Assembly: GCA_965224465.1 (NCBI GenBank)
Contig: OZ245049.1
Location: 3,480,001-3,512,000 of the forward strand
Source: Flavobacteriaceae bacterium
GTDB taxonomy: Bacteria > Bacteroidota > Bacteroidia > Flavobacteriales > Flavobacteriaceae
Direction of reading: 5' to 3'
Length of the DNA stretch: 32,000 nt
Of this stretch, positions 1-32,000 are shown one piece after another; position 1 is the first letter of the stretch, and each line of letters starts with the position of its first letter. A program made the translations under genes and the position numbers. Below the pieces are notes generated by a model that was given only the letters and a program-made list of their open reading frames with translations, was not told the DNA's origin and made no database searches.

Positions 1-977
1 ACAAAAATATTTATGCTGTTTCTTATGAGAATCTTAACTTGAAAGGCCCTGCTGGTTATTTAAAAGGAGCAGATAATAGACCATACTATAACAGATATAG
101 TTCTATCGATAAAACCTATAGAGGTATCTTTTTAGCTTCTAATACTAGTGAAGGATATTCTTGGAACGGTTCATTTACGTTAACCAAACCTATGACAAAT
201 GGTTTTGGAGGTAGCTTGACGTATTCTTACGGTGATTCGTATACTGTATTTGAAGGAACAAGTTCTCAAAATAGCTCTCAATGGAGAAATCAAATTTCTG
301 TAAATGGGAAAAATTCTGCATTGCCAGCTTCTAGGTCTCAGTTCGCACAAGGACATAGAGTAATGGTAAATGGTTCTTACGAATTTAAATGGAATGAAAA
401 CATTAAAACTACTTTTGGTTTGTTTTATCAAGGTGTTAATGGTGCTTCTTTCTCTTATGTTTATAAAGAAGGTAGAGATTTATTAAATGATGATTCAAGA
501 GATAACGCACTTATTTTTGTGCCGAAAAAATCTTCAGATATTAATTTAGTTGATTCTAGTGATCTTACAGCTGCAGAGCAATGGACGGCATTAGATGCTT
601 TTATTAAAGGAGATGATTATTTGAATTCTAGAAGAGGGGAATATGCTGAAATAAATGCTGATAGAGCTCCTTGGAATCACATCGTAGATTTAAAAGTACT
701 GCAAGATTTTTCATTAAATATTGGTGGTAAAAAACACACTTTCGAGGCTTCATTCGATATATTCAATTTCACGAATTTATTGAATAAAAAATGGGGTGTA
801 AGAAAATACGTTGCTAATTATGGAAAAATCGGATTGTTGGAAACTATAAAGGCAGGAGAGAATCCTGAATTTACTTTCAATCCTTCTGTAGTTGAAAATA
901 GATTTGACATTGATGATTCTGGAATACAGAGTTCAAGATGGCAAATGCAAGTTGGGTTAAGATATATTTTTAATTAA
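1..977 (+). CDS. TonB-dependent (Oar-like) outer-membrane receptor, C-terminal part; the 5' end lies upstream of the window
   Basis: The frame is open from the window edge; sense codons K-N-I-Y-A-V-S-Y precede the TTG at 39 used by the ORF track. Beta-strand-like alternating pattern that is Gly/Ser/Tyr/Asn rich. Ends ...WQMQVGLRYIFN with the aromatic C-terminal signature of TonB-dependent barrels. Followed by a strong terminator. Confidence 0.8.
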   Translation, partial: KNIYAVSYENLNLKGPAGYLKGADNRPYYNRYSSIDKTYRGIFLASNTSEGYSWNGSFTLTKPMTNGFGGSLTYSYGDSYTVFEGTSSQNSSQWRNQISVNGKNSALPASRSQFAQGHRVMVNGSYEFKWNENIKTTFGLFYQGVNGASFSYVYKEGRDLLNDDSRDNALIFVPKKSSDINLVDSSDLTAAEQWTALDAFIKGDDYLNSRRGEYAEINADRAPWNHIVDLKVLQDFSLNIGGKKHTFEASFDIFNFTNLLNKKWGVRKYVANYGKIGLLETIKAGENPEFTFNPSVVENRFDIDDSGIQSSRWQMQVGLRYIFN

Positions 978-1004
978 ATAATAGTTGTCCAATTTTAATA
1001 ATAC

Positions 1005-1033
1005 AAAAACCTCCCATCTTGGGAGGTTTTTTT
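1005..1033 (+). terminator. Rho-independent terminator after the receptor gene
   Basis: Stem CCTCCC (1010-1015), loop ATCTT, stem GGGAGG (1021-1026), then T7. Preceded by an A-run. Confidence 0.85.
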
Positions 1034-1087
1034 ATGGAACATATTGTACATTTGTAACCAACAAAATCAAATCAAAAACTACTACAC

Positions 1088-1513
1088 ATGTTACAAATTC
1101 ATTCTTATTGGGCTTATTTAGTGCTCGTGATGATAATCATCGCTTTTGCGAATGCATTAACAGGACTTTTGTCCAAAAGAACCTTTAAAAGTAAGGACTT
1201 AAGGCTTGCTTTATTTGCGCTTATTGTATCGCATATCCAGTTAATCATCGGTCTTGGTTGGTATTTTATGTCTCCTTGGTTCAAGGGGTTAAAGGCAAAT
1301 GGTATGGCTGAAACTATGGGAGATGCTACTGCTCGTATGATGACTGTAGAACATCCATTGATGATGATCCTTGCTATCGTTTTTATTACCATCGGATTTT
1401 CAAAACACAAAAAGAAAACCACCGATACTGCAAAATTTAAAACAATTACGGTATGCTACGGAATCGCATTGTTGCTTATTTTAGCACGTATTCCTTGGGG
1501 ACAATGGTTTTAA
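1088..1513 (+). CDS. Small integral membrane protein (about 4 TM segments), function unknown
   Basis: 141-aa ORF with four hydrophobic stretches separated by short charged loops. ATG start. Followed by a hairpin terminator. No catalytic motif recognised. Confidence 0.6.
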   Translation: MLQIHSYWAYLVLVMIIIAFANALTGLLSKRTFKSKDLRLALFALIVSHIQLIIGLGWYFMSPWFKGLKANGMAETMGDATARMMTVEHPLMMILAIVFITIGFSKHKKKTTDTAKFKTITVCYGIALLLILARIPWGQWF

Positions 1514-1587
1514 ATAGCAAATAGCTTAAAATCAAAAGTAAGGAGGGGAAAAAGAAATTTATTTTTCTCTTTATTCAAAAATAATGT

Positions 1588-1618
1588 AAAAGCACCCTCT
1601 TTCGGGAAGGGTGCTTTA
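1588..1618 (+). terminator. Probable rho-independent terminator
   Basis: Perfect 8-bp stem AGCACCCT (1591-1598) / AGGGTGCT (1608-1615), followed by a short T-rich tail. Confidence 0.55.
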
Positions 1619-1633
1619 TGAATCATCTTTTCT

Positions 1634-2365
1634 ATGAAAATCATAAGAGTCTATATTCTAACATCTATTTATTATTTGTTTTTTGGAGTGGGCTTGTTGT
1701 TTTTTCATCTGCTACAGTGGTTGGGGTACAATTTAGGAGGCTATACATGGCATAAATGGACCGTAGATAGGATGAATTACTATCTGATGTGTTGCCTATA
1801 CCTGTTAGGGACTAAAATCACTTTTGTTCATCGCCATAACTTACCCAAAGATGCTCCGTTAATTTTTGTGTCCAACCATCAAAGTATGTACGATATTTCT
1901 CCCTTGTCATGGTTTTTGCGGAAGCATCATTTAAAATTTGTCTCGAAAAAAGAACTTGGAAAAGGAATTCCTAGCATCTCTTACAACCTCTCTCATGGAG
2001 GATCCGTTCTAATTGATAGAAAAGATCCCAAGCAAGCATTAACATCTTTGGCTAATTTTGGAAAGTTTATTACAAAATATAAATACTCAGCTGTTATTTT
2101 TCCAGAAGGAACGAGATGTATGAATGGGAAGACTAGAAAATTCTCTCCAAACGGTTTAAAAATGCTGATAAAATATGCGCCAGAAGCGTATGTAGTTCCT
2201 GTTTCCATAAATAACTGTTGGAAAATAACACAATATGGAAAATTCCCATTAGGATTAGGTGCTCCTATTTCTTTTGAGATACATCACGCTATTAAAGCCG
2301 ATAGCATGCCTTTTGATGCCTTATTTGCATTGACAGAAAAGAGAGTGAAGGAAGGGGTGAACTAA
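1634..2365 (+). CDS. plsC: 1-acyl-sn-glycerol-3-phosphate (lysophospholipid) acyltransferase family protein
   Basis: N-terminal TM segment. Acyltransferase block I NHQSMYD (HX4D) and block III FPEGTR are both present at the usual spacing. Confidence 0.85.
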   Translation: MKIIRVYILTSIYYLFFGVGLLFFHLLQWLGYNLGGYTWHKWTVDRMNYYLMCCLYLLGTKITFVHRHNLPKDAPLIFVSNHQSMYDISPLSWFLRKHHLKFVSKKELGKGIPSISYNLSHGGSVLIDRKDPKQALTSLANFGKFITKYKYSAVIFPEGTRCMNGKTRKFSPNGLKMLIKYAPEAYVVPVSINNCWKITQYGKFPLGLGAPISFEIHHAIKADSMPFDALFALTEKRVKEGVN

Positions 2366-2523
2366 AATCTAGTTGTTGTTAAATTATTGTTGTGCTTAAA
2401 GCACTATAGCTACTTGTTTTAAGGCAACATAAAAACCTAAAATTTTATTTATCTTAGGCTTTTTAGATGTCTACCCATTTATCTTTGTAAAGCGTATGAT
2501 TAAAATGGAATTGTTTTATGGTT

Positions 2524-3669
2524 TTAAATCAATGCCAATGCTTGTTCTAAATCAGCAATTAAATCTTCTTTATCTTCTATTCCAACACTCAATCTGATCA
2601 AAGAATCTACCACACCTGTTTTTTCACGTTCCTCTTTTGGGATCGATGCATGTGTCATACTCGCTGGATGTCCTGCTAGTGATTCCACACCTCCTAATGA
2701 TTCTGCTAAAGTGAATATTTTAAAGTTTTCGACCAAGGTAAAGGCGTCTTTTATACTGTTTCCTTTGGTTGAAAAAGATAGCATTCCTCCAAAATCACGC
2801 ATTTGTTCTTTGGCAATAGCATGGTTTGGATGGTTTTTAAATCCGGGCCAGAACACGGTTGCTACTTTTGGATGCTTGGCTAAATATTCTGCCACTGCTT
2901 TTCCGTTTTCACAATGGCGTTGCATACGTACATGCAATGTTTTAATACCTCTTAATACAAGAAAACTGTCCATAGGGCCACAAATAGCGCCACAAGAGTT
3001 TTGAATAAAATACAATTTATCTGCCAATTTTTTATCGTTCACAATTAAAGCGCCCATAACTACATCCGAGTGTCCTCCCAAATATTTAGTAGCAGAGTGC
3101 ATTACAATGTCAGCGCCCATATCTAACGGGTTTTGAAGGTAAGGAGTGGCAAAAGTATTGTCTACAACTAGTAGTACATTGTGCTTTTTAGCAATGGTTG
3201 CAGCCGCTTTTATATCAACGATATTTAGCATTGGATTGGTAGGTGTTTCTACCCAGATAATCTTAGTATTTGTATTGATATAGGATTCGATATTGTGAGC
3301 ATTTTGCATCCCTATAAAATGAAATTTGATACCGTATTGTTCAAATATCTTTGTAAAAATACGGTATGTTCCACCGTATAAATCATTGGTAGAGACTACT
3401 TCATCTCCTGGTTTTAATAGTTTTAACACGCAGTCTATGGCTGCTAATCCAGATCCGAATGCCAATCCATAATTTCCGTTTTCGATGCTTGAAAAAGCAT
3501 TCTCTAATGCTGTCCGTGTTGGGTTTCCTGATCTAGAATATTCATATCCTTTGTGGTTTCCAGGGGATGTTTGTGCATAGGTAGATGTCTGGTATATAGG
3601 AGGCATAACAGCTCCAGTAGATGGATCGTACTGTTGTTTGCCATGTATTGTTTTTGTATTGAATTTCAT
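2524..3669 (-). CDS. Cys/Met-metabolism PLP-dependent enzyme (cystathionine beta-lyase / gamma-synthase / gamma-lyase family)
   Basis: 381 aa. N-terminal TIHG...DP.TGAV..PIY.TSTY, YSRSGNPTR, and the PLP-lysine motif SATKYLGGHSD are all hallmarks of the family. The exact reaction cannot be assigned from sequence alone. Confidence 0.9.
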   Translation of the reverse strand: MKFNTKTIHGKQQYDPSTGAVMPPIYQTSTYAQTSPGNHKGYEYSRSGNPTRTALENAFSSIENGNYGLAFGSGLAAIDCVLKLLKPGDEVVSTNDLYGGTYRIFTKIFEQYGIKFHFIGMQNAHNIESYINTNTKIIWVETPTNPMLNIVDIKAAATIAKKHNVLLVVDNTFATPYLQNPLDMGADIVMHSATKYLGGHSDVVMGALIVNDKKLADKLYFIQNSCGAICGPMDSFLVLRGIKTLHVRMQRHCENGKAVAEYLAKHPKVATVFWPGFKNHPNHAIAKEQMRDFGGMLSFSTKGNSIKDAFTLVENFKIFTLAESLGGVESLAGHPASMTHASIPKEEREKTGVVDSLIRLSVGIEDKEDLIADLEQALALI

Positions 3670-3704
3670 CGTATTGGTTTTTAGCTTTTAAGCCTGTAAA
3701 ACAG

Positions 3705-4943
3705 TTATTTTTTTTGCAATCTTTTAATTAGTTTACCTACGGTTAATCCCTGTCCAATAATAGAGAATACAACGATTATATAGGTGATAACTAAAAATAA
3801 ATCACGGTGCATTACCGTAGTTAAGCTTAAAGCAAGAGCAATAGAGATCCCTCCTCTAAGTCCACCCCAAGTCATAATTAAATTGGTATTTGGGACGAAA
3901 TCTAATTTTTTAGCAAATATTTTGATAGGAATCATCAAGGATAAATAGCGCGCAAATAAGAGCATCGGAATGCATAGAACACCTGCTAATATATAATGAT
4001 GATCGTAGGTTAGGACTAGGATTTCCATTCCGATCATTACAAATAAGATGGTATTGAGAAGAATGTCTAATAATTCCCAAAACTTATCTACATATTGTTC
4101 GGTGATTTTACTCATGGATGAATTCCGGACGGTATCGGTTCCCACAATTAAACCTGCCGTAACCATGGCAAGCGGAGCAGAAACGTGTAGTTTTTGTGCA
4201 AGTACAGTTCCTCCCATTACCGTAGCAAGGGTTATAATTACCTCTACATCGTAATCGTTGATAGATTTTAAAAGCTTGTATGTTACCCAGCCCAATAAAA
4301 AACCGAGGACAATTCCTCCAATTACTTCTACGACAAATAGTTCTGTTATTTCTAAAAATGTAATGTCAGTTCCTCCTGCGGCAATTTTGTAGATGGTTAA
4401 AAATATGACAACCCCTACGCCATCATTAAAAAGAGATTCTCCAACAATTTTTGTTTCTAGTTTTTTAGGAGCACCTGCTTGTTTTAAAATTCCTAATACG
4501 GCTATAGGGTCTGTAGGTGATATTAAAGCTCCAAAGAGCAAGCAATAGATAAAGTCAACTTCCAGTCCAATAGCATTTAATAAGAGGTAGCTAAAGCCTC
4601 CTACCAGAAAAGTAGACGTAAAGGTGCTAAATATAGCGAAACTTATAATAGGTTTTCGCTGTACTTTTAATTGTTCAAAATTGGTATGTAAGGCTCCTGC
4701 AAATAAAAGGAAACTAAGCATTACATCTAATAATACCGTTTTAAAATCGATGGTGGCTATTAAAAGTTTTTCATGTTCTAAAAGAGTGTCGTCAATATAA
4801 CTTGATGCTAATATAATCAGTGTAAATACGATTGTAATAACCATAAGTCCAATGGTATTTGGCATTTTTAAGAAACGAACATTTATATATCCAAACAATG
4901 CAGATAAGACAATGAGTACCGAAGCTATTAAAAATAATTCCAT
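3705..4943 (-). CDS. Cation:proton antiporter, CPA1 (NhaP-like Na+/H+ exchanger)
   Basis: 412 aa, 10 or more TM segments. Conserved ISPTDPIAV and ESLFNDG motifs typical of the Na+/H+ exchanger family. Confidence 0.85.
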
Positions 4944-4944
4944 C

Positions 4945-5400
4945 TTAAACGAGTTTTTTAATTGCCATTATAATACCCAAATGTATGCCTTCGTGGTAAT
5001 TAGAAAATTGAATTGCTTTTTCTACGTTTGTCAATTCAAAACCTAAACTAGTGGTATACGTATTATAGGTTTTAAATATCCCGGCAGCATAGTCCGATTC
5101 CATTTTCTCTGTAAGAGGTAATAATTCGGCAAGTAGAGATTTCATATCTTCTGTGGTCATCTCCGTATTGGCAGTAGAGCCTTTTCCGTAATTTGCAATA
5201 GTTTGATCCGAAATTAAACAAGGAAGCCCAGATAGTTTGTACACCAATAATTGTTGCGTAACGATGGTATGTCCAATGTTCCAAGCAATGTTATTATTAA
5301 ACCCTTGTGGAATGGTGTTTAATTGTTCTTGATTTAATCCTTCTGCTATTGCAAGGATACACTTTCTGTTGAATTTTGTAACGTTGAATTGTGTGTTCAT
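4945..5400 (-). CDS. DinB-family (DinB_2-like) four-helix-bundle protein
   Basis: 151 aa. The pattern NIAWNIGH...(helix)...H near the C-terminus (YHEGIHLG) fits the DinB His-triad layout. Starts 1 nt after the stop of the next gene, so probably co-transcribed with the antiporter. Confidence 0.65.
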
Positions 5401-5562
5401 CTGAATATAGTATGTTTTAGCTTTTCAATTTTTGTTAAAAGTATTCATTTTTTATGGAATGTGTTTAAGGATAGCGGGATTCTCTAGTTCCTATCGGAGA
5501 TCTTCTCTAAAGAGCACTTGTTTTTGTATATTTGAAAGATAAACTACGAACTATTTATAAAT

Positions 5563-5874
5563 ATGAAGAAAATATACCATTTAATAACCTGTGATAAGTG
5601 TCGGAAAATTTTAAAGGAAATGGATACGACCGATTATGAGCTCCAAGAAATAAAATCTACGCCTATTACGGCTACACAATTAGATGCTTTATTTGAGCGA
5701 ACACAGTCCTATGAAATGCTTTTTAGTAGAAGAGCAAAAAAATACACAGAAATGGGTTTAAAAAATAAAAAGTTGACAGAAACTGACTTTCGTCAGCTTA
5801 TATTAGAAGAATACACCTTTCTAAAGAGACCTATTATACTATGTAACCATAAAGTCACGATAGGAAAAAAATAA
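5563..5874 (+). CDS. ArsC/Spx/YffB-family thioredoxin-fold protein
   Basis: 103 aa. N-terminal MKKIYHL.TCDKCRK (beta1-Cys-helix signature of the ArsC family) and C-terminal FLKRPII motif. Confidence 0.75.
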   Translation: MKKIYHLITCDKCRKILKEMDTTDYELQEIKSTPITATQLDALFERTQSYEMLFSRRAKKYTEMGLKNKKLTETDFRQLILEEYTFLKRPIILCNHKVTIGKK

Positions 5875-6018
5875 AGTTTTAAGAGTTTCTGTCTTATATT
5901 GTTAGTTACGAGCGTGTATAGTTGTCAGATTCATATATTTTTCAATTTTTTATAAAAAATACCGTATAGTCACACATAACATCTATATTTGTTTTGAACA
6001 TTAACAAAATATTAGAAG

Positions 6019-6918
6019 ATGAAAAAATTATTATTTGTAGTAGCAGTATTTGCTATGACTAGTGTAAGTGCGCAGTTTTATGTATCGGGTAGTGTAGGGT
6101 ATGCTATAGGTAGTGCTGGCGTAAAAATGGGAGAAATAGAAACAGATACTTCTATAGAAGCTACCTATGGAAGTTATGGAGAGGGTATGAATTCACAGTT
6201 GCGAGTTGGTTATTTTTTTAACGATACTTTTGGTGTGGATTTGGGAGTTGGTTATCTTCATGGAGCAGATCAGACCCTAAAGGATTTTAATAGACCTTCT
6301 ACGGGGCAAACATTGAAAATAATTGGTAGAGGAAGAGCTTTCGGAATTATGCCATCATTGGTGTATAAGTTTTCTGATCATATTTATGGAAGAGTTGGAG
6401 CATTGATAAAAATTGGTGGAAAAACGGAAGTTAAAGGTTCTGCGTCTGCTTTTTTACCTAATGGAACTTTACCGAGTGTACCAGCGGATGCATTATTGAA
6501 AGTTGATTTTACAAGAGATTTTCATGGTCAATTACCTTTAGGAGCTACAGCTGCTTTTGGTTATAAACGTTCGATAGGTCAGAATTTAGAGGTTTTTGTT
6601 GAAGCTGAATATATGGGAATTAGCGTACGTAGAAAAGATGCAGAGTTGTCTCAGTTTTCAGGAACTCTGACTGTTGCGGGTAAAACATCAGAAATTTCAA
6701 GAGATGGTTTGTTACAAACTATTGCTAGTTCTCCAGCATTATCAGCTAATCCTAATATTCAGACGTTAGCAATTTTAATTTCAGATAAAACAAATTATGT
6801 AGATTCAAAAGGTAATTCTCCAAGTGCAACTGAGTTTCTTGCTGATACCGTTCCATACTCATCATTTGGAATTAACTTTGGGATCACTTATACTTTTGGA
6901 AAGAGTTCAAAAAAATAA
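6019..6918 (+). CDS. Outer-membrane beta-barrel (porin-like) protein with signal peptide
   Basis: Signal peptide MKKLLFVVAVFAMTSVSAQ. Gly/Tyr/Phe-rich alternating strands. Ends GINFGITYTFGK. Confidence 0.6.
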   Translation: MKKLLFVVAVFAMTSVSAQFYVSGSVGYAIGSAGVKMGEIETDTSIEATYGSYGEGMNSQLRVGYFFNDTFGVDLGVGYLHGADQTLKDFNRPSTGQTLKIIGRGRAFGIMPSLVYKFSDHIYGRVGALIKIGGKTEVKGSASAFLPNGTLPSVPADALLKVDFTRDFHGQLPLGATAAFGYKRSIGQNLEVFVEAEYMGISVRRKDAELSQFSGTLTVAGKTSEISRDGLLQTIASSPALSANPNIQTLAILISDKTNYVDSKGNSPSATEFLADTVPYSSFGINFGITYTFGKSSKK

Positions 6919-6937
6919 AAATAGTATTTCAAACATA

Positions 6938-6967
6938 AAAAAGCGATTCTTAGGGGTCGCTTTTTTT
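6938..6967 (+). terminator. Probable rho-independent terminator
   Basis: AAAAGCGA-ttcttagggg-TCGCTTTTTTT: a short GC stem extended by A/T pairs, then a T-run. Confidence 0.6.
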
Positions 6968-7135
6968 ATATATATAAACTATTGAGTGTAAATATTTTAG
7001 CTGTTTATTTATGGATGTTACCGGACTAACGTCTTGTGTAAATGGTATAAAAAACAATATAAACAGTTCTAATAATTGAATATTTTGTGCTATATTAGAG
7101 TTTTAATAAGTGTATAACATTGAAAACCCCACGAT

Positions 7136-7639
7136 ATGTCCCTACAATCCCCACAAAAAGTTTTGGCAGTAATTATGTTAGTAGTAGCTACATTTTCTTG
7201 TAGTAACGATTTAGAAATAGTAGAAGAAATGGAACGCGTAGATGATGTGCCTTATGCGTATAGTGTTTTGGAACAAGAAATATCATTGCTTATAAATACG
7301 CATAGAGAACAGTTAGGTCTGTCTACTCTTAAAATGCTGAACGAATCTAGTCTACAATCTAGAAATCAATCTAAACACATGCTAGAGCACACACATATAT
7401 GTCATGATGATTTTTCTGATAGATATGATTATTTAGTAGCTACAGTAAATGCAATCAGAGTTGGTGAAAATACCGCATTTGGATATGAGTCCGCATCGGC
7501 TGTTGTAAATAGTTGGTTGAAAAGTTACACGCATAAAAATATCATCGAAGACCCTATGTTTACTCATTTTGGAATCTCTGTTTCAAATGGAGGTCCACGA
7601 AATAATTATTTTTGTCAAATATTTGTTCGTATACCATAA
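7136..7639 (+). CDS. CAP/SCP/PR1-like domain lipoprotein
   Basis: Lipobox-like VATFSC. CAP-domain blocks (HR.Q.GL..L, ...H...M, GEN.AFGY, S....V..W..S..H..N...P.F.H.G.S) appear in the expected order. Confidence 0.7.
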   Translation: MSLQSPQKVLAVIMLVVATFSCSNDLEIVEEMERVDDVPYAYSVLEQEISLLINTHREQLGLSTLKMLNESSLQSRNQSKHMLEHTHICHDDFSDRYDYLVATVNAIRVGENTAFGYESASAVVNSWLKSYTHKNIIEDPMFTHFGISVSNGGPRNNYFCQIFVRIP

Positions 7640-7749
7640 CTAAGGTCACTTAAAAATCTAGATAATTAAGTACCGTATCTTTACATAGTAAGTTTTGTTT
7701 TTGTACAAAAAATCAATATTTTTTTGAAAGCAGTTTTTAAAATTAATTT

Positions 7750-7787
7750 CCAAATGACTATTTATATCGGTCATTTGGATTTTTTTT
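7750..7787 (+). terminator. Perfect 9-bp hairpin plus T8. Terminator-like, and built from the terminal motif of the dispersed repeat family seen at 15.8, 20.2, 24.9 and 26.0 kb
   Basis: CCAAATGAC (7750-7758), 11-nt loop, GTCATTTGG (7770-7778), then ATTTTTTTT. Positions 7759-7778 are the reverse complement of the CCAAA(A)TGACCGATATAAATA head of the dispersed repeat. Confidence 0.5.
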
Positions 7788-7937
7788 GCTGTGACTTATA
7801 CCGAATGTATGAAAGCTCTTTATCCGTAAAATGGCTTTTTTTTAGGGTTTTCTATTTTGCTAATAGGTAAAATATACGTAGTTTTATATATTGTTTAACC
7901 TCGTGTTTATTTTTTATACGTTCAAATACAATATATT

Positions 7938-9857
7938 ATGAGTGTGTTCCCTGACATTCCAAAAACTTTATCTACAGAAAATTCTATTTTAAATAAATTA
8001 AATATCATTGTGATGTCTTTTGATTGTAATGGGCAGGTCTATTACGCATCAGAAGGGATTACACCCATTACCGGCTATACAAGCACCTCAGTTTTAGGAG
8101 AGGGATGGTGGCAGCTTTCTTTTGATACTCCTCTTTTAGGGCAGCAGCAAAAAAATGTTGTAATAGATATTTTGAAAGGATTAATACCTTATCCAACGGT
8201 ACCTATAGATCGTAAGATTCTATGCAAAGATGGATCTCATAAATGGATCGAGTGGAGGTTGTCTCGTGGAGAAGAAAATACCGTGCTTGTATCGGGTGTT
8301 GATATTACAGACTGGAAAAGAAAAGAAGAAGAGGTAGTTCAAGCGGATAAAATATTGAATAGCATAGACTCCTTGGTGTTGGTAAGTGATGAAAATAGCA
8401 GTATTTTATATGCTTCCTCTTCCGTCGAACGTATGTTAGGTTTTAGCAAAGAAGAGGTTTTAGGTACGGGTTGGTGGGAAAACACTTTCGATAGCAGGCA
8501 TGAAGCTAGTGTAGAAAAAAAAGAGATTCAAAACGTTGTGCTTTTGAACAAGCAGTTTTCTCGCGATGTTTCTAGAAGAAGAATTAAAACAAAATCAGGC
8601 AGCTATAAATGGATTGATTGGTTTGTTTCTAAAGGGATAAATAATACCTGTATTTCTGTAGGTACAGATGTTTCACGAAAAATCGCGTCTGATCTTGCCT
8701 TAAAATTAGCCAAGGAACAAGCAGAAAAATCCGTACTTGTTAAAAATGAGTTTATAGCAAATATGAGTCATGAAATTAGGACTCCTTTAAACGCATTATT
8801 AGGGTTTACAGCATTATTACTAGAAACTAAATTGGATAGCGAACAGCGAGAACACCTTGGAACTATGCGTGATTCGGGGGCTATTTTATTGTCTTTGATA
8901 AACAATGTTTTGGATTTATCTAAACTTGATTCTAAAAATATAGACCTAGAAAAAATAGTGTTTAATCTTCATAACGCACTTTGTGATGTGGTAAAAATAA
9001 TGAAGGTAAGAGCTTTGAAGAAAAATATCGCACTGGAAATCGAAATAGCTAAAGATGTACCGGAGTTTATTAAAAGTGATTCTTCTCGTTTTGATCAAAT
9101 TATGCTGAACCTTATTGGGAATGCTATTAAATTTACAGATAAAGGAGCGGTAAATATAAAGGTGAAAACAGAAAATAGAAGGGAGGATAGATGCTGCCTT
9201 ATAATTGAAGTACAGGATACCGGGCTTGGGATTATGTCTAGTAAGTTAGACCAAGTTTTTGACGTGTTTACGCAAGCTACGAGCGAAACTGCACGTATAT
9301 ATGGAGGGACTGGACTAGGATTGTCTATTGTAAAAAAACTAGTGCATCTGCTAGCAGGTGATATTAGAGTAGAAAGCGAGTATGGAAAAGGAAGTGTTTT
9401 TATTGTCGAAATCCCAATAGAGGCGGTACATGTTAAAAATAAACGACTTGACAAGGAGCTTGTTTTAACGGAGGATAAAAAAATTCATATCAATATTTTG
9501 TTGGTGGAAGACAATAAAGCCAATCAACTTCTTGCCAGTACACGGTTAAGAAGATGGGGGTGTATAGTAGCTATAGCTAATAACGGGATAGAAGCCGTAA
9601 AATTGGTAGAGAAAAACAAGCCTTATGATGTGATTTTAATGGATATTCAAATGCCAATTATGGATGGTTATGAAGCTACAAAAATTATTAAGAACGATCT
9701 GAAAGGGGCTCGCAAAGAAATACCTATTATTGCCATGACGGCGTATGCCTCCAAAACAGATATTAAGAAAGCGTTAAAAGCAGGTATGTGCGACTATGTA
9801 TTCAAACCATTTGATGCAGAGATGCTCTATAAAAAATTAATCGAATATACCTTGTAA
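7938..9857 (+). CDS. Hybrid sensor histidine kinase / response regulator with two PAS-like domains
   Basis: Two PAS-like repeats (GEGWWQLSFD / GTGWWENTFD). H-box NMSHEIRTPLNALLGF. N-box GNAIKFT. G-boxes DTGLGI and GGTGLGLSIVKKL. C-terminal receiver domain (LLVEDN ... DVILMDIQMPIMDG ... K in FKPF). Confidence 0.92.
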   Translation: MSVFPDIPKTLSTENSILNKLNIIVMSFDCNGQVYYASEGITPITGYTSTSVLGEGWWQLSFDTPLLGQQQKNVVIDILKGLIPYPTVPIDRKILCKDGSHKWIEWRLSRGEENTVLVSGVDITDWKRKEEEVVQADKILNSIDSLVLVSDENSSILYASSSVERMLGFSKEEVLGTGWWENTFDSRHEASVEKKEIQNVVLLNKQFSRDVSRRRIKTKSGSYKWIDWFVSKGINNTCISVGTDVSRKIASDLALKLAKEQAEKSVLVKNEFIANMSHEIRTPLNALLGFTALLLETKLDSEQREHLGTMRDSGAILLSLINNVLDLSKLDSKNIDLEKIVFNLHNALCDVVKIMKVRALKKNIALEIEIAKDVPEFIKSDSSRFDQIMLNLIGNAIKFTDKGAVNIKVKTENRREDRCCLIIEVQDTGLGIMSSKLDQVFDVFTQATSETARIYGGTGLGLSIVKKLVHLLAGDIRVESEYGKGSVFIVEIPIEAVHVKNKRLDKELVLTEDKKIHINILLVEDNKANQLLASTRLRRWGCIVAIANNGIEAVKLVEKNKPYDVILMDIQMPIMDGYEATKIIKNDLKGARKEIPIIAMTAYASKTDIKKALKAGMCDYVFKPFDAEMLYKKLIEYTL

Positions 9858-9958
9858 AAAACAGTTTCAGTTTGTTTGTGATTATTTATAACGCATAAGT
9901 CTTATTTTTTTGTAGCCATCTAAAAGATATATTTTATATTCGCTGAAATTGAATCTTT

Positions 9959-11779
9959 ATGTTAGAACTGGCAGGAATTATTATTTTAGGAATCGTAGCA
10001 CAATGGTTTGCATGGCGTTTTAAGTTGCCTGCTATTTTACCCCTTATTTTAATTGGATTATTTGTAGGCCCTATCGCTACTCTTATTACAGAAGATGGTA
10101 CAAAATGGATACAGCCTGTATGGAATGGAACACATGGATTATTTCCTGGGGAACGTCTGTATAATTTTGTATCCTTGTCTATAAGTATTATTTTATTTGA
10201 AGGAGGATTGACGCTTAAACGCAACGAAATTTTAAATGTAGGACCTGCTATTGTAAAACTTATATCACTTGGCTCCTTGGTGACTTTCTTAGGAGCAGGA
10301 GTTGCAGTGTATTATATTTTTGGATTGAGCTGGGAAATATCCTTTCTTTTTTCGGCATTAATTATAGTGACAGGACCTACTGTAATAGCACCAATATTAA
10401 GAAATATACCCTTAAAAAAAGATGTTTCTGCAGTTCTTAAATGGGAAGGAATATTAATTGATCCCATTGGCGCATTAGTATCAGTATTGGTTTTTGGATT
10501 TATCGTGTCTGGAGAGGGACATAATTATACAGCAGAAGCACTGATAGAATTTGGGAAGATTATGATTATCGGTTTTTCTATTGGGTTTACCGCTGCGTAT
10601 GCATTGTTTTATGCTATAAAAAATAAAATTATTCCTCATTATTTATTGAATGTATTGGTGCTGGCAAGTGTATTGGCGGTATTTGTGATTTCTGATTTAT
10701 TTGCTCATGAATCTGGCTTACTTGCCGTAGTGGTTATGGGGATGGTTCTAGGGAATAAGGAAATGAGAGAACTTAAAGAAATTTTATTTTTCAAAGAATC
10801 TTTAACCTTAATATTAATCTCGATCCTATTTATTTTATTATCTGCCAATATTAATATCTCGGATTTATTGCTTTTGTATAATTGGAAAACGCTATGGCTG
10901 TTTCTAACCGTAGTTTTTGTATTGCGACCACTGAGCGTGTTTTTGAGTACAAGAAATTCAGGATTACAATTCAACGAAAAACTGTTTATCAGCTGGGTAG
11001 GCCCAAGAGGAATTGTAGCCGCTGGTATTGCCTCGCTTTTCGGACTAAAATTGGTGATGCAAAAAGTGCCAGGAGCAGAATATATAACGCCACTAGTCTT
11101 TATGATTGTGTTGGGTACAGTCTTATTAAATGCAACTACAGCACGTATGTTTGCGAAAATTGTAGGTGTGTTTTTAAAATCATCAAATGGTATTTTAATT
11201 GTGGGCGCCTCTGCTTTTTCTAGAATTATAGCCAAGTATTTGGCAGAGAATGGTCGAAGAGTAATATTGATTGATAACAATGCCATGCATATTTCAAAAG
11301 CAAAAGACGAAGGCTTGGAGGCGATAGAATCAAATATTTACACGGACGATTTGACAGAAAATATTGAGTTGAATGATGTTGGTTATCTGTTAGCATTTAC
11401 GGGGAGTACTTCTGTAAATAAATTTGCATTGGAAAAATTATCCCCTAGTTTTGGAGAAAAAGGTGCTTGCCGATTGATCTCAGAAGATGAAATGAATCAC
11501 AAAGAAGAAATTCCTACTTCGGGTATATTTTCTAATACAGATGATTTTTTGAATTTGAGTGAAATTGTACGGGATTTTCCAACTGTAAATGAAGTTGTAC
11601 TAAAGTCTAACGTTGATTATAAAAATATATTAAAAAAAGTAAATGACGAGTCACATACAGTGCCATTATTTGTAAAAGATCATGCAGGATTTATGCATTT
11701 AATTGCAGGGAATGAAGCAATAGAAATAGAAGAAGGATTCAAGATGATGTATCTTGGAAAGCCTTTAAAATTAGTGTAG
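9959..11779 (+). CDS. CPA1-family cation:proton antiporter with a C-terminal cytoplasmic RCK/TrkA-N-like domain
   Basis: About 400 aa of TM helices with Na+/H+ exchanger motifs (FEGGL, VTGPTVI, WVGPRGIVAAG). Then a soluble domain beginning with the Rossmann-like ILIVGASAFSRIIAKYLAENGRRVILID. Confidence 0.85.
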   Translation: MLELAGIIILGIVAQWFAWRFKLPAILPLILIGLFVGPIATLITEDGTKWIQPVWNGTHGLFPGERLYNFVSLSISIILFEGGLTLKRNEILNVGPAIVKLISLGSLVTFLGAGVAVYYIFGLSWEISFLFSALIIVTGPTVIAPILRNIPLKKDVSAVLKWEGILIDPIGALVSVLVFGFIVSGEGHNYTAEALIEFGKIMIIGFSIGFTAAYALFYAIKNKIIPHYLLNVLVLASVLAVFVISDLFAHESGLLAVVVMGMVLGNKEMRELKEILFFKESLTLILISILFILLSANINISDLLLLYNWKTLWLFLTVVFVLRPLSVFLSTRNSGLQFNEKLFISWVGPRGIVAAGIASLFGLKLVMQKVPGAEYITPLVFMIVLGTVLLNATTARMFAKIVGVFLKSSNGILIVGASAFSRIIAKYLAENGRRVILIDNNAMHISKAKDEGLEAIESNIYTDDLTENIELNDVGYLLAFTGSTSVNKFALEKLSPSFGEKGACRLISEDEMNHKEEIPTSGIFSNTDDFLNLSEIVRDFPTVNEVVLKSNVDYKNILKKVNDESHTVPLFVKDHAGFMHLIAGNEAIEIEEGFKMMYLGKPLKLV

Positions 11780-11867
11780 TGCTTGTTTTGAGGCTGTTTT
11801 TAGGGGAACCATCTTTTTAACTATCTTTGAGGGAACTAACAAAGGGAGACCTTAAAACCAATTAATT

Positions 11868-12494
11868 TTGAACATAAAAAAAATATTTCAAAATAACGAG
11901 CAATGGATTTCGGAGCGGATAAAAAAAGATGAAAACTTTTTCAAGAATTTATCCAAAGGTCAAAATCCAGAAGTACTGTACATTGGCTGTTCGGACAGCA
12001 GGGTAAGTACAGAGGAAATGATGGGGGCAGAACCAGGAGAAGTCTTTATTCATAGAAATATAGCCAATATGGTTCCAAACACTGATCTAAGTGCTATGTC
12101 TGTGATTAATTATGCAGTCTGTCATTTAAAAGTAAAACATATTGTAGTCTGTGGACATTATTATTGTGGGGGTGTAAAATCCGCCATGCAATCGGAGGAT
12201 TTAGGTATTTTAAACCCTTGGCTACGTAATATTAGAGATGTTTATAGATTGTATCGGGAGGAGTTGGATCAAATAGATGACGAGGAAGATCGGTATAAAA
12301 GATTGGTAGAACTCAATGTAATAGAACAATGTATGAATGTTATTAAAACGGCAGATGTTCAACAGGCTTTTCGAGAACGACAAATAAAAGTACACGGATG
12401 GGTGTTTGATATTCATTCTGGAAAATTAATTGACCTAAAAGTAGATTTTGCCGAGATGCTAAAAGATATCATGAAAATTTATCACCTGAGTTAA
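11868..12494 (+). CDS. Beta-class carbonic anhydrase
   Basis: Zinc ligand motifs CSDSRV and HxxCGG (VCGHYYCGGV). The conserved N-terminal FF..L..GQ.P block lies upstream of the first ATG, and a TAA stop at 11853 closes the frame. The TTG at 11868 is therefore the most plausible start. Confidence 0.9.
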   Translation: MNIKKIFQNNEQWISERIKKDENFFKNLSKGQNPEVLYIGCSDSRVSTEEMMGAEPGEVFIHRNIANMVPNTDLSAMSVINYAVCHLKVKHIVVCGHYYCGGVKSAMQSEDLGILNPWLRNIRDVYRLYREELDQIDDEEDRYKRLVELNVIEQCMNVIKTADVQQAFRERQIKVHGWVFDIHSGKLIDLKVDFAEMLKDIMKIYHLS

Positions 12495-12546
12495 GGTCTT
12501 GATTTTTTTTGGTATGCTTCTTGAAATGGAGTTAAAAAAACAAACT

Positions 12547-13257
12547 ATGAAAATTAATAATATGGTATTGGTACTAATGGTGAGTGTGTTTTTTTCCTGT
12601 GCTTGCACTAAGAAATCAACGGTTCAGGAAAAGGATGATGTATTTACTTATTGGGTGTCAGGAAGTAAAGAGCCTTGCCAAGGAATGGTTCCTATGGAAT
12701 GTATGATGGTGAAAAAAGGTGCGGATTTTGAAAAACATGAATGGACATATTTTTATGATGCTATTGATGGATTTAATTATACGCCTGGGTTTACCTATAA
12801 ATTAAGAGTAAAAGAGGAGCACATTCCTATAGACCAAGTTCCTGCAGATGCATCTTCTATTAGATATACCTTAGTAGAATTGCTTGAAAAAAACATAGAT
12901 ATGAAAGGAGTATACGCTACTGGATTACACGATATATGGGCTTTAGAAAAACTAGGAAACGTAGCTGTTTCTAAAAAGAATACGAGGCAACCTGATATAG
13001 AAATAAACTTGACAAAAAACAAGTTTTATGGAAATGATGGATGTAATAATATTATGGGAGGTATAAAGTTAGTGGATTCCAGGAGGTTAGAATTTGGAGG
13101 CGTAGGGAGTACCAAAATGGCATGTCCAAATATGGAAGACTCGTATGCGTTTACGCAAGGCTTGGAGAAAACAAAAACATATAAAATTGAGAACCTAAAA
13201 TTATATTTGTTTGACGCAAATGGCGGGTTGCTATTGCAGTTTAGAAAAGTAGATTAA
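12547..13257 (+). CDS. Lipoprotein with DUF4377-like N-terminal half and META (HslJ-like) C-terminal domain
   Basis: The ORF track starts at 12499. The ATG at 12547 gives a typical lipoprotein signal peptide MKINNMVLVLMVSVFFSC. The C-terminal half has the META pattern (W.L........... F.GNDGCNN..G.........L.F........MAC). Confidence 0.7.
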   Translation: MKINNMVLVLMVSVFFSCACTKKSTVQEKDDVFTYWVSGSKEPCQGMVPMECMMVKKGADFEKHEWTYFYDAIDGFNYTPGFTYKLRVKEEHIPIDQVPADASSIRYTLVELLEKNIDMKGVYATGLHDIWALEKLGNVAVSKKNTRQPDIEINLTKNKFYGNDGCNNIMGGIKLVDSRRLEFGGVGSTKMACPNMEDSYAFTQGLEKTKTYKIENLKLYLFDANGGLLLQFRKVD

Positions 13258-13280
13258 ACAAGTAGAAAAATATATTTTAA

Positions 13281-13316
13281 AAAGCGTTTTCAATATATTT
13301 GAGAACGCTTTTTTTT
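13281..13316. terminator. Bidirectional terminator between convergent genes
   Basis: AAAGCGTTTTC-aatatattt-GAGAACGCTTTTTTTT. A-run on one side and T-run on the other. Confidence 0.6.
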
Positions 13317-13341
13317 GTAAACTTACGCTTTAGAAGAAATG

Positions 13342-14229
13342 TTATTTTTCAATAATTTCAATAGAATAGCTTGCGTTAAAAGTATTGTTTGCCTCTAAAG
13401 TCAATAGTCCTTCTTTGTCTTCAAATTTTCCATTGCCATTTTCAGCATCTGTTATTCCTAACCATGGTTCAATACATACAAAAGGAGCATTGGGTTTTGC
13501 CCAAATACCAAGGTATTTAAAATCGTCAAATGCAACTCGGATTTCTTGTGTGTTCTTTACATTTTTTAAGGTAACGGTGCTAGACTTTAACTGCTTAAAA
13601 ATCAAGGCATCATTATCAAAAATATGTGGTGTTAGGTTCAGCTGCTTTGTGTTGAATAGCATTCCGTGAGTGTCTCCAGTTGTAAAGCCTGTGTCTGTTA
13701 ATTCGTGGGTAACATCGGTTTCTGCTTGGTCAAATTCAATAAAATAATCGCTGTAATATTCACCATCATTCAAAGGACAATTAAATGCAGGGTGTGCTCC
13801 TAAAGAGAATAACATCTGGTCATCCCCATTGTTTTTTACCGTATGGTGTACGTTTAGAGTAGTGCCTTCTATGCTGTAAGTGATGCTGAATTCAAACTCA
13901 AAAGGATAAATGGATAAGGTTTCTTTAGAGGAAGTATAGCCCAGAGTTACCGAGGTGTCTGTTTTTTCTATTACTTTTAAAGACATGTTATGGCGTATAA
14001 AACCATGTTTAGGAATGTTGTACGTGACGTCTTTGTAAGTGTACTTTCCTTCCTTTAAAGCACCAATAATTGGAAACAATACAGGTGCTGAGCTTCCCCA
14101 GATAGCCCTGTCTGCTTGCCAAATATATTCTTGTTCGGATTTCTTAGATTTTATACTGCATATTTCTGCTCCTTTGTGCTGGATGCATACCGTTAGTTGG
14201 TTGTTTTCTAATTGATGTATTGTTGTCAT
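13342..14229 (-). CDS. Aldose 1-epimerase (galactose mutarotase-like) family protein
   Basis: 295 aa, all-beta pattern. Family motifs: LFPIIG..K, HGF.R, GAHPAF, and a C-terminal acidic residue in IEPW.G. Confidence 0.8.
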   Translation of the reverse strand: MTTIHQLENNQLTVCIQHKGAEICSIKSKKSEQEYIWQADRAIWGSSAPVLFPIIGALKEGKYTYKDVTYNIPKHGFIRHNMSLKVIEKTDTSVTLGYTSSKETLSIYPFEFEFSITYSIEGTTLNVHHTVKNNGDDQMLFSLGAHPAFNCPLNDGEYYSDYFIEFDQAETDVTHELTDTGFTTGDTHGMLFNTKQLNLTPHIFDNDALIFKQLKSSTVTLKNVKNTQEIRVAFDDFKYLGIWAKPNAPFVCIEPWLGITDAENGNGKFEDKEGLLTLEANNTFNASYSIEIIEK

Positions 14230-14446
14230 TCCTTAAAATTCTTTAGATGGTAAAAATAAGATTTTAGCTGCAATTATGAGTGTAATAATTGGTTTCACTT
14301 GCGATATCGTTTGATTGGTGTTTGCTGCTAAAATCAAAAGGACTTAACAACCTAATACATTATAAGCCAATAATGATACATATTTATGAATTACATTTGT
14401 CTATTAAAAATAAGTTTTACCTTTCATACTCTTAAATAAATATCAA

Positions 14447-15658
14447 ATGACAATAGGTGTAGGTGGCTCAACGGCCGAAATAGAGTTAGCGAAAATATCA
14501 GATATGACTGTAGGTGTACAGCCTATAAAAAAAGAAGAATACCAACAACGTATAGAAAAGGCTGCGCGTTTAATGCAAGCGCAAAACATTGTTGCAACCT
14601 ATATAAATGCAGGAACCAATCTGTATTATTTTACGGGTACAAAATGGAATGCATCTGAACGAATGGTAGGTGCCATTTTAACTCAAAAAGGCGAGTTGGA
14701 ATACATTGTTCCCAAGTTTGAAGATGGAACTTTTTTAAAATACAGATTGATAGAAGGTGATTTAAATTGCTGGGAAGAGCACGAAAGTCCCTATGCTTTA
14801 GTAGGTGCTATTTTAAAAGAAAAAGGACTTGCAAATGGAACTGTTGCTATTGACGAGTCGGCGAACTTTTTCTTAGCGGATGGCTTGGTTAAAGAAAATA
14901 CGGACTACACCTTTGTAAGTGCCGAACCCATAACTGCTGGTTGTCGCATGCAAAAATCAGAAAACGAGATCGCTATTATTCAACGTGCTAAGGACATGAC
15001 TATATTGGTGCAAAAAGCAGCTGCAAAAATTATGCGTGTTGGTATTTCGGTAAAAGAAGTAGAAACATTTATTCACCAAGCGCATATAAAAGCAGGCGCG
15101 AAGGAAGGTTCTTTTTTTGTAATTGTGTTGTTTGGTGAGGATTCTCAATTTCCTCATGGCGTGAGTGTCGCGAAAGATTTAGAAGAAAACGAAATTGTAT
15201 TGGTTGATACGGGTTGTAAACTAGAAGGCTACTTGTCTGATATTACAAGAACCTACGTGTATGGCACACCAAGCGCAAGACATACCGAAATTTGGAATTT
15301 AGAAAAAGCCACGCAATTGGCTGCTTTTAATGCGGCACAAATGGGTGCTACTTGTGGTGCTGTAGATGACGCTGCTAGAAAAGTATTGGCAGATAATGGA
15401 TTGAGCCCAGATTATGATTTACCAGGATTACCACATAGAGTAGGGCATGGAACAGGATTGGATATCCACGAATTTCCGTATTTACTGCGAGGGAATAAAA
15501 CAGTTTTAAAAGAAGGAATGGTTTTGAGTAACGAACCTATGATTTGTATGCCAGGAGAATTTGGAATTCGCCACGAAGATCATTTTTATATGACGGAAAC
15601 AGGCCCTAAATGGTTTACACAGCCAATGAAATCCATAGAGAATCCTTTTGATTTGTAA
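14447..15658 (+). CDS. M24-family metallopeptidase (Xaa-Pro dipeptidase/aminopeptidase, creatinase-like N domain)
   Basis: Pita-bread metal ligands in the expected order: D in LVDTGC, D in YLSDITRT, H in HRVGHGTGLDIHE, E in SNEP, E in IRHED. Confidence 0.9.
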   Translation: MTIGVGGSTAEIELAKISDMTVGVQPIKKEEYQQRIEKAARLMQAQNIVATYINAGTNLYYFTGTKWNASERMVGAILTQKGELEYIVPKFEDGTFLKYRLIEGDLNCWEEHESPYALVGAILKEKGLANGTVAIDESANFFLADGLVKENTDYTFVSAEPITAGCRMQKSENEIAIIQRAKDMTILVQKAAAKIMRVGISVKEVETFIHQAHIKAGAKEGSFFVIVLFGEDSQFPHGVSVAKDLEENEIVLVDTGCKLEGYLSDITRTYVYGTPSARHTEIWNLEKATQLAAFNAAQMGATCGAVDDAARKVLADNGLSPDYDLPGLPHRVGHGTGLDIHEFPYLLRGNKTVLKEGMVLSNEPMICMPGEFGIRHEDHFYMTETGPKWFTQPMKSIENPFDL

Positions 15659-15682
15659 TTAAAAGAATACGATTGATTTTAA

Positions 15683-15716
15683 AAACACGCTTCCCCAAAA
15701 GGAGCGTGTTTTTTTA
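15683..15716 (+). terminator. Rho-independent terminator after the M24 peptidase gene
   Basis: AACACGCTTCC-ccaaaa-GGAGCGTGTT followed by T7. Confidence 0.75.
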
Positions 15717-15790
15717 TTTAGAATTAGCTAAAGGAATTGGTTTGTCCGAAATAATGTGAGCAGCATAGAATACTATCGGATTGTTGTATA

Positions 15791-15947
15791 CTGCCAAATA
15801 CATTAGCAAGTGACGGTTTAGAAATGGAATTATTTTTTGTTCTAGCTAGGTAGAAATTCTAAGGATAGCCTTAGCTGTCGTTCTATTTTTCAATAACGCT
15901 AGAACGTAAAAGAAACTATTTATATCGGTCATTTAGGATTGTAATTG
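15791..15947 (-). repeat. Dispersed MITE-like repeat, copy A (inverted orientation, long form)
   Basis: The reverse complement reads caattacaatCCTAAATGACCGATATAAATAGTTTcTTTTACGTTCTAG...CTAGAACAAAAAATAATTCCATTTCTAAACCGTCACTTGctAATGTATTTGG. It aligns by eye along its whole length with copies at 20151, 24912 and 26021. Confidence 0.75.
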
Positions 15948-16479
15948 TTATAAAGGGGGTTTTGTGATTAGAAAACAGAATAAGAGTCTTCCTTGTTTTT
16001 TGCTATGGAAAAACTAATTTGTACCTGTGGTAGTTGGGTCAGACTTTTTTTGAATGATACAATGTTGCTTTTCGGAGCGTCTCCCGATACGCTTCAAAAA
16101 AGTTACTATAGTAATAAATAGGGAGTCAGGAATAAAAAAAGAAATACAATCTTTTTAAGGATGAGTTTATTGTGGTTTTGCCCTTTTCTAGTCGTTAAAA
16201 ACGATTAAAAATGTGTATTTATTTTTGATTTGTATTTTTCTAAGTATTGTAGGTGTTGAGCTAACGATTTTTAAGTATCAAAAAAAACAAAATCAATATT
16301 ACCAAGTAATATCTGTATTTTAAATACGGTAACTAGATAAACAAAAAATACAGGAAAATTAAAGTTTTAAAAAAAACTTAAGTATATTTGAAAGGCACAT
16401 AGAAGAGATAAACGTCTAAAAACGAGTAGCCAATGCTGCATTTCAGGCAAAATGGATTACGGATATGTGGGGGTTACAA

Positions 16480-16742
16480 ACAGAATGCTCCTTTGGAGTA
16501 AATAAAAGTCCCAGAGGGACAAACTGTTCGTAGCAAATGAACAAGTAATAAAACAATAACAATAATAATCCCAGAGGGATGACCTATCGGGAGAAAAACA
16601 TATACAGATTATTCTACTGGAGTAAATTAAGAAGAAGTCCCAGAGGGACAAACTGTTTGTAGCAATCGAACAATTGAACAAACGAACGAACAAGTAATAA
16701 AATAATAATAATCCCATAGGGATGACCTGTTAAATTAACAAA
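16480..16742 (+). repeat. Two tandem REP-like modules immediately upstream of the transposase gene
   Basis: Each module consists of CT(C/A)C(T)TTGGAG / CTGGAG, then GTCCC-AGA-GGGAC (16508-16520, 16637-16649), then ACAAACTGTT(C/T)GTAGC, an A-rich spacer, and ATCCC-A(G/T)A-GGGAT (16568-16580, 16711-16723). Confidence 0.8.
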
Positions 16743-17207
16743 ATGGCTAATACATACACGCAAATATACATTCAAATTGTTTTTACGGTAAAAGGCAGGC
16801 AAAACCTAATTTCCCGAAAAAATCGTGAAGAATTACATAAATACATCACAGGTATTATCGGCATACGGAACCAAAAATTACTGGCCATATTTGCAATGCC
16901 AGATCATATTCATTTATTGGTTGGATTAAAACCTAATATTTCAATTTCAGATTTGGTTAGAGATATAAAAGCAGGTTCATCAAAATTTATTTCAGATAAT
17001 AATTGGGTAAATGGAAAATTTAGTTGGCAAGAAGGATTTGGAGCATTTTCATATTCAAAAAGTCAAATAGACACTGTTGTGAAATATATTATGACCCAAG
17101 AAGAACATCATAAAACAAAAACATTCAAAGAAGAATATTTAGATTTTTTAAAGAGATTTGATATTGATTATAATGAAAAATATTTATTTGATTGGATAGA
17201 TGAGTAG
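16743..17207 (+). CDS. IS200/IS605-superfamily Y1 (HUH) transposase-like protein, REP-associated (RAYT-like)
   Basis: 154 aa. N-terminal Y.QIYIQIVF.VKGR block. HUH motif H55-I-H57 in PDHIHLLV. WQEGFGAFS block. Tyr115 in the VKYI..Q..HH motif. REP-like hairpin clusters lie on both sides. Confidence 0.88.
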   Translation: MANTYTQIYIQIVFTVKGRQNLISRKNREELHKYITGIIGIRNQKLLAIFAMPDHIHLLVGLKPNISISDLVRDIKAGSSKFISDNNWVNGKFSWQEGFGAFSYSKSQIDTVVKYIMTQEEHHKTKTFKEEYLDFLKRFDIDYNEKYLFDWIDE

Positions 17208-17413
17208 AATCAATTAACAGGTCACACCTATGGTGTTATAATAATATTTGCACCTATGGTGCTACAAACAGTATTGCTCCTCTGGAGCATACAGCAAGGG
17301 CTAAATTTGAGCCACACAATCCGAACAAATATTAGAAAACAGTTTGCTTCCTTAATTACAAAATCTGGAGCAAATAAGAGTAGAAGTCCCAGAGGGACAA
17401 ACTGTTTGTAGCT

Positions 17414-17545
17414 GTTGTGAAATATATTTTGGACCAAGAAGAACATCATAAAACAAAAACATTCAAAGAAGAATATTTAGATTTTTTAAAGAGATTTGAT
17501 ATTGATTATAATGAAAAATATTTATTTGATTGGATAGATGAGTAG
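17414..17545 (+). pseudogene. RAYT 3' cassette 1 (codons 112-154 plus stop), allele ILDQ/EEY/KRF/DE
   Basis: 132 nt, open frame VVKYILDQEEHHKTKTFKEEYLDFLKRFDIDYNEKYLFDWIDE*. Differs from the intact gene only at ATGACC>TTGGAC. Confidence 0.9.
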
Positions 17546-17750
17546 AATCAATTAACAGGTCACACCTATGGTGTTATAATAATATTTGCACCTATGGTGC
17601 TACAAACAGTATTGCTCCTCTGGAGCATACAGCAAGGGATAAATTAGAACCACACAATCCGAACAAATATTAGAAAATAGCTTGCTTCTTAATTACAGAA
17701 TCTGGAGCAAATAAGAGTAGAAGTCCCAGAGGGACAAACTGTTTGTAGCT

Positions 17751-17882
17751 GTTGTGAAATATATTTTGGACCAAGAAGAACATCATAAAACAAAAACATT
17801 CAAAGAAGAATATTTAGATTTTTTAAAGAGATTTGATATTGATTATAATGAAAAATATTTATTTGATTGGATAGATGGGTAG
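17751..17882 (+). pseudogene. RAYT 3' cassette 2, allele ILDQ/EEY/KRF/DG
   Basis: 132 nt, open frame. TTGGAC, and the terminal GAG>GGG. Confidence 0.9.
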
Positions 17883-18088
17883 AAACAATTAACAGTTGAC
17901 ACCTATGGTGTTAGAATAATATTTGCACCTATGGTGCTACAAACAGTATTGCTCCTCTGGAGCATACAGTAAAGAATAAATTATAACCACATAATCCTAA
18001 CAAATATTAGGAATTAGTTTGCTTTCTTAATTACAGAATCTGGAGCAAATAAGAGTAGAAGTCCCAGAGGGACAAACTGTTTGTAGCT

Positions 18089-18220
18089 GTTGTGAAATAT
18101 ATTATGACCCAAGAAGAACATCATAAAACAAAAACATTCAAAGAAGATTATTTAGATTTTTTAAAGAAATTTGATATTGATTATAATGAAAAATATTTAT
18201 TTGATTGGATAGATGGGTAG
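18089..18220 (+). pseudogene. RAYT 3' cassette 3, allele IMTQ/EDY/KKF/DG
   Basis: 132 nt, open frame. Keeps ATGACC as in the intact gene but has GAA>GAT, AGA>AAA and GAG>GGG. Confidence 0.9.
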
Positions 18221-18425
18221 AAACAATTAACAGTTGACACCTATGGTGTTATAATAATATTTGCACCTATGGTGTTACAAACAGTATTGCTCCTCTGGAG
18301 CATACAGCAAGGGATAAATTAGAACCACACAATCCGAACAAATATTAGAAAATAGCTTGCTTCTTAATTACAGAATCTGGAGCAAATAAGAGTAGAAGTC
18401 CCAGAGGGACAAACTGTTTGTAGCT

Positions 18426-18557
18426 GTTGTGAAATATATTTTGGGCCAAGAAGAACATCATAAAACAAAAACATTCAAAGAAGAATATTTAGATTTTTTA
18501 AAGAGATTTGATATTGATTATAATGAAAAATATTTATTTGATTGGATAGATGAGTAG
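18426..18557 (+). pseudogene. RAYT 3' cassette 4, allele ILGQ/EEY/KRF/DE
   Basis: 132 nt, open frame. TTGGGC at codons 117-118. Confidence 0.9.
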
Positions 18558-18763
18558 AATCAATTAACAGGTCACACCTATGGTGTTATAATAATATTTG
18601 CACCTATGGTGCTACAAACAGTATTGCTCCTCTGGAGCATACAGCAAGGGCTAAATTTGAGCCACACAATCCGAACAAATATTAGAAAACAGGTTGCTTC
18701 CTTAATTACAAAATCTGGAGTAAATAAGAGTAGAAGTCCTAGAGGGACAAACTGTTTGTAGCT

Positions 18764-18895
18764 GTTGTGAAATATATTTTGGACCAAGAAGAACATCATA
18801 AAACAAAAACATTCAAAGAAGAATATTTAGATTTTTTAAAGAGATTTGATATTGATTATAATGAAAAATATTTATTTGATTGGATAGATGAGTAG
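18764..18895 (+). pseudogene. RAYT 3' cassette 5, identical allele to cassette 1
   Basis: 132 nt, identical by eye to 17414-17545. Confidence 0.9.
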
Positions 18896-19100
18896 AATCA
18901 ATTAACAGGTCACACCTATGGTGTTATAATAATATTTGCACCTATGGTGTTACAAACAGTATTGCTCCTCTGGAGCATACAGCAAGGGATAAATTAGAAC
19001 CACACAATCCGAACAAATATTAGAAAATAGCTTGCTTCTTAATTACAGAATCTGGAGCAAATAAGAGTAGAAGTCCCAGAGGGACAAACTGTTTGTAGCT

Positions 19101-19232
19101 GTTGTGAAATATATTTTGGACCAAGAAGAACATCATAAAACAAAAACATTCAAAGAAGAATATTTAGATTTTTTAAAGAGATTTGATATTGATTATAATG
19201 AAAAATATTTATTTGATTGGATAGATGGGTAG
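19101..19232 (+). pseudogene. RAYT 3' cassette 6, identical allele to cassette 2
   Basis: 132 nt, identical by eye to 17751-17882. Confidence 0.9.
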
Positions 19233-19437
19233 AAACAATTAACAGTTGACACCTATGGTGTTAGAATAATATTTGCACCTATGGTGCTACAAACAGTATT
19301 GCTCCTCTGGAGCATACAGTAAAGAATAAATTATAACCACATAATCCTAACAAATATTAGGAATTAGTATGCTTTCTTAATTACGGAATCTGGAGCATAT
19401 AAAGTAGAAGTCCCAGAGGGACAAACTGTTTGTAGCT

Positions 19438-19569
19438 GTTGTGAAATATATTATGACCCAAGAAGAACATCATAAAACAAAAACATTCAAAGAAGATTAT
19501 TTAGATTTTTTAAAGAAATTTGATATTGATTATAATGAAAAATATTTATTTGATTGGATAGATGGGTAG
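19438..19569 (+). pseudogene. RAYT 3' cassette 7, identical allele to cassette 3
   Basis: 132 nt, identical by eye to 18089-18220. Confidence 0.9.
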
Positions 19570-19773
19570 AAACAATTAACAGTTGACACCTATGGTGTTA
19601 GAATAATATTTGCACCTATGGTGCTACAAACAGTATTGCTCCTCTGGAGCATACAGTAAAGAATAAATTATAACCACATAATCCTAACAAATATTAGGAA
19701 TTAGTTTGCTTTCTTAATTACGGAATCTGGAGCATATAAAGTAGAAGTCCCAGAGGGACAAACTGTTTGTAGC

Positions 19774-19886
19774 AAACAAACAAGTAATAAAATAATAATC
19801 CCAGAGGGATGACCTGTTAAATTAACAAAAGGATTAATCTATACATGCAAATATACATTCAAATTGTTTTTACGGTAAAAGGCAGG
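19774..19886 (+). pseudogene. Second copy of the RAYT upstream flank plus the first ~19 codons of a RAYT gene, with the start codon destroyed and the gene truncated
   Basis: AAACAAACAAGTAATAAAATAATAATCCCAGAGGGATGACCTGTTAAATTAACAAAA-GGATTAATCTATACATGCAAATATACATTCAAATTGTTTTTACGGTAAAAGGCAGG parallels 16664-16798. ATGGCT has become AGGATT. Homology stops after GGCAGG at 19886. Confidence 0.85.
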
Positions 19887-20150
19887 TACTACCAAAATCC
19901 AATGCGGGCTTGTTATTAACAGGAAGTTCCGTGCTTTAAACAAAGACCGCCAACATGAACTCTCACCGATGGTAAATATTTTAATTTGAAATAAAGGTAT
20001 TTGTGATACAAGAGTGGGTTTTAAGAGGGCAAAGAAAAAACATAATATAATCTTAGACGAAGTGTTTAACCGAAAGTTTAATTACTTTTAGGCATGGTTT
20101 CAAACCTAAAGATGGTGCATTTTTAATCTCTTGTGTTCTTTATGTAATAC

Positions 20151-20278
20151 CAATTACAACCCAAAATGACCGATATAAATAGTTTGTTTTACGTTCTAGT
20201 GTTGTTTAAAAACAGAATGATAGCTAAAACAAAAAATAATTCTATTTATAAACCGTCACTTGGAAATGTATTTGGTAT
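20151..20278 (+). repeat. Dispersed MITE-like repeat, copy B (short form)
   Basis: caattacaacCCAAAATGACCGATATAAATAGTTTGTTTTACGTTCTAG...AGCTAAAACAAAAAATAATTCTATTTATAAACCGTCACTTGGAAATGTATTTGGTAT. Lacks the ~30-nt internal segment present in copies A and C. Confidence 0.75.
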
Positions 20279-20325
20279 AAACCATTAGAAAAAACATATA
20301 TAATTATACATTTTAAAAACAATAC

Positions 20326-20943
20326 ATGGAGAATTTACTAACATTTTCAATAACTGTATTTACAGGTTTTTTTGCCATAATGAATCCAATAGCGAACGTT
20401 CCTATATTTTCATCGTTGGTTCAAGATGCAGATAGAAATACAAAAAGGAGAATTGCAAAAAAATCTACTTTGATCGCCTTTTTAATAGTTACAATATTTG
20501 TAGTGTTAGGTAAATTTATTTTTGAATTATTTGGCATCACCATACCTGCATTTAAAATAACAGGCGGAATTTTAATTTTTTATGTTGGTTTTGAAATGCT
20601 TCAGTCTAAAAAATCGTCGGTAAAACACCTTAAAAACCCAAGTATTGACGAGAATATTGCCGTTTCACCACTTGCAATCCCTATTCTTGCAGGGCCAGGG
20701 ACAATTGTAACGGCTATGAACTATGTAACTAATGCTGAAATTGTGCATATTGGTATTGTAATTGCGGTGTTTGCATTAATGTGCTTATTAACATATTTTT
20801 TCTTCCTTATTAGTGATAAACTTGTAGAATTACTTGGTACAAATGTTATTTCAGTAATTGCTAAAATAATGGGATTAATAATAGCTATTATTGGTACGAA
20901 TATGATAATTGAAGGCGTAAAAATAGCCTTTAATTTAAACTAA
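20326..20943 (+). CDS. MarC-family (UPF0056) integral membrane protein
   Basis: 205 aa, 6 TM. N-terminal F..F.AI.NPI.N.PIF motif and central SPLAIP.LAGPG motif characteristic of the MarC family. Confidence 0.85.
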   Translation: MENLLTFSITVFTGFFAIMNPIANVPIFSSLVQDADRNTKRRIAKKSTLIAFLIVTIFVVLGKFIFELFGITIPAFKITGGILIFYVGFEMLQSKKSSVKHLKNPSIDENIAVSPLAIPILAGPGTIVTAMNYVTNAEIVHIGIVIAVFALMCLLTYFFFLISDKLVELLGTNVISVIAKIMGLIIAIIGTNMIIEGVKIAFNLN

Positions 20944-20952
20944 GCTTATAGA

Positions 20953-22224
20953 ATGAAATCAAAGAAAATAGGATTAAAAGAAGCAATGTCTATCGGTATT
21001 GGAGGGATGGTAGGTGGTGGTATTTTTGCAGTTTTAGGTTTGGCGGTTTCTTTAGGGAAAGGAGGGACACCTATTTCTTTTCTTATTGCAGGAGCAATTG
21101 CACTTATCACATCGTATAGTTATGTAAAATTATCACTTGCATTTCCTGATAGAGGAGGCACAGTCAAATTTATTAATAAAGGTTTTGGAAAAGGTGTTTT
21201 TAGTGGTGGAATTAATAATTTACTATGGGTTAGTTATATCATAATGCTTTCTCTTTATGCATCTGCTTTTGGTTCTTATGCTCCTAATTTGTTTCAAATT
21301 ACTAGTAGTAAGGTTATAGATTCTCATATATTTTTAAGTGCAATCATTATTTTTGCAACAGCCATAAATTATTACAGTATAAAAGTTGTTGGGAAAATTG
21401 AATCTTATGCAGTAATTATTAAGTTAATCATTTTAATATCTTTTGTTATTATTGGAGCTTACGGCTTATTTGGGAATTCAAATTTAAGTCAATTAGCAAT
21501 TAGTAATTGGGAGTCACCTCTTAAACTTATCTCTGCAGGTATGGTGATTTTTGTTGCTTATGAAGGATTTGAATTAATAGCAAATGCGGTACCTGACATC
21601 GATAACCCGAAAGTTAATATTCCAAAAGCATATTATTATTCAGTCATATTTGTTATTATTTTATATGTAATTATTGCAATTATTACAGTGGGTTCTTTGC
21701 CTTTTAGTAAAATAGCAACTGCTCAAGATTATGTGCTCGCTGAAGCAGCAAAACCTATGTTAGGAAAAATAGGGTTTACAATTATTACAATTGCAGCACT
21801 TATTTCTACTTTTTCTGCTATAAATGCCTCTTTGTATGGAGGGAGTCGAGTGAGTTATGAAATAGCAGAAGATGATGAGTTACCACACGAATTAACAAGT
21901 AAATTATGGGGGCAGCCAATAGGTTTACTTATCACGGCAGTTGTAACGTTGGTTATTGCCAATACATTAAATTTAGAAAGTATTTCGACTGCAGGTAGTG
22001 TAGGTTTTTTATTGATTTTTGCAATGGTAAATTTTGTTGGTTTTAAATTGTCAAAGGAAGTTAATGGGAAAAAGAGCATTCCTCTTATTGGATTTTTATT
22101 GTGTTTGATTGCGACAGTTGTATTGATAATTCAACAATATTCTTCAAATAAAACAGGAGTATTGATAGCTGTTGGAATACTCTTATTTTGTTTTATTGTT
22201 GAGTATATCTACAAGAAAATATAA
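20953..22224 (+). CDS. APC-superfamily amino acid permease
   Basis: 423 aa, about 12 TM. N-terminal GIGGMVGGGIF.V.G motif typical of APC transporters. Starts 10 nt after the marC-like gene, so a likely operon. Confidence 0.85.
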   Translation: MKSKKIGLKEAMSIGIGGMVGGGIFAVLGLAVSLGKGGTPISFLIAGAIALITSYSYVKLSLAFPDRGGTVKFINKGFGKGVFSGGINNLLWVSYIIMLSLYASAFGSYAPNLFQITSSKVIDSHIFLSAIIIFATAINYYSIKVVGKIESYAVIIKLIILISFVIIGAYGLFGNSNLSQLAISNWESPLKLISAGMVIFVAYEGFELIANAVPDIDNPKVNIPKAYYYSVIFVIILYVIIAIITVGSLPFSKIATAQDYVLAEAAKPMLGKIGFTIITIAALISTFSAINASLYGGSRVSYEIAEDDELPHELTSKLWGQPIGLLITAVVTLVIANTLNLESISTAGSVGFLLIFAMVNFVGFKLSKEVNGKKSIPLIGFLLCLIATVVLIIQQYSSNKTGVLIAVGILLFCFIVEYIYKKI

Positions 22225-22346
22225 AAGAAAATCGGTGCACAATAATGTAGTGTTTCTCCAGTCTTTTCCATGTTGTGTTATAGGCAATATTTTAGTTAAA
22301 CCTAATTTTTTATAACAGCACAAATAGAACCGTGTTCGTCAATGAT

Positions 22347-22549
22347 TGATTGCTAATTCCAATTTTAGGGTTCTGCCTTTTTAAATCTGCAAAAAAAATA
22401 ATTTGTAGACTTAATAATAAGTGAGCTGACGTTGAATTTATATGACAGGATACTGTTTTTTGAATTAATATTTTCAATAATACTACTTTAGGCGGATCTC
22501 TAAATTCAAGTAAAATCCAATCAGATATTACGTAATGTGATGTGTGAAA
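22347..22549 (+). repeat. ~200-bp direct repeat, copy R1
   Basis: Aligns by eye with 24574-24775, including an uninterrupted identical block of about 75 nt (CTGTTTTTTGAATTAATATTTTCAATAATACTACTTTAGGCGGATCTCTAAATTCAAGTAAAATCCAATCAGATA). Confidence 0.85.
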
Positions 22550-22769
22550 GACTCTTAAGTACTTAAACCTAAGTTCAGTAAATTTTAAATAAACTTAAAA
22601 TTTACAATTTGATGGTTGAAATAAGAATAACGATAAAATTTATAATTTGAATAAGTACGAAACCCAAAAGTAAGTGTTTTTTGATTTCTTACTATTCTTG
22701 TACTAGACGTTAGTGGTAAGCAGAAAAACTGACTGCATTTTATTTTCTAACATAGTTTTTGTATAATAT

Positions 22770-22780
22770 CCCCCCCCCCC
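22770..22780. repeat. Homopolymeric C11 (G11 on the minus strand) tract in non-coding DNA
   Basis: Read directly: atatCCCCCCCCCCCattag. Very unusual in this AT-rich context. Confidence 0.9.
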
Positions 22781-23191
22781 ATTAGTAATACTATCAATGA
22801 CGGGACTTTGGCTTTTCCAATTTCACTTAATGATATTCAACAGTAGGAGGGACGGTTGCATACGCCTTTCTAATTACTATTCTTTCTCTGCTAAATGCTT
22901 TGATTCTTTTACTAGCATTCGGGTTGAAATAGCTGGTATTGCTTTTTTCAATTTCTTATATCATAATGTTCCTTTATCTAAAAGAAGATATAGAATTGCA
23001 AATTTTCATTTACCTTCTATGGTGTTCGTCGCTAAATGAAAAGGACAGTTTAAATATTCTTCTAAAGTTTTTTATTTCATAATTAACTAGTAATCAGTAT
23101 TTATAGTTAATATATTATTGCTTACTATAAGTGTTCCTACTTGCAAAAGTAAAGTTCTTTCTGTAAATTAGGGACTCTAAATAATAAAATA

Positions 23192-23716
23192 ATGATACTT
23201 AAAAATCAATTAAAAACAGTAATTATTGCTATAATATTAGCTTCGACTATTATGGGATGCGATCAAGTTTCAAAAAACTCAGAAACCGAAAGTAAAAATG
23301 AACTGAAAATTCAAAAAATGAAATTAAATGAAAACAAGAAAATAGTAACTGAATTTATAGATGCTATGAGAACTTCTAACGTGGACAAACTTAAAACAAT
23401 GATAACAGATGATTTTAGTTGGTGGATTATTGGGAAACCCGAATATTTAGCAACTGCTGGAGAACACAATGCAGCGTATTTCCTTGGTTTTTTTAAAGGA
23501 ACTGAATTGTTTCCAGAAGGAGCCGACTTTAAAACTACTTCTATGGTTTCGGAAGGGAATGTCGTAGCTGCTGAAGCCGAATTTAAGGCTAAAACTGTAA
23601 TGGGAACAAATTATGAAAATTATTATCATTTTCTCTTTATAATCGAAAATGGAAAGATAAAAAGAATGAAAGAATATATGGACACTTATCACGCTAAGGT
23701 AACATTTGGATTATAA
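23192..23716 (+). CDS. NTF2/SnoaL-like fold lipoprotein
   Basis: Lipobox ASTIMGC. The mature part has the SnoaL-like layout (N.K.V..F..A...... D...L..... DDF.WW ... YH....I.NGKI....EY.D). Confidence 0.65.
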   Translation: MILKNQLKTVIIAIILASTIMGCDQVSKNSETESKNELKIQKMKLNENKKIVTEFIDAMRTSNVDKLKTMITDDFSWWIIGKPEYLATAGEHNAAYFLGFFKGTELFPEGADFKTTSMVSEGNVVAAEAEFKAKTVMGTNYENYYHFLFIIENGKIKRMKEYMDTYHAKVTFGL

Positions 23717-23785
23717 AATATAGGCTTGTACAAAAACGTGTTGTATATCAAAGTATGTTAAGTTTTTTAAATATAACGAAATAAA

Positions 23786-24396
23786 ATGAAGAACATTTTA
23801 ATACTAAACGCCCATCTTAGATATGAGGGAATAGCCTCTGGTGAATTGAATAAATCATTTGTGAGTTTGGCTAAAAAAACATTTAAAAATAATGGATATG
23901 AAGTTCAGGTTACTACTATAGAAAATGGTTATGACGTTTCAGAAGAAGCAGAGAAACATAATTGGGCAGACCTAGTAATTACGCAGACACCTGTCTTTTG
24001 GTTTAATGCTCCTTGGATTCATAAAAAATATATTGAAGAAGTTTTTGGAGCTATCGGACAACAAGGAAAAATTCTACAAGGAGATGGACGAAGTCGGAAA
24101 GATATAAAGAAACAGTATGGAACAGGAGGGTATGAACAAAAAAAAAATATTTATTATCAACTACTTGGAACGCTCCTAATGAGGCGTTTAATGATGATAA
24201 ACAATTTTTATTTGAAGGAAAATCGGCAGATGATGTCTTAATAAATTTACCTGCGAATTATAAATTTAGTGGTTTTGAAATATTAAAGGGGTTTCATTGT
24301 CATGATGTTATAAAAAACCCTCAAATAGAGAAGGACTTCAAAAGATATAAGGAATATTTAGAGGAGCTGATAAGCTTAGATAAATCAAAATCCTAA
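23786..24396 (+). pseudogene. mdaB: MdaB-like NAD(P)H:quinone oxidoreductase (flavodoxin-like fold), frameshifted in an A10 tract
   Basis: The N-terminal 120 aa match the MdaB pattern (ILILNAH......G.LN ... WADLVI.Q.P..W...PW..KKYI..VF ... DGRSRKD..K.YG.GG). After A10 (24138-24147) the frame in the ORF track gives nonsense. The +1 frame continues KKYLLSTTWNAPNEAFNDDKQFLFEG...HCHDVIKNP... to a TAA at 24394-24396. Confidence 0.8.
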
Positions 24397-24573
24397 TACT
24401 TGTATATGAAGTTGTTATGCTAGTCAGCTAGTACGCAATAAATGTCATTATGTTAGTAACAATCTTTATGATTTTAGATTTATTCGGTTTAACTTATAAT
24501 TATTAGCAATTAGTATATCTCAATAGTCAAATGTAAAGGAAGTTGTGCATGTTGGCTACCAAAGTGCTATTTG

Positions 24574-24775
24574 TGATTGCTAATTCCAACGTTAGGGTTC
24601 TACCTTTTTAAATCTGAAAAAAACAATTTGTAGACTTAATAATAAGTGAGCTGACGTTGAATTTACATGACAGAACACTGTTTTTTGAATTAATATTTTC
24701 AATAATACTACTTTAGGCGGATCTCTAAATTCAAGTAAAATCCAATCAGATAAGGTGTAATGTGTTGTATGCAAG
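24574..24775 (+). repeat. ~200-bp direct repeat, copy R2
   Basis: Same sequence family as 22347-22549, in the same orientation, 2227 bp downstream. Confidence 0.85.
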
Positions 24776-24911
24776 CTTTTTGAGTAAATAAAAGTTCTGT
24801 AAATTTTAATTTTAGGGATAAAAATAGTATTTTTCAAAAAAAATTGCATCCAATGCTAATTGCTAGAGTCACATGAAGGAGGGTTATCTCCTTGTGGTAC
24901 TTATAACCAAT

Positions 24912-25063
24912 AACAATCCAAAATGACCGATATAAATAGGTTGTTTTACGTTCTAGGCTTTTTGAAAAACAGCACGATAGCTTAGTCTATCCTTAGATTT
25001 CACGCCTAGCTAAAACAAAAAACAATTCTATTTCTAAACCGTCAATGGAAATGTATTTGGTAT
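24912..25063 (+). repeat. Dispersed MITE-like repeat, copy C (long form)
   Basis: aacaatCCAAAATGACCGATATAAATAGGTTGTTTTACGTTCTAGG...CTTAGTCTATCCTTAGATTTCACGCCTAGCTAAAACAAAAAACAATTCTATTTCTAAACCGTCAATGGAAATGTATTTGGTAT. Confidence 0.75.
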
Positions 25064-25143
25064 TATTCTGCCCTTGTCTAAAATTATAGGTCAAAAAAAT
25101 AGGTTGTTGAAGGTTTTAAGAGTGATGAGAAATATTAATAATT

Positions 25144-26007
25144 ATGGAAGAACAAACTATAAGTAAACTTATCCCTGCGGTTGTATTACTAGTACTTGGA
25201 ATTGTAGAATCCATCGGAGGATTGTATTTTGATGACAAAAGAACTAAAAATGATTATACGATAGAGCTATTAAGTCTGCTGACACTACCAACATTAATAC
25301 AACCAGGCATATTTATTCTTGTACTTTGGATTATGGGAACTAGTTTTTCAGCATTTGAAGATTATTTTATAGATGCCTCTTTATGGTGGCATATTTTAGC
25401 CTTTCTTTTATTGGATGATATGACTCAGTACTGGTGGCATAGATTCTCTCATGTAAATAAAAGAATGTGGAAACTCCATAGACCGCATCATGTGGTGGAG
25501 GAAATGGGCGTTCTTGTAACTTATAGAAATGCACTCTTGTATTATGCATTTATGCCGGGGATATGGTTTTCGGCTGTTTTGATTTATTTGGGGATGGGCT
25601 ATGTTTATTTATTTTATTTACCCATAAAACTTGTAGTCATATTGTTAGCACACAGTGAAACTAAATGGGATAGAATGCTATATCAGGTAAAAATATTACG
25701 TCCATTGGCATGGATTGTTGAACGTACAATTTCAACCCCAAGCACCCATTTTGCACATCATGGCTTGACATCTGATGATGGAATATCGCATCCTAATGGT
25801 AATTATGGGAACCTGCTTTTTATCTGGGATGTTATTTTTGGAACCTCCAAAATTACTCGGAAGTACCCCTCTAAATTTGGTGCTTGGAATCAACTAAAAG
25901 AACCTTGGTATGTGCAGCTTCTTTTTCCGATTTTCACATCTAAAGATCCTAAAAGTGAACTGTACTCAATAAATTCCGAAAAGGAAGATCCTCCAAGTAC
26001 AACGTAA
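25144..26007 (+). CDS. Fatty acid hydroxylase / sterol desaturase superfamily membrane protein
   Basis: Multiple TM segments plus three histidine boxes: HRFSH (HX3H), HRPHH (HX2HH) and HFAHH (HX2HH). Confidence 0.85.
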   Translation: MEEQTISKLIPAVVLLVLGIVESIGGLYFDDKRTKNDYTIELLSLLTLPTLIQPGIFILVLWIMGTSFSAFEDYFIDASLWWHILAFLLLDDMTQYWWHRFSHVNKRMWKLHRPHHVVEEMGVLVTYRNALLYYAFMPGIWFSAVLIYLGMGYVYLFYLPIKLVVILLAHSETKWDRMLYQVKILRPLAWIVERTISTPSTHFAHHGLTSDDGISHPNGNYGNLLFIWDVIFGTSKITRKYPSKFGAWNQLKEPWYVQLLFPIFTSKDPKSELYSINSEKEDPPSTT

Positions 26008-26020
26008 TTATACCAACTGA

Positions 26021-26186
26021 AACCCAAAATAATCAATAAAAACAGCTTGTTTTACATTCTAATATCATTAAAAACAGTACAATAGCTAAGGCTGTCCGTC
26101 TGTTTTTTGTCTCGCTATCCGCCCAGTCGGAGAACAAACAAAAAATAATTGCATTTCTAAACCGTCTTTGGGAATGTATTTGGTAT
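26021..26186 (+). repeat. Dispersed MITE-like repeat, copy D (degenerate head, different internal insert)
   Basis: aaCCCAAAATAATCAATAAAAACAGCTTGTTTTACATTCTAA...AACAAACAAAAAATAATTGCATTTCTAAACCGTCTTTGGGAATGTATTTGGTAT. The tail is well conserved and the head is diverged. Confidence 0.65.
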
Positions 26187-26270
26187 CAGTTTTTAAGAAA
26201 GTAGAGAAAGGCTTATGTTTTTAGTAGGTTTTAATGGAGTTATAGTTTTATAATTATAGGTAAAAAAGAA

Positions 26271-26597
26271 TTATGCTTCATTTTTCCAGTACATTGGATT
26301 TGCATCATCTGATGCTTGATTCCAGTAATCCTGTGTTACTTTTTTATTATCAAAGGTTTTTAAGCGTCTTTCAAAAACATAAGTAGTAGGGTTAAATACC
26401 ATGTCGGTAACACCTATAGTGTATAATTGTGGTTCTTCTTCGGATTTTCGTTTTTCTTCTTGTAACACAACTTCAAAACCATTGTGTTGCAACAAGGCTT
26501 TTAAGAAGGCCATGCGTTCTTCTGGAATCTTTTTTTCTACAAAGGTTACACGGACATCTCCAATAGATCCAAATGTATGTTTTCCTGCTAATGCCAT
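26271..26597 (-). CDS. Hypothetical protein (108 aa) immediately downstream of nuoN
   Basis: Clean ORF with normal, non-repetitive composition. Starts 5 nt after the nuoN stop, so probably co-transcribed. No motif recognised. Confidence 0.55.
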   Translation of the reverse strand: MALAGKHTFGSIGDVRVTFVEKKIPEERMAFLKALLQHNGFEVVLQEEKRKSEEEPQLYTIGVTDMVFNPTTYVFERRLKTFDNKKVTQDYWNQASDDANPMYWKNEA

Positions 26598-26601
26598 AAT
26601 C

Positions 26602-28029
26602 TTAATTTAAAATAGAACTTATCGAATAAATGTAATCATATATTGGGCTGTACATACCAATAACTAAAATTCCAATAACTGTAAGAACCAATCCCAAACG
26701 CATGTACAAGCTGTTTTTAAAATACGGAATAGGCTGTTTGTTGTCTCGGATAAACATGGCTCTTAAAACAATTAAATAATAATATAAAGAGATGGTAACA
26801 TTCACCACGGCTAAAAATACCAATAGGTAATACCCTTGACTTGCAGCAGCTGTGTATAAAAAGAATTTACCGAAAAAACCTGCTGCTGGTGGAATTCCTG
26901 CTAAGGAGAACAGTCCTAAAAGCATTACCAAACTCAACATTGGGTTGGTACGGTAAAACCCGTTATAATCATCCATTTGCTCTTTTCCTGTCTTGTTAGA
27001 AATGGCTTGTACGACTCCAAAAACGGCAAGGTTAGAGAATATATATATCAATATAAAATAGATGATAGACGCTGCTCCTAATTGTGTTCCTGCAATCATT
27101 CCTAACAGTATAAAACCTGCTTGGGCAATGGATGAATACGCTAAAAAACGTTTCATATTTTTTTGTCGTAGGGCAAAAATATTCCCTACAAACATGGTGA
27201 GTAAAGCTATTGCATAAAGCATGTTTTGCCATGCTTCTATCAATGGACGCATAACGGTAAACATTAATATTAACAAGGTAAAAACGGCGGCTCCTTTAGA
27301 AATCACAGATAAATATGAAGCAATACTGATAGGGGCACCTTCGTATACATCTGCTGTCCAGAAATGGAAAGGAGCCAAGGATATTTTAAATCCTAAACCT
27401 GAAAAAAACAATACAAATCCTAAGATACTTAAGCTAGAAGATGTCAAGGTAGTTGCCATGACATCAAAATAGATAGATCCAGTGGCTGCGTATAAAAGTG
27501 ATATTCCAAATAAGGAAACACCACTGGCTAAGGCTGCCGATAAAATAAATTTCACACCTGCCTCACTCGATGCTTTTTTACCTGCTTCGTAGGCGACTAA
27601 TGCCGCTACAGGCAAGGTAGATAATTCCAACCCTAAGTAAAACATTAAGAAGTCACCAGCCGAAATCATAAAGTACATTCCCAACAAAGAAGAAAATAAT
27701 AAAATAAAAAATTCAGTGCCTTTTTCTGCTTCAATTAACTTTTCTTCTATCCAATCGGCAGATTGTAATAATAAAATAAGCACCCCGATGTTCAATATGT
27801 TTTTAAACAAGTGAATCAGGTTGTTGGTTCTAAACGATCCTCCAAACAATGTAGTGGTGTCGATACTTAAAAAACCGATGGCGGTGTGAATTCCAAAAAG
27901 GAAAATAGCCAGGTGAACTAAACTAGATTTCTTATGTTTTGGGATAAAAATTTCTCCTGCAATTAACAATAGTATCATTGTTAAAAGGAATATTTCGTGT
28001 CGCATTATTAATAAACTACTAAAACTCAT
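26602..28029 (-). CDS. nuoN: NADH:quinone oxidoreductase subunit N
   Basis: 475 aa, about 14 TM, antiporter-like subunit pattern (LAPFHFW.ADVYEGAP, SIAQAGF). Last gene of the nuoJ-K-L-M-N series. Confidence 0.9.
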   Translation of the reverse strand: MSFSSLLIMRHEIFLLTMILLLIAGEIFIPKHKKSSLVHLAIFLFGIHTAIGFLSIDTTTLFGGSFRTNNLIHLFKNILNIGVLILLLQSADWIEEKLIEAEKGTEFFILLFSSLLGMYFMISAGDFLMFYLGLELSTLPVAALVAYEAGKKASSEAGVKFILSAALASGVSLFGISLLYAATGSIYFDVMATTLTSSSLSILGFVLFFSGLGFKISLAPFHFWTADVYEGAPISIASYLSVISKGAAVFTLLILMFTVMRPLIEAWQNMLYAIALLTMFVGNIFALRQKNMKRFLAYSSIAQAGFILLGMIAGTQLGAASIIYFILIYIFSNLAVFGVVQAISNKTGKEQMDDYNGFYRTNPMLSLVMLLGLFSLAGIPPAAGFFGKFFLYTAAASQGYYLLVFLAVVNVTISLYYYLIVLRAMFIRDNKQPIPYFKNSLYMRLGLVLTVIGILVIGMYSPIYDYIYSISSILN

Positions 28030-28049
28030 GATCTTTTTTTTAAAATAAT

Positions 28050-29540
28050 TTACTGTAGTACTCCTTGAATAAATGGCTGAATACTCTCCATAATCATGTT
28101 GCTAATCCATAAAGGGGCTACCCCAAGGGCAGTAATAGGGATTAACAATAATAAAATTGCTGTTACTTCGTACCAACGGACTGTTGGTAGTTTTTCAAAT
28201 TCGGGGTTTTTTACGGGACCCATCAGCATCAACCCCACCACGCGTAAAATATATACGGCTGTGACTACAATGGCAGAGATAGAAACAATTGTAGCGACAC
28301 GGTGAAACATATCAGGGTGTTGAAATGCGCCTACAAAAATATTCATTTCAGCAACAAATCCGCTAAATCCTGGCAGTCCAAGTGATGCCAATCCTGCAAT
28401 TACGTAGACTACAGAAATAAAAGGAATCACCTTGAGGAGTCCTCCTAATTTATGTACGTCTCTGGTGTGGGTTCTTCCGTAAATCATTCCTATTAATGCA
28501 AAGAAGAGCGCCGTCATAAATCCATGGGATAAAGATTGCAAAATGGCTCCTGTCCATGCCGTTTTGTTAAGCATCAATAAGGCAAATAATACCAAACCTA
28601 AATGACTAACGGATGAATAGGCATTGATGTATTTTAAATCGTTTTGTCTGAGTGCTCCAAAGGCTCCGTAAATAACTCCTGTGGCGGATAAAATAATAAA
28701 GAACCAGGACCAGTCCATAGCGCCTTCTGGCAATAAAAACATGGCAACTCTAAAAACTCCATAGCCTCCTAGTTTCATTAAAACTCCCGCGTGTAACATA
28801 GAAACTGCAGTGGGAGCAGAGGCATGACCGTCTGGTGACCATGTGTGAAATGGAAATAAGGCGCCCAGTACTGCAAAGCCAATAAAAGTAAGGGGAAAAA
28901 ATAATTGTTGTGCCTTAAAAGGAATATTGACCTTGGCTATTTCTAAAATATTAAATGTTAAATGTCCTCCATCTGCATTAGAATTGAGATAGATTCCTAG
29001 AATTCCTACCAATAAAACGGCAGAGGCGCCCATTAGCATCAATGTCAATTTCATGGCAGCATGTTCCTTTGGACCTGTACCCCAGATCCCAATCAATAAA
29101 TACATTGGAATAACGGCTATTTCGTAAAACACAAACATGGTAAACAAATCTATGGAAATAAAGAAACCATACACACCTGTTGCTAATACTATAAGTGATA
29201 CAAAAAATTCTTTAGGCAAATCGTCCATCATCCAAGAGATAAAAACACCTGCCAATACTACAATAGCTGTTAATGTAAGTAAAGCCACCGAAATTCCGTC
29301 AACACCTATGGCGTAGTGAATGTTGAATTCCTTAAACCAAACAAGATCTCTTGTAAATACCATAATGGCATCATTTACTGCCCGTTCTTTTACATAAGCA
29401 AACACTAAATGAATAGCCATTGCTAGTTGTATTAAACTCCCTATCATCGCGACCATACGCGATTGTTTTAAGCCTTTTGAAATAAATAAGGCGATGATTG
29501 TAATAACAGGAACTACAACAAAAAGTGATAATATATCCAT
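28050..29540 (-). CDS. nuoM: NADH:quinone oxidoreductase subunit M
   Basis: 496 aa. Motifs FYEIAVIPMYLLIG.WG, PFHTW.PD.H..APTA.S..LAG.LLK.G.YG, and YSSVSH.G. Positioned between nuoL and nuoN. Confidence 0.92.
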   Translation of the reverse strand: MDILSLFVVVPVITIIALFISKGLKQSRMVAMIGSLIQLAMAIHLVFAYVKERAVNDAIMVFTRDLVWFKEFNIHYAIGVDGISVALLTLTAIVVLAGVFISWMMDDLPKEFFVSLIVLATGVYGFFISIDLFTMFVFYEIAVIPMYLLIGIWGTGPKEHAAMKLTLMLMGASAVLLVGILGIYLNSNADGGHLTFNILEIAKVNIPFKAQQLFFPLTFIGFAVLGALFPFHTWSPDGHASAPTAVSMLHAGVLMKLGGYGVFRVAMFLLPEGAMDWSWFFIILSATGVIYGAFGALRQNDLKYINAYSSVSHLGLVLFALLMLNKTAWTGAILQSLSHGFMTALFFALIGMIYGRTHTRDVHKLGGLLKVIPFISVVYVIAGLASLGLPGFSGFVAEMNIFVGAFQHPDMFHRVATIVSISAIVVTAVYILRVVGLMLMGPVKNPEFEKLPTVRWYEVTAILLLLIPITALGVAPLWISNMIMESIQPFIQGVLQ

Positions 29541-29547
29541 GTTAATC

Positions 29548-31467
29548 TTAGTTTTTATAGATGTAAATTAGTACCATAGCAATCACAACAACACCACCTA
29601 CAAAGCCCATGGCATAATCTTGAAAACGACCAGATTGTATTTTTTTTGTTTTTTCGGAGAGTTGGATTGTGCTAGAACCAATTCCTTCCATAAAAGCATC
29701 CACTACATTTTTATCAAACCATGCGATGGGTTGGGAAATACAATTAAAAATGATTTTTCTAGTGATGAAAAAGTAAATTTCATCCCAGTAGAATTTTGCG
29801 TATGCCCATTTGTAAAAGACACCAAATGCCTTCCTGCATCTTGCGGGGTATTCAGAGGGTTTTTTATAAAACACATAAGCGATTAGGATCCCAATCAATC
29901 CTGTTGCAATAGCGAGGGCTGCTAAGGGATAATTCAAATGTGATTGAAAAGGAGTCTTGTCGGCAGTTACAAAATTGCTAAAAGGAATCCATCCAGAAAC
30001 CACACTCATTAGGGCTAAAAATAACAAAGGAAATGTCATGCTCCTAGGAGATTCATGCGGTGTGTGTGCGTATGTTGTTTTTTTACCGTGAAAAATATTG
30101 AAATACAAGCGGAACATATAAAAGGCAGTTAATCCAGCAACAAATAATCCAACGCCATACAATAATTTACTATGCTCGAATGCAGCGACTAAAATCTCGT
30201 CTTTAGACCAGAAACCTGAAAAAGGAGGGATGCCAGAAATGGATAAAGCTGCAATTAGAAAGGTGATATGTGTAATGGGCATGTATTTTTTTAAGTTTCC
30301 CATATCGCCCATCATATTGCTATGCACGGCATGGATTACAGAACCTGCGGCTAAGAATAATAAGGCCTTGAACATGGAGTGGGTAAATAAATGAAACATA
30401 GAAGCCATGTATCCAATTCCTTCGTGACCATCGTATCCAGAAACACCTAAAGCCATCATCATATATCCAATTTGTGACATGGTAGAAAATGCCAATACAC
30501 GTTTAATATCGTGTTGAGTAATGGCAATAATGGCAGCAAATAAAGAAGAAAATCCACCTACATAAGCTACAATATTAAGCGCGAATCCATCTTCGATAAA
30601 ATAGTACATAGGAAAGAGTCGAGCGACTAAAAAGACGCCTGCAACTACCATTGTAGCAGCGTGAATTAATGCAGAAACAGGGGTGGGACCTTCCATGGCG
30701 TCTGGTAGCCAAATATGTAAAGGAAACATCGCCGATTTTCCAGCACCTCCAATAAAAATTAGAAGCAATGCCCATGTGAATACAGACAGTCCCATAAAGG
30801 AAGTAGATGCCCAATTAAGAATCACTTCTCCTGCTGGATTGTTTAAGGTTTCAAAGTCAAAAGTACCTGCATAAAACCCAATGGTGATGATTCCAATAAG
30901 GAAAAATAAATCAGCAAAACGAGTGACAATAAAGGCTTTTTTTGCCGCCATTATAGCCGATGGTTTTGTGTAATAATAACCTATTAGTAAAAAAGAAGAT
31001 ACACCTACTAATTCCCAAAAAATATAAATTTGGAAGAGGTTGGTTGACAATACCAATCCCAGCATGGAAAAGGTAAAAAGAGATAAAAATGCGAAAAACT
31101 TAGTGTATCCTTGATCTCCTTTCATATAGCCTCTACTGTAAATATGAACGACTAGAGAAATGGTTGATACTACAATCAACATCATTATAGATATAGGATC
31201 TATTAAAATACCCATGTCTATATGCAAGGTGTCTGTAAAGTGCATCCATACCGTCTTGTATATTATCTGTTGGTATGCTCCATCTAATTTTACAGTGGTA
31301 AAAAAGTACTTGTAGGCAGTGTAATAAGATAGGAGGGCGCTAGCCAATAATCCGAAGACTCCTATATATCCAGAAACAGCAGGTTTTATTCGTTTGTAAT
31401 TGAGTCCTAGAATCAAGAAAACTACAAACGGAATAAGTGGTATTAATATGGTATAACTAAAGTTCAT
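29548..31467 (-). CDS. nuoL: NADH:quinone oxidoreductase subunit L
   Basis: 639 aa. Motifs FWELVG..S..LIG, GAGKSA.FPLH.WLPDAMEGPTPVSALIHAATMV.AG, and the long C-terminal extension typical of NuoL. Confidence 0.93.
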   Translation of the reverse strand: MNFSYTILIPLIPFVVFLILGLNYKRIKPAVSGYIGVFGLLASALLSYYTAYKYFFTTVKLDGAYQQIIYKTVWMHFTDTLHIDMGILIDPISIMMLIVVSTISLVVHIYSRGYMKGDQGYTKFFAFLSLFTFSMLGLVLSTNLFQIYIFWELVGVSSFLLIGYYYTKPSAIMAAKKAFIVTRFADLFFLIGIITIGFYAGTFDFETLNNPAGEVILNWASTSFMGLSVFTWALLLIFIGGAGKSAMFPLHIWLPDAMEGPTPVSALIHAATMVVAGVFLVARLFPMYYFIEDGFALNIVAYVGGFSSLFAAIIAITQHDIKRVLAFSTMSQIGYMMMALGVSGYDGHEGIGYMASMFHLFTHSMFKALLFLAAGSVIHAVHSNMMGDMGNLKKYMPITHITFLIAALSISGIPPFSGFWSKDEILVAAFEHSKLLYGVGLFVAGLTAFYMFRLYFNIFHGKKTTYAHTPHESPRSMTFPLLFLALMSVVSGWIPFSNFVTADKTPFQSHLNYPLAALAIATGLIGILIAYVFYKKPSEYPARCRKAFGVFYKWAYAKFYWDEIYFFITRKIIFNCISQPIAWFDKNVVDAFMEGIGSSTIQLSEKTKKIQSGRFQDYAMGFVGGVVVIAMVLIYIYKN

Positions 31468-31473
31468 GAGCTA

Positions 31474-31791
31474 TCAATATTTTAATGTGGTTGTGTCCTC
31501 AACTTCAACCGAAGTGATGTGTCTATACAAATTAATAATAATGGCGATGGCCAATGCTGTTTCTGCAGCAGCCACTGCGATGATAAATATTCCAAATACA
31601 GCGCCTTCTAATTGGTTAGGAAACATGTATTTGTTAATCACTACAAAGTTTACAACGGTAGCGTTTAAGATCAATTCGATGGACATCAAGACAGAAATTA
31701 GATTTTTTCTGGTGATAAAACCATAAATACCAATAAAAAACAATAGGGTAGTGAGGCTGAGTATTTCGTAGATGCTGACTCCTAAAATCAT
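31474..31791 (-). CDS. nuoK: NADH:quinone oxidoreductase subunit K
   Basis: 105 aa, 3 TM. Conserved Glu-containing helices (SIELILNA; AAAETALAIAI). Positioned between nuoJ and nuoL. Confidence 0.9.
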   Translation of the reverse strand: MILGVSIYEILSLTTLLFFIGIYGFITRKNLISVLMSIELILNATVVNFVVINKYMFPNQLEGAVFGIFIIAVAAAETALAIAIIINLYRHITSVEVEDTTTLKY

Positions 31792-32000
31792 AGTTTTGAT
31801 GCTTTTTTATCGGTTAGTTTGTTGTTTTTGGCAACAATTATAGCGCCTATCATAGTTGCGAGTAATAAGATACTAATGACTTCAAAGGGCAATATAAAAC
31901 CGCCTTCTCCTACACTCAAGAATTTTTCTCCAAGGGTAGAAACTTCAATGGCATTGTAATTTTCAATAACCTTAAAATTATGCGTCCATATCACATATAA
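31788..32000 (-). CDS. nuoJ: NADH:quinone oxidoreductase subunit J, C-terminal part; the 5' end lies beyond the window
   Basis: The frame stays open to the window edge (codons L-Y precede the GTG used by the ORF track). Motif LPFEVISILLLATMIGAI is typical of NuoJ. There is a 4-nt overlap with nuoK. Confidence 0.8.
   Translation of the reverse strand, partial: LYVIWTHNFKVIENYNAIEVSTLGEKFLSVGEGGFILPFEVISILLLATMIGAIIVAKNNKLTDKKASKL

Follow-up and report, generated by a model that had tools for sequence, protein, structure and literature searches.

How does a transposase gene come to be followed by copy after copy of its own 3' end? The question is raised by a 32,000-nucleotide stretch of a Flavobacteriaceae genome (hereafter the window), in which a tnpA-like gene runs into a head-to-tail array built from its last codons and from the hairpins that flank it. 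The account we favour, with somewhat more confidence than doubt, is tandem amplification in situ within a REPtron-like cassette: the founding join would have been made by the enzyme, and growth would have come from unequal crossing-over. Understood in this way, the array would not represent a new kind of mobile element or a set of working genes, and presumably has no function.

The array itself is simple to describe. Tandem Repeats Finder returns it as a single tract at 17074-19773 (period 337, 8.0 copies, 95% matches, 0% indels, score 4791), and a repeat search gives start-to-start spacings of 338, 337, 338, 337, 338, 337 and 337, the units starting at 17074, 17412, 17749, 18087, 18424, 18762, 19099 and 19436. 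The first-pass annotation had described eight head-to-tail repeats of strict 337/338-bp period, beginning at codon 112, and the counts bear this out. Unit 1 is the gene's native 3' end with its flank. It begins at gene nt 332, which is the middle base of codon 111; the repeated part of the gene is 134 nt in all, of which codons 112-154 and the stop make up the 132 nt in frame that had been reported. TAG stops had been placed at 17205, 17543, 17880, 18218, 18555, 18893, 19230 and 19567, and are found at all eight, because the gene and seven 42-aa ORFs beyond it (ending at 17545, 17882, 18220, 18557, 18895, 19232 and 19569) end there. Each unit contains, in order, the gene tail, the right-end hairpins, a relic of about 60 nt from the start of hsdR, and one left-end hairpin ending in GTAG; this closing hairpin is in every unit a copy of the first hairpin in the gene's upstream leader (16637-16662). 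The identity of this hairpin, the hsdR relic, the native continuation past unit 8 and the four-unit order described below had escaped the first-pass annotation. The four short stem-loops noted per unit recur in all units, with the sole exception of one C to T change in unit 5; coding 3' end and hairpin-bearing flanks have indeed been amplified together. The features are as follows (LE and RE, left and right ends).

16474-16533, + strand: left boundary, a compact REP1(-)/REP1(+) doublet (repeat and hairpin searches)
16568-16616, + strand: extra REP2(+) hairpin, ATCCC-AGA-GGGAT followed by GACCT..., from an upstream partial leader copy (repeat and hairpin searches)
16637-16662, + strand: leader (LE) REP1(+), GTCCC-AGA-GGGAC, then AAACTGTTT and GTAG; conserved family-wide (hairpin search, locus comparison)
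16711-16733, + strand: leader REP2(+), ATCCC-ATA-GGGAT, then GACCTGTTAA; inverted partner at 17214-17236 (inverted repeat, hairpin search)
16743-17207, + strand: tnpA-like gene, intact, 154 aa, with a C-terminal extension of about 31 aa (ORF, profile searches, motifs)
17074-19773, + strand: tandem array, 8.0 units of 337/338 bp (Tandem Repeats Finder, repeat search, unit comparison)
17214-17261, + strand: inner part of the RE in unit 1, TTAACAGGTC then ACACC-TAT-GGTGT, REP2(-) (inverted repeat, hairpin search)
17262-17288, + strand: outer part of the RE in unit 1, REP1(-), CTAC, AAACAGTATT and GCTCC-TCT-GGAGC; inverted copy of REP1(+) (hairpin search)
17308-17367, + strand: relic of the hsdR 5' end in unit 1, about 60 nt (locus comparison, translation)
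17386-17412, + strand: REP1(+) closing unit 1, then the junction GTAG-C/TGTTGTG (slash, point of joining) onto gene nt 332 (sequence, hairpin search)
19774-19829, + strand: native continuation past unit 8, the rest of the leader with REP2(+), ATCCC-AGA-GGGAT and GACCTGTTAA (repeat search)
19830-19886, + strand: decayed remnant of the 5' end of another gene copy, ATG changed to AGG, similarity ending near 19886 (repeat search)

What kind of enzyme is involved? The intact HUH/Y1 gene proposed at 16743-17207 stands: the ORF list and the profile search agree, and the protein falls in the Y1 superfamily (Pfam PF01797 Y1_Tnp, E = 4.9e-25, 88.4 bits, cutoff 23). NCBIfam transpos_IS200 scores 68.7 bits (cutoff 55), and REP_Tyr_transpos 37.3 bits, below its cutoff of 80. 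The HUH motif is H55-I-H57, within D54HIH57; W95-Q96 form the WQ motif; the Y motif is Y115-IMT-Q119-EE-H122H123, that is, Y---Q--HH, and 31 residues extend past the HH. The suggestion that Tyr115 is the putative catalytic residue fits its alignment to the Y132 position of ISDra2 TnpA, which we take to be the catalytic residue of that protein; ISDra2 TnpA is also the closest solved structure (2xm3, E = 2.3e-5). TnpA-Y1 subclass 1.2 is characterised by Y---Q--HH, DH[IV]H and WQ, and by a conserved C-terminal domain of about 30 aa; its members are about 150 aa long and occur in Bacteroidota; low genomic copy number is a further trait, and associated secondary structures were entered as ‘no’, with no REPs (Quentin et al. 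2018, PMC6006769). In motifs, length, C-terminal domain and host phylum the present gene is like these enzymes, and by motifs and C-terminal domain it bears the sequence signature of subclass 1.2; the window holds one intact copy, plus fragments. Identity as a classical RAYT, or class 2 TnpA-REP, is ruled out by the 37.3 bits against 80 and by YIMTQ instead of YI..NP. The epithet ‘RAYT-like’ is thus apt for the architecture, with its inverted flanking hairpins, and wrong for the sequence. Subclass 1.2 homologues number in the thousands, at 60-89% identity, in Bacteroidota and other phyla.

In one trait the locus departs from subclass 1.2 as published, which generally is without terminal IS200-type structures or REPs: here, and in a substantial share of 82 loci of relatives used for comparison, the gene is surrounded by an inverted hairpin-GTAG motif, often with tandem arrays. 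Absence of REPs is a descriptive trait of the subclass, not a defining one. The conserved motif has a stem of 5 bp and a loop of 3 nt, followed after about 9 nt (CTGTTT) by GTAG. The leader comprises REP1(+) and REP2(+), and the right end the same motifs inverted, REP2(-) and REP1(-); an inverted repeat pairs 16699-16733 with 17214-17248, and REP1(+) at 16637-16662 has its partner in REP1(-) at 17262-17288. The gene therefore lies between inverted cognate REPs, the arrangement of a REPtron, and the orientation specificity holds across the relatives' loci. Each of the eight units holds REP1(-) and REP1(+) about 97 nt apart, and this head-to-tail repetition of an oppositely oriented pair at one locus is that of a BIME or tandem REPIN cluster. 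Smaller duplications are present as well: the leader is tandemly duplicated upstream of the gene at a spacing of about 129 nt; the boundary doublet reads TTAC-AAACAGAAT-GCTCC-TTT-GGAGT, 8 nt, GTCCC-AGA-GGGAC-AAACTGTTC-GTAG; and REP2(-) is followed by a 26-nt duplicate with a second CACC-TAT-GGTG hairpin (Tandem Repeats Finder, 26-nt period). In the centroid fold, CTACAAACAG pairs with CTGTTTGTAG, with a free-energy z-score of -3.1. A search of the region 15500-20500 for Rfam families gave none at E <= 1.

Of the 82 loci, 22 carry ‘hairpin, about 9 nt (CTGTTT), GTAG’ upstream of the gene and 16 carry its inverted form downstream, against 2-3 of 82 in the wrong orientation and a background of 0.009 per 200 nt; away from the gene the motif falls to background level. 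The motif is conserved across phyla. Four of five stem pairs covary, a count that was made on sequences selected for pairing and shows stem diversity, not proof of structure; the CTGTTT linker is conserved although it was not a selection criterion. Tandem arrays adjoin the gene in about a quarter of loci. One locus (L046) has five head-to-tail copies of an internally deleted cassette, which retain gene nt 19-67 and both ends; in another (L062), gene nt 327-462 are present a second time together with the right end. Independent lineages show the same amplification tendency.

The hsdR relic would record where the cassette has been. Its translation, TQSEQILENSLLP*LQNL, aligns with HsdR residues 10-28 of the relative L081, and no other part of the units varies as much. 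In relatives with 87-89% identical proteins the gene sits between Methylase_S (hsdS) and HSDR_N (hsdR). This link with type I R-M genes is limited to the closest clade (L001, L081 and L082), and the genomic context differs: these close relatives are in the R-M operon, the present window is elsewhere, a difference compatible with past mobility. The cassette (leader, subclass 1.2 gene, right end) would once have occupied the hsdS-hsdR interval of a type I R-M operon, and would have left that context keeping about 60 nt of hsdR. A unit that carries a dead hsdR fragment as passenger is not purpose-built.

The junction between units, GTAG-C/TGTTG, falls at the 3' edge of the conserved REP1 motif, within 1 nt of its end. 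The two parental sites share a microhomology of 1 nt (C). Since the copy number is exactly 8.0 and only one base is common at the junction, the founding event was not homologous recombination. A slipped-strand origin, in which CTGTTTGTAG of the REP1 linker would have mispaired with its quasi-repeat CTGTTGTGAA in the gene, was also considered and rejected, as both copies are kept at the junction. The parental sites have the dinucleotides C/T and C/A, which are so common that they cannot serve as evidence of cleavage. Past unit 8 the native sequence resumes: 19785-19896 is 88% identical to 16698-16809, covering the rest of the leader and about the first 57 nt of the gene. Native sequence at both array edges is the signature of tandem duplication of one segment. 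Downstream of the right end there is another copy of the leader; the region was therefore already head-to-tail before amplification. One illegitimate join, linking the point after the GTAG of the downstream REP1(+), at 17411/17412, with gene nt 331/332, at 17073/17074, would then have duplicated the 337 bp lying between.

Later history can be read from the units. Units 1-4 are nearly repeated as units 5-8, giving a four-unit higher-order repeat of 1350-bp blocks: units 2 and 6 differ at 1 position, 3 and 7 at 4, and 1 and 5 at 6, against up to 31 between unit types, while units 4 and 8 are mosaics. The pattern indicates block duplication and recombination inside the array. The array would have grown and been reshuffled as units recombined homologously and unequally with one another, and one recent event of this kind would have duplicated the four-unit block. 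Exchange has also involved the gene: its own tail shares the derived codons M117 and T118 with units 4 and 8, most units having the family-typical L117, and exchange between gene and array therefore occurred. Neighbouring units diverge by 3-9%; 9% is unexpectedly high for an unselected bacterial array, and hints at long persistence or at input from unseen copies. The best fit among the three explanations first offered is a single illegitimate duplication with later unequal crossing-over, given the seamless array edges, the 1-nt microhomology, the block repeat and the mosaics.

Who made the founding join? The E. coli TnpA-REP enzyme cuts at CT or CA, both next to REPs and farther away, and performs strand transfer (PMC3333891, PMC8266576); it is proposed as the builder of tandem BIMEs, able to sequester flanking genes or gene fragments (Ton-Hoang et al. 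2012, PMC3333891). By analogy, the Y1 enzyme itself would have been the founder here: it would have cleaved at a secondary site, the free 3'-OH would have been extended through the REP, and after a second cleavage 3' of the REP the new end would have been transferred to the first, 5'-phosphotyrosine, end.

A bolder version, which we hold only tentatively, takes the whole array as an in vivo footprint of subclass 1.2 catalysis: single-stranded DNA would be cleaved directly after GTAG, about 9 nt 3' of the cognate 5-bp hairpin, and units would be added by strand transfer or rolling-circle-like copying, possibly through 337-nt circles. If so, subclass 1.2 would be a third REP-processing lineage, present in several phyla and with its own substrate geometry, building local arrays rather than dispersed REPs.

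The same local amplification could have begun with no transposase at all, if the host made an illegitimate join that fell beside REP1 by chance (replication error, breakage at a hairpin, gyrase or topoisomerase) and unequal crossing-over followed; this we consider rather doubtful. Location beside REP1 does not by itself implicate the transposase, as hairpins can stall replication or attract gyrase, and gyrase binding by BIMEs has been reported (PMC2817692, in its background). The junction has its 1-nt microhomology, and the higher-order repeat and the mosaics show that ordinary recombination has been active. Relatives, too, have rearrangements at non-REP positions: the tail copy in L062 has no adjoining GTAG, and the internal deletion in L046 sits at ordinary microhomology, again without one, so not every rearrangement in the family points to site-specific cleavage. 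Against a chance host join, the break is at most 1 nt from the end of a motif conserved across phyla, and long-period arrays are concentrated beside the genes, 9 within about 1 kb against 3 in the much larger remainder of the loci (our own count).

Another of the original proposals was a non-autonomous element that keeps inserting beside its own end, where its target is regenerated; on this reading the 337-nt unit would be cut out as a single-stranded circle, and the target would be GTAG. Unit boundaries do coincide with GTAG; a few gene-less RE-LE modules occur in other organisms, from metagenomes (L086-L091, L084); L046 and L062 contain head-to-tail defective cassettes; and an excision and integration model has been published for BIMEs. 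Nonetheless we judge this improbable. A four-unit block duplication cannot arise by single-unit insertions; the unit's left end is inside the gene, without a hairpin of the REP1 or REP2 kind; the hsdR relic is passenger debris; the 32-kb window has neither a solo unit nor a REP1 or REP2 hairpin outside 16.47-19.81 kb; and two metagenome scans with the unit's 35-nt RE pattern gave 0 matches.

Mis-assembly, of the copy number or of the array itself, is very unlikely: the 1350-bp blocks are nearly identical, with a single difference between units 2 and 6, and thus beyond short-read resolution, but the record of the identical protein places it on one contig of 5.24 Mb, which suggests a finished, probably long-read assembly; neighbours differ by a structured mosaic that no assembler makes; and relatives have comparable arrays in independent assemblies.

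Least credible is the remaining original proposal, a reservoir of 3' cassettes that would recombine into the expressed gene and vary its catalytic-helix and C-terminal region, or else expression of the 42-aa tail peptides as regulators: the gene-array exchange at M117/T118 speaks in its favour, and the coding part of the units, 134 columns long, has six variable sites (the hsdR relic has 17 in 67 columns), which yield seven inferred substitutions, all nonsynonymous, but seven against zero synonymous is not significant (estimated P ~0.13 under neutrality), five residues only are touched, and the relatives' arrays mostly lack gene fragments. We know of no cassette-reservoir system for Y1 transposases. 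Conservation of the coding tail may reflect mutational bias, the tail being very AT-rich.

In situ amplification, the account preferred here, has close precedents, and the array had been called a structure that could not be placed in a described category; that goes too far. Tandem REPINs are known (Bertels and Rainey 2011, PMC3337134), a 2013 survey described REP singleton or dimer clusters in tandem with variable flanking DNA (PMC3733652), and gene fragments and enzyme models are in print (PMC3333891). By analogy the array looks like an unusually large version of known tandem REP/BIME clusters. As in REPtrons with BIME-2 or atypical BIME clusters (PMC3333891; Corneloup et al. 2021, PMC8266576), one Y1/HUH gene lies between inverted GTAG-tagged hairpins, and as in BIME/REPIN clusters units with an inverted REP pair lie head-to-tail at one locus. 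There are differences as well. The enzyme is of class 1, subclass 1.2, and those of TnpA-REP REPtrons of class 2; the hairpin here has a 5-bp stem with GTAG about 9 nt to its 3' side, whereas in TnpA-REP systems GTAG abuts the 5' foot. The cognate REPs of TnpA-REP are scattered through the genome in many copies; in the 32-kb window the hairpins occur at this one locus. Unlike the units of BIME clusters, the 337-bp unit includes 134 nt of the enzyme's own gene and the hsdR relic. Tandem repetition with flanking DNA is shared with the surveyed clusters, but a unit holding the transposase gene's 3' end was not described in that survey, which found GTAG repeats in Proteobacteria, Cyanobacteria, Chloroflexi and PVC phyla, and in Bacteroidetes CGTC only (PMC3733652).

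With IS200/IS605 elements the locus shares the Y1 TnpA fold and subterminal hairpins at both ends, and L046 has internally deleted derivatives. In IS608 and ISDra2 both end hairpins are on the top strand; here the ends are inverted copies of each other, and there is no tnpB. To our knowledge, tandem head-to-tail arrays have not been described as an outcome of peel-and-paste transposition.

These comparisons extend REPtron/BIME-style local amplification beyond the class-2 RAYTs of Proteobacteria, and provide a candidate DNA substrate (hairpin, CTGTTT, GTAG, inverted around the gene) for subclass 1.2 enzymes, for which the one survey available lists no REP-like partners. A natural rearrangement with its junction at the motif edge, together with that candidate, makes binding and cleavage specificity testable with oligonucleotides. 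As a probable neutral by-product, known from a single genome, the array matters mainly for the clue that it gives and does not amount to a new biological system. A longer inverted repeat around the region (15794-15951 with 20147-20275, 130-160 nt) was considered as the cassette boundaries and set aside, because the repeat is dispersed and recurs at 24901-25060 and 26008-26186.

The array proposed in the first-pass annotation, in which the 3' end of a RAYT-like gene is repeated head-to-tail eight times, is borne out by Tandem Repeats Finder, by the spacing of the repeats and by the ORFs. The units (u1-u8; u1 is the intact gene's own 3' end and flank) follow one another at start-to-start spacings of 338, 337, 338, 337, 338, 337 and 337 in a repeat search of the window, and the C-terminus of the 154-aa ORF recurs as seven 42-aa ORFs. 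The TAG stops, which that annotation placed at 17205, 17543, 17880, 18218, 18555, 18893, 19230 and 19567, all begin exactly there in an ORF search; the four hairpins it assigned to the unit are present in every unit, and a scan of the whole window confines them to 16.47-19.81 kb. The first base of the repeat is gene nt 332, within codon 111. Among the relatives' loci examined, the 8 x 337 bp of the window is the largest array.

Features of the cassette region (REP1 and REP2, hairpin motifs; (+), leader orientation; (-), inverted, right-end orientation)
16474-16533: upstream of the gene, compact REP1(-)/REP1(+) doublet; an additional partial leader copy also lies upstream
16743-17207: intact ORF, 154 aa, the Y1/HUH (tnpA-like) gene
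17074-19773: single large array, period 337, 8.0 copies, 95% matches, 0 indels, score 4791 (Tandem Repeats Finder)
19785-19896: 88% identity to 16698-16809

Downstream of u8 come a native leader and then a decayed 5' gene fragment, its ATG changed to AGG. Because the flanks hold leader copies, a REP1 doublet and this gene fragment, 16.47-19.89 kb as a whole is made up of cassettes, complete or defective, set head-to-tail, a cassette being leader (the upstream end), gene and right end. Between an M24 peptidase gene and marC there is a 4.7-kb gap (15659-20325) in which the 154-aa gene is the sole ORF >100 aa; the AT-rich stretches 15952-16456 and 19887-20146 are without match elsewhere in the window or in the relatives' loci.

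The non-coding ends are conserved in an alignment of the window with its closest relatives, the loci L001, L002, L081 and L082 (83-89% protein identity).

Ends of the cassette and make-up of one unit
Leader, REP1(+): GTCCC-AGA-GGGAC + AAACTGTTT + GTAG
Leader, REP2(+): ATCCC-AGA-GGGAT + GACCTGTTAAAT, ~25-50 nt after REP1(+); then ATG
Right end, REP2(-): TTAACAGGTC + CACC-TAT-GGTG hairpin, two copies 26 nt apart
Right end, REP1(-), after REP2(-): CTAC + AAACAGTATT + GCTCC-TCT-GGAGC
Unit, part 1: gene tail, 134 nt
Unit, part 2: right end, REP2(-) twice, then REP1(-)
Unit, part 3: ~60 nt with homology to the opening codons of hsdR
Unit, part 4: partial leader, closing in REP1(+) and GTAG-C

Since leader and right end carry matching REP1 and REP2 motifs in opposite orientation, nested inverted repeats bracket the 154-aa gene in the repeat search. 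The layout is similar to that of a REPtron, with the gene within inverted hairpin repeats; it differs from IS200/IS605, whose end hairpins lie on the same strand. Stem changes among the relatives are compensating (ATCCC/GGGAT vs GCCCC/GGGGC; GTCCC/GGGAC vs GCTCC/GGAGC).

In Pfam the protein matches Y1_Tnp (E = 4.9e-25), and it passes the NCBIfam IS200/IS605 model (68.7 bits, cutoff 55); it is below the cutoff of the NCBIfam REP-associated tyrosine transposase model (37.3 vs 80 bits). It contains DHIH, WQ and Y115-IMTQEEHH, then a 31-residue tail, and thus carries the TnpA-Y1 subclass 1.2 signature as defined by Quentin et al. (PMC6006769). The closest solved structure is ISDra2 TnpA (2xm3, E = 2.3e-5), in which the Y132 position aligns with Y115. 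Homologues, many of which bear the JGI label 'RayT', are very numerous and conserved (8000 matches; the best 120 of the 8000 at 76-100% identity); an identical protein occurs in one database record, on a 5.24-Mb contig. In L065, a Cyclobacteriaceae MAG, the subclass 1.2 gene is followed directly downstream by another Y1 gene, divergent at 34% identity to the query across residues 1-137 (515-973 and 1475-1885).

Subclass 1.2 was entered by Quentin et al. (PMC6006769) as without associated structure. When 82 loci were scanned for a perfect GC-rich hairpin, 6-12 nt and GTAG, the motif was found upstream of the gene on the top strand in 22 of 82 and downstream, inverted, in 16 of 82; the wrong orientations, as controls, gave 2 of 82 upstream and 3 of 82 downstream, and the background rate is 0.009 per 200 nt. 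Thirty-one aligned examples, from Bacteroidota, Ignavibacteria, Verrucomicrobiota and other bins, give the consensus A-G-stem-loop-stem-(G/A)AA-CTGTTT-GTAG. Covariation is seen in 4/5 stem pairs, in a set picked for pairing; the conserved linker is independent evidence, because it was not chosen. To judge from these loci, the hairpin-GTAG motif is family-wide among subclass 1.2 relatives; its presence around these genes contradicts the 'no associated structure' entry (PMC6006769), and extends the range of GTAG-tagged hairpins to Bacteroidota, surveyed by Di Nocera et al. (PMC3733652) as having CGTC repeats only.

Gene-less REP modules also exist. A metagenome scan for REP1 matched eight contigs: one has REP1 beside tnpA (L085), one is a solo leader, and six come from one gene-less locus with the order REP2(-) REP1(-) aaat REP1(+) REP2(+); these eight contigs give no sign of high-copy dispersal. 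The palindromic module of the wastewater-type contigs L086-L091 (e.g. L088 214-470), a right end fused to a leader with no transposase gene in the contig, resembles a REPIN or a circle junction.

One clue to the history of the cassette is the hsdR relic, evident in DNA alignment with L001, L081 and L082 and translating as TTQSEQILENSLL (vs HsdR residues 10-22). In these three relatives (87-89% protein identity) the gene is flanked by hsdS (Methylase_S) on one side and hsdR (HSDR_N) on the other, within a type I R-M operon (L001 4251-9483; L081 781-4741; L082 3079-9951), with GxxExxY/PDDEXK_3 and KilA-N genes nearby; more distant relatives do not have the hsdS-hsdR setting, and the 32-kb window holds no R-M genes. 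The relic in the units, the setting in the relatives and the R-M-free window together indicate that the cassette left an R-M operon, taking along a scrap of hsdR; every unit now has this scrap as a passenger. In L002, a Flavobacteriaceae MAG, ~70-nt direct repeats (CAGAAYACCTG...AATAATCATTA...) at 2340-2410 and 3100-3170 enclose the whole cassette (leader, gene, right end and hsdR relic), which suggests that it was inserted into, or duplicated along with, another repeat.

Comparison of the units speaks to how the array grew. Differences number 1 between u2 and u6, 4 between u3 and u7, 6 between u1 and u5 and 7 between u7 and u8, and up to 31/338 between unit types; u4 and u8 share a coding type and have different flank types. 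The array is a 4-unit (1350-bp) higher-order repeat, recently duplicated, over older diverged units, with recombinant units among them, a pattern characteristic of gene conversion or of unequal crossing-over. Variable columns are 17/67 in the hsdR relic vs 6/134 in the coding tail; the tail changes (M117L, T118D/G, E->D, R->K, E154G) are all nonsynonymous. The unit comparison gives no sign of purifying selection on the tail peptide, and AT-richness may cause the low diversity. Residues 117-118 are L-N in relatives, L-D in most units and M-T in the live gene; the relatives' L-N places most units nearer the ancestral state than the live gene. As u4 and u8 have the live gene's derived state and the other units are ancestral-like, the array predates the M117/T118 substitutions, and gene and array have exchanged sequence.

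The founding event was of another kind. Units meet at ...GGGACAAACTGTTTGTAGC|TGTTGTGAAATAT..., from parental sites in the leader (...TTTGTAGC|AATCGAAC) and the gene (...ATAGACAC|TGTTGTG) whose only common base is C; this single base and a copy number of exactly 8.0 mark the event as an illegitimate join rather than recombination between repeats that were already there. Misalignment between the similar strings CTGTTTGTAG and CTGTTGTGAA is ruled out, both being kept at the junction. The break falls 0-1 nt past GTAG, where the conserved REP1 motif ends on its 3' side. In two Chryseobacterium loci (L017, L024), a 25-nt AT-rich palindrome, GGTTGTAAAATATATTTTAAACC, at gene nt 332-356 (locus 6332-6356) starts where the window's array starts and forms the codons for V-V/I-K-Y-I-L-N; a fragile site, a pausing site and a coincidence of coding are all conceivable readings.

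A close functional analogue for the enzyme is class-2 TnpA-REP, which cuts single-stranded DNA at CT (or CA), 5' or 3' of the REP, with GTAG helping to select the site; its cleavage can take place well away from where it binds, and it carries out strand transfer (PMC3333891, PMC8266576). Ton-Hoang et al. (PMC3333891) proposed a four-step origin of tandem BIMEs: a first cleavage leaves a 3'-OH; extension from it proceeds through the REP; the new strand is then cut 3' of the REP; and the end so made attacks the first 5'-phosphotyrosine intermediate. By their account, flanking genes or gene fragments could be sequestered by this process. Applied to the window, the model would have its first cut at gene nt 331/332 and its later one just past the GTAG(C) of the REP1(+) downstream, and the two sites would yield exactly the observed junction and flanks. 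Cleavage and strand transfer by the Y1 enzyme, in the manner of TnpA-REP, is inferred to be the most likely source of the founding duplication; the main rival is that the host made the illegitimate join, at a hairpin. Subsequent growth through unequal homologous recombination between units is well supported. Three facts speak against a mobile 337-nt element inserting again and again: a 4-unit block was duplicated, the left end is hairpin-less and inside the gene, and no solo copies occur within the window. A cassette reservoir or peptide function finds no support, and an assembly artefact is unlikely.

Relatives share the window's tendency to local amplification. Tandem arrays abut the gene in about a quarter of 80 loci (TRF): just upstream they are 47-51-nt hairpin arrays, and downstream there are long-period arrays (e.g. 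L004 561 x 2.7, L040 363 x 4.3, L074 312 x 2.3, L039 208 x 2.4). Leader and right-end copies are multiplied near the gene in about a third of loci, and in a few (L046, L062, L039, L077) the copies include gene fragments. In the Saprospiraceae MAG L046, a cassette with an internal deletion is present five times head-to-tail, upstream of a full copy (4187-5662 and 6001-6629; ~275-290 bp per deleted copy); each deleted copy comprises leader, gene nt ~15-100 (nt 19-67 being retained), the gene's final ~10 nt and right end. In Alkalitalea saponilacus (L062; 5690-5870, 6001-6462, 8231-8560), gene nt 327-462 and the right end are copied 1.8 kb downstream at 94%, past an ORF at ~6957-8216, and a further copy of the right end, with the gene's final few bases, lies upstream; L039 and L077 have shorter gene-tail fragments. 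L046, where it is the gene's 5' end that is co-amplified, mirrors the array of the window. In L062 the copied stretch breaks at nt ~327, about 5 nt or less from the breakpoint in the window (nt 332) and shortly upstream of the part that encodes the catalytic Tyr.

The first-pass annotation could place the array in no described category; this did not hold, as REPINs in tandem (up to five) and BIME-2 arrays are on record (PMC3337134, PMC3333891), and the general phenomenon is therefore not new. What is new here is the enzyme lineage, subclass 1.2, hitherto described as REP-less; the putative substrate geometry, with GTAG ~9 nt 3' of a 5-bp hairpin; a 337-bp unit that joins the stretch of the enzyme's own gene for the catalytic-Tyr helix and the C-terminal domain to an hsdR relic; and a founding junction at the edge of a conserved motif. 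In this one genome the array probably arose as a neutral by-product, yet it offers a lead to a substrate that can be tested for a Y1 family both widespread and uncharacterised.

A repeat ~160 nt long is also dispersed over intergenic parts of the window; its copies share 74-93% identity and contain the palindromes GTTCTAGC...GCTAGAAC and CTAAGG-ATAG-CCTTAG.

Copies of the ~160-nt repeat
7757-7781: fragment
15794-15953 (+): copy
20147-20275 (-): copy
24901-25060 (-): copy
26008-26186 (-): copy

Rfam gives no match for this repeat, the relatives' loci lack it, and its sequence is unrelated to that of the REP1/REP2 hairpins; a MITE or small-RNA family is one possibility. Two of its copies happen to bracket the cassette region, inverted.

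Follow-up and report, generated by a model that had tools for sequence, protein, structure and literature searches.

The 3' end of an intact Y1/HUH tyrosine transposase gene encoding 154 amino acids (IS200-like, RAYT-type; positions 16743-17207, + strand) is reiterated in a tandem array of eight units of 337 or 338 nt (17075-19773, + strand), which most likely arose as a side effect of REP/BIME-type amplification and not as a device for programmed gene variation. Positions refer to the window, that is, the whole 32-kb stretch of DNA that was analysed. Specifically, tandem amplification of the REP/BIME (REPIN-cluster) type probably took place at the 3' flank of the RAYT gene, with the last 132 nt of the gene being included by accident of the left breakpoint. 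The extra gene tails are probably silent pseudogene fragments, whose frames stay open because they are short (44 codons) and have diverged little, not because of selection.

The identity of the gene follows from Pfam, NCBIfam and an alignment with ISDra2 TnpA. The protein matched the Pfam domain Y1_Tnp (PF01797) with 88 bits (E 4.9e-25) and passed the NCBIfam IS200 model (68.7 bits, cutoff 55). It carries an HUH motif at PDHIHLL, the catalytic Tyr115 and the metal-ligand Gln119, of which the latter two align with Y132 and Q136 of ISDra2 TnpA (2xm3; KYIMTQ versus KYIESQ), and thus combines the Y1_Tnp domain, the HUH motif and the C-terminal Tyr with Gln at i+4 by which Y1/HUH transposases are defined. 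Its homologues are labelled RayT by JGI. Since inverted REP flanks are present but the score against the curated RAYT model of NCBIfam (NF047646, REP_Tyr_transpos) is 37.3 bits, below the cutoff of 80, the gene is a RAYT by layout that belongs to a clade other than that of the proteobacterial model.

The flanks of the gene are rich in REP elements. Upstream lie a REPIN-like inverted pair (16473-16534, + strand), formed by REP1(-) at 16473-16500 and REP1(+) at 16508-16534, and the REP2(+) of the first upstream doublet (16568-16587, +; hairpin ATCCCAGAGGGAT followed by GACCT). The outer left flank of the gene is a REP1(+) at 16637-16663 (+; hairpin GTCCCAGAGGGAC, tail AAACTGTTTGTAGC), and the inner left flank is a REP2(+) at 16711-16730 (+; hairpin ATCCCATAGGGAT followed by GACCTGT), situated 13 nt 5' of the ATG; the REP1 motif itself reads GTCCCAGAGGGACAAACTGTTTGTAGC. 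Together with their counterparts downstream, these elements bracket the gene with two nested inverted pairs of REP hairpins, the flank arrangement typical of a RAYT: the inner pair is a 35-nt inverted repeat (16699-16733 and 17214-17248), and the outer pair (16652-16664 and 17260-17272) is 100% complementary. A REPIN-like long-range stem was also predicted in the centroid fold of the single-stranded DNA. All 13 matches to the REP hairpins in the 32-kb window fell within 16510-19809 and none outside the locus, and an Rfam search of the window matched no family.

The array itself is far beyond chance. TRF reported a single array at 17074-19773 with a period of 337, 8.0 copies and 95% matches. 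Its units start at 17075, 17413, 17750, 18088, 18425, 18763, 19100 and 19437, with lengths of 338, 337, 338, 337, 338, 337, 337 and 337 nt, and unit 0 is the true gene end. Each unit consists, in order, of the gene tail (132 nt), REP2(-), a hairpin, REP1(-), a variable linker with an hsdR remnant, and a REP1(+) ending in GTAGC; this head-to-tail succession of REP2(-), REP1(-) and REP1(+), with conserved REPs and a variable linker, is that of a BIME or tandem REPIN cluster. The first 133 nt of the unit run from the last base of codon 111 through codon 154 to the end of the TAG. The hypervariable linker (unit columns 216-300; 17290-17374, + strand, in unit 0) recurs in every unit and holds a remnant, about 60 nt long, of the 5' end of hsdR, a type I restriction gene (core at 17312-17335 in unit 0), as seen by alignment with three related loci (L001, L081 and L082) where hsdR comes after the RAYT. 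Because each unit contains REP hairpins and this dead hsdR fragment, the coding tail looks like a passenger.

The left breakpoint lies inside the gene at 17074/17075 (+ strand; GACAC|TGTTG), 11 nt 5' of the Tyr115 codon. GTAGC|TGTTG stands at each of the seven internal junctions, and the right end of the array reads GTAGC|AAAC at 19773/19774. The segment that follows (19774-19886, +) contains a spacer, a REP2(+) at 19798-19817 and a dead 5' copy of the RAYT, namely the gene's first 57 nt with ATG changed to AGG, with homology stopping at 19886. Remnants of hsdS and hsdM were sought in the flanks of the locus, where only REP matches were found.

A sequence-only reading of this locus had described the gene tails as cassettes, and its description of them stands. 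In the unit alignment the seven extra copies are each exactly 132 nt long and in frame, free of gaps and internal stops, and the length changes are confined to the non-coding part, the only indel columns being 276 and 304. There are six variable nucleotide positions in five codons, all six non-synonymous: unit columns 17, 20 and 21 (codons 117-118; ATGACC, TTGGAC or TTGGGC), 61 (codon 131; GAA or GAT), 81 (codon 138; AGA or AAA) and 129 (codon 154; GAG or GGG). The expressed gene has the allele MT-E-R-E, and the cassettes (all + strand) carry four alleles. Cassette 1 (17414-17545; VVKYILDQ...WIDE and stop) and cassette 5 (18764-18895), identical in their coding parts, are LD-E-R-E; cassettes 2 (17751-17882) and 6 (19101-19232), again identical, are LD-E-R-G, with G154; cassettes 3 (18089-18220) and 7 (19438-19569), identical as well, are MT-D-K-G, with D131, K138 and G154; and cassette 4 (18426-18557) is LG-E-R-E. 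In its non-coding part, cassette 4 matches unit 0, and cassette 7 is of the type of units 2 and 6.

The same reading had cautioned that an all-non-synonymous pattern is statistically uncompelling, and we agree. Random substitutions in the tail sequence are non-synonymous in 70-77% and stop-creating in 5-8% of cases, so that the chance of six out of six non-synonymous changes is 0.12-0.21 and that of no stop in six is about 0.65 (0.61-0.73), while the chance of no indel in 132 nt is 0.28 at the non-coding indel rate. On these values, neither the openness of the cassettes nor the non-synonymous pattern is statistically unusual. The crowding of three substitutions into 5 nt at codons 117-118 is odd. 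Nucleotide diversity (pi) is 0.024 in the coding part, 0.033 and 0.018 in the REPs and 0.108 in the 85-nt linker, and the variable columns number 6 of 132 in the coding part and 19 of 85 in the linker. Divergence is only 2-3% in the coding and REP parts, and the tandem-amplification model leaves the fivefold excess of linker substitutions unexplained. Selection on the cassettes, as suggested by a coding part less variable than the non-coding part (Fisher p = 0.03), was considered and rejected, because the contrast stems from the one 85-nt linker and the non-coding REPs are as conserved as the coding part.

Pairwise differences between units revealed a higher-order structure. At a lag of four units they number 6, 1, 4 and 15, compared with means of 13-24 at other lags, and the seven copies are not independent, since a block of about four units has been doubled; cassettes 5-7 were copied as a block from cassettes 1-3, the whole units 5 and 6 differing from units 1 and 2 at one and four positions, respectively. 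This block duplication had gone unmentioned in the sequence-only reading. Formal tests of the kind that had been proposed showed recombination among units: the 25 informative sites show no more than 7 patterns, the four-gamete test fails for 70 of the 300 site pairs (Rm at least 2), and a PHI-like permutation test gave p = 0.0004. The expressed gene is indeed a mosaic, as had been suspected. With 119 homologues as outgroup, L117, E131 and K138 are the ancestral states, and the gene combines the derived M117/T118 of cassettes 3 and 7 with the derived R138 of cassettes 1, 2, 4, 5 and 6, which requires at least one exchange. Such mosaics arise by unequal crossing-over and gene conversion in any tandem array. 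However, to the left of codons 117-118 unit 0 shares only 16-17 nt of homology with any internal unit, and plain unequal crossover therefore cannot move the M117/T118 state; sharing it needs short-tract conversion or re-use of the junction site, which a simple passive model does not predict.

We infer that the ancestral gene order was hsdS-RAYT-hsdR, and a route of four steps could lead from there to the present array. Initially, the RAYT module between hsdS and hsdR would have been duplicated, leaving behind a stub of hsdR and an additional REP1-REP2-RAYT 5' end. One illegitimate join would then have created the GTAGC|TGTTG junction, either by replication slippage or template switching at the hairpins, or by RAYT cleavage at C|TG in its own gene and rejoining to a REP-proximal 3'-OH, by analogy with model B of BIME amplification (Ton-Hoang et al. 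2012). Homologous unequal crossing-over would subsequently have expanded the array, including the block duplication of about 1.35 kb, possibly with the addition of RAYT-mediated exchange between the now identical junction sites, and further unequal crossovers and short gene conversions would have shuffled the few mutations among units, and into or out of the expressed copy. TnpA-REP cuts DNA at C|T, including at sites distant from the REP, is able to pick up gene fragments, and is a proposed agent of BIME amplification (Ton-Hoang et al. 2012, PMC3333891). The first junction may likewise have been made by RAYT cleavage at C|TG inside the gene: GTAGC|TGTTG and the CAC|TGTTG of the gene are both consistent with the C|T rule known from the distantly related E. 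coli enzyme, and the location of the breakpoints, one at the GTAGC of a REP tail and the other at C|TG, hints at a first junction that was enzyme-made instead of random. The right-hand end of the array, which reads C|A and not C|T, counts against a RAYT-catalysed origin. A further candidate, in which the first duplication arose through the microhomology ACTGTT common to the gene (GACACTGTTG) and the REP tail (AAACTGTTTG), was rejected because it predicts ...AAACTGTTGTG without the TGTAGC that is found at every junction.

Several other readings of the array deserve consideration. We think it very unlikely that the RAYT cuts C|TGTTG in its own gene and joins it to the REP-proximal end, regenerating the site, with site-specific gain, loss or exchange of units occasionally rewriting residues 117-118 and the C-terminal tail. 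Very unlikely too, in our judgement, is a system of programmed silent cassettes, in which the seven tails would donate segments by gene conversion and so vary the residues adjacent to the Tyr and the activity or specificity of the transposase. The outgroup-polarised mosaic does imply exchange between unit 0 and an internal unit, the exchange at 117-118 needs conversion instead of a simple crossover, these two residues lie between the catalytic Y115 and the metal-ligand Q119, and all six changes are non-synonymous; but that excess is not significant, as calculated above, and the repertoire amounts to five variable codons and four alleles, with cassettes 5-7 a recent block copy. Residues at i+2 and i+3 from the Tyr would, moreover, be expected to point away from the active site on the helix. 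E131, which cassettes 3 and 7 change to D, is invariant in the 119 homologues, and its alteration therefore indicates relaxed constraint and not curated diversity. Diversity is lowest in the coding part and highest in the non-coding linker, opposite to cassette systems, in which coding diversity exceeds that of the flanks; the units carry junk in the form of the hsdR stub; and the architecture, instead of being conserved in related lineages, is absent from 162 of 162 related loci. The functional likeness to pilE/pilS or vls suggested earlier is not supported in view of low coding diversity, E131D, a passenger-like tail, block copying and relatives lacking the array.

Expression of the cassettes as peptides of 38-42 amino acids that carry the Tyr helix and modulate the RAYT, for example by competition for the active site or complementation in trans, is extremely improbable. 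Y1 transposases such as IS608 TnpA do assemble their active sites in trans, all seven cassettes form 42-amino-acid ORFs with possible starts at V113 (GTG, in every cassette) or M117 (ATG, in cassettes 3 and 7), and each preceding unit has a sigma-70-like promoter match. Flavobacterium-like genomes, however, use promoter motifs other than the sigma-70 consensus, and such matches mean little in one with 33% GC; in addition, the synonymous changes that purifying selection would be expected to leave are missing, relatives show no conservation, and none of the four 42-amino-acid sequences was found in a collection of 15 billion proteins. An assembly artefact, with a shorter repeat mis-expanded or collapsed and the variants being read errors, is highly improbable too: short-read assembly has difficulty with a tandem array of 2.7 kb and 95% identity, but the source contig of 5.24 Mb implies a finished long-read assembly, the flanks are unique and consistent, and the variants fall into 7 haplotype patterns with a clean four-unit period and are not random.

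Among the 162 related loci, REP arrays adjoining RAYTs are common, as in L040 (363 nt x 4.3, directly 3' of the stop codon), and L001, L040 and L062 share the inverted-REP layout, each with its own hairpin sequences. Tandem C-terminal copies occur in none of the 162, and L062 (Alkalitalea saponilacus) has a single partial 3' copy that starts about 2 codons from the same position. In the searchable collections no genome came closer than 89% protein identity, and metagenome contigs gave no exact match to the GTAGC|TGTTG junction sequence. The nearest syntenic relative (L163/L164), reached through the M24 peptidase P0121 (88% amino acid identity), is about 75% identical at the DNA level with synteny ending at 15715, and therefore offers neither an empty-site nor a sister-array comparison.

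Among known systems, the array has close counterparts in the REP literature. Published tandem REPIN clusters take in flanking sequence (PMC3116915), the reiteration of large REP clusters extends to the DNA beside them (PMC3733652), and BIMEs have conserved REPs and variable linkers (PMC3333891). The array resembles such tandem REPIN clusters or BIME-2-type arrays (Bertels & Rainey 2011; Ton-Hoang et al. 2012; Di Nocera et al. 2013) in its short GC-rich hairpins of alternating orientation, its head-to-tail reiteration with flanking DNA, its conserved REPs and variable linker, its site at a RAYT bracketed by inverted REPs, and a copy number shaped by recombination. It differs from them in that the captured flank consists of the final 44 codons of the RAYT itself, catalytic Tyr included, plus an hsdR stub, that the unit is long (337 nt), that the REPs have a 13-nt tail between hairpin and GTAG, and that the host is Flavobacterium-like and not a proteobacterium, with REPs known here from the 32-kb window alone. 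With pilE/pilS of Neisseria and vlsE/vls of Borrelia it shares the arrangement of a single expressed gene with partial copies downstream that lack promoters and have the orientation of the gene, and evidence of exchange. Those systems, however, comprise many highly diverse cassettes with variation in coding segments, conserved flanks and surface antigens as products, pilE depending in addition on a G4/sRNA initiator, whereas here four near-identical alleles belong to an intracellular protein and variation is concentrated outside the coding part. Concerted evolution of ordinary tandem duplications likewise yields duplicated blocks, mosaic units, four-gamete failures and homogenised segments; the difference here is that the breakpoints coincide with a REP tail and a C|TG site.

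The array is thus a weak candidate for programmed transposase variation, and its main practical use is as a caution that young tandem duplications trivially yield open, all-non-synonymous "cassettes". RAYT-driven REP/BIME amplification has been proposed from in vitro work, and natural intermediates with readable junctions are few. With one sharp junction, a datable higher-order structure and outgroup-polarised exchanges, this array could therefore serve to test whether the RAYTs of Bacteroidota cut and join DNA in vivo, and if RAYT self-cleavage were true, it would represent a transposase gene that remodels itself and a natural trace, left in vivo, of the reaction by which BIMEs have been proposed to be amplified.

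The RAYT locus occupies a 4.7-kb stretch between the end of an M24 peptidase gene at 15658 and the start of a MarC gene at 20326, and its sole intact gene, at 16743-17207(+), encodes a 154-aa Y1/HUH transposase (Pfam Y1_Tnp, E 4.9e-25). The protein passes the NCBIfam IS200 model and scores 37 bits against the curated NCBIfam RAYT model, below the cutoff of 80. Its closest solved structures are ISDra2/IS608-type TnpA, and alignment to TnpA places the catalytic Tyr at Y115 and the metal-ligand Gln at Q119 (KYIMTQ versus KYIESQ). Two nested inverted pairs of short hairpins with conserved tails enclose the gene, namely REP1 as the outer pair (hairpin GTCCCAGAGGGAC, tail AAACTGTTTGTAGC) and REP2 as the inner pair (hairpin ATCCCAGAGGGAT, tail GACCTGTTAA), and this layout recurs in relatives, each with its own hairpin sequences. 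Judged by architecture, the locus is a RAYT with its REPs. Homologues of 58-89% identity, often named RayT by JGI, occur widely in Bacteroidota as well as in other phyla; among the fetched loci L001-L162, proteins in this range come from Bacteroidota, Acidobacteriota, Verrucomicrobiota, Planctomycetota and other MAGs. Such conservation is unusual for a transposase and hints at domestication or frequent transfer. The surrounding segment is chromosomal and Flavobacterium-like (33.5% GC), with nuoL/M/N-type genes, transporters and the M24 peptidase, whose top named matches are Flavobacterium spp. at about 70%. The locus is flanked by AT-rich, ORF-free segments (15659-16470 and 19887-20325) that resemble none of the fetched loci, and synteny with the nearest relative (L163) stops at 15715.

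A single tandem array extends over 17074-19773 (period 337, 8.0 copies by TRF). Extraction of its eight units for comparison bore out the description in the sequence-only reading of seven additional copies of codons 112-154 plus TAG, each 132 nt long, in frame and free of gaps and stops, with both indel columns (276 and 304) in the non-coding part. Each unit runs from the gene tail through REP2(-), a CACCTATGGTG hairpin, REP1(-) and an 85-nt linker to a REP1(+) ending in GTAGC. In the ssDNA centroid fold the REP1(-) tail pairs with the REP1(+) tail, a predicted REPIN-like stem enclosing the linker. A near-consensus sigma-70-type promoter match (TTAACA-17-TATAAT with TG) at 17214-17242, with equivalents in units 1, 3, 4 and 5, overlaps REP2(-) and is directed into the linker and next cassette; in a Flavobacterium-like host it probably has no significance. 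The linker carries CCACACAATCCGAACAAATATTAGAAAAC, with which hsdR, a type I restriction gene, begins in L001, L081 and L082, the three closest relatives; there RAYT lies between hsdS and hsdR, with hsdR immediately downstream. Each unit thus contains a dead hsdR 5'-end remnant of roughly 60 nt (17312-17335 and the equivalent position in all units). No hsdS or hsdM remnants are left in the window, and the R-M genes appear to have been lost from it, or else the module has moved. The array is followed at 19774-19886 by REP2(+) and by the first 57 nt of RAYT in a dead copy whose ATG has become AGG, which implies that the whole RAYT module was once duplicated and most of the second copy later deleted.

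Tandem C-terminal copies are absent from all of the 162 related loci compared (1.28 Mb), and the searched collections hold no closer relative of this genome. Gene-adjacent REP arrays are common among these loci, many of which have period-50 arrays just upstream of the RAYT gene. A Flavobacteriales UBA720 locus (L040, 6578-8143) has inverted REP doublets in a 363-nt x 4.3 tandem array, free of coding sequence, that directly follows the stop codon of RAYT. In Alkalitalea saponilacus (L062, NZ_FUYV01000017.1, 8232-8550), the genome's own RAYT has just one partial 3' copy, roughly 92% identical, which starts at about residue 110, extends over the REPs that follow and sits 1.9 kb downstream, past an ATPase gene; its breakpoint is about two codons or less from that in the window. 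Together with the lack of such arrays elsewhere, this case marks tail capture by REP-associated duplication as occasional and lineage-specific, with no conserved design.

The cassettes had been likened to pilE/pilS- or vls-type silent cassettes, and the coding variants were indeed as reported: six variable positions, all six non-synonymous, four cassette alleles, and an expressed gene that forms a fifth combination, MT-E-R-E. The statistical weight of open, all-non-synonymous cassettes is nevertheless small. Random substitutions in the cassette sequence are 70-77% non-synonymous and 5-8% stop-creating, and the probabilities are 0.12-0.21 for six of six non-synonymous changes, 0.61-0.73 for no stop and 0.28 for no indel in 132 nt. 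Diversity (pi) is 0.024 in the coding part, 0.033 in the REP2(-)/REP1(-) segment and 0.018 in REP1(+), and reaches 0.108 in the linker between REP1(-) and REP1(+) (unit columns 216-300, e.g. 17290-17374), some 4-5 times the 0.02-0.03 of the coding and REP parts. Variable columns number 19/85 in the linker versus 6/132 in the coding part (p about 3e-5). Since linker variability alone stands out, what looks like conserved coding against variable non-coding sequence is really one hypervariable linker, for which ssDNA loop damage, ectopic conversion and RAYT processing are possibilities. The gamma haplotype of the linker (units 2, 6 and 7) has about nine derived changes within 45 nt. BIMEs likewise combine conserved REPs with a variable linker (PMC3333891), whereas diversity-carrying cassettes would give the opposite pattern. 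With the diversity in the linker and the array lacking a counterpart in the related loci, the comparison with pilS/vls was not supported, and a programmed cassette system is very unlikely.

Recombination among the units is well supported. The 30 substitution columns include 25 informative ones in just seven patterns, 70 of 300 site pairs fail the four-gamete test (Rm at least 2), and a PHI-like permutation test gives p = 0.0004. Unit differences are lowest at lag 4 (6, 1, 4 and 15, against means of 13-24 for other lags), so the array is a duplicated block of about 1.35 kb, or four units, in which cassettes 1, 2 and 3 recur as cassettes 5, 6 and 7. The consensus of 119 homologues is L117 (105), N118 (106), E131 (119/119) and K138 (113), with M-T at 117-118 in none of them, and L117, E131 and K138 occur in all seven closest homologues. 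M117/T118 and R138 of the expressed gene are thus both derived; ancestral L117 is retained in five cassettes, and cassettes 3 and 7 retain K138, yet have D at the invariant E131. In agreement with the recombination tests, the proposed mosaic nature of the expressed gene was upheld: derived MT occurs in units 0, 3 and 7 and derived R in units 0, 1, 2, 4, 5 and 6, overlapping in unit 0 alone, which calls for at least one exchange between columns 21 and 81. The R138/E154/alpha-linker part of unit 0 is accounted for by an unequal crossover of the deletion type with an internal unit. Left of the MT sites, unit 0 shares only 16-17 nt of homology with internal units, so MT sharing requires either a short conversion tract or that the same junction site was used again; it is the one feature that a purely passive model does not predict.

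Taken together, the best-supported explanation, and quite probably the correct one, is that the array arose incidentally, by tandem amplification of the REP/BIME type, and then underwent concerted evolution. An assembly artefact is less likely even than a programmed cassette system, and expression of the tails as 38-42-aa Tyr-helix peptides is the least probable of all. GTAGC|TGTTG is the sequence at each of the seven internal junctions; within the gene, the left breakpoint is GACAC|TGTTG, 11 nt upstream of the Tyr codon, and the array ends on the right at GTAGC|AAAC; breakpoint microhomology is one base. Here we speculate that RAYT itself might have made the first junction by joining the gene site C|TGTTG to the GTAGC tail of REP1; in each unit the junction recreates C|TGTTG beside a REP. 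This reading of the junctions is suggestive only and, on balance, somewhat unlikely; alternatively, replication may have slipped or switched templates at hairpins, with RecA-dependent unequal crossover thereafter. The E. coli enzyme cuts ssDNA at C|T, not only beside REPs, where the site lies in CTAC (complementary to GTAG), but also at distant positions in linkers, and it catalyses strand exchange; it has been proposed to add BIME units by way of cleavage, primed synthesis and rejoining, and to capture fragments of flanking genes (PMC3333891).

Tandem REPIN/BIME clusters with flanking DNA have already been described (PMC3116915; PMC3733652), and the array amplified here is of the same kind. 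The curious thing about it is which flank was captured: RAYT's own catalytic C-terminus.
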